A stretch of DNA of 26,156 nt from a virus. Its lineage: Duplodnaviria > Heunggongvirae > Uroviricota > Caudoviricetes. The notes beneath the pieces were generated by a model, which was given only the letters and a program-made list of their open reading frames with translations, did no database searches and was not told where the DNA came from. This document shows positions 1-26,156 of the stretch, piece after piece. Where the stretch lies: the IMG/VR virus record IMGVR_UViG_2585427783_000007. The stretch is one strand, 5' to 3'. Position 1 is the first letter of the stretch. Each line of letters opens with the position of its first letter. The translations under genes were made by a program, and so were the position numbers.

Positions 1-993
1 CTAATCGATGGACAGTTTATGGACACTTTCAGCCAGCGGATTAAAGTTGATCGCGTCCAGTAAAAAGTCCGGCGAAAAATGAGCGTACGTCATTGTTTGC
101 TGAATCGTTGCGTGCCCCAGGATTCGTTGCAACGTAACAATATTTCCGCCATTCATCATAAAGTGTGTGGCAAATGTATGACGCATGACATGCGTAGCCT
201 GCCCCTTCGGCAAATCCGGTTTCACCTCCTGAAGAATCTCCCGGAACTTCAGATAATCAACCTGATACAATAACCCCGTTCGACGGGTTTTAATCAGAGG
301 CACGACCGAATCCGCCACAGGAACCGAACGGGATTTTCCGTTTTTGGTGTTAAAGAACGTCACCCGGTTGCCAACGATATGCTCTCCACGTAGTTCCGAT
401 GCTTCACTCCATCGGGCACCAGTAGAAAGACACAGAATGGCAACACGACGCGCATCACCCTCCAGTCGCTCAAGAAGCCGTTCAATCTCATCATCAGAAA
501 GAAAGGCCATCTCTGTGTTCTGAACTTTCAGTTTTCGTATACCGCGTACAGGGTTCGCGTTGTGAAAGACCTCAGCTTCAATCAGCACCGTGAACATGGT
601 AGACAGTACGCATAAGTCACGATTAATACTGGACGGCATTAATCCGGCCTGTAATTTCTCTGACCGATATTCAAGCATAAATTTTCGCGTCATCTGACTG
701 GCGCGAGGATCTCCCATTTCACGAACAACCTTCCCTAGCCTAACCCTGTAGCTATCCCCGTAAGCCTGATTACGACCATCAAGCATCCACCACGCATCAA
801 GCAGCTCTGATAATCGCCGCTGATCAGCTGGCTTAGCCTGCCATGGCTTGTCATGAAAGTTCTGTAACACATACTTCTCAAACTCCTGAGCCTTTGATTT
901 CAGGGCAAAGATTTTTCGAATCCGCTTTCCTTCCGCCCCCTGCGGTCTGACATCGACCTGATAACGTCCGTCTTTGAGTTGCTTAATCGACAT
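1..993 (-). CDS. int: Tyrosine integrase (P2 Int-like)
   Basis: ORF table entry 1..1008 begins at a TTG; the first ATG is at 993 (MSIKQLKDGRY...) preceded by GGAGG. C-terminal tyrosine-recombinase motifs (VMRHTFATHF, LGHATIQQTMTYAHF) and end-to-end resemblance to P2 Int as I recall it. Confidence 0.9.
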   Translation of the reverse strand: MSIKQLKDGRYQVDVRPQGAEGKRIRKIFALKSKAQEFEKYVLQNFHDKPWQAKPADQRRLSELLDAWWMLDGRNQAYGDSYRVRLGKVVREMGDPRASQMTRKFMLEYRSEKLQAGLMPSSINRDLCVLSTMFTVLIEAEVFHNANPVRGIRKLKVQNTEMAFLSDDEIERLLERLEGDARRVAILCLSTGARWSEASELRGEHIVGNRVTFFNTKNGKSRSVPVADSVVPLIKTRRTGLLYQVDYLKFREILQEVKPDLPKGQATHVMRHTFATHFMMNGGNIVTLQRILGHATIQQTMTYAHFSPDFLLDAINFNPLAESVHKLSID

Positions 994-1062
994 GATTAGC
1001 CCCTCCAACGGATAAATTAACTAAACACTCCTTGCGAGATGTAATTCGCTCAATGTGTAGAG

Positions 1063-1404
1063 TCAGCCAACATTGCGGCCTGATCGGGGTGATTTTTGGG
1101 TAATGCCGATTGAAACCTGATCGCCCTCCGACTGAATAGATCCATCAAGAGAGAGAGCCGGAGCAATCTGCCCGGCGACAGGTAGCGTCTTATCTTTTAT
1201 TAGCCACAGCATGTATTTTTCAAAGCGATCGACTTGCAGAACCGCCTCAACGATTTTTGCTCTAGCGTTCTTTTGCCCCGATTCGTAATTCCTTATGGTT
1301 GCCAAAGACAACCCAGTAATATCCGCAAACTGCTTTTGTGTTAACCCTTCCGCCTTACGTATCTGACGTAACTTTTTTGCGTAGTCTATTGACAAGATAA
1401 CCAT
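1063..1404 (-). CDS. C: Immunity repressor (P2 C-like)
   Basis: ORF table entry 1063..1458 begins at TTG; the ATG at 1404 gives 113 aa (MVILSIDYAKKLRQIRKAEGLTQKQFADITGLS...). HTH-like N-terminus and a GQIAPAL motif that I recall from the P2 C repressor; divergent from the cox-like gene. Confidence 0.75.
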   Translation of the reverse strand: MVILSIDYAKKLRQIRKAEGLTQKQFADITGLSLATIRNYESGQKNARAKIVEAVLQVDRFEKYMLWLIKDKTLPVAGQIAPALSLDGSIQSEGDQVSIGITQKSPRSGRNVG

Positions 1405-1449
1405 TTGAGTATTAACCTCTCGCACAAAGATAACCTTTTGGTTATCTTT
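1389..1449. promoter_or_regulatory. Lysogeny/lysis switch region: TTGACA hexamer plus three AAGATAACC operator half-sites
   Basis: TTGACA at 1389-1394 on the plus strand; AAGATAACC at 1394-1402; perfect palindrome AAAGATAACC-TTTT-GGTTATCTTT at 1426-1449, between the divergent C and cox-like starts. No convincing -10 was identified. Confidence 0.45.
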
Positions 1450-1508
1450 ACAAGCCAAAACAAACCATCACAAGGCGCGACAAGCGCACCAACGCAAGAG
1501 GATAACAA

Positions 1509-2030
1509 ATGCGGGACTTCATTGCCGATAAAGAGTTATCTGACCACCAACCACTTCAGGAAAGTGACGCACTCAGCGGATCCATTGATGCCGCCAACGA
1601 CGACGAGCACGAAGAAAACAAGAAAAAGCGTTCCTACAAAAAAGGAGCGACTTTGCGGCTGGATGGTCCGATCGCCGGGCTTTGCTCTCTGGAAAAAGGC
1701 GCGGCATATATTGGGCTAACAAAATCTGCACTGCGCGTAGCCATTCATCGCGGTCAAATGCCGGGACACAAGACGCGCACAAACCCGGAAGATGAAAACT
1801 CAGACGGAGTATGGTGGTTTAACGCCAAAGAGTGGGACAAGTTGGCTGATGAGCTACCAGAGCACGAGCCCCCAGAATGGCACAACTGGAAAAGTTACTG
1901 GACGTATGACCGCCAGAAAAGGAAGTTCTCTCCAGCTAATAAAGAAGACTGCCAGACCATTAACGGTAAGCGAGTTTATACAGGCAGAAGCTCAAAACTG
2001 GACCAACTCAGAAACAACAGAGGCAACTAA
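1509..2030 (+). CDS. Cox/Apl-like excisionase-regulator with an acidic N-terminal extension (173 aa)
   Basis: ATG at 1509 with AAGAGGA 6 nt upstream; first gene of the rightward operon. Central segment (LTKSALRVAIHRGQMPG...DGVWWFNAKEWDKL) resembles the HTH and wing of P2 Cox as recalled; the first ~60 aa are acidic and have no P2 counterpart. Confidence 0.5.
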   Translation: MRDFIADKELSDHQPLQESDALSGSIDAANDDEHEENKKKRSYKKGATLRLDGPIAGLCSLEKGAAYIGLTKSALRVAIHRGQMPGHKTRTNPEDENSDGVWWFNAKEWDKLADELPEHEPPEWHNWKSYWTYDRQKRKFSPANKEDCQTINGKRVYTGRSSKLDQLRNNRGN

Positions 2031-2034
2031 TCGT

Positions 2035-2457
2035 ATGAAAACAAACACGTCAGATTTCACAATAACTATTTCAAAAAATGACCAAGCATTAATTGATAAC
2101 CTGAAATACCTTGCGGAAAAACATAATAACGGACGAATTGCAATTAATTTACGACACATCACAGGAGTAACAATTGTAACCAGTTACTGGCATCTATATC
2201 TAATCGCTAAATCAGTACTTGAAAACAAAGATTCTGTTGTCAATGGAAGAGATATAGATACTCTTCCTGCACAAATCAAACCGATAGCCTATCAATTGCG
2301 TAATCGTTTTAAAAATGAAGGTGGGATTATATTTGACTTTCCCGCAGCTGTAGCCGTGAGCTTCTCTCGGGGGGATATACTTCACTCATTTCGTTTTGCT
2401 CTATCAGGTGACGAGACATTATGGCAGCTAGAAGATGCCGGGAGCAGCCCGGCATAA
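2035..2457 (+). CDS. Hypothetical protein (140 aa), AT-rich cargo gene
   Basis: ATG at 2035, 5 nt after the cox-like stop, in frame within table ORF 1792..2457. The first ~300 nt look about one-third GC by eye, against roughly half for the window. No family recognised. Confidence 0.5.
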   Translation: MKTNTSDFTITISKNDQALIDNLKYLAEKHNNGRIAINLRHITGVTIVTSYWHLYLIAKSVLENKDSVVNGRDIDTLPAQIKPIAYQLRNRFKNEGGIIFDFPAAVAVSFSRGDILHSFRFALSGDETLWQLEDAGSSPA

Positions 2458-2463
2458 ATCAAA

Positions 2464-2655
2464 TTAAAAATCAACCAGTTGTGTGACAGGTGGGTATTTA
2501 CGCTGAATTTTGTCAGTTACTAACGCCAGTAATATATGAATCTCTGTGTTTAATGCGTCTTTATCACCCGTCGTTTTTACCCTGGGAGGGTTAATGTTAT
2601 CCAGAGCAGCACTAAGTTCACTCAACAAATTAACAACTTTTTTATCTTCTGACAT
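2464..2655 (-). CDS. Hypothetical small protein (63 aa), convergent on the preceding gene
   Basis: ATG at 2655 with AAGAGG 5-6 nt upstream on the minus strand; AT-rich; stop codons of the two convergent genes are 6 bp apart. Confidence 0.5.
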   Translation of the reverse strand: MSEDKKVVNLLSELSAALDNINPPRVKTTGDKDALNTEIHILLALVTDKIQRKYPPVTQLVDF

Positions 2656-2792
2656 GAAAACCTCTTAACAATTTAATTAAACATAAGCCAGGACCTGAAC
2701 CGGCCAGTCCAAGTCCTAGACACACAAAAAAAATACCACAAATCAATACAAGGTGACACGAGTACACCTTACCGAAGGTACAGAGTTTTAAT

Positions 2793-3143
2793 ATGAAACT
2801 ACAGCGCAATTCTTCACAGCAGCGCTTCCGCAACGGTGCGGAACGCCATGCTAACCGTTTCGCTACCAGTGCATCACGTAGCAACTCTCGCTACAGCCTG
2901 AGCGAAACACACGCAACGCCGGATGGCTACCCAGTAAAACAAATTGGTGAACACACTTGGCTGATTGAAAAAGCAGGAATCGTGGTTCACAGATGCCAGC
3001 GCAACCCATTTACCGGAAACCGCATTTTTGCACTGAGCAACGGCGACAATCAGTTCGGGCAGGATTTCACATTATACGAAGCACTTCGCACGGTTGATCG
3101 TCTGCTTCACGGGCAAAGTTTTATTAAACAGGCTGATTTATAA
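2793..3143 (+). CDS. Hypothetical early protein (116 aa)
   Basis: Table ORF; weak RBS; low-complexity basic N-terminus, so the true start may lie further in. Confidence 0.45.
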   Translation: MKLQRNSSQQRFRNGAERHANRFATSASRSNSRYSLSETHATPDGYPVKQIGEHTWLIEKAGIVVHRCQRNPFTGNRIFALSNGDNQFGQDFTLYEALRTVDRLLHGQSFIKQADL

Positions 3144-3153
3144 CAGGTGCTTT

Positions 3154-3432
3154 ATGACCAAAGAGCATGCACAAGGTGTATTTATCCGTTTTATTGATTT
3201 TCGCGGTGAACTGTTATTACGCGCATCAGCCATTGACGGAGTTGTTCCATCCGAAAAAAATGCAGCTACTTACGTTTATCTGAACGGCACGCGCCTGACC
3301 GTAGAACTTCCGTACCAGACTGTACACGAAATCATTAGCGAAGCGGAAAAAGCACGTAAGACTAATGGCGATGAACCCTATATCGAAATTATTTGTATGG
3401 ATTCAGAAGCAGAAATTCAGAAAGCAGATTAA
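3154..3432 (+). CDS. Hypothetical early protein (92 aa)
   Basis: Internal ATG at 3154 (MTKEHAQGVF...) of table ORF 3094..3432, preceded by AGGTG; tightly packed after the previous gene. Confidence 0.55.
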   Translation: MTKEHAQGVFIRFIDFRGELLLRASAIDGVVPSEKNAATYVYLNGTRLTVELPYQTVHEIISEAEKARKTNGDEPYIEIICMDSEAEIQKAD

Positions 3433-3443
3433 AGGGCGTTGCG

Positions 3444-3686
3444 ATGGGCAAAGAATATAAAACTCTCATTAACAAAGCACTTGAGCGTTTTTATTTTCGC
3501 TTAAGTGCATCAGGCGCTCATGCTGAACGTGCAGCCCGTGACTCATTGACCAGGGCAATCCGGAGTCTGTATGACGTGGCTTTTTACGCTGATGATCTGG
3601 ATGCACTTAACGAACTTTCCGAGCTGATCTGTGCCGCAGAATGCGGGGAACATATTGAACCGTATAAGCTGGGGAATATCGCATGA
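3444..3686 (+). CDS. Hypothetical early protein (80 aa)
   Basis: Internal ATG at 3444 (MGKEYKTLINK...) of table ORF 3393..3686, AAGGG upstream. Confidence 0.55.
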   Translation: MGKEYKTLINKALERFYFRLSASGAHAERAARDSLTRAIRSLYDVAFYADDLDALNELSELICAAECGEHIEPYKLGNIA

Positions 3687-3796
3687 GTATATTTATGTCA
3701 TGGATTGTTCTGATTATTTCAGTGGTCTGCGCAATTGGCATTGTGCGAATTATTCATTCAGTAAAAAAGATTGAACGTTTTTTCACTGGTGAATAA
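3683..3796 (+). CDS. Small hydrophobic peptide (37 aa, single predicted transmembrane segment)
   Basis: ATG at 3683 overlaps the upstream TGA (ATGA coupling); translation MSIFMSWIVLIISVVCAIGIVRIIHSVKKIERFFTGE. Too short for the ORF table. Confidence 0.35.
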   Translation: MSIFMSWIVLIISVVCAIGIVRIIHSVKKIERFFTGE

Positions 3797-3889
3797 CGAT
3801 ACAAATAAAACATCAAATTAAATAAGAAAACGTGAAAACCATCCGTATTAACGGAGGTATTCGCACACGCAAATAACGGAGATACAAAA

Positions 3890-4300
3890 ATGCACGCAAA
3901 AGAAGAAGGTATCATCAGAGCACTGAAAGAAATTTCAAAGACAGAAAACGAAGTAGCGAAAAAAGCCATAGCAAATAATCATATGGACGTCGCAACCCAC
4001 ACACTGATAGTCGCAAGAGTCACGGCAGAAGCAGCCGAAATTATCGCAAAACAGGATGCTGAACTGGCGGTTCTCAGAACACAACCAGTCACCGGACTGG
4101 ATTTGTCTAACACCGGACGCCTTATTTACACAATTGGCTCAGAGCCACAGCGATACACCATTATCGCCGGATTACAGGACAAATACCTGATCACTCCTTA
4201 CCCCATAAGGGAATCAGCGCTTCTGACAAATCTCCACCTGATAGAGCGCTCTCAGGTCGCATTCATTGATGACGCCCAACACACCGTATTTAACGCATAG
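3890..4300 (+). CDS. Hypothetical early protein (136 aa)
   Basis: ATG at 3890 with GGAG 9 nt upstream; table ORF. Confidence 0.6.
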   Translation: MHAKEEGIIRALKEISKTENEVAKKAIANNHMDVATHTLIVARVTAEAAEIIAKQDAELAVLRTQPVTGLDLSNTGRLIYTIGSEPQRYTIIAGLQDKYLITPYPIRESALLTNLHLIERSQVAFIDDAQHTVFNA

Positions 4301-4329
4301 GGTTACTGGACAAAAAAAGAGGGGGGGCA

Positions 4330-4533
4330 ATGGCAATTAAGCATTTTCCCGTCGTTCGCTTTACCTCCAGAGGGCACGAATACGAGGTCGACGAACGCCT
4401 GATTACCACTATCGACAAACATCGTTCGGAAAAGGATGCACACCACATCTACCTCACTGACGGCACTTACTTCTGCGCCACCAACGTGGCGCGAGTAAAT
4501 CTTATCCGACAGGTACAGGAGCCACGCAGATGA
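4330..4533 (+). CDS. Hypothetical early protein (67 aa)
   Basis: ATG at 4330 preceded by an A7-GA-G7 tract acting as RBS; stop overlaps the next start. Confidence 0.55.
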   Translation: MAIKHFPVVRFTSRGHEYEVDERLITTIDKHRSEKDAHHIYLTDGTYFCATNVARVNLIRQVQEPRR

Positions 4534-4796
4534 CCATTCTGGACTACATCACTACTCATCCGGGGTGTAGCGGCGGAGAGATCGCCGCAGCACTGAATAC
4601 CCCAACCACAGCCATTAATGCTGAGTTACGCCGACTTTGGCGCGGCGGCTTAGTCATCAGAACAAACCGCAGCACAGGTGGTCGCGCTCGCAAAACAGGA
4701 GGCCAGGCTTCTTACCACGTAAACCCGATGCCGTTCGGGTGTAGCAATCCACTTACTCACATGTTTAACCAGCTACTGAAGGAAGCCAGAGCATGA
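4530..4796 (+). CDS. Hypothetical small DNA-binding-like protein (88 aa)
   Basis: ATG at 4530 with AGGAG 8 nt upstream; the segment GCSGGEIAAALNTPTTAINAELRRLWRGGLVIR reads like a winged-helix recognition region (inference only). Confidence 0.5.
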   Translation: MTILDYITTHPGCSGGEIAAALNTPTTAINAELRRLWRGGLVIRTNRSTGGRARKTGGQASYHVNPMPFGCSNPLTHMFNQLLKEARA

Positions 4797-5092
4797 GCAC
4801 CATCAACCACCAGAAGCTACGCGAACTGGCATTTGCCCTGCAACGAATGGCAACGCCTCAAAAATTACTGGCATTTCGCGCAATGCTCTCGCCGTCTGCT
4901 GTGCTGGCACTGCTGAATGAGCTGGAGCACGCCAGAACCACGGCCCCTGCCATTCGCCTGACGCTCCATCATGAAATCGCTGATTTCTGCGCGACGTTGG
5001 AGGCGCCGGGCGAACCGGAAACGCCGGAAGCAATACAGCAAGAGCTGCTGCAACGCATTGACAAGGTTTTTGATTTTTTTCTGAACCAGTAA
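4793..5092 (+). CDS. Hypothetical early protein (99 aa)
   Basis: ATG at 4793 overlapping the previous stop (ATGA); table ORF. Confidence 0.55.
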   Translation: MSTINHQKLRELAFALQRMATPQKLLAFRAMLSPSAVLALLNELEHARTTAPAIRLTLHHEIADFCATLEAPGEPETPEAIQQELLQRIDKVFDFFLNQ

Positions 5093-5209
5093 GAAACCAG
5101 AACATGCACACACAAAAAAACCGCTTGCCATGCCGCAATCAGTCAGGTTACATTTCCGCTGCACCTCATAAAACGGGTGCCGGGATTGGAACCCCGCTGA
5201 CTATGCACG

Positions 5210-5235
5210 CGCACAACCGCGCCAGCGGTTTTTTT
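5210..5235 (+). terminator. Hairpin plus T7 run (weak intrinsic-terminator-like element)
   Basis: CGCACAA-CCGC-GCCA-GCGG-TTTTTTT-GTGCG: inner 4-bp GC stem followed by seven T; outer 7-bp arms CGCACAA/TTGTGCG. Confidence 0.3.
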
Positions 5236-5290
5236 GTGCGTACCGTATCGCCACGTCTTTTTCGCGTCAGAATTATGGTGGGGCGTATGG

Positions 5291-5309
5291 GGCCGACTTC
5301 GGTCGGGCC
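5291..5309 (+). other. Stable GC-rich hairpin with a UUCG-type tetraloop
   Basis: GGCCGAC-TTCG-GTCGGGCC, within a 322-bp GC-rich non-coding block. Confidence 0.35.
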
Positions 5310-5346
5310 GGATTCGTGCGTAGCCGGTAGTTCCAACCCTGTACGT

Positions 5347-5387
5347 CTCACCACCCCGAGCTTGGAACCTCTGGATGGTGAGTTTTT
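5347..5387 (+). terminator. Stem (CTCACCA/TGGTGAG) with large loop followed by T5 run
   Basis: 7-bp arms at 5347-5353 and 5376-5382, then TTTTT at 5383-5387, just upstream of the RBS of the 5415 gene. Confidence 0.3.
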
Positions 5388-5414
5388 AAAACTTACTACG
5401 TACGAGGCCACCCC

Positions 5415-5645
5415 ATGGCAAACCGCAAACAACAGCGCGCATACGCTGCGCGTCGTCACATCCAGACTGAAATCAACCGCAGACTTTTCCGCGCATTCCG
5501 CGTCGCGCATATCATGCACATCAATATGCTGCATGAACGCAGTCACGCACTATCGAACAGCTATTCCGCCTCTGTTTTCAGCTATCTGGCAGATGATCTG
5601 CGCGAGCTTCAAAAGCTCATCCAGCAGCAAAACAAACTCCATTAA
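5415..5645 (+). CDS. Hypothetical small basic protein (76 aa)
   Basis: ATG at 5415 with GAGG 9 nt upstream; table ORF; arginine-rich N-terminus. Confidence 0.5.
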   Translation: MANRKQQRAYAARRHIQTEINRRLFRAFRVAHIMHINMLHERSHALSNSYSASVFSYLADDLRELQKLIQQQNKLH

Positions 5646-5717
5646 TTCCTGTTCCGGGCCTTTCCTGCACCTTGCGGCGGGAGGCCTTCGCACATCTGTA
5701 ACAAGAGGATTGCCGCA

Positions 5718-6083
5718 ATGATTCTCGCCAACGACTTTCTTGAATACCTGCTCAATACAGAACGTGATCTTGCCGCTCGCGTGCGTGATCGTTATGACAT
5801 GTACCTGAAATCCCTGCCTGTACCGCAGCTCGCTGACGGAAAGATTGTTATTGATGGTCGCTACATGATTGACAGCCACGAGGGAAATTACAGGCTTTAC
5901 CGCATTGAAGGTGGCACCCCGTCCGTTATTGGCATTTACCAGCGCCCATCCTCTGCAATCGTCGATGTGATTGCCGACAGCATCCGCATCACACATCGCC
6001 ATGCCGACACAGAAGACACCGTGCTGGAAATTCAGCGGCTGGCTACAGTCTGCCGCGACACCCTGAATGGCATGACGAAGTAA
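5718..6083 (+). CDS. Hypothetical early protein (121 aa) immediately upstream of A
   Basis: ATG at 5718 with AAGAGGA 8 nt upstream; stop 6 nt before the A start. Confidence 0.6.
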   Translation: MILANDFLEYLLNTERDLAARVRDRYDMYLKSLPVPQLADGKIVIDGRYMIDSHEGNYRLYRIEGGTPSVIGIYQRPSSAIVDVIADSIRITHRHADTEDTVLEIQRLATVCRDTLNGMTK

Positions 6084-6089
6084 ATCACT

Positions 6090-8912
6090 ATGACGGCAGA
6101 GTACCTCAGGGACTGGCAACAACCGCGCCACGCAGTGGGGCGTGAAGGAACGGGGATCCCCGCTCCTGAATCCGCGCTTTCCTCCTGGCTGGATGCCTAC
6201 CGGGCAGAGAACGAGCGCCGCCAGGAAATGGCTGATGCGGCGTTCTCAGCCACGCCGCTGGGCAACCTGATTAATAAAAGCCTGGACGCACAGGAAAAAC
6301 AGGACAAAACCATCACACTGGCAGGAGACGCCAGAAAACAGGCACGTGGCGCGGTGGATGAAGCCATGGCCTCGCTGCGCCTGCTGCCGTCCTATCTGCG
6401 CGATCCGCTTATTCGCCACCTCTCCTTCCTGCGCAAAAAACAGGAAGCCGATCGCCGGAAAGGCAAAAAGAGCTGGCAGGCGGAACGCTATGCACGCGGA
6501 ACCCTGCGCAAAATATTCGAACGTCTGGATAGCACTGACGGACGCTGGCTGACACCGGGTTATCGCTCCCTTGCCGGACGCGAACGCCTGGACGATTTGC
6601 TTTACCTGCCGCAGCTCAACAAACACCAGATACAGACGCTGGCCACCATGACGGCGGCGATGTTCAGCAGCACCTTCGAAAAACTCTGCGATGGCTTTGG
6701 CGCGACCGATGGCGAGCTGACCATGGATGTAACCCTGAAGGCGTATCAGATGCTGGCCCGCATGGCGTTACACCTGCACGCCATGCCTCCACATTATGAC
6801 GCACTGACAACAGACAAAGACCGGAGGAACGAACCGGACACGGAGCTGCTGCCGGGCGCAATCCTTCGCCTGACCTGTGCGGAATGGTGGAAACGCAAAC
6901 TGTGGCTGTTACGTTGCGAGTGGAGAGAAGAACAACTCCGCGCCGCCTGTCTGGTTTCCAGAAAAACATCACCCTATCTGAGCCAGGACGCGTTAAGCGA
7001 GTTTCGCGCACAGCGCGAGAAAACACGCGATTTCCTGAAAAGTTTCATGCTGGAAAATGAAGACGGGTTCACGATTGATCTCGAGACAGTGTATTACGCG
7101 GGAGTAAGTAACCCGGTTCACCGTAAGGCAGAAATGATGGCCACCATGAAGGGACTGGAACTTCTGGCCGAAGCCCGTGGCGACAAAGCGGTGTTTCTGA
7201 CTGTCACCTGCCCGTCAAAATACCACGCCACAACGGAGAACGGTCATCCGAATCCCAAATGGAACGGGGCCACAATGCGCGACTCCAGCGATTACCTGGT
7301 TAACACGTTTTTTGCGGCGGTCCGCAAAAAACTGAACCGCGACGGCCTGCGCTGGTATGGCATCCGCACGGTGGAGCCTCATCATGACGGCACCGTGCAC
7401 TGGCATATGATGGTCTTTGCACATCCGGAAGAAATCGACACCATTGTGTCCCATACCCGCGATATTGCCATTCAGGAAGACCGCCACGAGCTGGGCAATG
7501 ATATTACTCCGCGCTTTAAGGTGGAGTATGTCGACGGCTCAAAAGGCACGCCAACCAGCTACATCGCCACCTACATCGGAAAGAACCTGGACAGCCGCGC
7601 CGTGGATGGCATCGACCCGAAAACGGGCAAGCCACGCATGGACCACGAAACCGGAAAATCAATGGCCGAGAGCGTGGAGCGCGCCATCGGCTGGGCGCGC
7701 CTTCACCGGGTCCGTCAGTTCCAGTTCTTTGGCATCCCCTCCCGTCAGGTGTGGCGTGAACTGCGCCGCCTTGCCAGCCAGATGGCACGCAATCCGGAAG
7801 GCCCGCAACGGCTGAAAGATGATGCAATGGATGCGGTACTCGCTGCCGCCGATGCCGGGTGTTTTGCCACCTACATTGAAAAACAGGGTGGCGTGCTTGT
7901 TCCACGCAAGGACTACCTGATTCGCACCGCCTACGACCTCGCAGATGAGCTGAACGATTACGGCGAACAGAGCGTACAGATTTACGGGATCTGGTCACCA
8001 CTCATCGGGGAATCCTCCCGTGTGTGCACGCATCCGGATAACTGGAAGCTGGTAAGACGTAAACCGGAAGCGGAAGACAGCGCCCGCGAAAATGGTTTTG
8101 ACCTTCAGGACGGCCCTGCCGCCCCTTGGACTCGTGGCAATAACTGTCCCCGTGTACAGGAAACGGACAACAACGGGACAGAACAGCCGGAAGAACGGCC
8201 AGCACCGTGGCCGCAGCTTCCTGACGGCGTTGACGTGAACGAATGGATGCGCTCACTGAAACGGCACGAACGCCGGGCGCTGATGCGTTCGCTGCGTGAC
8301 AAACAGGCAAAAAACAGCAGTGATGAAATGCAGAGCTGGACACAGAGCCGCAAACAGCAGCGGCCTTTGCCTGATAACCACGAATTACTCGCTAAAGAAT
8401 GGCGGGAATCTGCCGAATCTCTCGGCCTGCATATCGGTGAACAGCAGATGCAGCACCTGTTACGGGGCGGCAGCCTGTACGTTGACGGCAGCATCATTGC
8501 ACCGCAGGGATTTGAAATTGTACGCAAACCGGATACCCGCCCGGACAGCCGAATCACGCAGCTCTGGCAGCGCCTGAGCCGTAATCACGGCGTAAGCAGC
8601 ACGGAGATCCGCCATAACCCGGTCGCCAGCTATCTGGAACAGCTGGGGGCATCAGACCCCGAAGCCGCCGCACGTCTGGCATCCACACTTCAGCAGGACC
8701 AGAACACCATGACCCCCCCCGTTACCGTGCTTTCTGACATGCTGCGCGCCATCCGCGACGCAGAGCACGCACAGAGAATCAGTGAAACCACTGAACGTGC
8801 CCGCCGCAAAGCAGACCTGCTGCGGGGTGGCCTGACCAGTGGAAACAAAAAACAGACAGAAACGGGATTCACAAATCCCGTAAATGAGCAAAAAACGCGC
8901 CGCGATATATGA
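6090..8912 (+). CDS. A: Rolling-circle replication initiator (P2 gpA-like), 940 aa with extended C-terminus
   Basis: HUH motif in EPHHDGTVHWHMMVF and paired-tyrosine motif YIATYIGKN; N-terminal and core resemblance to P2 gpA as recalled; about 180 aa longer than the ~760-aa P2 protein. Confidence 0.9.
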   Translation: MTAEYLRDWQQPRHAVGREGTGIPAPESALSSWLDAYRAENERRQEMADAAFSATPLGNLINKSLDAQEKQDKTITLAGDARKQARGAVDEAMASLRLLPSYLRDPLIRHLSFLRKKQEADRRKGKKSWQAERYARGTLRKIFERLDSTDGRWLTPGYRSLAGRERLDDLLYLPQLNKHQIQTLATMTAAMFSSTFEKLCDGFGATDGELTMDVTLKAYQMLARMALHLHAMPPHYDALTTDKDRRNEPDTELLPGAILRLTCAEWWKRKLWLLRCEWREEQLRAACLVSRKTSPYLSQDALSEFRAQREKTRDFLKSFMLENEDGFTIDLETVYYAGVSNPVHRKAEMMATMKGLELLAEARGDKAVFLTVTCPSKYHATTENGHPNPKWNGATMRDSSDYLVNTFFAAVRKKLNRDGLRWYGIRTVEPHHDGTVHWHMMVFAHPEEIDTIVSHTRDIAIQEDRHELGNDITPRFKVEYVDGSKGTPTSYIATYIGKNLDSRAVDGIDPKTGKPRMDHETGKSMAESVERAIGWARLHRVRQFQFFGIPSRQVWRELRRLASQMARNPEGPQRLKDDAMDAVLAAADAGCFATYIEKQGGVLVPRKDYLIRTAYDLADELNDYGEQSVQIYGIWSPLIGESSRVCTHPDNWKLVRRKPEAEDSARENGFDLQDGPAAPWTRGNNCPRVQETDNNGTEQPEERPAPWPQLPDGVDVNEWMRSLKRHERRALMRSLRDKQAKNSSDEMQSWTQSRKQQRPLPDNHELLAKEWRESAESLGLHIGEQQMQHLLRGGSLYVDGSIIAPQGFEIVRKPDTRPDSRITQLWQRLSRNHGVSSTEIRHNPVASYLEQLGASDPEAAARLASTLQQDQNTMTPPVTVLSDMLRAIRDAEHAQRISETTERARRKADLLRGGLTSGNKKQTETGFTNPVNEQKTRRDI

Positions 8913-8959
8913 AGCGCACACAAAACAGGCAAAAACGGGATTTCAGAATCCCGTAAACG
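8849..8959. repeat. Two 38-bp direct repeats (31/38 identical), each with an 8-bp perfect hairpin ACGGGATT-N4-AATCCCGT; candidate centromere or operator
   Basis: Unit 1 at 8849-8886 (inside the last codons of A), unit 2 at 8922-8959 (30 bp upstream of the parM ATG); mismatches cluster in the hairpin loops. Confidence 0.6.
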
Positions 8960-8988
8960 ATTAATTAATCAACATAAGGAAAAGCGAC

Positions 8989-9948
8989 ATGAAAATTTGT
9001 ATCGACGACGGCTCCACCAACATCAAGCTGGCATGGACTGAGAATGGCGAACGCCGCAACGCCATCAGCCCGAACAGCTTCAAGTCGGAATGGTCTGCGC
9101 CGTTCGGTGGCATGCAGCCCGCGAACTACATGCTTGATGGCGTGCGCTATGGTTTTGATCCGGTTAGCGATCGCTTTGTCCAGACGACCGACACGCAATA
9201 CCAGTACAGCGATGTGAATGTAATCGCCATTCATCACGCGCTGGTCAAATCAGGCATCACGCCACAGGAGGTGGATGTGGTTGTCACCCTGCCACTGAGC
9301 GAGTATTTCGACACAAACGCACAGCCGGACATGGCCAACATCAACCGCAAAAAAGCGAACGTTATGCGCCCGGTGGAGTACCAGAACGGCGAAGCATTCA
9401 CTATCCGTAACGTGCGGGTTATGCCTGAATCCATTCCGGCTGGCTTTAAAGCACTGGCTGACATGAGTCCGTTTGAATCCCTGCTGATTGTGGATTTAGG
9501 CGGAACCACGCTGGATGTGGCAAAGGTTCAGGGGCAACTGGCAGGTATCAGCCAGGTGTTTTGCGATCCACACGTAGGCGTCTCCCTGATGGCCGGTGCC
9601 GTGCTGTCGGTGATGGCCGCTAACGGTATGCGTACCAGTCACCACATCGCCAATACCATTATCGAACATCGCCATGATGAAGCCTGGTTGCGCCAACACA
9701 TCCACAATGACGCGCATTACGCCAGCCTGATGGCGGTTATTCGTGAAAAGGAAGAAACACTGAAACAACGCGTGATCCGCGCGCTGGCGGGTTTTTCGGG
9801 TTACGGGCGGGTGATGGTTGTCGGTGGCGGGGCGGAGATTGTGGCACCCGCTATCCGCGAAGCCTGCGGAGTTAATGCGACTTTCATCGCGGACGAGGTG
9901 CCACAGTTTGCTCTGGTTAATGGGCTGTACGCAATGGACAAGGAGTAA
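8989..9948 (+). CDS. parM: ParM/StbA-family actin-like segregation ATPase
   Basis: 319 aa; MKICIDDGSTNIKLAW..., ...LLIVDLGGTTLDV..., ...VMVVGGGAEI... are actin/ASKHA phosphate and adenosine motifs; co-linear resemblance over the whole length to plasmid R1 ParM as I recall it. AAGGA RBS 8 nt upstream. Confidence 0.85.
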   Translation: MKICIDDGSTNIKLAWTENGERRNAISPNSFKSEWSAPFGGMQPANYMLDGVRYGFDPVSDRFVQTTDTQYQYSDVNVIAIHHALVKSGITPQEVDVVVTLPLSEYFDTNAQPDMANINRKKANVMRPVEYQNGEAFTIRNVRVMPESIPAGFKALADMSPFESLLIVDLGGTTLDVAKVQGQLAGISQVFCDPHVGVSLMAGAVLSVMAANGMRTSHHIANTIIEHRHDEAWLRQHIHNDAHYASLMAVIREKEETLKQRVIRALAGFSGYGRVMVVGGGAEIVAPAIREACGVNATFIADEVPQFALVNGLYAMDKE

Positions 9949-9952
9949 ACCA

Positions 9953-10267
9953 ATGACGACACCAACCAGACGGATAAGTTTCTATCTGAAGCCAGTCGCC
10001 GTCAATAGTGAACGGGAGGCGTGTAATTACCTCGACAGCCTGCCAGCCTCTGAACGCAGCCGCGCGCAACGCGCGGCCTTTCTGGCCGGGCTGGCACTCA
10101 TAAAACGCGATCCTGCATTTGCCTATTGGTTGGCCGAATGGCCGGAAGAAGGAGCTGCGCCAGCCAAGAATAATATTCAGAGTAAATATGCCAGCACACC
10201 TGCCACCGGAAGCAATCACAGCACTAGCGAGATAAGAAAGAACATTCAGTCATTTTTCCCAGAGTGA
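9953..10267 (+). CDS. parR: ParR-like centromere-binding adaptor (104 aa)
   Basis: ATG at 9953 with AGGAG inside the parM 3' end; N-terminal RRISFYLKP...LDSLPASERSRAQRAAFLAGLAL matches the pattern of the R1 ParR ribbon-helix-helix region as recalled; follows parM as in R1. Confidence 0.7.
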   Translation: MTTPTRRISFYLKPVAVNSEREACNYLDSLPASERSRAQRAAFLAGLALIKRDPAFAYWLAEWPEEGAAPAKNNIQSKYASTPATGSNHSTSEIRKNIQSFFPE

Positions 10268-10286
10268 AAACAGGAGAGGAGCATCT

Positions 10287-10721
10287 ATGGCAACTATCCC
10301 CAAAAAATGGTTACAACGCAAAATTGCAGACCTTGAATCGTGTCGTGAAGACATCCCGTTTGGCCTTGATGAAAACGATCACAATATGTTAATCGCACTG
10401 AAAATCGCACTCACATCGCTGGAAGCAGAGCCAGTTATGTTCTGTATATCAGGACAAAATGTAGATTCAGAAGAACATGTATCAACCAGCAAAGCGGTTG
10501 TTGATGCCTGGGTTGAAGAATGGAATCAGGTTGACGGAAGTCCAGGCGAACCACTGTACAAAACTATGCCACTCTACTATCACGCTGCCTTGCCAGCGCC
10601 GGTAGTGCCGGATGAAATGTATTGGCAGGATGCGCCAGTTGAAGGCAGCAGCAAAGCGGCTGCATACGCTACAGGCTGGAACGCCTGCCGCGCCGCTATG
10701 CTTCATGGGAAAGGAGAGTGA
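10287..10721 (+). CDS. Hypothetical acidic protein (144 aa)
   Basis: ATG at 10287 with AGGAGAGGAG RBS; same operon as parMR; no family recognised. Confidence 0.6.
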   Translation: MATIPKKWLQRKIADLESCREDIPFGLDENDHNMLIALKIALTSLEAEPVMFCISGQNVDSEEHVSTSKAVVDAWVEEWNQVDGSPGEPLYKTMPLYYHAALPAPVVPDEMYWQDAPVEGSSKAAAYATGWNACRAAMLHGKGE

Positions 10722-10722
10722 T

Positions 10723-10986
10723 ATGGCAACTTTAACAAAAAAAGAACGGGCATGGTTGAACGAATTACAGGACGTTCTTGATCGCTGCCCATCACCGAAA
10801 AAAATTGGTTTTTACACCATTGGCGATAAAAGCATTTACCTGTATGACCTGCGCCGCATGGATGAAATCATGGAGGCTCTTGATAATCGTTCTTCGATGG
10901 ATTGGTGTGTTGCTGTCCATGATATGAATGCAGGGTTTGATGAAAAGATTTTGTTCCCCTCATCAGTTGAAAGCACAGCAGGATAA
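10723..10986 (+). CDS. Hypothetical acidic protein (87 aa)
   Basis: ATG at 10723, 1 nt after the upstream stop, with AAGGAG 6 nt upstream; last gene before a terminator. Confidence 0.6.
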   Translation: MATLTKKERAWLNELQDVLDRCPSPKKIGFYTIGDKSIYLYDLRRMDEIMEALDNRSSMDWCVAVHDMNAGFDEKILFPSSVESTAG

Positions 10987-11021
10987 GGACCCAGCAAATA
11001 TACACAACCTATAAAACACTA

Positions 11022-11048
11022 AAGCGCCTCAGGGGCGCTTTTTGTTTG
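11022..11048 (+). terminator. Intrinsic terminator ending the parM-parR-unknown operon
   Basis: AAGCGCC-TCAGG-GGCGCTT (7-bp stem) followed by TTTGTTTG, 35 bp after the last stop codon. Confidence 0.55.
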
Positions 11049-11073
11049 CACAAAAGTGCACAAATTTGCACAA
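11047..11073. repeat. Three TGCACAA direct repeats at exact 10-bp phasing
   Basis: TGCACAA at 11047, 11057 and 11067, one helical turn apart, followed by a T7 run; likely a protein-binding array in the cos-proximal region. Confidence 0.4.
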
Positions 11074-11319
11074 TTTTTTTGAACGACTTTTTACCCTTCC
11101 GGCCCGCATGGCGGCTGGATCCGTCAAGGATCCGTGCGTGCACAAAAAAACGCGTTTTTTCTGCGCGCAGGTGACGGGGGAACAGCCCGCGTTTCAGGGG
11201 GTAAATAGCACTCCCTGAACGATGTCGCAGAGATACAACAGAATGGCTGTATTTCTCACGCTGAGCGTGAAAAAGACGTGAGGGCTTTTGATTTGATGGG
11301 GTGGCAGATAAGGCCGTCA

Positions 11320-11350
11320 AAATCGCACTGAGGCGGCGAAAACATGCAGT
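11320..11350. other. Candidate cos (cohesive-end) site
   Basis: GAGGCGGCGAAAACATGCA, about 150 bp from the Q stop, partially resembles the P2/186 cohesive-end sequence as I recall it (roughly 13 of 19 positions). The position between the A-side cargo and Q matches P2. Low confidence; memory-based. Confidence 0.3.
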
Positions 11351-11497
11351 CAGCGCAGTGGGATTGCGTAAGAGTCTGACCGTCGATGATGGCAATAAGC
11401 AGGAAAGCGTCGTGAAATTATCTGATTGATACAGGAGCTGGAGAGTCGGGGCATAAATTTTTTATGCCCCGGCGAAGCAGCAGACAAGCGAAGCGCG

Positions 11498-12544
11498 TCA
11501 GGATGTGGGCTGGGTGTCTAACAGTGCGTAAGGGTTAAAGCGGATCACCTCTTCGCCAAGCCAGTCATTGATGTGCTTCATGGCCTCCATGACAGGCATC
11601 AGCTCGTTAATTGCGTAAACCCGCGCGGCCTTCTCCACATCACCAAACGCACTTTTTTCGCCCGGCATCGCCCCCATCAGTTGCGGCGGAACGCGGTGCG
11701 CAGCCAGCACATCATCACGGGATGCCGCCTTAACATTCATGAACTCATCTTTTGCGGTGATCTGCTGGAACGGCAAAATTTGCACCCCCTCTTTGCCCCC
11801 GTTGGGCGCATGAATGAGCACGTTTTTAAATGCACCACCACCACGCGCACCCTGTAACGTTTCTTTCAGGGAGTCCATGCTTTCGCGGTTTACCTGCGCT
11901 GCACCGATGTAGATGATGCACCCGGCGTGGGATCCGTTGTCGTAGTACAGTTTTCTGAACATGTCCGCCGAATGAGAAAGGCTGGCCGAGAGTAATGCGC
12001 CAAGATATTCCGGCATGCCGTAGATTTCCTGGTTAATATCCGGATTCATCAGGTGGCACACTTTGCCAGGGCGAAACTGGAACGCGTCCTTGCCATCCTG
12101 CACATACCACCATGATTCAAGATCGCTTCCGCGTCGCATGTATTTCGCCAGGGCGTGCCGTAATTTAAGCGGTTCGCCGAGCATATTGCTACGAAGCTCA
12201 AGGAATGCGTTACCGAACACAAACCAGTCCAGCGCCAGCGCCGAGAAATCCTGCCGGGAAAGCAGCGGGTGCGGGATGTAGCAACCGAGTAATACATTGC
12301 GCTTAAAGTAAAGCGCAGACTGATGCCAGGACGTTTGCCGGGCAGCTCTTGCCAGACCGTACCAGTCCACCGGGGTTTCATACCACCGCCCGTTATCAGC
12401 ACAGTACATATTATCCAGCAGGTCATGCCCGGTCAGGCGATAAGGACCATCAAATGTGAATGCACTGAGCGATGATTCTTTCCTGAGCGCATCAGCGAGA
12501 TCAATGCGTGAACTCATGCGCACTTTTTTATTTTTTCTGCTCAT
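11498..12544 (-). CDS. Q: Portal protein (P2 gpQ-like), 348 aa
   Basis: Size and position next to cos and downstream of the terminase on the minus strand; its ATG overlaps the P stop (ATGA). Confidence 0.85.
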   Translation of the reverse strand: MSRKNKKVRMSSRIDLADALRKESSLSAFTFDGPYRLTGHDLLDNMYCADNGRWYETPVDWYGLARAARQTSWHQSALYFKRNVLLGCYIPHPLLSRQDFSALALDWFVFGNAFLELRSNMLGEPLKLRHALAKYMRRGSDLESWWYVQDGKDAFQFRPGKVCHLMNPDINQEIYGMPEYLGALLSASLSHSADMFRKLYYDNGSHAGCIIYIGAAQVNRESMDSLKETLQGARGGGAFKNVLIHAPNGGKEGVQILPFQQITAKDEFMNVKAASRDDVLAAHRVPPQLMGAMPGEKSAFGDVEKAARVYAINELMPVMEAMKHINDWLGEEVIRFNPYALLDTQPTS

Positions 12545-14295
12545 CAGAACTCCATAACCGTGAAACGCTCGTTTTCTCCTTCGCCGCCAATCGGTTCGTT
12601 AATGACAGCAAGCATGGTTGCCCACGCAAGGTCGCCGTGGCTGATCCCCCTCGCTCGGTCCGTTTCGTAAGTGATAAAGCCGCCCGGTGTTTTCACCTTA
12701 CGCACGGCGTTAAAGGCCGCGACCAGCTCGCGTTCGGCGCGATCGTATTCCCACCGCCCGGCACGCATTATTTGCAGCATTTTCAGTACCAGCGACCGTT
12801 TTGATGACAGCGTGAAGGTGTACGGAATAGCAGCAGGGAAAAACCGTTTCACTATCTGATAAACAGCCTCCCCGTTCCCGCCCGTCACATCAATGCCGAT
12901 GTGTTCCACGTTATAGCGACACGTGAACTCTTCAATGACTCTGGCCTGTTCTTCAAACTCCAGCCCCTGAACGCGTCGCGTCTCCACCGTTCGGAAACGG
13001 CCACCAGGAACAGCCGGAGGAACCACCACGGACACAGCACCGCTGTCGCCGTTGCCACTGCTGCCGTTTGCGTCATACCCAATCCATACCGGACGATTCC
13101 CCATCGGGCGGGGAGCAAAAGGTTTCCAGTCTTTCCAGTCGTCGTATCCGTCAACACCGCAGCCAATCAGGATATTCAGGTTAAATGCCGATTCCCCTTC
13201 GCGGACAAACTCACACATATAGAGATTGAGGAACTCGTCTTCGGTGTTTTCATCACGAATTTCGTCGATATCGGTGTGTTTCCAGCCGTGATTAACCACA
13301 TCTTCCAGCGTGACAATTTGCCGCCAAGTCCGGTCAGGGCAGATAAGCCCGTTATGCAGCGTTTTCCAGTCCACAGAAAAACGCTGGCGTTTATGCGAGG
13401 CCTTTTTCTCGTTCCAGCGGTCGCCGTTCCAGTAGGCGTACGCCTCGTGCGTTTCGGTGGATGGCGTGGAGAAGTAGGTGCGCCGCAGTCCGCTGAGGGT
13501 TGCCATAGCGCCAGCCACCTTGCGCAGTTCAGCAAAGCGACTGACCCAGAAAAATTCATCAAAATAAAAATTGCCCGTATAGGACTGTGCCGACGCAGCA
13601 GAAGTGCCGAGAAAATGCAGCTCTGCGCCGTTGGAGAGGATGATTTTATCGCCCCCTTTCAGCTCCACATCAACTTCAGCCGCGACCTTCTGAATAATGC
13701 TTTTAAACTGGAACGCCTGACGACGCGACGCAGACAAAAAAATCTGGTTACGCTGGTAAGGTTGCGCCACATCGTCACGCAGCGCCATCAGCAGAGCTTC
13801 CTGTGCAAAATACCAGGTCGCCCCAATCTGTCGGGATTTCAGGATCATCCTGTTACGTATCCCGGCTTCCCTGCAAAGTGTCAGGGAGTCAAACCAGCCC
13901 CGCTGATGCCACTCCAGCCTGCTGATGATTTTTTCCCGCAGTGCGGCAATCTGTTCCGGCGTGAAATGATTTTTAAGTTTTTTCGCCCGGCCTTTCTTTC
14001 CTGCGGCCATCACATCCGGCTGGCCATCATGCAGCTTTTTAAGCTGCCGGGTCAGCAGGTCTATTTCCTTAAAGTCACCGCCTGTTTTATTCTGTTTTTC
14101 AGTAAGCTGGATGAGGCGCGCATCGATGGACTGCGTGACACGCTGCACGGGGGGCGTTTCATCCCACTGGTCGCGTTTTTTCCACGCATAAATCGTGTTC
14201 GGGTTTATTCCCATCAGACGTGATATTTCTGCGGGCGGATAACCCTGCCAGTAAAGTTGCCGCGCACGCTGGCGCACAAAAGCGTCCTGAATCAT
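12544..14295 (-). CDS. P: Terminase large (ATPase/nuclease) subunit (P2 gpP-like), 583 aa
   Basis: Size and position, divergent from the scaffold gene exactly as P2 P/O; N-terminal HTH-like segment; translationally coupled to the portal gene. Confidence 0.85.
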   Translation of the reverse strand: MIQDAFVRQRARQLYWQGYPPAEISRLMGINPNTIYAWKKRDQWDETPPVQRVTQSIDARLIQLTEKQNKTGGDFKEIDLLTRQLKKLHDGQPDVMAAGKKGRAKKLKNHFTPEQIAALREKIISRLEWHQRGWFDSLTLCREAGIRNRMILKSRQIGATWYFAQEALLMALRDDVAQPYQRNQIFLSASRRQAFQFKSIIQKVAAEVDVELKGGDKIILSNGAELHFLGTSAASAQSYTGNFYFDEFFWVSRFAELRKVAGAMATLSGLRRTYFSTPSTETHEAYAYWNGDRWNEKKASHKRQRFSVDWKTLHNGLICPDRTWRQIVTLEDVVNHGWKHTDIDEIRDENTEDEFLNLYMCEFVREGESAFNLNILIGCGVDGYDDWKDWKPFAPRPMGNRPVWIGYDANGSSGNGDSGAVSVVVPPAVPGGRFRTVETRRVQGLEFEEQARVIEEFTCRYNVEHIGIDVTGGNGEAVYQIVKRFFPAAIPYTFTLSSKRSLVLKMLQIMRAGRWEYDRAERELVAAFNAVRKVKTPGGFITYETDRARGISHGDLAWATMLAVINEPIGGEGENERFTVMEF

Positions 14296-14449
14296 TGCTC
14301 CCCCTGAGTAATTACAGGAAGATTACCCGCGCGCGAAACCGTTCTCCTTAACCCCCTGTTCTGGCCGTTTTCTTACAACAAAAGCCCTTTGTATCAGCCT
14401 GTTACGCTTTGCCATCATGACTGAAGAACCAGTCAGAGGGGCAAAAACT
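14296..14449. promoter_or_regulatory. Divergent late promoter region between P and O
   Basis: 154-bp intergenic region between divergently transcribed late genes; in P2 this carries the Ogr-activated promoters. Promoter elements not mapped. Confidence 0.3.
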
Positions 14450-15286
14450 ATGGCTAATGAAAAAAAGACATCCCGCAAAAAGTTTCGCGTGGCTGTCTCC
14501 GGATCAACTGTTGATGGCCGCGAAATCAGCCCGGTACATCTGCGTGAAGCCGCCGAGAACTTCAACCCGGATGTTTACGCTGCCCGCGTGAACGTTGAGC
14601 ACTATCTCTCGCCATGCCCGTCAAGCGAATTTTCCGCAATGGGCGATGTCACCGCGCTGAGTACGGAAGATATTACGGAAGGCCCGCTGGCCGGACGTAC
14701 TGCGCTGTATGCAGAAATCGAACCGACCGAGCGCATGAAGCAGCTTGTCGCTGACGGCAAGAAAATCTATTCCAGTATCGAACTGCACCCGCAGTTCTCC
14801 GTTAACGGGCGCGCCTATCTGGTCGGGCTGGCGATGACCGACACCCCGGCAAGCCTGGGCACTGAGCGCCTGAAATTCACGGCACAGCAACGTCAGGCGG
14901 TGATGACGTTCAACAGTATCCAGGGTGAAGCGCCGCTTATCTCCGAAGCCATTGAGTCTGAAATCATCGAAATGGCAGAACAACGCCAGGAAGAAGGCAC
15001 CCAGTGGTTTAACCGCGTAATGGGGATTATTGGCCGTGGCCGCAAAGCGGATGACGCCAGTTTTTCCCGTATTCAGGAAGCGGTGGAAGGCGTCGCAACG
15101 TCACAGGCCGACATTATCGACCGTTTTAATGTGCTGGAAGCCCGCCATAAGCAGGACCGTCAGAAAATCACGTCACTGACCACAGAGCTGACAGCACTGA
15201 AGGAAAAACTGCGCACGCAGGACGGCGATCCACAGAACCGGTTCACCGCAACGGGCGCAGCCTCCGATCAGCTGGCTGACTTCTGA
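14450..15286 (+). CDS. O: Capsid scaffolding protein (P2 gpO-like)
   Basis: Internal ATG at 14450 (MANEKKTSRKKFRVAVSGSTVDGREIS...) with AGAGGGG upstream; resembles the P2 gpO N-terminus as recalled; ...AYLVGLAMTDTPASLGTE... region conserved. Confidence 0.85.
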   Translation: MANEKKTSRKKFRVAVSGSTVDGREISPVHLREAAENFNPDVYAARVNVEHYLSPCPSSEFSAMGDVTALSTEDITEGPLAGRTALYAEIEPTERMKQLVADGKKIYSSIELHPQFSVNGRAYLVGLAMTDTPASLGTERLKFTAQQRQAVMTFNSIQGEAPLISEAIESEIIEMAEQRQEEGTQWFNRVMGIIGRGRKADDASFSRIQEAVEGVATSQADIIDRFNVLEARHKQDRQKITSLTTELTALKEKLRTQDGDPQNRFTATGAASDQLADF

Positions 15287-15309
15287 TAAGACAAAGGAGC
15301 AAATTTTTT

Positions 15310-16362
15310 ATGAATCTGGTGATGTCAGATAATGCCCGTAACAAGCTGGGCTGCTACATGACGCAGCAGGCGTCGCTTAACAATATCCCGGTTTCTGCGC
15401 TGGTATCGCGATTTACCGTCAATCCATCGGTACAACAGCGTTTTGAAAACGCTTCAAAGGAAAGTACCGAATTTACGAAAAGAATTAATGTAATCGGTGT
15501 AACTGACCAGAAAGGCGAAAAAGTTCTCCTGGACACCACCGGGCCGATTGCGCGCACGAATACCAGTTATGACGGCACAGATCGCCGTAATCCGATTAAC
15601 GCTGTCGATATGAAGGCTCGTCAGTACCAGTGTGAACAGGTGAACTACGACACGTTTATTTCGTACCCGAAGCTTGATGCCTGGGCGGCTCACAGCGATT
15701 TTCAGTCGCGCATCAGCACACAGATTGCCCGGCAGGTGGCGCTTGACCGCATCATGATCGGCTTTAACGGCACATCACACGCGGAAAAATCCAATTTCAG
15801 CACCAACAAGCTGCTTCAGGACGTTAACGTGGGCTGGCTGGAGCACATCAGAACCGATGCCAGTGAACGCGTAATGAATGACGTGACGCTGACTTCCCGC
15901 AACATGGACAACACAGTGGCGCACGCGGGTAAGTATGCGAACGCTGATGCACTGGTACAGGACGCGCGCTCATCCCTGCTGGATGAATGGCACAAGGAAG
16001 CAGACGACCTCGTGGTGATTATGGGGCGCAACCTGTTTAACTCGCTGCGTCTGCCCGTGCTGAACAGCATCAGCGGCCAGAATCCCAATGCGGAATTACT
16101 CGCCGGACAGCTCATCCTGTCATCGCGCACCATTGGTGGGCTGGATGTATTCCTTGCGCCGTTCTTCCCGGATGCAACGATGCTGATCACCTCATTCAAC
16201 AACCTGTCAATTTACTGGCAGAGAGGCTCAATGCGTCGCCTGATGAAAGACGAGCCGGAATACAACCGCATCGCCACCTACCAGTCCATCAATGACGCTT
16301 ATGTCGTTGAAGACTATGGCAAGTGCGCGATGGTCACAGGCCTGAAGTTCGCCGACAGCTAA
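15310..16362 (+). CDS. N: Major capsid protein (P2 gpN-like)
   Basis: 350 aa; blocks FTVNPSVQQ, YQCEQVNYDTFISY, IMIGFNGT, LVVIMGRNL, PDATMLITSFNNLSIYWQ, YVVEDYG co-linear with P2 gpN as recalled. Start could alternatively be the ATG at 15358. Confidence 0.9.
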   Translation: MNLVMSDNARNKLGCYMTQQASLNNIPVSALVSRFTVNPSVQQRFENASKESTEFTKRINVIGVTDQKGEKVLLDTTGPIARTNTSYDGTDRRNPINAVDMKARQYQCEQVNYDTFISYPKLDAWAAHSDFQSRISTQIARQVALDRIMIGFNGTSHAEKSNFSTNKLLQDVNVGWLEHIRTDASERVMNDVTLTSRNMDNTVAHAGKYANADALVQDARSSLLDEWHKEADDLVVIMGRNLFNSLRLPVLNSISGQNPNAELLAGQLILSSRTIGGLDVFLAPFFPDATMLITSFNNLSIYWQRGSMRRLMKDEPEYNRIATYQSINDAYVVEDYGKCAMVTGLKFADS

Positions 16363-16371
16363 TCAACTCAC

Positions 16372-16390
16372 GGCGGGCATCATGCCCGCC
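16372..16390 (+). other. GC-rich hairpin between capsid and small terminase genes
   Basis: GGCGGGCAT-C-ATGCCCGCC, 10 bp after the N stop; no T-run, so probably an mRNA stability or processing element rather than a terminator. Confidence 0.3.
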
Positions 16391-16407
16391 TGTAACGGAG
16401 AGAAAGA

Positions 16408-17208
16408 ATGATTACCCCTGCACAGCAACACTGGCAGAACGTGATGGCGCAGCGCGCAGGCCGGGCGAATGAAGGCGTGGATCACGCCGCACGTACCGCG
16501 CATGAAGAGGTGCTGTATCGTCTGCGTCTGGCACAGGCCCGACTTAAGGGCGTACAGGCCAGAAGCGCCAAAGCCGCCATCAAAAAAGAGTTGTTACCGG
16601 ACTTTTCCGGCTGGATTGAAGGAACGCTGGAGGCTGACGGCGGGCAGCAAGATGAGGTGATTGCCACGCTGATGGTGTGGGCGATTGACTGCGGCGATCT
16701 TCCGCTGGCATTGCGTATTGGTGCGTATGTGGTCCGTCACAACCTCATCATGCCGGATAACTTTGGCCGTACTGCTGCCACGGTACTGACCGAAGAAATC
16801 TGCAACCCGGTACTGACGCAGGCCGGGACGGATGCCGACGCGGATTTGTCCGCCTTTATCGAACCACTGGACACACTTTGGGAAATTGTCGCCAACCAGG
16901 ATATGCCGGACGAAGTGCGCGCCAAATTATGCAAGGCGTGCGCCTTTGCCCGCCGTGGCCTGAGCGATGCGGACAGCATGGCCTCATCACTGAAGCTGCT
17001 GCGCGAAGCGATGCACCTGAACCCGAACGCAGGTGTGAAACGCGAGATTGCAACCCTTTCCCGCGCCCTGAAAAAAGCCGATTCCGCAGCCGAACCAGAA
17101 GACGCCAGCACACCGCAGGCGCAGGACGAAAGCAGCAAAAGTAAAAAGACAACGCGGAAGCCTGCAACACGAAAAACCACCGCGACGCAGAAGGCGAAGC
17201 GCGGTTAA
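16408..17208 (+). CDS. M: Terminase small subunit (P2 gpM-like)
   Basis: 266 aa; GGAGAGAAAG RBS; resemblance to P2 gpM as recalled (...ELLPDFSGWIEGTLEA..., ...DMPDEVRAKL..., ...NPNAGVKREI...); basic C-terminal tail. Confidence 0.85.
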   Translation: MITPAQQHWQNVMAQRAGRANEGVDHAARTAHEEVLYRLRLAQARLKGVQARSAKAAIKKELLPDFSGWIEGTLEADGGQQDEVIATLMVWAIDCGDLPLALRIGAYVVRHNLIMPDNFGRTAATVLTEEICNPVLTQAGTDADADLSAFIEPLDTLWEIVANQDMPDEVRAKLCKACAFARRGLSDADSMASSLKLLREAMHLNPNAGVKREIATLSRALKKADSAAEPEDASTPQAQDESSKSKKTTRKPATRKTTATQKAKRG

Positions 17209-17224
17209 CGACTGACCCCGTCAG

Positions 17225-17295
17225 CGGGCGGCGTGCGCGGTGTTCCGGTTTGACTCCGTGACCGTTTACACCGCGCACCCACCGCCCGATTTTTT
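17225..17295 (+). terminator. Long imperfect hairpin plus T6 run between M and L
   Basis: CGGGCGG (17225-17231) pairs CCGCCCG (17282-17288); GTGCGCGGTGT (17233-17243) pairs ACACCGCGCAC (17268-17278); followed by TTTTTT at 17290-17295, immediately before the L RBS. Confidence 0.45.
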
Positions 17296-17309
17296 CAGGA
17301 GTGAACCCA

Positions 17310-17804
17310 ATGAGTATGGTTGCCAGAACCAACCCCGGACCCGCAGAGGACGACATCACCGATACCGATGATGGTGATACCCGTATTTCAGCGGGTGCAT
17401 TCTGGCCGGATATTGTGCTGCGTGAGCTGCGTCTGGCGGTACGACTGCCGGGCCGTGTGACCACCTCCCGCCTGCTGCATACCGCCACCGGGGCCGTGGC
17501 ACACGTTACCCGCGAGCTGGAAGCATGGCAGCAGGAACAGCAGGCGGCTGGCCATCAGACGCTGGCCGATGTTCCGGCACCCGTAATTAACGGAGAAAGC
17601 GTCAATCTCTGGCACTGGCGCAATGCTGTTTATACCGCCACGCGCGCCCTGATTCTGGAGCGTTATCGTGATGCAGACACAACGGACAAGGGCGACCGCC
17701 GGGCGGACGCTCTGGATATACAGACATCGGATTTGTGGCGTGATGTGAGCTGGGCCATCTCTGACATTCTGTGCCGCCCGCGAATCTTTGCGGAGTTGTG
17801 CTGA
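17310..17804 (+). CDS. L: Head completion/stabilisation protein (P2 gpL-like)
   Basis: ATG at 17310 with AGGAG 9 nt upstream (table ORF begins at GTG 17301); ...FWPDI...DLWRDVSWAI...CRPR... blocks resemble P2 gpL as recalled. Confidence 0.85.
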   Translation: MSMVARTNPGPAEDDITDTDDGDTRISAGAFWPDIVLRELRLAVRLPGRVTTSRLLHTATGAVAHVTRELEAWQQEQQAAGHQTLADVPAPVINGESVNLWHWRNAVYTATRALILERYRDADTTDKGDRRADALDIQTSDLWRDVSWAISDILCRPRIFAELC

Positions 17805-18004
17805 TGAAAGTGAAGGCACTGGAAGGCGACACCGTGGATTCGCTCTGTTTCCGGTACTACGGCACGACGCAGGGCGTCACCGAAAAGGTGCTGGATGCCA
17901 ACCCCGGACTCTGTCAGCAGGTATTTCTGGACGCCGGGCAGGAAGTGGAGATGCCGGAGCCGGAGAAGAAGAAACGAGAAATGATTCAGTTGTGGGGGGA
18001 GTAG
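17804..18004 (+). CDS. X: Tail protein X (P2 gpX-like), 66 aa
   Basis: ATG at 17804 overlapping the L stop; MKVKALEGDTVDSLCFRYYGTTQGVTEKVLDANPGL resembles P2 gpX as recalled. Confidence 0.8.
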   Translation: MKVKALEGDTVDSLCFRYYGTTQGVTEKVLDANPGLCQQVFLDAGQEVEMPEPEKKKREMIQLWGE

Positions 18005-18006
18005 CA

Positions 18007-18330
18007 GTGAGCACCATTCAAACAGGGATCACAGAGCAGGTTATTGCGTGGCTCTTTGACCACCTGCCAACGGTGTATGCAGTAGGCGCGGCGGTCAGCA
18101 TTTCCGCGCTGATGAGTCTTTATGACGGACGAACACTGGTTCAGACCGTAACGGGATCGCTGGCGTGCGGCGTTCTTGCCATGGCCGTGGCCGGATCGTT
18201 GCGCTTCTTCGGTTTTCCTGAAGATGCCGTGACGTTTATCGGCGCATCAATCGGTTTTATGGGCGCAGAGAAAGCACGCGACAAGGTTATTGCAGCCTTT
18301 AATCGCAGGGTGAAGGAGAAGGACGAATGA
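18007..18330 (+). CDS. Putative holin (107 aa)
   Basis: GTG at 18007 with GGGGGGAG 5 nt upstream; two to three hydrophobic segments followed by a charged C-terminus (EKARDKVIAAFNRRVKEKDE); immediately upstream of the endolysin with overlapping stop and start. Confidence 0.65.
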   Translation: MSTIQTGITEQVIAWLFDHLPTVYAVGAAVSISALMSLYDGRTLVQTVTGSLACGVLAMAVAGSLRFFGFPEDAVTFIGASIGFMGAEKARDKVIAAFNRRVKEKDE

Positions 18331-18719
18331 GCAACACATTTAAATTCAGCAGCCGGAGCGAAAAGAATTTGCAGGGCGTAAATCCTGATCTGGTGAAAGT
18401 GACCCGACGGGCACTGGAAATTTCGGAAGTGGATTTTGGTATCACCGAAGGGTTGCGCAGCCGTTACCGCCAGAAGCAACTGGTGGCCACGGGTAAGAGC
18501 CAGACCATGAACAGCCGCCACCTTACGGGACATGCCGTGGATGTTGTGGCTTATATCGGCAGCCAGGTGTCATGGGAATGGCCGCTGTACGAAAAAATCG
18601 CAGCAGCATTCAGACAGGCCAGCCGGGAACTGAATATTCCGGTGGAATGGGGCGGCGACTGGAAGACCCTGAAAGACGGACCGCATTTTCAGTTACCACA
18701 CGGAGCCTATCCGGCATGA
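18327..18719 (+). CDS. Endolysin, L-alanyl-D-glutamate endopeptidase (peptidase M15 type)
   Basis: 130 aa; NLQGVNPDLVKVTRRALEIS...DFGITEGLRS...SRHLTGHAVDV...VEWGGDWK matches zinc-peptidase M15 endolysins such as the phage T5 enzyme as recalled; GAAGGAG RBS. Confidence 0.8.
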   Translation: MSNTFKFSSRSEKNLQGVNPDLVKVTRRALEISEVDFGITEGLRSRYRQKQLVATGKSQTMNSRHLTGHAVDVVAYIGSQVSWEWPLYEKIAAAFRQASRELNIPVEWGGDWKTLKDGPHFQLPHGAYPA

Positions 18720-19123
18720 AGCTCTGGCCCACGCTGGGCGTCGCTTTCCTTCTGATTGCTGGATGGGGAACATCCATGCGTCTGTCGTGGTCGCTGGGCC
18801 GGGAGAACGCCAGAAACGAAGCGCAGGCCAGCACCCTGAAAAGTACCGCCGACACCCTGAATATTATCAGCGCCGGGGTACAGGATATGCAGCAGGTGCT
18901 GGCGCAACTCCGCGTGGAAAATCAGCAACGCAATCAGGACGGAGAGGTAAGACGTGAACAGCTACGCAACGATATTGCAAAAGATGAATGCGCACACGCT
19001 TTGCCTGACGCTCGTTTTACTGACAGGCTGCGCAGGCACGCAGAACGCGCCACGGCCAGCGCCGTCAGTCCGGCTTATACCGCAGACGCTGACCATACCG
19101 GTAACGCCTCCCCCCTTCCCTGA
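18716..19123 (+). CDS. i-spanin (Rz/LysB-like)
   Basis: ATG at 18716 overlapping the endolysin stop; N-terminal transmembrane segment MKLWPTLGVAFLLIAGWGTS followed by a charged, helix-prone periplasmic region. Confidence 0.65.
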   Translation: MKLWPTLGVAFLLIAGWGTSMRLSWSLGRENARNEAQASTLKSTADTLNIISAGVQDMQQVLAQLRVENQQRNQDGEVRREQLRNDIAKDECAHALPDARFTDRLRRHAERATASAVSPAYTADADHTGNASPLP

Positions 19124-19274
19124 TACTCCCACATGGGGAAATCTCGGTATATGGGGCGACCGCCTTCTGGATGCACTGGAAACCTGTAACGCGGATAAAC
19201 GGGCCATTGAATTACTGGAACAGCGCAGGCTGCAACGACTGAACAACGAGGATAACAACCATGCTGAAAACTGA
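18954..19274 (+). CDS. o-spanin (Rz1/LysC-like lipoprotein), overlapping the i-spanin in another frame
   Basis: GTG at 18954 with GGAGAGG 6 nt upstream; lipobox LLTGC followed by a proline-rich segment; overlaps the i-spanin 3' half and the R start. Confidence 0.65.
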   Translation: MNSYATILQKMNAHTLCLTLVLLTGCAGTQNAPRPAPSVRLIPQTLTIPVTPPPFPDTPTWGNLGIWGDRLLDALETCNADKRAIELLEQRRLQRLNNEDNNHAEN

Positions 19275-19728
19275 TTCCCTGCGTGAAGCCATGACCCGTT
19301 CATGCCGATGGTGTCAGGCCAACCCGGAAAAATTCACCATTTTCGTGGAGAGCGGCAACATTGAAACGACAGGAGAAACCCCATCGTTTGTTTACCGCTA
19401 TCAGATGGTGATGTTTGTCATGGATTACGCCGGGGAGCTGGACGACCTCACGCTGCCGCTGCTGGCGTGGTTATCCGAAAATCAGCCACAATTGTTGCTC
19501 AACCCTGAGCGTAATCAGGACATCAAATTTTCCGCCGTTATCAATGACGATGACAGCGCCGATCTCCTGTTTACGCTCCCCCTGCGGGAACGCGTTCGCA
19601 TCACGCGCAGCAGTCAGGGCACACCGCAGGCAGAACACCTGCCGGAGCCAAAACCCCGCCTGCCATCTTCCGAAGGCGACTGGTCGCATGTATTCCAGGA
19701 TGTGACGTGGGGTGAAAGCGATGGATAA
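19261..19728 (+). CDS. R: Tail completion protein (P2 gpR-like)
   Basis: 155 aa; MLKTDSLREAM..., ...LPLLAWLSENQP... resemble P2 gpR as recalled. Confidence 0.85.
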   Translation: MLKTDSLREAMTRSCRWCQANPEKFTIFVESGNIETTGETPSFVYRYQMVMFVMDYAGELDDLTLPLLAWLSENQPQLLLNPERNQDIKFSAVINDDDSADLLFTLPLRERVRITRSSQGTPQAEHLPEPKPRLPSSEGDWSHVFQDVTWGESDG

Positions 19729-20356
19729 GGCATTCACCCGCGTGGATGAAACCTTTGAGGCCATCCGCGACAGCCTGAATCAGCAGGCCATCAATAACAT
19801 CGCCAGAAAGCTGGCACAGGATTTACGCCGCGCCCAGCAGGCGCGTATCCGGTCACAGAAAGCGCCGGACGGGACCGCGTGGACACCACGCAGACGCCGC
19901 GTAACCCGGATACAGGAACGCATTCGCTTTATCTGGAATAACGAAGCACGCACGCTGAAAAACTGGCATCACGACACGGGGAAATACGGGCGAACCATTA
20001 CCGGGTGGGATGAGGATAAAAACAATATCCGCACGTTTTACCGGGATGACATCGACCGTTTTCTGGAAATACGCACCCGGCGCATCAACCAGGACAGCAC
20101 AAAGCGCGTCCCCATGTTCGTAAAACTGCGCACCGCCCGCTACCTGAAAGCCCGTGCAGATGCTTCCGGTGTGACGGTGGGTTACAGCGGCGTGGCCGCA
20201 CGTATTGCCCGCGTTCATCAGTTCGGTGAGCGCGATCAGGTTGCGCCGGGCATTTTCACCAATTACCCGGCACGTGAGCTGCTGGGTATCAGCCAGACAG
20301 ATGAGCGCCTGATTTATAACACGGTGCTGGGCCGGATTGCGGAGGCTGTACGGTGA
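19721..20356 (+). CDS. S: Tail completion/virion morphogenesis protein (P2 gpS-like) with an internal insertion
   Basis: ATG at 19721 (table ORF begins at GTG 19712); ...LRRAQQARIRSQKAPDG... and ...RIARVHQFGERD... flank a ~65-aa segment that I do not recall in P2 gpS. Confidence 0.75.
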   Translation: MDKAFTRVDETFEAIRDSLNQQAINNIARKLAQDLRRAQQARIRSQKAPDGTAWTPRRRRVTRIQERIRFIWNNEARTLKNWHHDTGKYGRTITGWDEDKNNIRTFYRDDIDRFLEIRTRRINQDSTKRVPMFVKLRTARYLKARADASGVTVGYSGVAARIARVHQFGERDQVAPGIFTNYPARELLGISQTDERLIYNTVLGRIAEAVR

Positions 20357-20934
20357 GCGCAGAACTCATGCGACTGCTGAGCAATATCATCCGCACCGGG
20401 ATCATCTCTGAAGTTGATGAGAAGTCCTGGCGCGTGCGCGTTCGCAGCGGCGAACTGGAAACAGACTGGTTGCGCTGGAACACCACGCGCGCGGGAGCCT
20501 TCAATGTGTGGCTGCCGCCATCACCCGGCGAACAGGTGGTAATTGCCTGCATTGGCGGCAACCCGGAAACCGCCATGATAATTGGCAGCCTGTGGAGTGA
20601 TGCCAGTCCGGCCCCCGGCAAAAGCCTGAAAGAAATCGTGATCAGCGCGCCGGACGGCGCGGTGTTCCGCTACGACGCGGACGCTGGCGCACTGAGCGCC
20701 AGCGGCATGAAAACGGCCACTTTACAGGCATCCGTCAGCGTGAAACTGGATACGCCCGTCGTGGAATGCACAAACCTTCTGAGAACGGCGACGCTTGACG
20801 TCACAAAAGGAGGAAAGATGAGCGGCAATATCACGCACAGCGGCGGCAACTTCACCTCAAACGGCATTACAGTGCATACGCATAAACACGGTGGCGTGAA
20901 AGGCGGCAGCGATTCGACAGGAGGCCCACAGTGA
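20353..20934 (+). CDS. V: Baseplate spike/central hub protein (P2 gpV-like)
   Basis: GTG start overlapping the S stop; NIIRTGIISEVD, TDWLRW, GEQVVIACIGG, TPVVECTN, VHTHKHGG blocks resemble P2 gpV as recalled. Confidence 0.85.
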   Translation: MSAELMRLLSNIIRTGIISEVDEKSWRVRVRSGELETDWLRWNTTRAGAFNVWLPPSPGEQVVIACIGGNPETAMIIGSLWSDASPAPGKSLKEIVISAPDGAVFRYDADAGALSASGMKTATLQASVSVKLDTPVVECTNLLRTATLDVTKGGKMSGNITHSGGNFTSNGITVHTHKHGGVKGGSDSTGGPQ

Positions 20935-21281
20935 CAACCCGCTACACAGGAATGAACCCGGACGGAACGGGAAACCTGAACGATATGGAGCACCTGAAAC
21001 AGTCAGTCAGGGACATCCTGACCACCCCGCTGGCAAGCCGGGTTATGCGACGGGAATATGGCAGCCTTGTGCCTGATTTGATTGACGAACCCATGAATAA
21101 CACCACGCGTCTGCAATGCATGAGTGCTGCCGTGATTGCGCTGACACGATGGGAACCCCGCATTGCCCTGGATGCCATTGACGTTGTCTGGAAAGCGGGA
21201 GGCCGCGCCGGGGTGACGCTGTCGGGCACTGTCATGCAGACCATGCAGAATGTTGAGTTAACCATCACGCTGAGGGAGTAA
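20931..21281 (+). CDS. W: Baseplate wedge protein (P2 gpW-like, GPW/gp25 family)
   Basis: GTG start with AGGAGG 6 nt upstream; RYTGMN...DILTTPLASRVMRREYGSL...WEPRI resembles P2 gpW as recalled. Confidence 0.8.
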   Translation: MTTRYTGMNPDGTGNLNDMEHLKQSVRDILTTPLASRVMRREYGSLVPDLIDEPMNNTTRLQCMSAAVIALTRWEPRIALDAIDVVWKAGGRAGVTLSGTVMQTMQNVELTITLRE

Positions 21282-21284
21282 ATC

Positions 21285-22181
21285 ATGCCCGCCGTTGACC
21301 TTTCCCAGTTACCAGAACCCGCCATCATCGCGGAGCCTGACTTTGAAGCAATTCTGGCTGACACAAAGGCCATGATGATTGCAGCTTATCCCGCCGAACA
21401 GCGTGAAGCCGTTTCCGCTGCGCTGGAGCTGGAATCGGAACCCCTGAACGTTATCGCCCAGACAACAGCGTTTCGTGAAATGCTGTTACGCCAGCGGGTC
21501 AATGAGGGTGCACGCGCCTGCATGTTAAGCCACAGCGCCGGGACAGACCTGGACAACCTCGCGGGCAATATGAACACAAAGCGCCTGGTTATCACTCCGG
21601 CAACGGATACCACCGACGCGGTGATGGAGAGCGACACCTCGCTGAGACTGCGGGCGCAGCGGGCGTACGACGGCCTGAGTGTTGCTGGCCCGTCAGGTGC
21701 ATACGAGTATTTTGCACGCAGCGCCAGCGGTCTGGTGCGTGATGCGCGGGCCATCAGCCCGTCTCCGGCCTGTGTGACGGTTTCCATCCTGTCCACTGAA
21801 GGCGACGGCACAGCAACGGAGGCGTTGCTTAATACCGTTCGTGCCGTTCTGAATGCAGAGGATACCCGCCCGGTGGCCGACCGCCTGACCGTACAGAGCG
21901 CCAGAATCGTGACATGGCGGCTGAATGCAAAACTGTACTTTTATCCCGGCCCGGAATCCGAACCTATTCTGGCTGCGGCTGAATCGTCGTTCAGGAAGTG
22001 GCTGGCTGAGCAGGGGCTTATCGGTCAGGACGTGGCGTTGTCCGCCATTGCTGCCGCACTGCATGTGCACGGTGTGCAACGCGTGGAGATAATCGAACCC
22101 ACACAGAATATGGCCATCAGCGACATACAGGCGGCGCGCTGTGAGTCATTCACCATCAGCGAAGGTGGGCGTAATGAGTAA
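21285..22181 (+). CDS. J: Baseplate protein J (P2 gpJ-like)
   Basis: 298 aa; DLSQLPEP, SEPLN, QRVNEGARA, GLSVAGPSGAY, SPSPACVTVSILS, RPVADRLTVQSA, YPGPESEPI, HVHGVQRVE blocks co-linear with P2 gpJ as recalled. Confidence 0.85.
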   Translation: MPAVDLSQLPEPAIIAEPDFEAILADTKAMMIAAYPAEQREAVSAALELESEPLNVIAQTTAFREMLLRQRVNEGARACMLSHSAGTDLDNLAGNMNTKRLVITPATDTTDAVMESDTSLRLRAQRAYDGLSVAGPSGAYEYFARSASGLVRDARAISPSPACVTVSILSTEGDGTATEALLNTVRAVLNAEDTRPVADRLTVQSARIVTWRLNAKLYFYPGPESEPILAAAESSFRKWLAEQGLIGQDVALSAIAAALHVHGVQRVEIIEPTQNMAISDIQAARCESFTISEGGRNE

Positions 22182-22701
22182 TTCACTGTTACCACCATCA
22201 GCCAGCAATTTCATGCGTTGCGCCGAAGCTGTCGGAGCGCGCATTACAAACATCCCGGTAGACCTCAACACGCTGTGGTCACCGGACACCTGCCCGGTGC
22301 ATCTGCTGCCTTATCTCGCCTGGGCATTTTCCGTTGACCGCTGGGATCGCAACTGGCCGGAAGAGACAAAGCGACAGGTTATTCGTGATGCATGGCTGAT
22401 ACACCGACACAAAGGGACCATCAGCGCACTGCGCCGGGCCATTGAGCCGCTGGGATACCTCATTCGCGTGTCTGAGTGGTGGGAGTTCGACGGCGAACCC
22501 GGAACATTCAAGGTTGATGTTGGCACGCTGGACAGTGGTGTGACCGAGGAAATGTATCTGGAAATGGAACGGCTGATTGCCGATGCCAAACCCGCAAGTC
22601 GCCACCTTATCGGCCTGAACATTATCCAGGACATTCCCGGCTATCTGTATACAGGCGGTGTGGTCTGTGATGGTGATGTTATTACTGTTTATCCCGGATA
22701 A
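22174..22701 (+). CDS. I: Baseplate protein I (P2 gpI-like)
   Basis: ATG at 22174 overlapping the J stop; WSPDTCPVHLLPYLAWAFSVDRWD...EMERLIADAKPASRHLIGLNI...GDVITVYPG closely resembles P2 gpI as recalled. Confidence 0.8.
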   Translation: MSNSLLPPSASNFMRCAEAVGARITNIPVDLNTLWSPDTCPVHLLPYLAWAFSVDRWDRNWPEETKRQVIRDAWLIHRHKGTISALRRAIEPLGYLIRVSEWWEFDGEPGTFKVDVGTLDSGVTEEMYLEMERLIADAKPASRHLIGLNIIQDIPGYLYTGGVVCDGDVITVYPG

Positions 22702-22711
22702 GTGAGAAACA

Positions 22712-26156: not shown

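Follow-up and report, generated by a model that had tools for sequence, protein, structure and literature searches.

What is an AT-rich pair of convergent genes doing directly behind the cox gene of a P2-like prophage, and are the two genes linked by more than their position? The stretch of DNA analyzed here (26,156 nucleotides, hereafter the window) is a P2-like prophage of 26 kb whose nearest classified relatives are the P88-like phages (Peduoviridae, Xuanwuvirus). Escherichia phages vB_EcoM-569R5 and 705R2 match the region at 100% identity, as does one ST131 prophage record, and the region is also identical to Phi1, the prophage of E. coli EC958 that adjoins dmsA and is carried by the pandemic E. 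coli ST131 clone. The features on which the analysis rests are collected in Table 1.

Table 1. Positions of the genes and signals discussed in the text, numbered from the first nucleotide of the window
Feature	Position	Strand	Description
Integrase	1–1008	minus	
HTH repressor	1063–1404/1458	minus	
Operator repeats AAGATAACC	1394–1448		Three copies, confined to this interval
cox-like gene	1509–2030	+	173 aa; left flank of the cassette; Pfam Phage_Cox at residues 58–129 (31.2 bits); phrog_23196 (E 1e-116)
Accessory block	2028–2714		687 bp; presence/absence by BLASTN against L004 (E. coli PRO_A-1504)
orf140	2035–2457	+	140 aa; second gene of the early (Pe) operon; orphan family
3′ hairpin	2435–2455	minus	GC-rich, 8 bp, directly after the orf63 stop; stem AUGCCGGG/CCCGGCAU
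orf63	2464–2655	minus	63 aa; small, soluble, mildly acidic protein
Shine-Dalgarno of orf63	2661–2666	minus	AAGAGG; ATG at 2655
5′ hairpin of the predicted orf63 mRNA	2688–2719	minus	14 bp, several G.U pairs
A8/T8 homopolymer	2726–2733		Separates the −10 element from the 5′ hairpin; length polymorphic
Candidate promoter P63	2730–2740	minus	Extended −10 TGTGgTATTTT; motif found in the alignment
DUF4761 early gene	2793–3143	+	Right flank of the cassette; Pfam DUF4761 (E 2e-68) and P88 annotation
Replication endonuclease	6090–8912		Small early genes before it, head and tail genes after it

The original prediction, made by reading the letters, had described a sharp drop in GC over about 750 bp, an opening of some 300 nt at about one-third GC, and two genes pointing at each other within it. 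Computation reproduced this picture closely. The GC content of positions 2035–2790 is 38.1% compared with 52.9% for the window as a whole; the opening 300 nt of this segment come to 32.7%, and only 0.24% of 756-bp segments are as poor in GC. The flanking genes are richer in GC, with cox at 50% and the DUF4761 gene at 49% on either side of a cassette at 38%, and the codon profile follows the same course, GC3 being 0.29 in orf140 and 0.31 in orf63 versus 0.48–0.54 in the flanking genes (0.54 in cox). The predicted layout also held, since orf140 starts (ATG at 2035) about 4–5 nt downstream of the cox stop codon (TAA, 2028–2030), and orf63 converges on it with a strong ribosome-binding site of its own, AAGAGG placed 5 nt before the ATG. 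The two stop codons were said to be 6 bp apart with no room for a terminator; the gap is indeed 6 bp (2458–2463), but a hairpin lies inside the 3′ end of orf140. On the plus strand, a terminator scan identified no terminator-like site in 2035–2792, in line with the expectation that early transcription would read antisense through the small gene, and no Rfam family matched in 1000–4500. The reading that we tentatively favor, at somewhat short of even odds, is that of a moron-like cassette whose two real genes would be wired for opposite states of the prophage and made mutually exclusive by convergent transcription.

One question was whether the cassette belongs to the phage core. A replication function, for instance that of a P2 B-type helicase loader, would suit a block that lies in the early operon ahead of the replication gene. 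However, in P88 a spacer of 37 nt, with no cassette, separates the cox gene (1578–2003) from the DUF4761 gene (2041–), and the similarity of P88 to the window resumes only at 2786. In other Xuanwuvirus relatives this place is occupied by different small cargo, a 68-aa gene with or without two 35-aa ORFs. The closest comparison is the prophage of E. coli PRO_A-1504 (L004), which shares integrase, repressor, and cox and is collinear with the window over 1001–2027 and 2715–3400 in BLASTN while lacking exactly 2028–2714. Loss of this block extends its cox to 185 aa, and because the candidate promoter at 2730–2740 is retained, the PRO_A-1504 prophage appears to have arisen by deletion. A further natural deletion (L029) removes 2131–2625, one genome retains only the first 153 bp of the cassette, and in L028 a frameshift in an A-run truncates orf140 and leaves orf63 intact. 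Among 5426 complete E. coli genomes searched, the adjacent early genes were found in 1398, the repressor–cox type in 324, and the prophage with the cassette in 271–272, many of them labelled O25b:H4-ST131. All of these copies share at least 95% identity, and a distant blastn search revealed no diverged copies in the E. coli genomes.

Absent from P88 and from PRO_A-1504, the cassette is accessory in P2-like prophages, and comparison with related prophages, which had been proposed as a check, showed it to be variably present. The possibility that would have counted most heavily against the original prediction, a universally conserved block with a replication function, is excluded by these counts (271–272 versus 1398 genomes), by the absence of the cassette from P88 and most P88-like prophages, by its deletion from otherwise intact prophages, and by the lack of a replication-family match in Pfam, PHROGs, or NCBIfam. 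The companion idea of AT-rich filler with chance ORFs fares no better. Shuffling of the region produced an ORF of at least 140 codons in 7 of 5000 trials and, in 1 of 5000, such an ORF accompanied by another of 63 codons or more, and, as described below, both proteins are conserved with pN below pS. Core replication function and chance ORFs together are extremely improbable, and we regard them as excluded.

The pair was next compared with diverged relatives. An exhaustive HMMER search of 1.84 billion representatives identified one true distant relative of orf140, P0014, a Salmonella enterica protein of 138 aa (34% identity, E 2.7e-7). Its contig is P2-like and reads integrase, repressor, Cox, a 58-aa membrane ORF, P0014, and a convergent gene whose 62-aa product is 40% identical to orf63 and whose end overlaps P0014 by 4 nt. 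Together with contig look-ups, the search brought to light four other versions of the pair (L012, L014, L026, and L041) at 21–40% identity, in Salmonella and other P2-like prophages, with P0014, P0016, and the L026 and L041 proteins as the distant homologues of orf140. The genes are convergent in five of five versions, and the large gene always stands directly after cox/excisionase or one gene further. Their 3′ ends are separated by the 6-bp gap in the window, overlap by 4 nt in L012, L026 (a 136-aa and 60-aa pair), and L041 (146 and 62 aa), and overlap by 31 nt in L014, where P0016 faces a 70-aa partner that has lost its stop. Apart from this 70-aa product, the orf63 homologues measure 60–62 aa; they share 24–40% identity and the motifs M[NS]ED[EK]K..LL, AL, and KYP. 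orf140 has an internal two-unit repeat, the large protein containing two copies of a strand-helix unit; a 1073-aa repeat protein (P0015) from the search of representatives was set aside, since a single short repeat had matched by chance. The GC content is low in every version, 39–42% among them and 38% for the block in the window.

Beyond these five, scans of genome contigs revealed no further versions, and both a word-indexed search of 5.8 billion proteins and a metagenome scan returned near-identical E. coli copies only. Among the loci examined, none carries one gene alone, degraded copies excepted. In diverged pairs, where synonymous sites are saturated, pN is below pS for both genes (pN 0.36–0.54, pS 0.66–0.82); dN/dS is 0.2–0.45 between diverged pairs where sites are unsaturated, and 0.25–0.58 for the close L012/L014 pair. 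These values indicate that orf140 and orf63 are both real genes under purifying selection. Within E. coli, the sites (6 in orf140, 4 in orf63) are too few for a short-range dN/dS; four of the six orf140 polymorphisms are non-synonymous, including A18P at an otherwise invariant position, and this mostly non-synonymous variation hints at relaxed selection on orf140 there.

The five versions also bear on how the cassette travels. The window and L041 share 63% identity in Cox but just 21% in the large protein, whereas for the window and L012 the values are 28% and 33%, a discordance that decouples the history of the cassette from that of cox. In L012 and L026, cassettes of 765 and 707 bp, respectively, are bracketed by a 31–36-nt direct repeat that comprises the ribosome-binding site and first seven codons of the large gene and, again, of the next early gene, thus offering a simple route of gain or loss by recombination. 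No flanking repeats were found at the window copy. Taken together, these comparisons indicate that the cassette moves as a unit and is a long-standing companion of P2-like immunity regions. The original prediction of a horizontally acquired moron is accordingly upheld as far as the accessory nature of the block is concerned, but not as a recent one-off acquisition, given that the versions have diverged to 21–40% identity and are low in GC throughout.

Whether the pair is also a functional unit is a separate matter, since its co-occurrence in five versions could reflect block inheritance rather than functional coupling. The cassette might consist of two unrelated cargo genes, orf63 being a single-gene moron and orf140 an unlinked early gene, with their convergence an accident. 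All five known versions could descend from one ancestral block, orf63 holds all parts of an independent unit (see below), and orf140 displays signs of relaxed selection and pseudogenization in E. coli. Set against this, the pair has kept abutting or overlapping 3′ ends through 21–40% divergence and exchange of the cox background, the direct repeats of L012 and L026 bracket both genes together, and a single-gene locus was found nowhere, degraded copies aside. We consider an accidental pairing quite unlikely.

The preferred reading of two oppositely wired genes requires that orf63 be transcribed on its own, and the DNA upstream of it is suggestive in this respect. In an alignment of the five upstream regions, TGTGnTATnTT is the sole invariant block, and it corresponds to the candidate promoter P63, which a strict two-hexamer promoter scan had missed. 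Downstream of P63, the predicted 5′ hairpin folds with −21.7 kcal/mol (z −3.0) as minus-strand RNA, and its plus-strand complement is unstable (z −0.18); being stable on the minus strand only, it would belong to the leftward transcript. A stem occurs at the equivalent position in L012 (z −2.9) and L041 (z −6.3), while those of L014 and L026 are weaker and no better than shuffles. The A8/T8 homopolymer near P63 measures 6–8 nucleotides among near-identical loci, and for the EC958 genome it is recorded as a homopolymer discrepancy between EC958_1049 and EC958_1050 (PMC4134206). By its coordinates and this homopolymer note (PMC4134206), orf63 is EC958_1050; orf140 is missing from the 2013 EC958 draft annotation.

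At the other end of the unit, the 3′ hairpin is encoded in the last codons and the stop of orf140, that is, in the poorly conserved C-terminal tail of the large protein. The window hairpin has a weak U tract and was not called by the terminator scan. Equivalent hairpins are found in L012 (z −3.8), L026 (z −4.8), and L041 (z −2.5); UUCCUUUU comes after the one in L026, which alone has a good U tract. In L014, where the small gene has lost its stop, the sequence folded was that after the new stop, which shows no stable hairpin. The 3′ hairpin is thus a candidate terminator-like element or 3′ stabilizer. With candidate promoter, 5′ hairpin, Shine-Dalgarno sequence, ORF, and 3′ hairpin, orf63 looks like a self-contained leftward transcription unit.

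Without a good U tract after the window hairpin, leftward transcripts may continue into cox and the repressor gene, which brings up a role for the cassette as an accessory of the lysis-lysogeny decision. Leftward transcription from P63 would then be antisense to orf140, cox, and possibly the repressor and integrase genes, opposing Pe much as pE of 186 or PRE of lambda would, and the two proteins would modulate Cox, the repressor, or excision. The location of the cassette is compatible with such a role, as it always lies downstream of cox/excisionase and beside the repressor, and in E. coli it is tied to one C–cox immunity type (271–272 cassettes for 324 genomes of this type). In phage 186, CII is the product of the second early gene, the place that orf140 holds here, and the weak U tract would allow read-through antisense to cox. 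However, PHROGs and Pfam scans that recognized the repressor and Cox yielded no HTH or CII-type match for the pair, and P63, with its good extended −10, looks constitutive rather than activator-dependent. The hairpin and U tract that follow the small gene in L026 argue that the transcript normally stops there, prophages with the same immunity region but without the cassette exist, and typical small DNA-binding proteins differ from these two, which are neutral to acidic. All considered, a part in the lysis-lysogeny decision seems unlikely to us.

The proteins themselves were compared with known families at several levels. Neither orf140 nor orf63 matched Pfam, PHROGs, NCBIfam, PADLOC, or PDB sequences, and extending the Pfam, PHROGs, NCBIfam, and PADLOC scans to all family members revealed sub-threshold noise only. 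The curated cut-offs of Pfam and NCBIfam were exceeded by neither protein, and no known toxin or antitoxin family was hit; likewise, PADLOC 2.0 returned no family, with the limit set at E 1 for the window pair and E 0.1 for the Salmonella and L026 pairs. DUF1408, with E 0.022 in one of four members, was rejected as a family assignment. When the profiles of the two families were run over PDB sequences, that of the large family returned nothing and that of the small family nothing significant (best E about 0.6–0.8; 0.64). AlphaFold2 reached a pLDDT of 42.6 from the single sequence and 51.2 from a five-sequence alignment, and Foldseek searches of the PDB with this low-confidence model returned nothing below E = 1. 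A literature search by protein and locus accessions led to the EC958 genome paper only. Both proteins are soluble, neutral to acidic, and free of hydrophobic segments, the pI of orf63 being 4.6–5.6 with no hydrophobic segment. They represent two orphan protein families, so far found only in P2-like prophages, namely those of E. coli, Salmonella, and three further contigs.

The original prediction had also raised the ideas of a two-component exclusion pair, for which PADLOC offered no match, and of a toxin-regulator pair. In the present form of the latter, orf140 would be a toxic early protein and orf63 a constitutive neutralizer protecting against leaky Pe, or the roles would be reversed, with abortive infection as a possible outcome. 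The cassette consists of one small and one larger protein that always occur together, lies on AT-rich accessory DNA in a prophage, and has lost both genes jointly in two independent deletions. Yet the genes are convergent and do not form an operon with joint transcription and autoregulation, the family searches gave no toxin or antitoxin match, and EC958_1050 tolerated transposons well in the EC958 TraDIS screen, with 19 insertion sites in 173 bp (index 0.11, non-essential; Phan 2013, PMC3789825 Table S1), and without a serum phenotype (PMC3789825 Tables S1 and S4). As orf63 accepts insertions, and as the L028 frameshift leaves a truncated orf140 beside an intact orf63, the lysogen does not depend on either gene for protection from the other. 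These data argue against a classical toxin-antitoxin or addiction pair; a toxicity confined to the lytic, Pe-on state is compatible with them, and the reading as a whole has, in our estimate, a low probability.

How, then, does the favored module of two oppositely wired genes compare with known phage systems? In HK97- and lambda-type phages, a moron is an independent unit of promoter, gene, and terminator that has entered a phage operon between two of its genes. The cassette resembles a moron in lying between genes that are adjacent in relatives (cox and the DUF4761 gene in P88), in deviating from its flanks in composition, in being dispensable, and in the candidate promoter and terminator-like hairpin that orf63 has of its own. 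It differs in having two genes, one of which, orf140, is plugged into the host operon and is not autonomous, whereas the autonomous orf63 points against the operon that reads through it, and in the joint conservation of both genes through five diverged versions.

Convergent promoters also form switches in temperate phages, as in the interference between pR and pL of 186, the 186 CII-pE system, and lambda PR/PRE. Similar to these, the cassette has a leftward candidate promoter past the second gene of a rightward early operon, so that the two would transcribe head-on. Unlike them, its predicted leftward transcript encodes a conserved protein of its own and seems to stop at a hairpin after ~290 nt; and in contrast to 186 CII-pE and lambda CII-PRE, no CII-like or HTH protein was detected, and the candidate promoter looks activator-independent. 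Type II toxin-antitoxin systems resemble the cassette in being small accessory units of two genes that reside on mobile elements, but the cassette genes are convergent in five versions, neither is essential in the lysogen, and no family match was found.

Like the P2 old, tin, and fun/Z cargo and the cargo of the P2/P4 hotspots (Rousset 2022, PMC9122126; PMC13586616), the cassette is accessory in P2-like prophages, and it lies within the integrase-to-primase interval, where 8% of P2 defense systems are reported to be found. It differs from the hotspot cargo in lying outside gpA-Q and the tail/Z region, the two main hotspots, and from known defense cargo in having no similarity to PADLOC models, and it is not known to confer a defense phenotype. 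To BstA/aba (PMC8585504) and P22 sieB/esc it would correspond solely in its proposed logic, whereby an activity of the prophage state has to be silenced or circumvented when the phage itself grows lytically; neither sequence nor structure shows any resemblance, and the comparison is entirely inferential. Moreover, the self-immunity of BstA is a DNA element and esc an in-frame product, whereas the candidate in the cassette is a separate convergent gene. In sum, the cassette is moron-type phage cargo with an unusual, conserved convergent design, and the mechanism outlined next is proposed from that architecture.

Since orf140 has no promoter of its own and follows cox by ~4 nt, it would be made only when the early promoter Pe fires, upon infection or induction. 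A repeat search found no copy of the AAGATAACC operator in the cassette; lacking these repressor-operator repeats, orf63 is expected to be on in the lysogen, where Pe is repressed and orf63 would be made alone. Because transcription from Pe has to pass through the cassette to reach the early genes beyond it, as far as the replication gene at 6090, it would run head-on across orf63 and P63, and from the layout the predicted orf140 and orf63 mRNAs necessarily overlap at their 3′ ends. Firing of Pe would then shut off orf63 by transcriptional interference and antisense pairing, and orf140 would appear in its place.

What the two products would do in their respective states is more speculative. 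Opposite-state roles are proposed because of the wiring and the strict co-inheritance of the genes: the small acidic protein would serve a function of the prophage state, most plausibly against a competing phage or a host target, and orf140 would be its early-lytic counterpart, relieving or replacing the activity of orf63 so that the phage itself can grow. In P2-like prophages, the integrase-to-primase interval is reported to hold 8% of the defense systems (PMC13586616), which makes interference with competing phages or satellites the most plausible guess. As neither protein offers homology or a usable fold, a defense or self-immunity role of the pair is a guess by analogy. In its fullest form, the proposal is a two-state module in which a ~60-aa acidic protein expressed in the lysogen would act against competitors, satellites, or a host target and would be canceled by its convergent early-lytic partner, the switch consisting of head-on transcription and 3′-overlapping mRNAs with no regulator protein. 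We consider this fullest form unlikely.

If true, such a two-state module would mean two new protein families and a new design of self-immunity. The convergent design would provide a clean case of a prophage-state gene embedded in an operon that reads through it. Should orf63 have defense, anti-satellite, or host-modulating activity, it would represent a new family for the integrase-to-primase region, which is far less studied than the two main P2 hotspots. Even without a phenotype, the cassette is a clearly bounded case of cargo modules being exchanged at gene-start repeats in P2-like prophages.

Upstream of the cassette, the early/repressor promoter region (window 1389-1450) was found to contain three exact copies of AAGATAACC (at 1394, at 1427 and, on the minus strand, at 1440), two of which together make the palindrome AAGATAACCTTTTGGTTATCTT. 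These copies are presumably operators for the repressor or Cox. The same region contains TTGACA at window 1389-1394, which is followed by TATTAA at a spacing of only 15 nt. The protein encoded by the cox-like gene is unusually long, and its Pfam Cox domain is limited to residues 58-129 and preceded by an acidic N-terminal extension. Its relatives differ in length, with 192 aa in the L041 locus (63% identity) and 135 aa in the Salmonella prophage L012. In E. coli PRO_A-1504 (L004 2483-3040), a natural 687-bp deletion removed the cox stop codon, so that read-through lengthens cox to 185 aa and enters what was formerly the predicted orf63 promoter region.

Features of the cassette, its neighbouring genes and its diverged versions
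Feature	Location	Description
Cox-like gene	window 1509-2030	unusually long protein, 173 aa
A8/T8 run	window 2726-2733	flanked by the candidate -10 element and the 5' hairpin
Second convergent pair	L012 6766-7804 (Salmonella prophage)	directly after the cassette; 259-aa gene and 103-aa gene
Extra gene, 131-134 aa	L014 229-633; L041 4685-5080	between cox and the cassette
Small gene, 70 aa	L014 1019-1231	own stop lost, ORF extended

Beside the candidate orf63 promoter, the length of the A8/T8 run ranged from 6 to 8 across near-identical prophages, which alters the spacing of promoter and hairpin. This variation could modulate expression, or the run could be no more than a sequence prone to slippage.

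Just downstream of the cassette, the DUF4761-DUF4754 early region is disrupted by an IS1 element in several strains, namely p4A, NR363, NR341 and NR319 (E. coli genomes H56-H59). Related records further place in the early region, at window 5098-5645, the remnant of an ash-family pseudogene together with a 'derepression protein' of 76 aa, and both names bring to mind functions of the satellite P4. Separately, the stretch that separates the replication gene from the portal gene (window 8989-11400), the main cargo hotspot of P2, carries genes for a ParM-like segregation protein, a 'plasmid partitioning/stability' protein, a hypothetical protein and a DUF4760 protein, according to the EC958 annotation.

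Among the diverged cassette versions, the extra gene shared by L014 and L041 encodes a product whose N-terminus weakly resembles that of the capsid-scaffold protease GPO (Pfam PF05929), below threshold at E 0.008. In L014, the extended small gene and the large gene share 31 nt. The two genes of the second convergent pair in the Salmonella prophage overlap by 53 nt, and family searches with their proteins, including PADLOC, returned no significant match, the sole PADLOC match being a weak one of the 259-aa protein to REase_II (E 0.016). Leftward genes placed inside the early operon may recur as a design in this phage group.

Follow-up and report, generated by a model that had tools for sequence, protein, structure and literature searches.

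A probable antisense-RNA immunity cassette of the P1 immI and P4 type in the early operon of a P88-like prophage

What is the role of a short, structured block of DNA that separates the small early open reading frames (ORFs) from the replication gene of a tailed phage? We addressed this question for 322 bp (positions 5093-5414) of a viral sequence of 26,156 nucleotides (IMG/VR record IMGVR_UViG_2585427783_000007), the whole of which is called the window here. The window represents an E. coli prophage of P88-like (P2-family) type, a complete P2-like helper-type phage and not a satellite, and the block sits in its early operon. A first-pass annotation had correctly located the block, with the small early ORFs on one side and the replication gene on the other, and had described it as GC-rich and as looking like a structured RNA, with hairpins followed by T runs. 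The compositional part of this description does not hold, as the GC fraction of the block is 0.545-0.565 compared with 0.515-0.565 in the flanks. The structural part is supported by Rfam matches, RNA folds and a terminator scan; what it missed was a putative trans-acting antisense core with a predicted promoter of its own, together with target sites complementary to that core on both sides of it, the downstream set overlying the next gene's ribosome-binding site. On the strength of the Rfam matches, a layout shared with known systems, covariation, a conserved promoter motif and the diversity profile, the block very probably represents an entire immunity cassette based on antisense RNA, of the type known from P1 immI and P4 (Table 1). 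Regulatory modules of this kind are well known in phages, and the block is an unremarkable example of one.

Table 1. Coordinates of the features of the cassette and of the neighbouring genes in the window
Feature	Position	Strand	Basis or remark
Counterpart of P4 eta, 205-aa ORF	5104-5721	+	Pfam Phage_ASH
Long-range inverted repeat, 21 nt	5108-5128 and 5221-5241	+	19/21 bases complementary
Sigma-70-type promoter, TTGCCA / 18-nt spacer / TACATT	5125-5154	+	Promoter scan; predicted start about 5161
Leader RNA, homologous to IsrK and P4 seqA	5161-5235	+	Rfam isrK
Leader hairpin 1	5161-5180	+	
Leader hairpin 2	5181-5196	+	Target site a1 in loop
Upstream target site a1, UUGGAAC	5186-5192	+	
Upstream target site b1, CUAUGCACG	5201-5209	+	
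Intrinsic terminator hairpin, AACCGC-GCCA-GCGGUU	5215-5230	+	Terminator scan; 3' hairpin of isrK model
U7 run after leader terminator	5229-5235	+	
C4/CI-type antisense RNA	5271-5358	+	Rfam C4, full length
C4 basal stem	5276-5292 with 5337-5353	+	MFE fold
C4 hairpin 1, CCGAC-UUCG-GUCGG (CUUCGG loop)	5293-5306	+	
C4 hairpin 2	5307-5328	+	Recognition element b' in loop
Recognition element b'	5313-5323	+	Hairpin 2 loop
Recognition element a', GUUCCAA	5330-5336	+	Single-stranded
Alternative hairpin, CUCACCA (5347-5353) with UGGUGAG (5376-5382), then U5 (5383-5387)	5347-5387	+	Terminator-like
Downstream target site a2, UUGGAAC	5362-5368	+	Perfect 7-nt inverted repeat with a'
Downstream target site b2, CUACGUACGAG	5396-5406	+	Complementary to b'
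Shine-Dalgarno GAGG	5404-5407	+	Overlapped by b2; 7 nt before ATG at 5415
Epsilon-like ('derepression') gene, 76 aa, predicted first regulated gene	5415-5645	+	Distant P4 epsilon homologue
121-aa ORF	5718-6083	+	ORF list, RefSeq annotation
P2-type replication endonuclease gpA	6090-8912	+	ORF list, RefSeq annotation

The covariance-model search that had been suggested as a check returned two families above their gathering scores. In a search of the whole window, the C4 model (RF01695) matched over its full length (positions 1-87 of 87) with 79.8 bits (gathering score 45; E = 2e-14), which is higher than the 68.8 bits of P1 c4 itself, and the isrK model (RF01394) matched at positions 1-77 of 77 with 67.4 bits (gathering score 50; E = 1e-12). 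A relaxed search of 4900-5800 gave C4, isrK and c4-a1b1 and no other Rfam family. The c4-a1b1 model (RF03163) reached 19 bits in the window, below its gathering score of 46.7, compared with 51 bits in P1 and 44.1 bits in P4, although the complementarity of a1/b1 to C4 is present in the window. This score counts against the cassette reading, as does a first gene that differs from those of the prototypes: unlike P4 kil it is out of frame with the eta-like ORF, and it is only a weak epsilon homologue.

Folding and comparative alignment had also been suggested as checks. Both the MFE and the centroid fold of 5276-5354 reproduce the C4 model (-42.9 kcal/mol, z = -4.07), none of 200 shuffles folds as well, and the fold of the whole block has a z-score of -3.4. 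The UUCG hairpin that had been reported at 5291-5309 was recovered with slightly narrower limits as hairpin 1 of the C4 model, and its stem covaries among 59 homologues, four pairs each having 27-34 sequences changed on both sides. This hairpin and the CTCACCA arm had been read as separate signals; both are parts of the C4 RNA. In the basal stem, variation between U and C at 5279 is accompanied by A or G at 5350 in P88-like sequences, as judged by eye. When diverse C4 sequences were aligned with MAFFT and folded with RNAalifold, indels in the basal stem limited the result to the two inner hairpins and the innermost basal-stem pairs, and the basal stem was therefore taken from the Rfam alignment and the single-sequence folds. 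The RNA carries a tRNA-acceptor-like stem ending in CACCAC and is homologous to the annotated ends of the P1 RNA. By analogy with the annotated 77-nt P1 C4, the mature RNA is predicted at about 5276-5354, and we infer that RNase P releases it from a longer transcript as a stable repressor RNA acting in trans. The processing site proposed in the first-pass annotation thus finds a likely counterpart, by homology to P1 C4 and P4 CI, in the excision of this RNA.

Upstream of the C4 RNA lies a leader with a predicted promoter of its own. The promoter motif TTGnnn-N16-18-TAnnnT was found in 56/56 diverse loci, where it scores 7-10 of 12 (5-6 in controls) and where the end of the -10 element lies 29-33 nt (mode 31) upstream of a1; it is nearly invariant among P88-like phages. 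In the window the motif ends 7 nt before the start of the isrK model, and the same place is taken by the annotated promoter in P1 and by promoter-like hexamers that we read in the P4 sequence. At the other end of the leader, the terminator scan and the isrK model agree on a hairpin followed by a T7 run at 5215-5235, in line with the earlier assignment of such an element to 5210-5235.

Upstream (a1/b1) as well as downstream (a2/b2), the target sites are exact complements of the C4 recognition elements b' and a'. Among 50 distinct P88-like cassettes, 99.7% of 798 cells are paired between a'/b' and a1/b1, compared with 68.9% in shuffles and 25-53% in slid controls, and 11/16 pairs have changed on both sides. 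For a'/b' and a2/b2, 97.6% of 900 cells are paired (71.3% in shuffles), with 10/18 pairs changed on both sides; the a'-a2 helix is paired in 100% of cases, with changes on both sides in 4/7 pairs. The six patches (a1, b1, b', a', a2 and b2) thus vary in concert among related phages, and the differences between the window, P88 and L040 are almost confined to them. The diversity profile of P88-like phages shows the same division: promoter, hairpins and terminator are nearly invariant, whereas the specificity patches are hypervariable. Diversity falls from 0.30-0.47 to 0.003 at about 5110, which marks the left edge of the conserved cassette.

The same relationship was observed beyond the P88-like group. 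In a diverse sample with about 60 specificities, cognate complementarity exceeded non-cognate complementarity (9.2 compared with 6.3 nt at the downstream site), and in diverse loci the downstream site runs directly into GGAG, with an ATG after it. The predicted duplex of the window C4 with its cognate b2 has an energy of -24.5 kcal/mol, whereas duplexes of this C4 with four other types lie between -2.8 and -11.0 kcal/mol; overall, cognate duplexes range from -21 to -24.5 kcal/mol and non-cognate ones from -3 to -15 kcal/mol. As the recognition elements covary with both sets of targets, they define many heteroimmune types. Among P88-like phages the code comprises 12 b' types and 6 a' types in 18 observed a'/b' combinations, and the specificity type of the window itself was found in only 7 of 5426 genomes.

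Between the C4 RNA and the first gene, the CTCACCA/TGGTGAG stem and T5 run previously noted at 5347-5387 were confirmed at 5347-5353, 5376-5382 and 5383-5387. This alternative hairpin consists of the 3' arm of the C4 basal stem and the segment between a2 and b2, with a2 in its loop. Family-wide, an equivalent helix at +36 to +40 covaries with different sequences (cognate mean 7.7 nt, non-cognate 6.1 nt), but the U-run behind it occurs in some lineages only, and a role for U5 as a family-wide terminator was therefore rejected.

The first gene behind the cassette encodes a product of 76 aa that scores 25.6 bits with Pfam PF25738, just below the cut-off of 27, and is 31% identical to P4 epsilon over 51 aa (BLASTP, E = 5e-7); its relatives are named 'derepression protein' in RefSeq. 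Diversity at the three codon positions is 0.04, 0.054 and 0.123, and this third-position excess indicates that the ORF is a real gene. From their position and by comparison with P4, the 121-aa ORF and gpA (5718-8912) are presumed to be under control of the cassette as well. A Pfam search of the 76-aa and 121-aa products found no Bro-N, Ant, KilA or Icd domain. In other members of the C4 family, Bro-N, AntA or Rha genes are located downstream.

We propose the following mechanism, in which the steps beyond complementarity and covariation are inferred by analogy with P1 and P4. Transcription would start at about 5161 from the internal promoter; the leader with a1 and b1 would end at the hairpin and U7 run, and read-through RNA would contain the C4/CI-type RNA, to be cut out by RNase P and 3' trimming as in P1 and P4. 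In the lysogen, C4 would accumulate and pair in trans with a2/b2 (and a1/b1) of transcripts of the same specificity. Pairing could block translation of the 76-aa gene and could lead to premature termination at U5 (5383-5387), by Rho, or by both, so that the antirepressor-like protein, the 121-aa protein and endonuclease A would not be made. The outcome would be a second, RNA-based and type-specific layer of immunity above the protein repressor. In the lytic cycle, RNA made from the upstream early promoter would include the start of the eta-like 205-aa ORF, and ribosomes crossing the cassette might prevent the RNA structures from forming and allow downstream expression, as published for P4 eta.

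A positive switch of the IsrK type complements this antisense model rather than excluding it. Here the short leader (5161-5235), stopped at U7, would act in trans as a decoy: its a1/b1 sites would capture C4, either free or as part of read-through transcripts, and so leave the ribosome-binding site accessible, turn on the 76-aa gene and promote induction. The leader fits the isrK model over its full length, including the terminator, and a1/b1 is as complementary to C4 as a2/b2 is. There is also a precedent in Gifsy-1, where a short IsrK RNA activates an antirepressor (PMC4825925). Furthermore, an AUG is present at the 5' end of the C4-like region in the window (5275) and in 51/58 family members, and its frame reaches the downstream start codon in 33/44 cases, compared with 35/88 for control frames. 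In the window, however, this frame runs 304 nt past the start of the 76-aa gene, which makes an orf45-type coupling to that gene unlikely, and the net effect of the module in both P4 and P1 is repression. We therefore regard the switch as a tentative addition to the antisense model, possible but not probable.

The long-range inverted repeat reported earlier is real, and longer than had been claimed. It might form a helix only in transcripts from the early promoter, where it could create an RNase III site or alter termination at U7. In addition to its 19/21 complementary bases, the helix is present in both the MFE and the centroid fold of the block; the repeat is invariant in nearly all P88-like cassettes, and in one variant (L186) both homopolymer runs are shortened together (A6 and T6). 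Two other variants, L127 (G to A) and L210 (A7 with T6), break the helix without compensation, and covariation, being inconsistent, was rejected as an argument for it. The repeat is confined to P88-like cassettes, with no counterpart in P1, P4 or other family members. Moreover, its left arm includes an A7 tract (5114-5120) just upstream of the -35 element, in a position like that of an UP element, and an A-tract recurs at the same distance in P4-like loci; the tract is thus equally well explained as part of the promoter. On this evidence we consider a function of the helix in early transcripts improbable.

The hypervariable, two-part specificity of the cassette could also be read in another way. 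If P2-family helpers and P4-type satellites share one RNA-immunity/epsilon module, C4-based cross-regulation between elements of matching specificity could occur in either direction, and the diversity would reflect an arms race between helper and satellite and not only heteroimmunity among phages. In a limited sample, no specificity common to P88-like and P4-like cassettes was seen, which counts against this reading, and we judge it distinctly improbable.

The antisense reading must also be weighed against an overlapping frame. The claim that the block contains no plausible ORF was not upheld: the 205-aa ORF matches Phage_ASH with 33.7 bits (cut-off 26) at aa 16-109, exactly over the block. 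It starts upstream of the internal promoter, runs through the entire cassette and on across the 76-aa gene, which is in a different frame, and its stop codon overlaps the next ATG (ATGA, 5718-5721). Could the region mainly encode an Ash/Eta-family protein, with the RNA-like features being secondary? Families of the PHROG category 'transcriptional regulator' match as well, PGAP calls an 'ash family protein' pseudogene at the block, and the ORF is kept in most P88-like loci with the cassette; across 58 loci, a forward frame is open over the block in 41, compared with 25 for the reverse strand and about 27% of shuffles. However, all the protein-family matches are confined to the stretch of the RNA module. 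Codon-position diversity in the block is 0.121, 0.131 and 0.114, with no third-position excess, in contrast to the threefold excess in the neighbouring 76-aa gene. Loop and spacer lengths in the family differ by non-multiples of three, 17/58 loci lack an open frame, and the variable patches follow the logic of base pairing and not that of codons. In P4, the Rfam C4 match overlaps with the old 'cI protein' CDS, which is part of the eta ORF and likewise matches Phage_ASH; the CI repressor of P4 has been described as an RNA (PMC10111431). On the basis of codon-position diversity, indel lengths and the frameless loci, the protein-coding reading was rejected as highly unlikely.

A conserved frame had been named in the first-pass annotation as an observation that would speak against a structured RNA. 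A frame is present, but it does not refute the RNA, because in P4 the RNA module and an overlapping ORF coexist. Selection for the long frame over the 76-aa gene was considered and rejected, since the frame is open by chance in 9-29% of synonymous resamples, which is not significant. Any role of the eta-like ORF in overriding immunity is uncertain here, as several P88-like loci carry a broken copy and no coding constraint is evident. Finally, a purely cis-acting reading, with intrinsic terminators or an attenuator and no trans-acting RNA, is hardly credible: it would account for the two hairpin-plus-U-run sites (5215-5235 and 5347-5387), but it leaves unexplained an internal promoter conserved in every one of the 56 loci, the three-way covariation of sites 130-200 nt apart and the full-length membership of the C4 family.

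Under the antisense model, P2-like phages of the P88-like group appear to carry a second, highly polymorphic RNA layer of immunity, which would gate replication gene A and an antirepressor gene of the epsilon-like kind. If so, superinfection immunity between such prophages should be predictable from the cassette's specificity type as well as from the protein repressor. P88-like prophages with the cassette stretch occur in roughly one quarter of the complete genomes of E. coli. Our literature search found nothing on the cassette RNA in P88 or Xuanwuvirus. Present annotations show the stretch either as a pseudogene of an 'ash family protein' or as hypothetical proteins; an isrK/seqA leader and a C4/CI antisense RNA with target sites would be a better annotation. 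The known mode of action of the family is unchanged by these findings.

The P4 immunity region is among the closest known systems. P4 CI blocks expression of the alpha replication operon. In P4, the same two Rfam models match in the same order and with the same spacing as in the window (isrK on seqA, C4 on CI), and the window follows the P4 order of seqA, CI and seqC, then kil and epsilon. The IsrK-C4 pair has been equated with seqA and CI of P4 immunity (PMC3632133), and P4 is known to have a constitutive promoter inside eta, termination that acts through CI and seqA, and an override by eta translation (PMC10111431). Both modules have a promoter (predicted in the window) directly upstream of the leader hairpins, a terminator after the upstream target sites, a CI/C4 RNA complementary to sites on both sides, and a downstream site fused to the Shine-Dalgarno sequence of the first gene. 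In both, an ORF that begins upstream of the promoter spans the module and matches Phage_ASH, and an epsilon-family gene, in the window a putative and distant member, and a replication gene follow. The differences are that P4 is a satellite, whereas the window is a complete P2-like helper-type phage; that the first gene of the window is epsilon-like and out of frame with the eta-like ORF, whereas P4 kil, which has no homologue in the window, is in frame; that the replication gene encodes a P2-type endonuclease A instead of the alpha primase; and that the specificity sequences differ and the window has the additional 21-nt long-range repeat.

Gifsy-1 resembles the window in having a full-length isrK leader with a terminator, a C4-like RNA and an antirepressor-type gene downstream, although it is a lambdoid phage and the window is P2-like. 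The authors of the Gifsy-1 study (PMC4825925) consider IsrK homologous to P4 seqA and STnc1160 homologous to CI, and reported that over-expressed short IsrK activates the antirepressor via an ORF whose start lies at the 5' end of the C4-like stretch. The emphasis there is on activation, in which the short RNA acts by way of orf45 translation and anrP is coupled to it. Unlike orf45, the equivalent AUG frame of the window does not end at the start of the next gene.

In P1, the annotated features map one-to-one on those of the window: promoter, a1 in a hairpin loop, b1, terminator, 77-nt C4, a2, b2 over the ribosome-binding site and the first gene. The window promoter is the counterpart of P1 P1c4 (P51b), as it is of P4 PLE; the P1 promoter has Op51, an operator for the primary repressor. 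P1 immI has icd and ant downstream of C4, whereas the window has neither. The 5' arm of P1 C4 is almost identical to that of the window (GAAUUAUGGUGGGGCGU), and heteroimmunity of the P1/P7 style, defined by the recognition sequences, is mirrored by the 18 a'/b' combinations of P88-like phages.

The block preceding the 76-aa ORF (Table) is a canonical example of an antisense-RNA immunity module that has long been known and that standard covariance models recognise. The covariance-model search that the first-pass annotation had recommended, made with Rfam, returned isrK (5161-5235; 67.4 bits, cut-off 50) and C4 antisense RNA (5271-5358; 79.8 bits, cut-off 45), both full length and at the gathering threshold; overlapping the isrK match is a weak, sub-threshold c4-a1b1 match (19 bits). 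In P4, the isrK and C4 models also both match, at seqA and CI RNA directly 5' of epsilon, and the C4 model likewise matches the annotated c4 RNA of P1. IsrK has been explicitly described as the structural homologue of seqA in P4, and C4 as that of CI (PMC3632133; PMC4825925). What kind of element this is, how it works and how widely prophages carry it are already established; our literature search turned up no paper on the RNA module in phages of the P88-like or P2-like groups.

The window is a P88-type prophage of the P2 family (genus Xuanwuvirus), 100% identical to a sequence of E. coli JBEHAAB-19-0176, and its site adjoins dmsA. Of 5426 complete E. coli genomes, 1365 contain the 1.2 kb surrounding the block. 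The integrated prophage carries ParM-like plasmid segregation and partition genes immediately 3' of gene A (8989-10267), and a 626-aa DUF6645 gene (19876-21756) lies between the lysis and tail genes, a typical position for cargo (moron) genes.

Gene order in the window and anatomy of the RNA cassette (element names follow P1 nomenclature)
Feature	Position	Strand	Remark
Integrase	1-993	-	
Helix-turn-helix repressor-like gene	1063-1404	-	
cox	1509-2030	+	
Small early ORFs			after cox; last two are the next rows
MarR-like gene	4530-4796		
99-aa ORF	4793-5092		
Block	5093-5414		between 99-aa and 76-aa ORFs
Promoter motif	5125-5154		TTGCCA-18 nt-TACATT
Transcription start	about 5161		predicted
Leader hairpin 1	5161-5180		
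a1	5186-5192		UUGGAAC; in loop of leader hairpin 2
b1	5201-5209		CUAUGCACG
Leader terminator	5215-5235		hairpin + U7
Spacer	5236-5270		
C4 RNA	about 5276-5354		predicted mature form
b'	5313-5323		in loop of C4 hairpin 2
a'	5330-5336		GUUCCAA; single-stranded
Alternative hairpin	5347-5387		CUCACCA/UGGUGAG + U5
a2	5362-5368		UUGGAAC
b2	5396-5406		CUACGUACGAG; overlaps SD GAGG (5404-5407)
76-aa ORF	5415-5645		first gene 3' of block; ATG at 5415
121-aa ORF	5718-6083		between 76-aa ORF and gene A
Replication endonuclease A	6090-8912		then ParM-like partition genes, then P2-type structural genes

The first-pass annotation had correctly read the block as structured RNA with a regulatory role, including terminators and processing; the identity of the RNA and its trans-acting logic had escaped it. 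All the hairpins and repeats that it listed are present in the sequence: its UUCG hairpin is C4 hairpin 1, its hairpin plus T7 corresponds to the leader terminator, and its CTCACCA arm forms the 3' side of the basal stem of C4. The description of the block as GC-rich did not hold, as its G+C content (0.545-0.565) shows no excess over that of the flanks (0.515-0.565).

Comparative data point to recognition elements that change together with their targets. A pattern scan of viral contigs yielded 120 loci, about 60 of them with distinct recognition sequences, and nearly all of the latter contain two copies of the hairpin-2 loop complement, one upstream, 14-16 nt past the first site, and one downstream at +50 to +58, fused to GGAG and ATG; the single-stranded element has its complement at +22 to +28. 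Complementarity in these loci was longer for cognate than for non-cognate combinations, both upstream (8.2 versus 6.7 nt) and downstream (9.2 versus 6.3 nt). Among the P88-like loci (n=80, collected by search with the 76-aa protein), 50 distinct cassettes were aligned and are near-identical except at six short patches, where nucleotide diversity peaks; it is almost nil across the promoter, hairpin 1 and terminator. In these 50 cassettes the proposed intermolecular a'/b' helices are 99.7% paired with the upstream sites (11 of 16 pairs changed on both sides) and 97.6% paired with the downstream sites (10 of 18), compared with about 70% for shuffles and 25-53% for slid registers. Duplexes were predicted at -21 to -24.5 kcal/mol when cognate and at -3 to -15 kcal/mol when non-cognate. 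With 12 b' and 6 a' types, the P88-like cassettes show 18 a'/b' combinations, and the types look reassorted among relatives. The window's own C4 specificity (5297-5345) is rare, occurring in 7 of the 5426 genomes (1365 for the surrounding P88-like sequence), all with the same P2-like context. In a related P2-like prophage of E. coli strain Bongo (NZ_CM153263; L207), two complete cassettes of isrK, C4 and derepression gene lie in tandem (3865-4124 and 4477-4736), with different recognition sequences, the first being of the window's type.

The promoter motif was found in 56/56 diverse loci, its -10 hexamer ending 29-33 nt 5' of a1; the annotated P1c4 (P51b) promoter of P1 occupies the same position, and in P4 matching hexamers can be read there, where PLE is expected. 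The long-range inverted repeat proved longer than first described (5108-5128 versus 5221-5241, 19/21 bases) and is specific to P88-like cassettes, at their left boundary, with its A-tract in an UP-element-like position; its natural variants showed no consistent covariation (compensated at comparison locus L186, uncompensated at L127 and L210). The C4 basal stem can also pair, through its 3' arm, with the a2-b2 spacer (5347-5382), in a helix that covaries family-wide (equivalents in loci L003-L122), with sequences that differ among lineages and a2 placed in the loop; a U-run follows it in only some lineages, including the window. We found no published description of this helix, whose role could be to expose a2 in a loop, to terminate transcription in the U-run lineages or to compete with the C4 fold.

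The block had also been said to contain no plausible ORF, yet a 205-aa ORF (5104-5721) spans it, with a match to Pfam Phage_ASH (PF10554) above the curated cut-off. This match is confined to residues 16-109 (5149-5430), exactly the RNA module; several PHROG 'transcriptional regulator' families hit that stretch too, and PGAP places a pseudogene, a truncated 'ash family protein', at 5203-5370. All three labels correspond to the RNA module in translation and not to a protein with codon-level constraint. In P4 (locus L123, 8168-8584), the obsolete 'cI gene product' CDS also matches Phage_ASH and is part of a 214-aa ORF, the eta gene, which runs into the 65-aa ORF 3' of the seqC Shine-Dalgarno, presumably kil. 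A survey of P4 satellites (PMC8628076) took PF10554 as its marker for 'epsilon'; in P4, the family that epsilon matches is PF25738, and PF10554 is matched by the neighbouring cI/eta ORF. In the part of PMC10111431 that summarises Forti 1999, a constitutive promoter lies inside eta, eta is translated solely from the upstream late promoter, and its translation prevents immunity-dependent termination.

The 205-aa ORF is retained in most P88-like loci with the cassette. In the P88-like set, diversity by codon position in the block is 0.121, 0.131 and 0.114, with no third-position excess, versus a clear excess in the 76-aa gene (0.04, 0.054 and 0.123), over which the open frame of the 205-aa ORF is not statistically remarkable. 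Family-wide, an open forward frame across the block is enriched (41/58 cases; reverse strand, 25/58; shuffles, about 27%) but not universal, and loop lengths differ by non-multiples of three. In our reading, the frame stays open for translation through the block and not for encoding a conserved protein. Therefore, the conserved frame, which the first-pass annotation had expected to refute a structured RNA, exists in form but does not refute it. The stop codon of this ORF overlaps the start of the 121-aa gene (ATGA, 5718-5721) in the window and in most P88-like relatives, which could be translational coupling or chance.

Family membership, fold, promoter motif, two terminator-like sites, three-way covarying complementarity and occlusion of the Shine-Dalgarno by b'/b2 pairing were computed here. 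By analogy with P1, P4 and Gifsy-1, C4 would be processed by RNase P and 3' trimming, build up in the lysogen and act in trans to block translation of the 76-aa gene, causing premature termination ahead of the 121-aa gene and gene A; in lytic growth, ribosomes translating the eta-like ORF on early-promoter transcripts would override this. The sequence is also compatible with the short leader RNA being a C4 decoy with an activating role of the Gifsy-1 type.

Elsewhere in the family, the first gene 3' of the cassette often encodes a Bro-N, AntA or Rha antirepressor. In three viral contigs its product is an 85-aa protein in which a Tad2-like (Thoeris anti-defence 2) domain scores above the Pfam cut-off (L009, 2013-2267; L032, 5995-6249; L068, 3834-4088), which suggests that C4-type RNAs can gate anti-defence genes too. 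The 76-aa product is distantly homologous to P4 epsilon (31% identity over 51 aa, E = 5e-7; 25.6 bits against PF25738, cut-off 27), and therefore an antirepressor-like function is probably gated by the window's cassette along with replication, in parallel with c4-ant of P1 and IsrK-anrP of Gifsy-1.

What the first reader, a model, noticed from the sequence alone, without database searches (positions are those of the whole stretch)
8849..10267. Complete plasmid-type ParM/ParR actin-like partition cassette inside an integrative P2-family prophage
A ParM/StbA homologue, a ParR-like adaptor and upstream hairpin-containing repeats sit between replication gene A and the cos/portal region, where P2 carries tin/old. 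P2-family phages integrate with Int and are not expected to need a segregation machine. Possibilities: the element can persist episomally as a phage-plasmid; the cassette positions replicating phage DNA; or it acts as an exclusion module through centromere incompatibility with resident ParMRC plasmids.
Basis: partly seen in the sequence, partly recalled or inferred. Interest (0 to 1): 0.8.

Follow-up and report, generated by a model that had tools for sequence, protein, structure and literature searches.

The report
ParM/ParR partition genes in P88-like prophage
The window carries intact actin-like DNA-segregation genes (ParM and ParR) next to the replication gene of an integrating P2-family prophage, but this module is common in E. 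coli, already annotated and noted in the literature, and only its function is still unknown.

Summary
ORF 8989-9948 is a full-length ParM. ORF 9953-10267 is a ParR/StbB-type adaptor. Two 43-nt repeats lie just upstream, each holding an 8-4-8 palindrome.

It is not new. The window is a P88-like (Xuanwuvirus, P2-family) prophage. The cassette occurs in 1304 of 5426 complete E. coli genomes and is annotated by RefSeq. Two papers already note it and suggest an episomal state.

What I add:
- The cassette belongs to the conserved block with replication gene A, on the same strand, 76 bp downstream. The variable P2-type hotspot starts only inside or after parR.
- ParM is under strong purifying selection.
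- ParM relatives at 54-62% identity sit at the same position in P2-like prophages of Plesiomonas, Hafnia, Serratia and Enterobacter, so the association is old.
- The centromere-like site is minimal: two GGG-N10-CCC sites 72-73 bp apart, unlike plasmid iteron arrays.
- Copies are chromosomal 1442 times against 2 on plasmids, no more episomal than P2-type phages.

Best reading: it is expressed with the early replication genes and acts on circular phage DNA, as AlpAC does in prophage CGP3. This is inferred, not shown.

The parts
1..1008 (-). Tyrosine integrase (context: shows the element integrates)
   Evidence: Pfam Int_N E 1e-27 and Phage_integrase E 1.1e-18.
1063..1458 (-). HTH repressor (C-like), divergent from the early genes
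   Evidence: Pfam HTH_3 E 3.8e-11. Its position matches P2 C.
1509..2030 (+). Cox-like protein, first gene of the rightward early block
   Evidence: Pfam Phage_Cox E 1.9e-07.
6090..8912 (+). Replication endonuclease gpA (940 aa)
   Evidence: Pfam Phage_GPA E 4.9e-131. About 31% identical to P2 A over P2 residues 42-687.
8124..8147 (+). Putative ori nick region inside gene A, by similarity to the P2 ori (inferred)
   Evidence: The P2 ori nick region matches window 8118-8147 at 83% over 30 nt, E 0.002.
8845..8887 (.). Repeat unit 1 with palindrome 8862-8881 (candidate ParR site 1), inside the 3' end of gene A
   Evidence: The GGG-N10-CCC core is conserved in Plesiomonas and Hafnia prophages.
8918..8960 (.). 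Repeat unit 2 with palindrome 8935-8954 (candidate ParR site 2), intergenic
   Evidence: 97% mean identity across six P88-like phages. The core is conserved in distant relatives.
8961..8972 (+). AT-rich ATTAATCAA element between site 2 and the parM ribosome-binding site; function unknown
   Evidence: Conserved in the window, Plesiomonas and Hafnia loci.
8989..9948 (+). parM, actin-like segregation ATPase (319 aa)
   Evidence: dN/dS is 0.00-0.19 among P88-like phages.
9953..10267 (+). parR/stbB-type adaptor (104 aa), a rare allele
   Evidence: The N-terminal 14 aa and the C-terminal FPE tip (plus an invariant Asn-Ile five residues upstream) are invariant among phage alleles. This exact allele is covered at 80% or more in 63 genomes.
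10287..10721 (+). Variable-region ORF (144 aa), unknown function
   Evidence: PHROG 5117/660, unknown function. No Pfam or PADLOC hit. This region differs between P88-like phages.
10723..10986 (+). Variable-region ORF (87 aa), unknown function
   Evidence: PHROG 1714, unknown function. No Pfam or PADLOC hit.
11021..11041 (.). Bidirectional terminator-like hairpin that closes the rightward block
   Evidence: 8-9 pairs with 5 G-C pairs, T-runs on both strands.
11498..12544 (-). Portal gene (context: right border of the gpA-to-portal interval)
   Evidence: ORF; the related record annotates a phage portal protein.

Best explanation
A functional type II (ParM/ParR) DNA-segregation module that is a long-standing core component of the P88-like lineage of integrating P2-family phages.

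Proposed mechanism:
1. It is transcribed as the tail of the rightward early/replication block (cox ... A - parM - parR), so it is made when the phage genome is a free, replicating circle. That is after infection or induction, not in the repressed integrated prophage.
2. ParR dimers bind the two GGG-N10-CCC sites about 0.75 kb downstream of the putative ori.
3. ParM-ATP filaments capture these complexes through the conserved ParR C-terminal tip. They push or position sister circles apart.
4. This would promote efficient replication and packaging, or distribute unintegrated genomes to both daughter cells before integration.

This is how AlpAC of the integrated Corynebacterium prophage CGP3 works.

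Shown here: homology, intact motifs, purifying selection, operon-like arrangement, conserved cis sites, chromosomal location.
Inferred: timing of expression, ParR binding to the sites, filament-driven movement, and any benefit to the phage.
For: - Bona fide ParM with intact nucleotide-binding motifs aligned to R1 ParM: DDGSTNIKL, MPESIPAG, DLGGTTLD, GGGAE.
- ParR of family PF10784, whose C-terminal tip resembles that of plasmid ParRs (R-x-N...F-P-D/E; only the Asn is invariant).
- parM dN/dS is 0.00-0.19, at or below that of essential gene A at 0.11-0.20. The comparison includes phages isolated as virions.
- parMR follows A on the same strand after 76 bp. The scan found no sigma-70 consensus promoter and no + strand terminator-like site between the start of gene A (6090) and parM. 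A strong terminator follows only at 11021-11041. In the Hafnia relative the gap to the upstream ORF is only 44 bp.
- Every P88-like phage fetched keeps A-parM-parR while the DNA after parR varies.
- ParMs of 54-62% identity sit at the same position in P2-like prophages of four other genera. ParMs at 52% or lower sit in plasmid or conjugative contexts.
- The two GGG-N10-CCC sites, 72-73 bp apart, are conserved in E. coli, Plesiomonas and Hafnia, although the hairpin stem is not. The site type changes together with the ParR N-terminus in Serratia and Enterobacter.
- A P2-like ori motif lies at 8124-8147.
- Precedent: AlpAC is co-transcribed, early-induced, binds its own upstream region and is needed for efficient CGP3 replication (PMC4446434).
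- Up to three copies per chromosome, including copies with the same ParR allele class, are tolerated. This is consistent with silence in the lysogen.
Against: - No expression data. A weak ParR-regulated promoter overlapping site 2 cannot be excluded by a consensus scan.
- Two sites are far fewer than the iteron arrays of studied ParMRC centromeres, so formation of a filament-capturing complex is uncertain.
- P2, 186 and most P2-like phages replicate well without such a module.
- An isrK/C4 RNA module and a + strand terminator-like site at 5215-5230 lie upstream of A. Transcription of the A-parMR block may therefore be controlled in ways not captured by a simple early-operon model.
- No experiment on any P88-like ParMR was found in the literature searched.
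Confidence: 0.45

Rival explanations
1. Facultative phage-plasmid. The cassette lets the phage persist as a stably inherited extrachromosomal prophage in some hosts or conditions, for example when no attB is available. It would then alternate between integrated and episomal states.
For: - This is the hypothesis already voiced by Rousset et al. 2022 and Pfeifer et al. 2021 for P88.
- One complete P88-like genome is deposited as a circular 34,461-bp 'plasmid', NZ_CP148288.
- Two phage records came from genome assemblies as separate replicons.
- ParMRC is a plasmid-stability system, and phage-plasmid D6 uses a 48%-identical StbA.
- The P2-like Burkholderia phage KS14 is a plasmid prophage (PMC3091744).
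Against: - In complete E. coli genomes the cassette is chromosomal in 1442 places and on plasmids in 2. P2-type Q-P genes give 2037 against 6. Fisher p = 0.48, so there is no enrichment.
- A P2-like phage without ParMR (pENTAS02) is also deposited as a circular plasmid, so such records are not specific to ParMR.
- The element keeps integrase, repressor and Cox. It has only the rolling-circle initiator gpA and no plasmid-type Rep among the ORFs scanned. KS14, by contrast, has RepB and ParA.
- Replication needs gene A from the early block, which immunity normally represses (established P2 biology, my own knowledge).
Confidence: 0.2
2. Exclusion or competition module. ParR or ParM made by the resident prophage interferes with incoming DNA that carries matching centromeres. 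The targets would be related P88-like phages or ParMRC plasmids.
For: - The locus borders the known P2 anti-phage hotspot.
- The candidate sites and ParM are nearly identical across P88-like phages, so cross-recognition among relatives is possible.
- ParR alleles are unusually divergent, about 50% identical, against 98% for ParM.
Against: - No PADLOC defence-family hit.
- The cassette is conserved rather than variable cargo, and it is co-directional with A rather than arranged like tin/old.
- The plasmid ParMs listed are at most 52% identical, apart from six plasmid records at 95-99% identity that were not all inspected (two of these were annotated and carry P88-like phage genes). Plasmid ParRs are 24-38% identical, with different N-terminal strands and entirely different T-rich iterons. 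Cross-incompatibility with resident plasmids is therefore unlikely.
- Prophages with the same ParR allele class co-reside, up to three per genome.
Confidence: 0.08
3. Host-directed 'fitness' or moron function, or a decaying relic of an old plasmid-phage recombination with no role for the phage.
For: The phiSM paper lists it as a putative fitness factor (PMC6456863). ParM clusters hold many truncated or fused variants in draft data.
Against: - dN/dS is about 0.1 or lower.
- Full-length ORFs are present in five isolated phages and one circular plasmid record.
- Position is conserved across five genera down to 54% identity.
- The cis sites are conserved.
Confidence: 0.05

Closest known systems
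ParMRC (StbA/StbB) of IncFII plasmid R1/NR1 and related enterobacterial plasmids, including pB171
   Same: - ParM aligns end to end with R1 ParM (E 8.6e-93) with its nucleotide-binding motifs intact.
- The order is cis site, then parM, then parR.
- ParR belongs to the same Pfam family (PF10784) and resembles the pB171 ParR N-terminal domain.
- The ParR C-terminal tip resembles that of plasmid ParRs.
   Different: - At most 52% ParM and 24-38% ParR identity to the plasmid relatives examined.
- ParR is shorter: 104 aa against 112-140 aa.
- The cis region has two palindromic GGG-N10-CCC sites rather than arrays of direct iterons in a 270-410 bp promoter region.
- It is embedded in a phage early gene block on an integrating element.
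AlpA/AlpC/alpS of the integrated Corynebacterium glutamicum prophage CGP3 (Donovan et al. 2015, PMC4446434)
   Same: An actin-like protein plus a co-transcribed DNA-binding adaptor that binds upstream of its own operon, in a chromosomally integrated prophage. It is proposed (there, shown) to act on excised circular phage DNA early after induction.
   Different: - Homology between ParM here and AlpC was not tested.
- The host phylum and phage type differ.
- The function is shown experimentally for AlpAC and not for this cassette.
StbA/StbB of phage-plasmid D6 (P1-like)
   Same: It is the only other phage in the 50,697-record phage set with this ParM type (47.8% identity). Its depositors annotated it as similar to P88 StbA.
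   Different: D6 is a 91-kb extrachromosomal plasmid prophage. Its upstream region carries TCTCAAA-type direct repeats.
Burkholderia phage KS14, a P2-like plasmid prophage (Lynch et al. 2010, PMC3091744)
   Same: P2-like virion genes combined with a partition function.
   Different: KS14 has a ParA-type partition gene and a RepB plasmid initiator, and is maintained as a plasmid. The window has gpA, a tyrosine integrase and ParM/ParR, and copies of this cassette are overwhelmingly chromosomal.
P2 gpA-gpQ hotspot (tin/old locus; Rousset et al. 2022, PMC9122126)
   Same: The same interval between the replication gene and the portal gene. The paper counts the partition system among the contents of this interval, in about a fourth of E. 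coli P2-like phages.
   Different: parMR is conserved and co-directional with A, positionally like P2 orf91. The true variable part starts inside or after parR. There is no defence-family hit.

Membership tests
ParM (type II partition actin-like ATPase; Pfam PF06406 + PF21523) | Full-length match to both ParM domains above the curated cut-offs | tested here: met
   274.9 bits (cut-off 24.6) and 227.5 bits (cut-off 27.4), covering residues 1-316.
ParM (type II partition actin-like ATPase; Pfam PF06406 + PF21523) | Actin-fold nucleotide-binding motifs intact | tested here: met
   DDGSTNIKL, MPESIPAG, DLGGTTLD and GGGAE are aligned and conserved against R1 ParM 1mwk.
ParM (type II partition actin-like ATPase; Pfam PF06406 + PF21523) | ATP-dependent, dynamically unstable filaments | not testable with these tools
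   Needs biochemistry or imaging.
ParR/StbB adaptor (Pfam PF10784) | Family match above the cut-off, and a gene immediately downstream of parM | tested here: met
   88 bits against a cut-off of 25. The ATG lies 5 nt after the parM stop.
ParR/StbB adaptor (Pfam PF10784) | N-terminal ribbon-helix-helix DNA-binding domain as in pB171 ParR | tested here: inconclusive
   Sequence hit to 2jd3 at E 0.0044 over residues 6-61. No structure was predicted.
ParR/StbB adaptor (Pfam PF10784) | Conserved C-terminal tip that contacts ParM | tested here: met
   The tip is similar in phage and plasmid homologues (R-x-N...F-P-D/E; only the Asn is invariant). The contact with ParM itself is inferred from established R1 work (my own knowledge).
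Plasmid-type parC centromere | Array of several direct iterons upstream of parM, embedding the par promoter | tested here: not met
   Only two palindromic sites and a 76-bp gap. The scan found no sigma-70 consensus. Plasmid relatives have multi-iteron regions of 270-410 bp.
Plasmid-type parC centromere | Specific binding by the cognate ParR | not testable with these tools
   Indirect support only: the site type changes with the ParR N-terminus across lineages.
Phage-plasmid (P1, N15, D6, KS14 type) | Prophage resides on an extrachromosomal replicon | tested here: not met
   1442 chromosomal against 2 plasmid places. This does not differ from P2-type phages at 2037 against 6, p = 0.48.
Phage-plasmid (P1, N15, D6, KS14 type) | Plasmid-type replication initiator | tested here: not met
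   Only gpA (Phage_GPA) was found among the ORFs scanned. Small ORFs were not all scanned.
P2 hotspot cargo (tin/old-like anti-phage genes) | Variable presence among close relatives, own promoter, known defence family | tested here: not met
   parMR is conserved in all P88-like phages fetched, lies on the same strand as A, and has no PADLOC hit.
AlpAC-like prophage actin system | Actin-like protein, adaptor and upstream binding site in an integrated prophage | tested here: met
   The architecture is as described. This is a functional analogy only.
AlpAC-like prophage actin system | Early induction and a requirement for efficient phage DNA replication | not testable with these tools
   Needs transcriptomics and mutants.

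The most novel reading that the evidence does not exclude
A ParM/ParR actin machine is a core, early-expressed component of a widespread lineage of integrating P2-family phages across Enterobacterales. It works on a minimal two-site centromere next to the rolling-circle origin to organise or distribute free circular phage genomes. That would make it a Gram-negative counterpart of AlpAC, possibly also allowing a transient episomal carrier state before integration.
Probability: 0.4. Interest if true: 0.55.

Novelty: already known. Interest (0 to 1): 0.3.

Why it matters
About a quarter of complete E. coli genomes carry this module, yet nobody has shown what an actin-like segregation machine does for a phage that integrates.

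If it positions replicating phage circles, it would extend the AlpAC paradigm to a tractable E. coli system with plaque-forming, inducible phages (P88, phiSM). It would also define a minimal two-site ParR centromere.

If it supports an episomal state, it would blur the line between integrating prophages and phage-plasmids in a very common phage group.

As a genome-scan finding it is ordinary: the genes are correctly annotated in public records and the question has already been raised in print.

Tried and rejected
- The portal-terminase region of the window was tried as an 'all P2-like' control, but it reached almost only P88-type phages. I used P2's own Q-P genes instead.
- The genome-contig scan with ParM found only near-identical copies. 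The protein search was needed to find the 54-62% relatives.
- The P2 cos sequence gave no match in the window, so cos is not located.
- I could not test whether the strain carrying the circular record NZ_CP148288 also has an integrated copy. The record is not in the E. coli genome set.
- Monophyly of all phage ParMs is seen in the NJ tree but with only 30/100 bootstrap support. The E. coli + Hafnia + Plesiomonas subclade has 100/100. One or two acquisitions is therefore unresolved.
- The ParR allele counts cannot show whether co-resident prophages prefer different alleles. They show only that same-class copies co-reside.
- The consensus scan gave no sigma-70 promoter upstream of parM. By eye only poor candidates exist, such as TTCAGA-17-TTAATC.
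- RNA hairpin or terminator reading of the repeats: rejected as the conserved feature. The stems are not conserved in Plesiomonas and Hafnia (z about -1.5, against -4.4 to -5.4 in the window). Changes in P88 and 520873 are uncompensated. No Rfam family matches there.
- The Odegrip et al. 2006 paper on the P2 variable locus is not held.
- Structure prediction was not run, because the close PDB and Pfam matches made it unnecessary.

Full report
**What is there**

The window is the left 26 kb of a P2-family prophage.
- A tyrosine integrase (1-1008, -), an HTH repressor (1063-1458, -) and a Cox-like gene (1509-2030, +) open the element.
- A rightward run of early genes ends in the replication endonuclease gpA (6090-8912; Phage_GPA E 4.9e-131).
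- parM starts 76 bp after the gpA stop (8989-9948, 319 aa). It matches both Pfam ParM domains (E 2.7e-82 and 1.1e-67). It also matches the solved R1 ParM over its whole length (E 8.6e-93) with the nucleotide-binding motifs conserved.
- A 104-aa ORF starts 5 nt later (9953-10267). It belongs to Pfam PF10784, the StbB/ParR family (E 3.8e-25). It resembles the N-terminal DNA-binding domain of pB171 ParR (2jd3, E 0.0044).
- Two ORFs of unknown function follow (10287-10721 and 10723-10986). They match only PHROGs of unknown function, with no Pfam or PADLOC hit.
- Next come a strong bidirectional terminator-like hairpin (11021-11041) and the leftward portal and terminase genes.

Upstream of parM are two 43-nt direct repeats, 73 bp apart. 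Each contains a perfect 8-4-8 palindrome (8862-8881 and 8935-8954). These are the only two such sites in the window, where 0.07 are expected by chance.

**What the element is, and how common**

The 8800-10300 stretch matches 14 phage records at 94-98% identity. These include P88, phiSM, 520873, 503458 and Chuche; those that carry an ICTV genus are classified as Xuanwuvirus, family Peduoviridae.

It matches 1304 of 5426 complete E. coli genomes, in 1444 places, with RefSeq already naming both genes. An identical copy lies in a prophage next to chpS/ppa in strain BEC1-S17-ESBL-09. Outside the cassette, however, the window is only 88-97% identical to that prophage and has a different integrase and immunity module.

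**What the literature says**

- Rousset et al. [quoted passage not shown]
- Pfeifer et al. 2021 flagged P88 itself as possibly having "episomal and integrative states" (PMC7969092).
- The phiSM paper merely lists the gene as a fitness factor, and the P88 paper does not discuss it.
- I found no functional study.

The finding and its leading hypothesis are therefore already in print. The function is not established.

**Position relative to the P2 hotspot**

In P2, tin and old lie on the opposite strand with their own promoter, and orf91 follows A on the same strand. Here parM and parR follow A on the same strand. The scan found no + strand terminator-like site between the start of gene A and parM, and no consensus sigma-70 promoter in the gap.

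Across six P88-like phages the A-parM-parR order is invariant. The sequence between parR and the portal gene differs in every case. DNA homology breaks inside parR, at about window positions 10005-10150.

ParM is 95-99% identical among these phages, whereas ParR alleles are only about 50% identical. The first 14 residues and the C-terminal FPE tip, plus an invariant Asn-Ile five residues upstream, do not vary. The cassette thus belongs to the conserved replication block, and the variable hotspot begins at its 3' edge.

**Selection and age**

Pairwise dN/dS for parM is 0.00-0.19, at or below the 0.11-0.20 of essential gene A.

In the protein database the identity distribution has a gap between 91% or more and 62%. 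The next relatives are at 62% (Plesiomonas, Hafnia), 57-59% (Serratia) and 54% (Enterobacter ludwigii). All four that I examined lie in P2-like prophages in the order gpA, 0-2 small ORFs, ParM, PF10784 protein, variable genes, portal.

Three ParMs at 49-52% identity lie in plasmid or conjugative-element contexts. The plasmid ParMs listed are at most 52% identical. Six plasmid records do reach 95-99% identity; the two of these that were annotated (NZ_CP110658, NZ_CP148288) carry P88-like phage genes such as the replication endonuclease and portal/terminase.

An NJ tree unites the phage-context ParMs, but with weak support (30/100). The E. coli + Hafnia + Plesiomonas subclade has 100/100. The association with P2-like phages is old, not a recent plasmid capture.

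**The cis element**

- The palindromes are 97% conserved among P88-like phages, with uncompensated changes in the stems.
- In the Plesiomonas and Hafnia prophages the same arrangement recurs: two sites 72-73 bp apart. The upstream site lies in the end of the preceding ORF. The downstream site lies just before a conserved ATTAATCAA and the ribosome-binding site.
- Only GGG-N10-CCC is conserved there. The hairpin potential is lost. This points to a protein-binding site, not an RNA or DNA hairpin.
- These three lineages share the ParR N-terminus TRR[I/V]SFYL[K/N]P. Serratia and Enterobacter ParRs start NRKISFYLKP and have a different, longer inverted repeat.
- The plasmid relatives and D6 have 270-410 bp upstream regions with multiple direct repeats, T-rich iterons in the two plasmids and TCTCAAA-type repeats in D6.

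The phage site is therefore a plausible but minimal and atypical centromere, and "complete plasmid-type ParMRC" overstates it. A sequence resembling the P2 ori nick site lies at 8124-8147, about 0.75 kb upstream.

**Testing the phage-plasmid idea with genome data**

Cassette copies are chromosomal in 1442 places and on plasmids in 2. P2-type Q-P genes give 2037 and 6. The difference is not significant (p = 0.48).

One complete P88-like genome is deposited as a 34.5-kb circular plasmid. So is a P2-like phage without ParMR, pENTAS02. The element has an integrase and no plasmid-type Rep among the ORFs scanned. KS14, the known P2-like plasmid prophage, has RepB and ParA instead. These data do not exclude a facultative episomal state, but they give it no support.

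**Testing the incompatibility idea**

The phage sites and ParR are too different from those of the resident plasmid systems examined for cross-recognition to be likely. Prophages of the same ParR allele class co-reside, up to three per genome.

**Most likely mechanism**

The arrangement fits expression together with the replication genes. ParM/ParR would then act when the genome is a free circle, in one of two ways:
- organising or dispersing replicating monomer circles during lytic growth;
- distributing unintegrated genomes before integration.

The validated precedent is AlpAC of the integrated prophage CGP3. It is early-induced, its adaptor binds upstream of its own operon, and it is required for efficient phage replication. 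Timing, binding and benefit are all inferred here.

One complication: an isrK/C4 RNA module and a + strand terminator-like site lie upstream of A, so control of this block may be more complex than simple read-through.

**Verdict**

The cassette is real, functional by every sequence criterion, and biologically unexplained. It is also standard, annotated content of a very common phage group, and its oddity has already been remarked on in the literature.

Noticed in passing
window 5161-5235 (+) and 5271-5358 (+): Rfam gathering-level matches to isrK Hfq-binding RNA (67.4 bits) and C4 antisense RNA (79.8 bits) overlap the Ash-like ORF 5104-5721. The + strand terminator-like site at 5215-5230 coincides with the isrK end. 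This P1-immI-like RNA module sits upstream of gpA-parMR and may control that block.
   Followed up: no
window 9953-10267; L003, L004, L006-L008 parR: ParR alleles among P88-like phages are only about 50% identical, while the adjacent ParM is 98% identical and the upstream sites 97%. The recombination breakpoint lies inside parR. The exact window allele is rare: covered at 80% or more in 63 of 5426 genomes. The P88-type allele is in 661 genomes.
   Followed up: partly
window 6090-8912: gpA is 940 aa against 761 aa in P2. The P2 A protein aligns only to about residues 77-744. A C-terminal extension of about 195 aa has no P2 counterpart, and its coding sequence ends in repeat 1.
   Followed up: no
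window 8862-8881 and 8935-8954, - strand: Read on the - strand, both palindromes score as intrinsic-terminator-like sites (8-bp stem followed by TTTTGCCTGT or TTCTGTCTGT), although no - strand gene lies upstream of them.
   Followed up: partly
window 10287-10986: Two co-directional ORFs (144 and 87 aa) occupy the truly variable slot after parR. They match only PHROGs of unknown function (5117/660 and 1714), with no Pfam or PADLOC hits. Other P88-like phages carry unrelated genes here.
   Followed up: partly
L012 (NC_015969.1, Enterobacter soli pENTAS02): A complete P2-like phage genome with integrase and gpA but no ParMR is deposited as a 32.6-kb circular plasmid.
   Followed up: no
L016 (NZ_JBQPOM010000071.1): A 97%-identical ParM lies on a 226-kb contig labelled Vagococcus sp. 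WN89Y, a Firmicute. This is probably contamination or a mislabelled assembly.
   Followed up: no
window 1-2785 against L001: The prophage with the identical parMR stretch (NZ_AP022298) has no megablast match to the window's integrase, repressor and cox region. It also carries an extra 2-kb DUF6645 gene in the late region. The same cassette therefore travels with different integration and immunity modules.
   Followed up: no

Follow-up and report, generated by a model that had tools for sequence, protein, structure and literature searches.

The window analysed here is a stretch of 26,156 nt of viral DNA (IMG/VR record IMGVR_UViG_2585427783_000007) from a P88-like prophage of the P2 family. It carries a parM-parR gene pair of the plasmid R1 type, and a pair of repeats lies between these genes and the replication gene A. 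The features of the region are listed below by position in the window; L100 and L102 are P2-like prophages of Hafnia and Plesiomonas, respectively, and the repeats, the palindromes and their spacer are given without a strand.

6090-8912, plus strand: gene A, replication endonuclease of 940 aa (Pfam Phage_GPA, E 4.9e-131), its 3' end overlapping repeat unit 1
8110-8145, plus strand: predicted A nick site (origin), separate from the repeat element, placed by aligning the annotated nick site of P2
8845-8887: repeat unit 1 (43 nt), within the final codons of gene A, identical to unit 2 at 35 of 43 positions
8862-8881 (arms 8862-8869 and 8874-8881): palindrome 1, ACGGGATT-CACA-AATCCCGT, core GGG-N10-CCC kept in relatives L100 and L102
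8888-8917: G+C-rich 30-bp spacer between the units, including the A stop codon (8910-8912); the most polymorphic segment outside the loops
8918-8960: repeat unit 2 (43 nt), in the 76-bp gap between A and parM, left part AACAGGCAAAAACGGGA
8935-8954 (arms 8935-8942 and 8947-8954): palindrome 2, ACGGGATT-TCAG-AATCCCGT, from the inverted-repeat search, -10.7 kcal/mol
8964-8972, plus strand: ATTAATCAA box, conserved in three lineages (E. coli, Hafnia, Plesiomonas) at 11-14 nt 3' of motif 2; TATTAATCAAA is common to L100 and L102
8975-8980, plus strand: Shine-Dalgarno-like TAAGGA, 8 nt ahead of the parM ATG, read from the sequence
8989-9948, plus strand: parM, actin-like segregation ATPase of 319 aa (Pfam StbA_N, E 2.7e-82; ParM C-terminal domain, E 1.1e-67)
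9953-10267, plus strand: parR, ribbon-helix-helix adaptor of 104 aa and candidate repeat binder (Pfam PF10784 Plasmid_stab_B, E 3.8e-25)

The ParM protein of the window was 47-52% identical to plasmid ParM proteins. The parR gene starts 4 nt after parM, and residues 6-61 of its product matched chain 2jd3_A ('STBB PROTEIN' according to the depositors; E 0.0044). Other P2-like A proteins contained nothing matching the C-terminal ~145 aa of A, the part that includes unit 1. A 15-codon ORF at 8908-8955, joined to the A stop by an ATGA overlap, was rejected as a gene because its amino acids were not conserved. P88-like prophages were present in about 1300 of 5426 complete E. coli genomes, or about a quarter.

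A repeat search of the window returned the two 43-nt units at 81% identity with a start-to-start distance of 73 bp. They lie where the earlier note put them, and its 38-nt versions (8849-8886 and 8922-8959, with perfect 8-bp stems and 4-nt loops) were confirmed as 31/38 identical. That note's placement of one unit within the final codons of A was likewise borne out, as unit 1 falls inside the 940-aa A ORF. In each unit two perfectly complementary 8-nt arms flank a 4-nt gap, ACGGGATT-N4-AATCCCGT. Of the eight positions at which the units differ, four are in the 4-nt loops and four among the 23 flanking nt, the 16 stem nt being invariant. The element as a whole spans 116 bp, consisting of the two 20-bp palindromes within their units and the 30-bp core between them, and the parM ATG lies 28 nt beyond the end of unit 2. 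When the 20-nt palindrome pattern was searched across the window with up to 3 mismatches, these two sites were the only matches (0.07 expected; two or more in 1 of 100 shuffles). Folded as plus-strand RNA, each hairpin gave -10.7 kcal/mol (z -3.4 to -4.2) and the 161-nt repeat region as a whole a z of -5.0. The element could also be laid out in a 10.5-bp register of five A-rich, two core and five A-rich units, with CAAAAAC-type words in phase, though the units are degenerate. The periodicity of AA dinucleotides peaked at 10.5 bp as well; this peak is confounded by the repeat itself (73/7 = 10.4, a harmonic of the 73-bp repeat) and was therefore not used as an independent sign of DNA curvature.

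The Hafnia and Plesiomonas prophages, whose ParM proteins are 62% identical to that of the window, carry two GGG-N10-CCC motifs directly upstream of parM, 73 bp apart in L100 and 72 bp apart in L102, followed in both by ATTAATCAA and then by the parM ribosome-binding site. The features conserved across the three lineages are GGG-N10-CCC and the 72-73-bp spacing. The inner stem pairs, the stable hairpins and the flanking A/T runs were not conserved in Hafnia or Plesiomonas, where the folding energies of the motifs, about -4.5 to -8.4 kcal/mol, for the most part did not beat those of shuffled sequences. The Hafnia prophage has an ORF of 167 aa between A and parM, and the motifs are in the 3' end of that ORF, outside A. 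The reading frame across the motif differs from lineage to lineage, which indicates constraint on DNA rather than on protein. Judged from these loci, the motif is an accompaniment of parM and not of A, whichever gene lies upstream. Leaving aside what all P2-like phages have in common (gene A and the late genes), parM and parR were the only neighbours shared by the three motif-bearing lineages.

The three lineages also share the ParR beta-strand TRR(I/V)SFYL. In a Serratia/Enterobacter subgroup the strand reads NRKISFYL and the repeat layout is different. The left part of unit 2, AACAGGCAAAAACGGGA, is common to the window and Serratia prophage L103 as a 17-nt word, and the Serratia/Enterobacter upstream region has words of 12-14 nt in common with the parM-upstream repeats of L095, an IncL/M (pOXA-48-type) plasmid; among 300 shuffled pairs no shared word exceeded 11 nt. 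In E. coli prophage L092 the N-terminal domain of ParR has diverged, with the beta-strand and the motifs both identical to those of the window. The Escherichia ParR homologues compared (50-78% identity) all had the same upstream repeats and diverged in the ParR linker, and so were uninformative on co-evolution. Searches for motif pairs outside the P88 group were made with the pattern TTGATTAAT...GGG-N10-CCC...GGG-N10-CCC, which gave none in viral contigs and six in metagenomes; none of the six adjoins parM, and they were therefore taken as chance matches. A profile of distant ParM proteins run against viral contigs had its results filled by P88-like loci, and when the ParM of Hafnia and that of Plesiomonas each served as a single-protein query, no close relatives of either were found, the Plesiomonas scan yielding only a contig of the Serratia/Enterobacter subgroup (L189).

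Variation within E. coli was examined in 83 close relatives, which provided 54 distinct upstream sequences. The earlier note had read the concentration of differences in the loops as suggesting selection on the stem and had proposed a comparison of homologous prophages for covariation. This comparison returned no compensatory stem changes among the 54 variants and did not separate one reading from another; nor is selection on the stem, as worded in that note, supported in Hafnia and Plesiomonas, where stable hairpins are absent. Stem transitions broke pairing about equally on either strand, and by a hand count ~7 of 10 disrupted plus-strand pairing. Nucleotide diversity was 0.030 in the CGGG/CCCG cores versus 0.077 at parM third codon positions, and across 120 distinct longer stretches (~210 loci) the stems were only moderately less diverse than synonymous sites. 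The spacer (8888-8917) had a pi of 0.063, with 57% of its sites segregating (minor allele seen at least twice). A variant without the repeats, in E. coli EC7518, belongs to a defective prophage from which A is deleted and is uninformative on function.

The two units are predicted to form a parC-like centromere and operator of a prophage type II (ParMRC) partition module, a reading to which we assign a probability of about 0.62. It is supported by the position of the repeats directly upstream of parM-parR genes with strong family matches, encoding a cognate ParM and a ribbon-helix-helix ParR, and by their arrangement in two blocks, since upstream of plasmid parM genes, too, there are two clusters of repeats, which in L095 lie 73 bp apart. 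The lower diversity of the cores relative to parM third positions supports it too, as does the agreement between motif and adaptor: lineages with the motif share the TRR(I/V)SFYL strand, the other subgroup differs in both, and L092 keeps identical motifs with an identical strand despite its diverged ParR N-terminus. Among the three functions proposed in the earlier note, centromere, autoregulatory operator and part of the replication origin, the first two are best supported, the pair staying with parM and the Serratia/Enterobacter version sharing words with the IncL/M plasmid.

Several observations count against this reading. Within E. coli, polymorphism is no more than moderately reduced and several variants disrupt the palindrome; the motif pair occurs in only three independent lineages; plasmid parM loci have direct arrays of 10-11-bp iterons rather than palindromes; and the element is chromosomal in 1530 of 1532 placements, that is, in integrated prophages, where a centromere has no obvious use. 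The earlier label of a parM promoter region also gained no support: a sigma-70 scan of 8600-11600 gave no plus-strand site in or beside the repeats, and the hexamers picked out by eye near them were weak and not conserved between lineages.

The alternatives were weighed against the same conservation pattern, which argues, on comparison of these sequences, against an RNA hairpin or a terminator. The absence of a plus-strand T-run agrees with the previous statement that the hairpins are not plus-strand terminators; what had been overlooked is that in E. coli both are terminator-like on the minus strand, where a terminator scan listed them with tails TTCTGTCTGT and TTTTGCCTGT and the hairpin folds at -10.2 kcal/mol. 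Together with two weak minus-strand promoter-like sites (10946 and 10485), this would suit a pair of tandem intrinsic terminators acting as insulators that keep leftward antisense transcripts from parR/parM out of gene A. We consider this role unlikely, as a strong bidirectional terminator at 11021-11041 already separates the late portal/terminase operon from this region, no minus-strand gene is annotated between 8960 and 11000, and the weakly folding motifs of Hafnia and Plesiomonas have no minus-strand T-run, so that the combination of hairpin and T-run is not conserved in L100 or L102. Plus-strand hairpins on an A-parM transcript, serving in RNase processing, in stabilising the A mRNA at its 3' end or in control of parM translation, would be in keeping with the folding energy of -10.7 kcal/mol for both and with the common hairpin-2 variants A8935G and C8952T, which retain plus-strand G-U pairs. 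Such a role is nevertheless very unlikely: the 54 variants contained no compensatory change and most stem transitions broke plus-strand pairs, hairpin 1 lies within translated sequence, Hafnia and Plesiomonas do not retain the hairpins, and an Rfam search of the region gave no match at E<=1 except a spurious miRNA. In these comparisons the structure showed neither covariation nor a match to a known RNA family.

A conserved dyad argues for a dimeric DNA-binding protein of whatever identity, and the sites could in principle serve phage Cox, C, a MarR-like protein or a host factor controlling the A-parM junction with no part in partition. We doubt this, given that parM and parR are the only extra neighbours kept in all three lineages, that the motif stays beside parM rather than A, and that the window has no further copy of the palindrome, even near the early-gene control region. 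That the repeats are a non-functional leftover of a 73-bp tandem duplication, as the equality of the start-to-start spacing with unit plus spacer and the faint likeness of the spacer ends (GAAGCGCAC and AAAGCGACA) might suggest, appears highly improbable, since the two-motif layout and the 72-73-bp spacing are retained in relatives with 62% identical ParM, in spite of turnover of the sequence within and between the motifs. Least credible is the previously suggested involvement in an A-dependent origin. The P2 origin does lie within gene A, as does unit 1, but the P2 nick-site sequence GCGCCTCGGAGTCCTGTCAATAACTGT aligns with GCCCCTTGGACTCGTGGCAATAACTGT of the window at ~8127, roughly 730 bp upstream of the repeats and outside 8845-8960; moreover, the ~145 C-terminal residues of A that include unit 1 are without counterpart in other P2-like A proteins, and the Hafnia motifs are in a different ORF.

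The conserved motif pair instead favours a double-stranded, dyad-symmetric binding site, most plausibly for ParR. In the proposed centromere, ribbon-helix-helix dimers of ParR would bind each dyad site, with GGG-N10-CCC as the core and ACGGGATT-N4-AATCCCGT as its longer E. coli form. Because 73 bp is about 7 helical turns, both sites would be presented on the same face of the DNA, with A-runs in the neighbouring DNA. The complex so formed would use the conserved C-terminal tail of ParR to cap ParM filaments, and would restrict transcription into parM, resulting in autoregulation. The hairpin potential would then be a by-product of dyad symmetry and not the working form. The sequences establish the repeats, their position, the identity of parM-parR and the conservation of the pair and its spacing in distant relatives; ParR binding, partition activity and repression are inferred.

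The parC site of plasmid R1 consists of ten direct 11-bp iterons (5+5) flanking a 39-bp core that contains the promoter, 159 bp in total (PMC2241845). Like it, the prophage element is immediately upstream of parM-parR, has two repeat blocks around a central core, an A-rich top strand with an apparent phasing of roughly 10.5 bp, and partner proteins in the same Pfam families (StbA_N/ParM and Plasmid_stab_B). Unlike it, the element has two 20-bp palindromes and a 30-bp core within 116 bp, no promoter match, half of its length in a coding region and an integrated prophage as its replicon. The presumed parC of L095 has the same layout of two clusters 73 bp apart upstream of parM and is linked to the window through the words shared by way of the Serratia/Enterobacter prophages; its repeats, however, are direct 10-bp units (GTATTTTTCT) rather than GGG-N10-CCC dyads, and its ParR beta-strand is NRKCSFYI as against TRRISFYL in the window. 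A further phage-borne case is D6, a P1-like prophage of 91 kb with annotated partition genes, which has a StbA-type ParM (48% identical), a ParR and upstream repeats of the TCTCA type, unrelated in sequence to those of the window. D6 is maintained as a plasmid, where the role of a centromere is obvious.

For an integrating phage a parallel in organisation is the AlpA/AlpC/alpS system of Corynebacterium glutamicum prophage CGP3, which is needed for efficient replication of excised phage DNA and in which alpS comprises 24 short TTAAnnG repeats (PMC4446434, PMC5539076). In both, an integrated prophage combines an actin-like filament protein with a DNA-binding adaptor and has repeats in the upstream region of the operon, binding of adaptor to repeats being a property of CGP3; the protein sequence families are unrelated and the CGP3 gene order places the adaptor first. 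By this analogy the prophage element could be a working type II centromere that serves the extrachromosomal phase and not plasmid inheritance, palindrome-bound ParR coupling excised or replicating circles to ParM filaments and so positioning or separating them. We put this forward tentatively, as a possibility with rather low odds; in the E. coli lineage ParR might further recognise the extended palindromes as an extruded cruciform or hairpin.

Most likely, as predicted from sequence comparison, the element adds a new case to a known class, parC. No report on the function of the parMR module of P88-like prophages was found in the literature searched, and the probable cis site provides a short DNA target of 116 bp with two palindromes for ParR binding. 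Sites upstream of parM can, on this reading, consist of dyad-symmetric motifs as well as of direct iteron arrays. The finding bears on whether a chromosomal centromere of plasmid type interferes with plasmids bearing related parC sites, and on why an integrating phage retains an actin-like segregation machine; if the element does act as a centromere in the extrachromosomal phase, about a quarter of complete E. coli genomes would carry such a system.

Two hairpin-bearing repeat units lie between the replication endonuclease gene A and the parM–parR pair of the prophage in the window, which is a P88-like member of the P2 family (genus Xuanwuvirus). We consider it somewhat probable (roughly 0.6) that they form the parC-like centromere and operator of a prophage ParMRC module. 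The features concerned are:

6090-8912, gene A, replication endonuclease, 940 aa (Phage_GPA, E 4.9e-131)
8845-8887, repeat unit 1, 43 nt
8862-8881, palindrome 1, ACGGGATT-CACA-AATCCCGT (perfect inverted repeat, 8-bp arms, 4-nt gap)
8910-8912, stop codon of A
8918-8960, repeat unit 2, 43 nt
8935-8954, palindrome 2, ACGGGATT-TCAG-AATCCCGT (perfect inverted repeat, 8-bp arms, 4-nt gap)
8989-9948, parM (StbA_N, E 2.7e-82; ParM C-terminal domain, E 1.1e-67)
9953-10267, parR, 104 aa (Plasmid_stab_B, E 3.8e-25)

By these coordinates unit 1 falls within the terminal codons of A, the spacer between the units contains that gene's stop codon, and unit 2 occupies the 76-bp gap before parM. In a repeat search of the window the units were 81% identical with a start-to-start spacing of 73, and the earlier note's description of 38-nt units matching at 31 of 38 positions, each with a perfect 8-bp stem and 4-nt gap, was borne out, as was its remark that the base changes are loop-heavy (over the 43 nt, 4 of 4 loop, 0 of 16 stem and 4 of 23 flanking positions differ). 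With up to 3 mismatches allowed, the 20-nt palindrome pattern was found only at these two sites in the 26-kb window (0.07 expected). Each hairpin folded as RNA at -10.7 kcal/mol, and the 161-nt repeat region gave z = -5.0. A 401-bp stretch around the repeats was matched at 95-99% identity in 14 phage records, including phage P88, and was present in 1370 of 5426 complete E. coli genomes, at 1530 chromosomal versus 2 plasmid places. Window ParM was 47-52% identical to plasmid ParM proteins, and ParR residues 6-61 matched PDB chain 2jd3_A (named 'STBB PROTEIN' by its depositors; E 0.0044), which we take to be the ribbon-helix-helix protein ParR of plasmid pB171. A sigma-70 promoter scan gave no match in or near the repeats, so parMR may be transcribed by readthrough from the early operon or from a weak, unrecognised promoter. 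A 15-codon ORF (8908-8955, MKRTQNRQKRDFRIP) starts at an ATG that overlaps the stop codon of A (ATGA) and crosses hairpin 2; it is probably not a gene, since common variants alter its residues.

A comparison of 83 loci whose ParM was 97% identical or more gave 54 distinct upstream sequences. The earlier note had taken the loop-heavy differences as a sign of selection on the stem; this was not supported, as no compensatory stem change was found in either hairpin among the 54 sequences, and the palindromes are weakened by several of the common variants (T8868C in hairpin 1; A8935G and C8952T in hairpin 2). Loop variants recurred (CACA to CACG, TCAG to TAAA). Nucleotide diversity over a wider sample (120 distinct sequences) was 0.030 in the CGGG/CCCG cores, 0.053 over all stem positions, 0.063 in the spacer and 0.176 in the loops, with 0.077 at third and 0.014 at first and second codon positions of parM. 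The element is thus under moderate constraint, in a pattern not indicative of base pairing. At spacer positions 8898-8917, E. coli prophages fall into two haplotypes (CGCGATATATGAAGCGC and CATAAAACATGAAGTGC), which change the last residues of A from RRDI to RHKT. In the defective prophage of E. coli EC7518 (L237, NZ_CP085183.1) a deletion fuses the DUF4761 gene directly to parM, removing A and both units and retaining parM and parR. The parM match at 4001-5380 of L047 (IMGVR_UViG_3300029071_000010) is 1380 nt long rather than 957, so the gene may be interrupted by an insert of about 420 bp. A 226-kb contig labelled Vagococcus sp. WN89Y (L004, NZ_JBQPOM010000071.1) has a parM locus 97% identical to the E. 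coli prophage and is probably from a contaminated or mislabelled assembly.

More distant ParM proteins, 54-62% identical to that of the window, were found in P2-like prophages of Hafnia (L100), Plesiomonas (L102), Serratia (L103, L187) and Enterobacter-like hosts (L104, L188, L189). In all of them parM stands between A (upstream) and the ogr/portal/terminase genes; given this constant place, parMR belongs to the old gene complement of one branch of the P2-like phages. The Hafnia and Plesiomonas loci carry pairs of GGG-N10-CCC motifs 73 and 72 bp apart, respectively, at the place equivalent to that of the E. coli pair:

E. coli, GGGATTCACAAATCCC and GGGATTTCAGAATCCC
Hafnia, GGGATTGAGGAAACCC and GGGTTCATTAAATCCC
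Plesiomonas, GGGACAACAAAAACCC and GGGACAACACTAACCC

The second motif is followed, after 14 nt in Hafnia and Plesiomonas and 11 nt in E. coli, by a conserved ATTAATCAA box and the parM ribosome-binding site, and the form R-N-A-A-W-N-G, read by eye, follows each of the six sites. A pattern encoding this layout had six matches in the whole JGI metagenome collection, none adjoining a parM; with the layout so rare, its occurrence at the equivalent place in two further lineages is not chance. In Hafnia and Plesiomonas the inner ATT/AAT stem pairs seen in E. coli and the flanking A-runs are absent, and plus-strand folds reach only -4.5 to -4.9 kcal/mol, mostly no better than shuffles. Both Hafnia motifs lie in the 3' end of a 167-aa ORF between A and parM, and the motif is read in a different frame there (GGG-ATT, versus xCG-GGA in E. 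coli and Plesiomonas). The constraint thus acts on DNA sequence, follows parM and not A, and needs no stable hairpin.

These comparisons bear on the other ways in which the units might be read. A plus-strand RNA structure would fit the stable hairpins in the window, but covariation is absent, no Rfam family was matched and the fold is not conserved in the distant relatives. Both hairpins also score as terminator-like on the minus strand, which the earlier note overlooked; against minus-strand terminators, however, Hafnia and Plesiomonas have kept neither the hairpins nor the T-runs, the annotation shows no minus-strand gene from the repeats to 11021-11041, and a strong bidirectional terminator is already present there. 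That terminator-like hairpin (AAAGCGCCTCAGGGGCGCTTT, T-runs on both sides) separates early-strand cargo ORFs from the portal/terminase operon, and the cos site is presumably just to its right, going by the P2 gene map.

A part in an A-dependent origin, also proposed in the earlier note, is not supported, as the annotated P2 nick site aligns at about 8127, 730 bp upstream of the repeats; the aligned segment GCCCCTTGGACTCGTGGCAATAACTGT (~8110-8145) is probably where the origin of this prophage lies. The C-terminal ~145 aa of A, unit 1 included, are moreover unique to P88-like phages. This segment (~8478-8912) had no tblastn match in A proteins of other P2-like phages and looks like a lineage-specific extension running into unit 1. 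The units may instead be a site for some other protein; yet parM and parR are the sole neighbours kept in the three motif-bearing lineages, bar A and late genes common to all P2-like phages, and the motif stays beside parM, not A. A neutral duplication remnant is unlikely, since the layout persists though the surrounding sequence has turned over.

The parC-like reading is further connected to plasmid sites through the Serratia/Enterobacter prophages, which have a long inverted repeat upstream of parM (CGGGAACGATATAGAAAAAT - 26-28 nt - ATTTTTCTGTTTCGTTCCCA; 20-nt arms in L103, L104, L188 and L189). Words of 12-14 nt from these arms (ATATAGAAAAAT and CAATATAGAAAAAT) recur in the 10-bp direct repeats that precede parM in an IncL/M (pOXA-48-type) plasmid (L095, 1366-1478), and a 17-nt word, AACAGGCAAAAACGGGA, is common to Serratia L103 and window unit 2; shared words in 300 shuffled pairs reached 11 nt at most. 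In every plasmid locus sampled, parM is preceded by two clusters of 10-11-bp repeats, for example with a spacing of 73 bp in L095. The flank of Hafnia unit 1, AAACCCAAAAAC, is identical to a repeat word that precedes parM in plasmid L098, which we take to be R1-like. R1 parC, 159 bp long, consists of a 39-bp promoter core with five 11-bp iterons on either side (PMC2241845). Read from 8846 in a 10.5-bp register, the window element appears approximately as five A-rich, two G+C-rich core and five A-rich units, an arrangement that appears to resemble the R1 layout, though the units are degenerate.

Among Escherichia P88-like prophages (L086-L092, L106-L108) ParR homologues are 50-99% identical with unchanged upstream repeats, and ParM stays 97-98% identical despite this divergence, which is located in a ~30-aa linker joining the ribbon-helix-helix domain to a conserved C-terminal tail (KNIQxxFPE). 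The beta-strand is the DNA-reading element of ribbon-helix-helix proteins. In ParR it is TRR(I/V)SFYL in the three GGG-N10-CCC lineages, NRKISFYL in the Serratia/Enterobacter subgroup and NRKCSFYI in IncFIA/IncFIC (L094) and IncL/M (L095) plasmids; strand type thus seems to track upstream site type, which in so few lineages is suggestive only.

The sequence comparisons establish the element, its place and its conservation, whereas ParR binding, partition activity and repression at the units are inferred. ParR dimers would bind each dyad-symmetric site, and with a separation of about seven helical turns the two sites would present the same DNA face; the ParR-DNA complex would cap ParM filaments via the conserved ParR tail and limit transcription into parM. 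A literature search found no paper on the P88-type parMR module. The closest precedent for a segregation machine kept by an integrating phage is AlpA/AlpC/alpS of the Corynebacterium prophage CGP3, in which an actin-like protein and an adaptor binding upstream repeats are required for efficient replication of excised phage DNA (PMC4446434). The feature is real and is best read as a predicted member of the parC class with an unusual, palindromic layout; its importance lies chiefly in how widespread the prophage is in E. coli and in the fact that the candidate site can now be tested directly.

What the first reader, a model, noticed from the sequence alone, without database searches (positions are those of the whole stretch)
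10287..10986. Two unknown acidic proteins co-transcribed with parMR in the tin/old-equivalent hotspot
Genes of 144 and 87 aa follow parR with strong RBSs and 1-19 bp spacing, ending at an intrinsic terminator at 11022-11048. No OLD-like nuclease or other recognisable defence gene is present in this locus. Their tight coupling to a partition module and lack of recognisable domains make them candidate partition accessories, anti-defence or exclusion factors.
Basis: partly seen in the sequence, partly recalled or inferred. Interest (0 to 1): 0.6.

Follow-up and report, generated by a model that had tools for sequence, protein, structure and literature searches.

The report
Mobile two-gene cargo beside prophage parMR
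The two small acidic genes after parMR are real, but they are a travelling accessory cassette also found in lambda-like phages, virulent phages and IncI2 plasmids, not part of the partition machinery, and their function is still unknown.

Summary
ORF3 (10287-10721, 144 aa, pI 4.7) and ORF4 (10723-10986, 87 aa, pI 4.8) follow parM/parR with strong ribosome-binding sites, gaps of 19 and 1 nt, and one strong terminator.

The functional link to partition does not hold. This parMR occurs in 1187 of 5426 complete E. coli genomes, but only 66 have ORF3/ORF4 after it. The stretch 10402-10990 is 98% identical to an IncI2 plasmid and also occurs in a lambdoid nin region.

- **ORF3** is a mosaic of Ea22-type modules. 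It has a different leader and lacks the Ead_Ea22 Pfam domain.
- **ORF4** is ST64T "Orf-87" (phrog_1714), an autonomous family of about 85 aa with 216 clusters at 50% identity.
  - Its model is confident (pLDDT 90.7) but has no structural neighbour in PDB.
  - It nearly always ends in Gly.
  - It occurs in temperate and virulent phages and next to IncI2 relaxosome genes.
  - It sits 1 nt after its upstream gene, whichever that is, wherever one abuts it.

The arrangement is already listed, as "hypothetical", in Rousset et al. 2022.

My best reading is passively co-transcribed hotspot cargo. It is probably early-acting proteins that bind host or defence factors, but this is untested. Interest is modest.

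The parts
8845..8960 (.). Two 43-nt direct repeats (8845-8887 and 8918-8960), each holding a 20-bp palindrome ACGGGATT..AATCCCGT. They straddle the gpA stop codon just upstream of parM. They are a candidate parC centromere or ParR operator, which was not tested.
8989..9948 (+). parM, an actin-like partition ATPase of 319 aa. It is a conserved part of P88-like prophages.
   Evidence: Pfam StbA_N 2.7e-82 and ParM C-terminal domain 1.1e-67; phrog_691; present in 1187 of 5426 E. coli genomes
9953..10267 (+). parR/stbB, the partition adaptor of 104 aa. Homology to P88 and phage 520873 ends inside its 3' third, at 10098-10149.
   Evidence: PF10784 3.8e-25; phrog_2515
10287..10721 (+). ORF3, a 144-aa acidic mosaic protein. 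Codons 1-38 form a leader module. Residues 39-110 are the body module shared with Stx-phage Ea22 variants. Residues 111-144 are a tail ending in WNACRAAMLHGKGE.
10402..10990 (+). The mobile cassette proper: ORF3 from codon 39 plus all of ORF4. It is 98.3% identical to IncI2 plasmid pHN1122-1. It is 97.7% identical by megablast (89% by gapped blastn) to the nin region of lambdoid phage vB_EcoS-689R5.
10704..10727 (+). Module-boundary linker ..CATGGGAAAGGAGAGTGATATGGC... It encodes the ..GKGE stop of the upstream gene, the ribosome-binding site and the ATG of ORF4. The identical 24 nt recurs before a different gene in the plasmid.
10723..10986 (+). ORF4, 87 aa, a member of the ST64T Orf-87 / phrog_1714 family. 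It is an autonomous small alpha/beta protein that ends in ..STAG.
11021..11048 (+). Intrinsic terminator that closes the parM-parR-ORF3-ORF4 unit. It belongs to the conserved prophage backbone.
11022..11497 (.). [quoted passage not shown] It is present in about 1100 E. coli genomes.

Best explanation
ORF3 and ORF4 are horizontally mobile accessory cargo, not partition components. They sit in the variable gpA-gpQ hotspot of a P88-like (Xuanwuvirus, P2-related) prophage.

**How the cassette arrived (inferred).** The stretch 10402-10990 was probably imported by recombination at short conserved linker sequences. These linkers flank such modules in lambdoid early-gene arrays. In this prophage the cassette is read passively, from transcripts that cross parM-parR and stop at the backbone terminator.

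**What each protein is (shown).**
- ORF3 is an Ea22-type mosaic protein: a helical leader, a small body module and a C-terminal helix.
- ORF4 is an autonomous protein of about 85 aa with a confident predicted fold that has no known relative. It nearly always ends in Gly. Wherever a gene abuts it, it starts 1 nt after that gene's stop codon, whatever the gene is.

**How they most likely work (inferred).** Both are probably small, acidic, non-enzymatic proteins made early after a mobile element enters or wakes up in a cell. They would act by binding a host factor or a defence factor.

**Confidence by step.** About 0.9 that this is mobile cargo unrelated to partition. About 0.4 that the function is counter-defence or host interference by binding.
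For: **Not tied to parMR**
- 1187 genomes carry parMR against 66 with the full block.
- P88 and 520873 have other cargo after parR.
- Rousset Table S5A lists StbA + Plasmid_stab_B with many alternative partners, and lists this exact arrangement for NZ_CP023849.
- GC3 drops from 0.65 (parM) and 0.53 (parR) to 0.43 (ORF3) and 0.40 (ORF4).

**Mobility**
- The cassette is 98.3% identical to IncI2 pHN1122-1 and is present in a lambdoid nin region.
- ORF4 homologues occur in lambdoid pL or nin arrays of Edwardsiella, Serratia and Salmonella prophages and in phage ST64T.
- They also occur in Chivirus and Avunavirus phages, which I take to be virulent, and in 142 plasmid records.

**Autonomy of ORF4**
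- The upstream genes are unrelated families, yet the gap is always 1 nt and the linker is shared.

**Real, folded protein family**
- 216 clusters at 50% identity, almost all 80-94 aa.
- W11 is conserved in 100%, G34 in 98% and P23 in 95% of representatives. The last residue is Gly in 93 of 109.
- The model has pLDDT 90.7.

**Position on the plasmid**
- In the IncI2 plasmid the pair lies about 2.3-2.7 kb from mobC, on the side of the intergenic gap opposite the relaxase.
- By the criterion of PMC11541004, that side is the leading region, which is enriched in anti-defence genes.

**ORF3 relatives**
- ORF3 shares its body at 91% identity with Ead_Ea22 proteins. Ea22 proteins are early and acidic and are proposed to act through a host partner (PMC10834534, PMC7093339).
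Against: - There is no functional evidence of any kind. The mechanism rests on genomic context alone.
- The P2 hotspot is best known for defence systems, not counter-defence.
- The net charge of ORF4 (-4) is too small for a DNA mimic.
- The IncI2 oriT was not mapped here, so "leading region" is an inference. A ParA-like TraL gene also lies in that stretch.
- Expression from the parMR transcript is inferred from spacing only. No promoter was found by the consensus scan.
- ORF3 may be a functionless recombination product. Its model is weak (pLDDT 70, pTM 0.38).
Confidence: 0.5

Rival explanations
1. Prophage-encoded defence or superinfection exclusion, functionally analogous to P2 old/tin. The two proteins would be expressed from the lysogen and block other phages.
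For: - The location is the gpA-gpQ hotspot, where defence systems are concentrated.
- Sister prophages carry cargo such as AAA/HTH_50 + Peptidase_S8 after the same parMR.
Against: - Neither protein matches PADLOC.
- Neither has an enzymatic or membrane domain.
- ORF4 homologues are carried by Chivirus and Avunavirus phages (virulent, to my knowledge), among replication and nucleotide-metabolism genes.
- They are also carried next to plasmid relaxosome genes. These are unusual places for a lysogen-protecting defence gene.
- ORF3 and ORF4 are not an obligate pair.
Confidence: 0.15
2. Modulators of the phage's own lysis-lysogeny decision. ORF3 would act like Ea22, which favours lysogeny in lambda and Stx phages, with ORF4 as a separately encoded C-terminal-domain equivalent.
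For: - ORF3 shares a module of about 70 aa and a tail with Stx-phage Ea22 variants.
- The Ea22 literature reports mosaic, acidic C-terminal domains and a pro-lysogenic effect.
- In many relatives the ORF3 body is fused to a DUF551 domain exactly where ORF3 stops and ORF4 begins.
- Rare natural fusions join a coiled-coil protein to the ORF4 domain (P0287, P0351).
Against: - ORF3 lacks the Ead_Ea22 N-terminal coiled-coil domain (no Pfam hit at E <= 1).
- ORF4 also occurs in phages I take to be virulent and in conjugative plasmids, which have no lysogeny decision.
- ORF4 is unrelated to DUF551 (hhalign probability 0.07%).
- ORF4 has no fold match to any PDB chain. I assume, without checking, that the search copy includes the lambda Ea22 C-terminal domain.
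Confidence: 0.2
3. Partition accessories: third and fourth components that work with ParM and ParR.
For: The genes lie on the same strand with tight spacing after parR and share one terminator.
Against: - Only 66 of 1187 parMR-bearing genomes have them.
- Only 6 of 80 near-identical ORF4 loci have ParM nearby.
- The codon composition differs from parMR.
- The same DNA occurs in elements that lack this parMR.
Confidence: 0.03
4. Hitch-hiking remnant. ORF3 would be a functionless by-product of linker-mediated recombination, and only ORF4 (or neither gene) matters to this prophage.
For: - The mosaicism is extreme: leader, body and tail swap independently.
- The structural model is weak.
- The three parts of ORF3 have different nearest relatives.
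Against: - The reading frame is intact and the ribosome-binding site is strong.
- The body module is 89-100% identical across many elements.
- Conserved joint peptides (ASLEAE, PLY..PVVP, ACRAAML) are kept at the protein level.
Confidence: 0.1

Closest known systems
Ea22 / Ead-Ea22-like proteins of lambdoid phages (exo-xis region; Pfam PF13935)
   Same: ORF3 shares a body module of about 70 aa (91% identity to residues 86-155 of P0185) and the C-terminal tail with Stx-phage Ea22 variants. Like them it is acidic, mosaic and encoded in early accessory arrays.
   Different: ORF3 has a different leader of about 40 aa in place of the Ead_Ea22 coiled-coil domain, with no PF13935 hit at E <= 1. It has no globular C-terminal domain. 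It also sits in a P2-like prophage rather than in a lambdoid pL operon.
ST64T Orf-87 / phrog_1714 (uncharacterised phage protein family)
   Same: ORF4 is a full-length member (E = 1e-50, residues 1-87 of 87). The FSL SP-030 homologue is annotated "similar to ST64T Orf-87". The same protein, WP_000224227.1, is on IncI2 plasmids.
   Different: Nothing structural differs. Only the host element and the upstream partner do.
P2 old/tin and other gpA-gpQ hotspot cargo (Rousset et al. 2022, PMC9122126)
   Same: It occupies the same genomic slot. parMR in this slot and this exact five-gene arrangement are already listed in their Table S5A.
   Different: It has no similarity to Old, Tin or any PADLOC model. 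Its distribution in virulent phages and plasmids differs from that of typical prophage defence cargo.
Leading-region anti-defence genes of conjugative plasmids (PMC11541004)
   Same: The ORF3-like and ORF4 pair lies a few genes from the relaxosome genes of IncI2 plasmids, on the side opposite the relaxase and pointing away from it.
   Different: It has no homology to ArdA, KlcA, PsiB, SSB or anti-CRISPR families covered by Pfam. The oriT was not mapped and early expression has not been shown.
DUF551 (PF04448) C-terminal domains of Ea22_V2-type proteins
   Same: In relatives, DUF551 occupies the position where ORF4 begins: fused after the ORF3-like body and tail.
   Different: The ORF4 profile is unrelated to DUF551 (hhalign probability 0.07%), and ORF4 is a separate reading frame.

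Membership tests
Type II (ParMRC) partition system, as an extra component | Co-inheritance with parM/parR across related elements | tested here: not met
   66 of 1187 parMR-bearing E. coli genomes have ORF3/ORF4. 6 of 80 ORF4 loci have ParM nearby. P88 and 520873 lack them.
Type II (ParMRC) partition system, as an extra component | Physical interaction with ParM, ParR or parC | not testable with these tools
   No multimer prediction or binding assay was available.
Ead/Ea22-like (Pfam PF13935), for ORF3 | Match to the Ead_Ea22 N-terminal coiled-coil profile | tested here: not met
   ORF3 has no Pfam hit at E <= 1. In relatives PF13935 covers only residues 2-91, upstream of the LEAEA|V joint.
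Ead/Ea22-like (Pfam PF13935), for ORF3 | Shared post-coiled-coil body and tail of Stx-phage Ea22 variants | tested here: met
   ORF3 residues 42-111 are 91% identical to P0185 residues 86-155. The tail WNACRAAML.GKG is shared with P0143.
Ead/Ea22-like (Pfam PF13935), for ORF3 | Pro-lysogenic activity and tetramer formation | not testable with these tools
   These are known only from experiments on lambda and Stx Ea22 (PMC7093339, PMC10834534).
phrog_1714 / ST64T Orf-87 family, for ORF4 | Full-length profile match and conserved length | tested here: met
   E = 9.6e-51 over residues 1-87 of 87. There are 216 clusters at 50% identity, mostly 80-94 aa.
phrog_5117 / phrog_660, for ORF3 | Profile match | tested here: met
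   E = 2.2e-24 and 2.4e-19. Both families have unknown function.
DUF551 (PF04448), for ORF4 | Profile similarity, including the WISCSERMP...HWMPLP motifs | tested here: not met
   No Pfam hit. hhalign of A1 against A3 gives probability 0.07%.
Known anti-phage defence systems (OLD, Tin and other PADLOC models) | Match to any defence protein model | tested here: not met
   None of the four proteins has a PADLOC hit at E <= 1.
Known anti-defence families with Pfam models (ArdA, KlcA/ArdB, PsiB, Ocr-like) | Profile match | tested here: not met
   No Pfam or NCBIfam hit for ORF3 or ORF4. No dedicated anti-defence library was available.
Ubiquitin-like / beta-grasp proteins with a C-terminal Gly, for ORF4 | Beta-grasp fold | tested here: not met
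Ubiquitin-like / beta-grasp proteins with a C-terminal Gly, for ORF4 | Conserved C-terminal Gly | tested here: met
   93 of 109 representatives end in Gly, with the motif (S/G)(T/V)(A/S/C)G. This alone does not make it a ubiquitin-like protein.

The most novel reading that the evidence does not exclude
ORF4 (the ST64T Orf-87 family) would be a new class of counter-defence or host-takeover protein with a previously unseen fold.

- It would be shared by temperate phages, virulent phages and conjugative plasmids.
- It would be translationally coupled to whichever gene precedes it.
- It would act through its nearly invariant C-terminal ..S-T-A-G tail. For example, the tail could plug into a host immune enzyme or serve as a decoy substrate for it, such as a ubiquitin-like conjugation machine.
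- ORF3-type proteins would be exchangeable scaffolds that present such modules.
Probability: 0.2. Interest if true: 0.7.

Novelty: new member of a known kind. Interest (0 to 1): 0.33.

Why it matters
- **For this locus.** The result removes a tempting but wrong inference, that genes tightly packed behind parMR must serve partition. It also shows that the arrangement is already catalogued as hotspot cargo.
- **More broadly.** ORF4 is in roughly one in six complete E. coli genomes. This figure is estimated from an evenly spaced sample of the hit list. The identical protein is carried by IncI2 resistance plasmids next to their relaxosome genes. Homologues are in virulent Salmonella and E. coli phages.
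- **As a lead.** A small, well-folded, fold-orphan protein with that host range and a conserved C-terminal Gly is a reasonable candidate for anti-defence or host-interference screens. This is a candidate, not a discovery: no function has been shown.

Tried and rejected
- **Domain searches.** Pfam, NCBIfam and PADLOC gave nothing for ORF3 or ORF4. PDB sequence searches gave only noise.
- **Fold searches with the confident ORF4 model.**
  - Foldseek against PDB gave a best E of 1.0.
  - BFVD returned only a family member.
  - The afdb50 library was not available.
- **ORF3 model.** It was too weak (pLDDT 70, pTM 0.38) to search with.
- **Domain fusions.** The longer proteins from the 1.84-billion-protein profile search had no Pfam domains.
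- **ORF4 as a split-off DUF551.** Rejected by hhalign.
- **Toxin-antitoxin reading.** Rejected: both proteins are acidic, no model matches, and they are not an obligate pair.
- **DNA-mimic reading for ORF4.** Judged unlikely because the net charge is only -4.
- **Conserved neighbour of ORF4.** None was found. Upstream partners fall into at least three unrelated tail classes, and downstream genes vary in length.
- **Literature.** Searches for WP_000224227 and phrog_1714 found nothing. The supplements of PMC11541004 had no relevant entry.
- **IncI2 oriT.** I could not map it, so the leading-region placement remains an inference.

Full report
**1.

- ORF3 runs 10287-10721 (144 aa, pI 4.67, net charge about -11). 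ORF4 runs 10723-10986 (87 aa, pI 4.83, net charge about -4).
- They follow ParM (8989-9948; Pfam StbA_N 3e-82 plus the ParM C-terminal domain 1e-67) and ParR (9953-10267; Plasmid_stab_B 4e-25).
- The gaps are 19 nt and 1 nt. The ribosome-binding sites are GGAGAGGAG and AAGGAG.
- One strong hairpin with a T-run at 11021-11048 closes the unit: -16.3 kcal/mol, z = -4.8.
- The consensus scan found no plus-strand promoter and no convincing terminator before 11021, only two weak hairpin matches inside parM. Co-transcription is therefore plausible but inferred.
- None of the four proteins matches a PADLOC defence model.

**2. Where this is**

- The window is a P88-like (Xuanwuvirus, Peduoviridae) prophage of E. 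coli.
- The genes lie between the gpA-like replication endonuclease (6090-8912) and the portal and terminase genes (11498-14295, minus strand).
- Rousset et al. 2022 define exactly this interval as the old/tin hotspot of P2-like phages. They note that about a quarter of P2-like phages carry a putative partition system there (PMC9122126).

**3. parMR and the two genes are not a unit**

| Measure | Count |
|---|---|
| Complete E. coli genomes with this parMR (>=80% coverage) | 1187 of 5426 |
| Genomes with the contiguous four-gene block | 66 |
| IMG/VR loci with 99-100% identical ORF4 that also have ParM and portal within 4 kb | 6 of 80 |

- P88 and phage 520873 have other small genes after parR.
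- Table S5A shows the same StbA/StbB pair with quite different partners: AAA/HTH_50 + Peptidase_S8, DUF4760, zf-C4_ClpX and others.
- Homology to P88 and 520873 breaks inside parR at 10098-10149 and resumes at 11022-11033, inside the terminator.
- The flank 10987-11497 is present in about 1100 genomes. The terminator is therefore backbone, and everything between these points is exchangeable cargo.
- GC3 falls from 0.65 (parM) and 0.53 (parR) to 0.43 (ORF3) and 0.40 (ORF4).

**4. The cassette travels**

- Window 10402-10990 (ORF3 from codon 39 plus ORF4) is 98.3% identical to IncI2 conjugative plasmid pHN1122-1.
- The same stretch occurs in the nin region of lambdoid phage vB_EcoS-689R5, where the first gene is annotated "Ea22 protein". 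Identity there is 97.7% by megablast and 89% by gapped blastn.
- By megablast, the ORF3-body-plus-ORF4 stretch is in 183 complete E. coli genomes.
- ORF4 alone is in many more, with 158 places on plasmids. An evenly spaced sample of the hit list suggests roughly 900-1000 genomes in total.

**5. ORF3 is a mosaic**

BLAST against its relatives shows three independently assorting parts:
- **Leader, residues 1-38/50.** It is 98% identical to the start of proteins with other bodies.
- **Body, residues 39/42-110.** It is 91% identical to residues 86-155 of 199-aa "ead/Ea22-like" proteins.
- **Tail, residues 111-144.** It ends in WNACRAAMLHGKGE.

Other points on ORF3:
- The joints are short conserved peptides: ASLEAE(A/P)V, PLY..P.PVVP and ACRAAML.
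- In the Ea22-like relatives, Pfam PF13935 covers only the part upstream of the first joint. ORF3 itself has no PF13935 hit at E <= 1.
- In many relatives the same body and tail are fused to a DUF551 domain at the point where ORF3 stops.
- This matches the published picture of Stx-phage Ea22 variants. They share a segment of about 63 aa that lambda Ea22 lacks, and they carry swappable acidic C-terminal domains (PMC10834534).
- The AF2 model is weak (pLDDT 70, pTM 0.38). It shows a helical hairpin, a small beta/alpha module, a proline-rich linker and a C-terminal helix.

**6. ORF4 is an autonomous, well-folded, fold-orphan family**

- It is a full-length member of phrog_1714 (1e-50). This is the "ST64T Orf-87" family.
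- A profile search of 1.84 billion representatives found 216 clusters at 50% identity. Nearly all are stand-alone proteins of 80-94 aa. The few longer ones have no Pfam domain.
- Conservation across 109 representatives:

| Position | Conserved in |
|---|---|
| W11 | 100% |
| G34 | 98% |
| P23 | 95% |
| E8 | 94% |
| D35 | 93% |
| Last residue is Gly, motif (S/G)(T/V)(A/S/C)G | 93 of 109 |

- The AF2 model is confident (pLDDT 90.7, pTM 0.71). The order of elements is helix-strand-strand-helix-helix-strand.
- It is unrelated to DUF551 (hhalign probability 0.07%).

**7. A conserved linker explains the tight spacing**

- Wherever a gene abuts ORF4, that gene's stop codon lies 1 nt before the ORF4 ATG (TGA-N-ATG), even though the gene differs. 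In two Salmonella prophage loci ORF4 stands alone after a hairpin.
- Upstream genes seen include ORF3-type proteins, a 163-aa XF1762/Mom-like protein, a 150-aa protein in Chi-like phages, an 80-aa Cys-rich protein in Edwardsiella, and others.
- In 78 near-identical loci the upstream tails fall into three classes..AMLHGKGE* (25)..IRIKGE* (27) and ..PYKE[NS]* (26).
- The 24-nt junction at 10704-10727 recurs verbatim before a different gene in the IncI2 plasmid.
- In most lambdoid loci the next gene starts 10 nt after the ORF4 stop, with an MTTITKER.. or MTTFTDKEL.. leader.
- From my own knowledge, such boundary sequences were described for lambdoid mosaicism (the HK620 and nin-region literature). 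I did not verify this in a paper here.

**8. Range of carriers**

- **Lambdoid pL (exo-xis) arrays:** Edwardsiella, Serratia and ST64T.
- **Lambdoid nin regions:** E. coli and Salmonella.
- **Chivirus phages (Casjensviridae):** among thyX, PAPS-reductase-like and deoxyribosyltransferase genes.
- **Avunavirus Av-05 (Vequintavirinae):**. That Chivirus and Avunavirus phages are virulent is from my own knowledge.
- **More distant phages:** Vibrio, Aeromonas and Yersinia phages at 35-40% identity.
- **Plasmids:** 142 plasmid records, 57 of them typed conjugative.
- **Position in pHN1122-1:** the pair lies about 2.3-2.7 kb from mobC, across the only sizeable intergenic gap and pointing away from the relaxase.
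- PMC11541004 places relaxosome genes in the lagging region and shows that the opposite, leading side is enriched in anti-defence genes. I did not map oriT, so this placement is an inference.

**9. What it most likely does**

- **Shown:** the cassette is mobile cargo, independent of parMR. ORF4 is an autonomous conserved protein. ORF3 is an Ea22-type mosaic.
- **Inferred:** both are non-enzymatic binding proteins. They would be made early when a mobile element enters or is induced, and they would act on a host factor or a defence factor.
- **Why defence is less likely than counter-defence.** Virulent phages and plasmid entry regions are unusual places for a lysogen-protecting defence gene.
- **Why it cannot be excluded.** The slot itself is a defence hotspot.
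- **Ea22-like role for ORF3.** This is possible, but it would not explain ORF4 in plasmids and virulent phages.
- **Partition accessory role.** This is effectively excluded by the distribution.

**10. Novelty and score**

- The arrangement, parMR in this hotspot, and both protein families are already in public catalogues as "hypothetical" or "unknown function". Nothing here is categorically new.
- What this analysis adds:
  - the partition link is shown to be incidental;
  - the mosaic structure and linker-mediated mobility are laid out;
  - ORF4 stands out as a widespread protein with no known structural relative, a conserved C-terminal Gly, and a distribution across phages and plasmids.
- That makes ORF4 a reasonable target for functional screens. 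Interest is 0.33.

Noticed in passing
window 5161-5235 and 5271-5358 (+): Rfam gathering-level matches to isrK Hfq-binding RNA (67 bits) and C4 antisense RNA (80 bits), side by side in the early region of the prophage. This looks like a P1/P7-type antisense immunity module.
   Followed up: no
window 8845-8887 and 8918-8960: Two 43-nt direct repeats, each containing a 20-bp palindrome ACGGGATT..AATCCCGT. They straddle the gpA stop codon immediately upstream of parM. They could be the parC centromere or the ParR operator.
   Followed up: partly
window 10098-10149 (inside parR): Homology to phages P88 and 520873 ends within the 3' third of parR, not after it. The left edge of the variable slot therefore cuts into the ParR C-terminus, and ParR variants differ there.
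   Followed up: partly
window 11501-11523; L003 14603-15237: Strain 4/0 carries about 614 bp more here, next to the portal gene, including a 174-aa gene (WP_000236495). This is a second small variable slot at the right end of the hotspot.
   Followed up: no
L002 5075-5566 (phage PhiR44_2), and the same gene in several E. coli prophages (H43-H45): In sister P88-like prophages ORF4 is preceded by a 163-aa "XF1762 family" protein. It has a weak, sub-threshold Pfam match to the Mom DNA-modification family (E = 1e-4, 22 bits against a cutoff of 27).
   Followed up: partly
L004 6964-7863, L018 3964-4863, L012 4598-5605: ORF4 homologues in Chi-like phages and in a Salmonella lambdoid prophage lie within one or two genes of a PAPS-reductase-like gene. 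In Chi-like phages they are also near a Dam methylase and a nucleoside deoxyribosyltransferase. I did not assess whether this is more than chance.
   Followed up: no
L014 7283-7816 and 7813-8133 (IncI2 plasmid pHN1122-1): Just downstream of ORF4 in the plasmid, the 24-nt junction recurs before another gene. A further gene then begins with the same MTT(F/L)TDKELIKEIRERIGSLDVRD leader but has a different body. The plasmid therefore carries a small array of these mosaic genes, followed by hicAB.
   Followed up: partly
window 6090-8912: The gpA-like replication endonuclease is 940 aa. From memory, P2 gpA is about 761 aa, so this would be a long C-terminal extension. I did not check this.
   Followed up: no
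P0287 and P0351: These are rare single-cluster proteins in which a coiled-coil (Ea22-like) N-terminal part is fused to all or half of the ORF4 domain. They could be natural fusions or frameshift and assembly artefacts.
   Followed up: no

Follow-up and report, generated by a model that had tools for sequence, protein, structure and literature searches.

We find that the non-coding stretch at positions 10987-11497 of the window, by which we mean the whole 26,156-nucleotide piece of viral DNA analyzed here, corresponds to the cos region of a P2-like phage, lying between a variable cargo hotspot and the portal gene Q as cos does in P2 and 186. Within this stretch, the segment 11047-11206 is likely to act as the cos module for packaging in a P88-like prophage of the P2 family, with the cohesive-end site cosN at 11170-11188 (GGTGACGGGGGAACAGCCC); the module has the architecture of the P2, 186 and P4 sites but a different sequence. 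A reading made from the sequence alone had already recognized the stretch as a cos region and had placed the cohesive ends farther to the right; the cut most probably falls some 157 bp left of that placement. Our assignment of the module and of cosN follows from three observations taken together: the geometry of four short repeats, the extent of a segment shared with satellite-like elements, and a single invariant 19-mer.

Genomic context of the cos region

The window is a P88-like (Xuanwuvirus) prophage of the P2 family in E. coli, and its close relatives are classified as Peduoviridae, Xuanwuvirus. Open reading frames and Pfam matches place ParM/StbB-type cargo genes to the left of 10987-11497, a ParM/StbA gene at 8989-9948 and a StbB-family gene at 9953-10267, and the portal, terminase and capsid genes to its right. 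The Pfam families around the region include the portal protein (PF04860), the gpM-type small terminase subunit (PF05944; gpM, 16408-17208) and gpA (PF05840), and the large terminase subunit gpP (12544-14295) combines Terminase_6N/6C with a Terminase_5 helix-turn-helix domain at its N-terminus. The region lies between gpA with the hotspot on one side and the 3' end of the portal gene Q on the other, which is the position of cos in the P2 family. In the annotations of P2 and 186, cos is followed by the terminator tQ or tW and then by the portal gene, and we observe the same order and orientation here: as around the P2, 186 and P4 sites, the hotspot leads to cos, a hairpin at the place of tQ, and then the portal gene Q and terminase gene P on the opposite strand.

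The gpA-gpQ interval adjoining cos is a known hotspot (PMC9122126), and in the 186-type layout retrons replace the DNA that separates a terminator from cos (Dodd and Egan 1996, as cited by PMC5694545). The window resembles the cos-adjacent hotspot of P2 and P4 (Rousset et al. 2022, PMC9122126) in that its cargo stops at a terminator directly to the left of the conserved cos block. This intrinsic terminator of the cargo operon (11021-11046, + strand), picked out by a terminator scan, consists of a hairpin at 11021-11041 and a T-rich tail and folds with -14.4 kcal/mol (z = -3.0); it belongs to the variable cargo, outside the conserved cos block, and phage 186 has its terminator t95b at the equivalent place. 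Homology in most relatives examined begins at about 11047, a few bases from the first of the repeats described below.

About 21% of complete E. coli genomes contain a P88-like prophage, and the region itself is carried by 1142 E. coli genomes. A cos annotation is absent from all phage and genome records of P88-like prophages that we examined, and the P88 paper does not mention cos. Titles and abstracts yielded no paper on the biology of Xuanwuvirus phages, and the searched passages of the P2-family cos and hotspot literature do not describe the TGCAY repeats. The hotspot and 186-retron papers (PMC9122126, PMC5694545) treat the cargo, whereas our analysis treats the anatomy of cos itself.

Phased repeats with the geometry of the P2, 186 and P4 sites

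The motifs that had been listed for 10987-11497 are all borne out, in position as well as in sequence, and jointly they lie far above chance. TGCACAA occurs on the + strand at 11047, 11057 and 11067, and a fourth copy, missing from the sequence-only reading, is found at 11139; the seven copies in the whole window equal the chance expectation, and four of them are clustered here within 99 bp, in one orientation. Among 1000 dinucleotide-preserving shuffles of 10987-11497, a 7-mer with four copies arose once and a 7-mer triple with an equal spacing of 9-12 nt never, and none matched the longest inverted-repeat arm of 11 (mean 5.7) or the six inverted repeats with arms of at least 7 (mean 0.2). 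The pair of GGATCCGT direct repeats is unremarkable when taken alone (60 of 1000 shuffles).

The first three repeats, R1-R3, together with the conserved T7-GA tract that follows them (11047-11082, + strand), are predicted terminase-recognition sites and form the left boundary of the module; their 10-bp spacing would place them on one face of the helix. R4, with its run of A (11139-11150, + strand), lies 31 nt upstream of the predicted top-strand nick. Relative to 11170, the four copies stand at -123, -113, -103 and -31. Relative to the annotated cuts, the TGCAT repeats stand at -123, -111, -101 and -29 in P2 and at -124, -111, -101 and -29 in 186 and the satellite P4. From these three elements we derived, in this analysis, a TGCAY array at about -124, -111, -101 and -29 as a marker of cos, and the window carries such an array, on the same strand and upstream of the predicted top-strand cut.

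This geometry is widely kept. Across 135 unique loci with the window 19-mer, YGCAYA is found at -123 in 79%, at -113 in 93% and at -103 in 94%, and R4 is at -31 in 96%; loci with the P2-type 19-mer retain the arrangement as well, 76 unique ones in phages and 19 unique ones that are portal-less (P4-like). R4, the equivalent of TGCATTAAAACC at -29 in P2, 186 and P4, where their 55-bp core starts, is conserved across lineages and reads TGCACGA instead of TGCACAA in a second satellite lineage and in the ES1 prophage.

The earlier suggestion that the phased TGCACAA repeats serve the terminase gains from this comparison, since their positions match those of TGCAT in P2, 186 and P4 and they are part of the only segment shared with satellites; by analogy, they are the best candidates for terminase-recognition sites. 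When TGCAC-type and TGCAT-type phages were compared, neither gpM nor the N-terminal helix-turn-helix of gpP was singled out as tracking the repeat word (58%/36% and 78%/46% identity), a comparison that is uninformative because both simply follow phylogeny. The companion suggestion of host-factor sites finds no support, because the IHF consensus WATCAANNNNTTR does not occur at one mismatch or fewer on either strand of 11040-11260. The conserved T7 tract may supply intrinsic curvature in place of IHF.

The likeness to P2, 186 and P4 thus comprises the four same-strand TGCAY sites, a dyad between the last site and the cut, and a G-rich 19-mer with GCGCGC-type nick contexts. The window differs from them in its repeat word, TGCAC(AA) rather than TGCAT, in a strict 10/10-bp rather than 12-13/10-bp phasing, and in the T7 tract after R3; its left arm is about 130 nt longer. 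The cuts of P2, 186 and P4 are annotated, whereas those of the window phage are predicted from sequence.

An invariant 19-mer at the predicted cohesive ends

The predicted cosN (11163-11188) consists of the nick context GCGCGCA followed by the 19-nt predicted 5' cohesive end at 11170-11188, and, measured from the four repeats, it occupies the position that cos has in P2, 186 and P4. Of 432 frames of 19 nt, only 11170-11188 is fully invariant among 73 unique close relatives, which were selected through the portal gene. Between the window phage and Novemvirus, a 26-bp block around the 19-mer is likewise invariant, as against an identity of only about 60% in the left arm, and the 19-mer is present in a single copy in the window. 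The right-hand flank of the module, GCGTTTCAGGGGGTAAAT (11189-11206), is the last part that aligns with the E. coli satellite-like islands, and blastn homology ends at 11206.

Both nick contexts of P2 (GCGGGCG^GG and GCGCGCA^G) recur around 11170-11188 with a 19-nt stagger. The ES1 prophage provides an intermediate: at a P2-like distance from its portal gene it carries GGTGACGGGGGGAAAGCCC, which matches the window 19-mer at 17 of 19 positions and that of P2 at 15 of 19. The sites of P2, 186 and P4, which have 19-nt 5' cohesive ends, share with those of relatives a highly conserved 55-bp core (Ziermann and Calendar 1990, cited in PMC5694545, PMC9594776). An alignment with the P2 and 186 cos regions, which had been proposed as a check, gives a divided answer: position and repeat geometry agree, but the core sequence does not, with 27/55 identities to P2 in register as against 48/55 between P2 and 186 and 52/55 between P2 and P4. 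Taken alone, the 13/19 identity of GGTGACGGGGGAACAGCCC with the cohesive end of P2 is no more than chance would give. Together, the 19-mer and core values point to a packaging specificity that is probably separate from that of P2.

We also considered where deposited sequences end. Two metagenomic contigs of genome length, PPYF01370356.1 with 32,523 bp and another with 31,753 bp, end 3 and 22 nt past the 19-mer, respectively; these ends are a weak physical hint of the cut site, and they could also have arisen where assembly broke off at a repeat that helper and satellite have in common. When the 65 bp surrounding 11170 were compared by blastn with 50,697 phage records, at E values up to 10, all matches were internal, and no phage record was found to end at either cos candidate. 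A scan of IMG/VR and a metagenome collection found no contig ending exactly at the 19-mer, and a few ends at -61, -49, +3, +22 and +58.

By analogy with P2 and 186, the terminase (gpM and gpP) would recognize the four same-strand TGCACAA sites in the right arm, an array in which the copies at 11047, 11057 and 11067 are phased by one helical turn and followed by the T7 tract, and the copy at 11139 stands 31 nt away from the cut. The top strand would then be nicked at GCGCGCA^GG and the bottom strand at CGCG^GGC, with a stagger of 19 nt, to yield 5'-protruding cohesive ends of 11170-11188. Binding to the repeats, the choice of binding subunit, the exact nick positions and the polarity of the overhang are all modeled on those two phages in this scheme. 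With repeat-to-cut distances that depart from those of P2 by as much as 2 nt, the nicks may be off by a couple of bases.

Palindromes and terminator-like hairpins

The palindromes, which had been regarded collectively as packaging sites, prove to be a mixed set: one is positioned as tQ, another is unconserved and a third is specific to the P88 lineage. The perfect 16-bp palindrome AAAAAACGCGTTTTTT (A6CGCGT6; 11145-11160), between R4 and cosN, stands where P2, 186 and P4 have their GC-rich dyad. This lineage-specific palindrome is disrupted by T-to-C or G-to-A substitutions in many close relatives, and Novemvirus-like relatives lack it. In the spacer to its left, the two copies of GGATCCGT (at 11117 and 11128; 11117-11135, + strand) are a P88-lineage-specific feature, invariant in P88-like relatives and conserved neither in Novemvirus-like relatives nor in the E. 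coli satellite-like island, and the pair is probably not essential for packaging. Just past cosN, the inverted repeat TTCAGGGGGT / ACTCCCTGAA (11193-11219) folds with z = -4.2; its second arm is not common to the satellites.

The left arm, to the right of the module, is 309 nt long and ends at the hairpin of the Q operon. It contains the palindrome TCACGCT-G-AGCGTGA (11256-11270), which can be extended to 11249-11277 at 86% and is conserved only in P88-like relatives, where its variants are non-compensatory; other lineages do not have it. The terminal hairpin (11447-11471, - strand), downstream of the portal gene Q, has an 11-bp perfect stem and folds with -22.2 kcal/mol on the - strand (z = -5.1), and the annotated terminators tQ of P2 and tW of 186 occupy the same position. 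It has no U-tract on either strand, and a consensus terminator scan makes no call there. Other lineages have a different GC-rich hairpin at this position.

The module is shared with satellite-like islands

The cos module is common to satellite-like elements that have neither terminase nor portal genes, as is found in the P2 family. A 12-13 kb island, present in 55 of 5426 E. coli genomes, encodes an integrase, a Toprim protein, Ogr/Delta and a P2-family capsid protein, with no portal or terminase gene. By blastn, this island and the contig L363 share only 11047-11206 with the window, and the homology starts exactly at R1. When the cos region of the island was used as the query, about 410 further E. 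coli genomes matched in the ~165-bp module only. In a second satellite lineage (L430, L371), the DNA in common with the phage phiT5282H is limited to 151-177 bp, running from R1 to 9-33 nt past the 19-mer, and the cos modules of the satellites appear to track the lineage of their presumed helper.

The 12-13 kb satellites carry Int, Ash or Icd, the Toprim protein, a second Int, cos and Ogr/Delta, together with a P2-family capsid gene of their own, and lack Sid and Psu; we did not find a description of this family in the literature searched. The relationship mirrors that of P2 and P4, in that the module is the only DNA common to the helper-type phages and the satellite-like islands, and we infer that the islands are mobilized by such helpers.

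Alternative explanations

Two alternatives keep a packaging function and move the cut. That 11047-11206 is the packaging signal and the cut lies elsewhere, through an offset of a few bases, another overhang length, or an invariant block that is itself the terminase-binding site, is unlikely, although the cut register depends on analogy, the repeat-to-cut distances are 0-2 nt off those of P2, and the contigs end at +3 and +22 rather than at 0. Moreover, 11156-11199 is nearly invariant (at most 2 of 73 relatives differ per site), so that the invariant run of 19 nt is bounded only by rare variants. Against this stand the 19-nt ends recorded for all characterized enterobacterial members (P2, 186 and P4), the recurrence of the P2 nick contexts at exactly a 19-nt stagger, and the intermediate 19-mer of ES1, which supports the in-register alignment. 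It is a good deal less probable that the cohesive-end site is the cos-like sequence GAGGCGGCGAAAACATGCA at about 11330-11348 (11327-11348, + strand), the earlier candidate, with the repeats and palindromes 190-280 bp to its left as distal terminase or host-factor sites. This sequence matches the P2 19-mer at 13/19 without gaps, including a contiguous GAGGCGG.GAAA.CA core, and lies 153 nt from the portal stop codon, compared with 168 nt in P2. It overlaps a weakly conserved left-arm element, aligning in part with ...GCGCTGAGGCG... (...GGCGCTGAGGCG...) in other lineages and with GTTGAGGCGTTG at about +93 in P2. However, there are about eight 13/19 matches to the P2 19-mer in the 26-kb window, and a 15/19 match lies inside a gene region; we therefore rejected similarity to the P2/186 19-mer as a criterion for cosN. 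The site is also variable, with 8 variable columns in close relatives and a 1-nt indel in 6 of the 73, and 288 of the 432 frames are better conserved. Novemvirus-like relatives keep the repeats but show only a partial motif at its counterpart; it is absent from the satellites that share the cos module, and it stands 188-280 nt from the repeats, too far for the family-typical 29-124 nt. P4 has no counterpart of the left-arm element and yet is packaged by P2 (PMC9122126). On these grounds the earlier placement is not supported.

Functions other than packaging fare worse. The idea that the region encodes a small protein or a structured small RNA, with the palindromes as RNA hairpins, draws on hypothetical proteins annotated here in P88, PhiR44_2 and P884B11 and on several hairpins that fold better than shuffles; we regard it as very improbable. 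We rejected coding potential for the three open reading frames on their codon-position pattern, frameshifts and stops: variable columns by codon position number 42/42/41 in the mechanical 128-codon frame at 11009-11395 (- strand), 15/20/15 in that at 11042-11218 (+ strand) and 18/19/15 in the 42-codon GTG frame at 11301-11429 that some phage records annotate. Relatives show no third-position excess of substitutions, and show frameshifts, in-frame stops and loss of the start codon; RefSeq has no gene here in nearly all of the matches listed from the 1142 E. coli genomes, so the description of the stretch as gene-free stands. A search of Rfam returned nothing near a gathering score, the permissive hits being gyrA RNA (22 bits against 45) and, also below threshold, SprD, and a sigma-70 promoter scan found nothing inside the region. 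It is just as hard to credit that the phased TGCACAA repeats are a parC-like centromere or an operator for the adjacent partition genes, even though the cargo does encode ParM/StbA (8989-9948) and a StbB-family protein (9953-10267) and type II partition loci, such as parMRC of R1, use arrays of short phased direct repeats. The array lies 1.1 kb downstream of the last partition gene, whereas parC is usually upstream of parM, and it is the distribution of the repeats that led us to reject this reading: they are kept in relatives with quite different cargo, with the conserved block starting at 11047; in phiT5282H they directly follow the replication gene, without ParM; and they are kept in satellites, while TGCAT with the same geometry is found in P2, 186 and P4.

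Implications for packaging in the P2 family

The λ cos site is organized as cosQ-cosN-cosB and has 12-nt ends; its R sites, which serve the small terminase subunit, do not all point the same way and have an IHF site among them. P2 is reported to package from monomeric circles. The predicted cos of the window resembles that of λ in general terms, with a nicking site of partial two-fold symmetry and short repeated terminase-recognition sites on one side. No sequence relationship between the two is known, the terminases belong to different families, and the IHF consensus was not found in 11040-11260.

A possible though tentative extension of these results is that the TGCAC-repeat / GGTGACGGGGGAACAGCCC module represents a second packaging-specificity class of the P2 family, orthogonal to that of P2, 186 and P4 and with its own dedicated satellite parasites. 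Such a class, if real, would extend to roughly one in five complete E. coli genomes and to Novemvirus-like phages from other enterobacteria. The module of the window appears to be a sequence-divergent variant of a known cos, and the general understanding of cos packaging is unchanged. The practical lesson is that a short match is an unreliable guide to a cohesive-end sequence and that repeat geometry and the satellite-shared segment are better markers of cos. A correct assignment sets the natural start of the genome, fixes 11047 as the point where the cos-adjacent hotspot for cargo and defence ends on the right, and predicts which satellites can be packaged by a given helper; it also suggests that about 160 bp could serve as the minimal fragment when cosmids or transducing particles are built with a P88-like helper.

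Genomic setting of the non-coding region

The ORF map and Pfam matches identify the window as a P2-family prophage. An integrase gene lies at its left end, and the gpA replication gene (6090-8912), cargo genes that include ParM/StbA and a StbB-family protein (8989-10267) and two ORFs of unknown function lead up to a 511-bp region (10987-11497), the last ORF ending at 10986. Portal gene Q (11498-12544) lies on the strand opposite to the cargo, and beyond the large terminase gene P (gpP; 12544-14295, minus strand) are scaffold, capsid and gpM-type small terminase genes. P88 and related phages (Peduoviridae, Xuanwuvirus) are the nearest phage records, with 91-96% identity across the region. Of 5426 complete E. 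coli genomes, 1142 contain the region; for almost every E. coli genome listed, RefSeq shows no gene within it. P88 and PhiR44_2 likewise carry the genes for ParM/StbA (an actin-like segregation ATPase) and the StbB-family plasmid-stability protein, under the annotations 'recombinase' and 'partitioning protein'; it is unusual for a P2-like integrating phage to have a type II partition system.

The sequence-only reading described this region as gene-free and dense in repeats and palindromes, and both descriptions hold. Substitutions in three ORFs, mechanical or annotated, are not biased towards any codon position, and the ORFs are disrupted in relatives; neither an Rfam family nor a promoter-like site was found within the region. 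Every motif that had been listed is present where it was placed. In 1000 dinucleotide-preserving shuffles, the fourfold 7-mer, the phased triple, the 11-nt inverted repeat and the count of inverted repeats with arms of at least 7 were each matched 0-1 times, the exception being the GGATCCGT pair, which on its own arises in 6% of shuffles. Two elements had been missed, the TGCACAA copy at 11139, which is the fourth, and the intrinsic terminator that spans 11021-11046.

The first TGCACAA opens at 11047, and this is where homology to the window starts in 36 of 84 retrieved loci and in most of the E. coli matches listed; in the other retrieved loci it starts up to 60 nt further left. Judged from these boundaries, the DNA left of the conserved block, terminator hairpin included, is variable cargo. 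This edge agrees with a hotspot between gpA and gpQ, immediately beside cos, described in PMC9122126. In 186 an annotated terminator is followed by cos, as the terminator is followed here by the block from 11047, and the window agrees with this 186-type order (Dodd and Egan 1996, as cited in PMC5694545).

Probable position of the cut site

The proposal that this is the cos region is borne out by repeat geometry, conservation and a module common to satellite-like islands. The cut, however, had been placed at about 11330-11348, and that placement is not supported. The cos-like sequence on which it rested (B; 11327-11345 in P2 register) matches the P2 cohesive end GGCGAGGCGGGGAAAGCAC at 13/19 positions, which is not distinctive; it is variable and lies outside the satellite-shared module. 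An alternative 19-mer, A (11170-11188; GGTGACGGGGGAACAGCCC), also scores 13/19, as do about six further window positions, and one, at 3337, reaches 15/19; since such matches recur at about eight sites, 19-mer similarity cannot choose cosN. The choice between A and B was made on five independent lines: geometry, deep conservation, close-range conservation, satellites and sequence links to the P2 cos. On these, A is most likely cosN, the cut having been misplaced by about 157 bp.

The cut sites of P2, 186 and the satellite P4 are given by annotation or by the ends of the records. Measured from the top-strand cut, TGCAT lies in these three at -123 or -124, -111, -101 and -29 (negative values are upstream). 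The TGCACAA copies of the window (11047, 11057, 11067 and 11139) lie at -123, -113, -103 and -31 relative to A, as against -280 to -188 relative to B. The repeat sites are found in 79-96% of 135 unique loci with A, and among P2-type loci the geometry is kept in 76 phage and 19 portal-less (P4-like) unique sequences. In unrelated GC-rich metagenomic DNA the 19-mer turns up eight times by chance, each time with no TGCAC repeats, and the association of 19-mer and repeats is therefore no search artefact.

Conservation favours A at both ranges. The Novemvirus phiT5282H and about 36 other divergent relatives keep the phased triple with T7GA, the fourth repeat, and a block of 26 bp that surrounds A; between A and the portal gene, identity is only about 60%, and there is no recognisable cos-like sequence at B. 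Among 73 unique sequences picked by identical portal protein, and not by A, 11170-11188 is the sole fully invariant 19-nt window of 432, although the exact limits of this run are set only by rare variants, because the whole of 11156-11199 is nearly invariant throughout. At B, 8 columns vary and 6 of the 73 sequences have a 1-nt insertion; 288 of the 432 windows surpass it in conservation.

Sequence comparison also connects A with the P2 cos. The P2-family prophage of E. coli ES1 carries GGTGACGGGGGGAAAGCCC (locus L211, about 4035-4053) at a P2-like distance from its portal gene, matching A at 17/19 and P2 at 15/19; its first two repeats are degenerate (TGCAAGA and TGCGCAA) and its left arm is P2-like in length (about 183 nt to the portal stop). 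In sequence, this predicted cohesive end is intermediate between the P88 and P2 types. Read directly from the sequences, the nick contexts of P2 are GCGGGCG^GG (top strand) and GCGCGCA^G (bottom strand); both are found again around A, as GCGCGCA^GG (top) and CGCG^GGC (bottom), staggered by 19 nt.

Physical ends were sought in phage records and in IMG/VR and metagenomic contigs, none of which ends exactly at A. Two genome-length metagenomic contigs end 3 nt (PPYF01370356.1, 32,523 bp, positions 1-22) and 22 nt (ERZ1643251 NODE-1134, 31,753 bp, positions 1-41) past A, and three more ends lie at -61, -49 and +58. By a rough estimate this exceeds what random breaks predict; the ends could equally be assembly breaks at a repeat common to helper and satellite, and they are weak evidence for a cut at A.

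Satellite-like islands sharing the module

In E. coli mip270_22 the interval from hpt to gcd holds an island of 12-13 kb (NZ_CM132655.1, about 2,727,200-2,739,800). Islands of its type occur in 55 of the 5426 complete E. coli genomes. The mip270_22 island codes for two integrases, an Icd-like protein, a Toprim protein of 889 aa, a zinc finger of the Ogr/Delta kind and a P2-family capsid protein; portal, terminase and tail genes are absent from its gene set. The only DNA that it has in common with the window is 11047-11206 (82% identity), and a search with its cos region matched the module of about 165 bp alone in about 410 further E. coli genomes. A second lineage, metagenomic contigs L430 (OFEI01000080.1, 12.9 kb) and L371, has the same gene order and shares with phiT5282H only 151-177 bp, from the first repeat to 9-33 nt past A. 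Each island lineage's module matches a different helper-type phage lineage. The relationship mirrors that of P4 to P2, for which PMC9122126 describes cos as the sole homologous region. By sequence comparison, what a terminase-borrowing element keeps appears to be exactly the module 11047-11206, with B outside it.

Further islands of this kind (L363, L391 and L399) were seen, the gene set comprising integrase, Ash or Icd-like protein, 889-aa Toprim protein, second integrase, cos module, Ogr/Delta and the islands' own P2-family major capsid gene (418-423 aa). Neither Sid nor Psu is annotated in the 12-13 kb islands, and we found no description of such capsid-encoding islands in the literature examined.

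Other motifs around the site

The repeats had been read, together with the palindromes, as packaging sites. By analogy with the geometry in P2, 186 and P4, the repeats are likely terminase recognition sites; the palindromes are a mixed set. That at 11145-11160 occupies the place where P2, 186 and P4 have a GC-rich dyad between last repeat and cut, and it is broken in many close relatives and missing from distant ones. The very stable hairpin at 11447-11471, without a U-tract, is located 27 nt beyond the stop codon of Q, at the site of the annotated terminators tQ in P2 and tW in 186; other lineages have an unrelated GC-rich hairpin there. The region also holds the palindrome at 11256-11270 and an inverted repeat at 11193-11219. 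The GGATCCGT pair is invariant in the P88 lineage and is not conserved in Novemvirus-like phages or the E. coli satellite-like island. No IHF consensus was found between repeats and cut.

The left arms of P2, 186 and ES1 are about 130 nt shorter than that of the window. B overlies an element of the left arm that is weakly conserved, ...CAGAATGGCGCTGAGGCG... (window 11310-11345; L004 and other aligned loci; P2 +85 to +105); in some lineages, and at about +60 in 186, it is hairpin-like (GCGCC...GGCGC), and it is absent from P4 and the 12-13 kb islands. PhiR44_2 has an inserted 525-bp ORF (L001, 3587-4111) that separates the tQ hairpin from the portal gene, and in about 16 of 196 loci with the 19-mer the portal gene is 600-940 nt downstream, against the usual distance of about 320 nt; these sequences suggest that the left arm of cos has another, smaller site of insertion. 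In P2 (L006, about 1425-1475) the -35 element of the old-tin promoter, placed from the annotated mRNA start on the minus strand, lies over the first TGCAT repeat, so that cargo transcription and terminase recognition may overlap.

Proposed recognition, cutting and specificity

By analogy with P2 and 186, and with the general logic of lambda cosB-cosN, terminase would bind the four same-strand TGCACAA sites, three of them on one helical face beside a T-tract with an intrinsic bend and the fourth at a distance of three helical turns from the cut, and would introduce staggered nicks 19 nt apart to leave 5' overhangs GGTGACGGGGGAACAGCCC. Binding, nick positions and overhang polarity are all inferred from these systems. 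The repeats would be read by gpM or by the N-terminal helix-turn-helix domain of gpP (Pfam Terminase_5), between which the gpM and gpP protein comparisons do not discriminate. In gpP (window 12547-14295, minus strand) this domain spans residues 1-63 (Terminase_5, HTH_23), and its putative recognition-helix stretch is identical in the window and phiT5282H (TGCAC type) and different in P2 (TGCAT type); like gpM, the domain is a candidate for reading the repeats.

The architecture is that of P2-family cos sites, with TGCAC in place of TGCAT as the repeat word. In register, core identity is 27/55 between the window and P2, compared with 48-52/55 among P2, 186 and P4, and this, with the different repeat word, sets the site apart from the P2/186/P4 core group. 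We found no description of a P88-lineage cos in the literature examined. The element is of an ordinary, well-understood type in sequence-divergent form, and its sequence suggests that the window cos probably represents a distinct packaging specificity.
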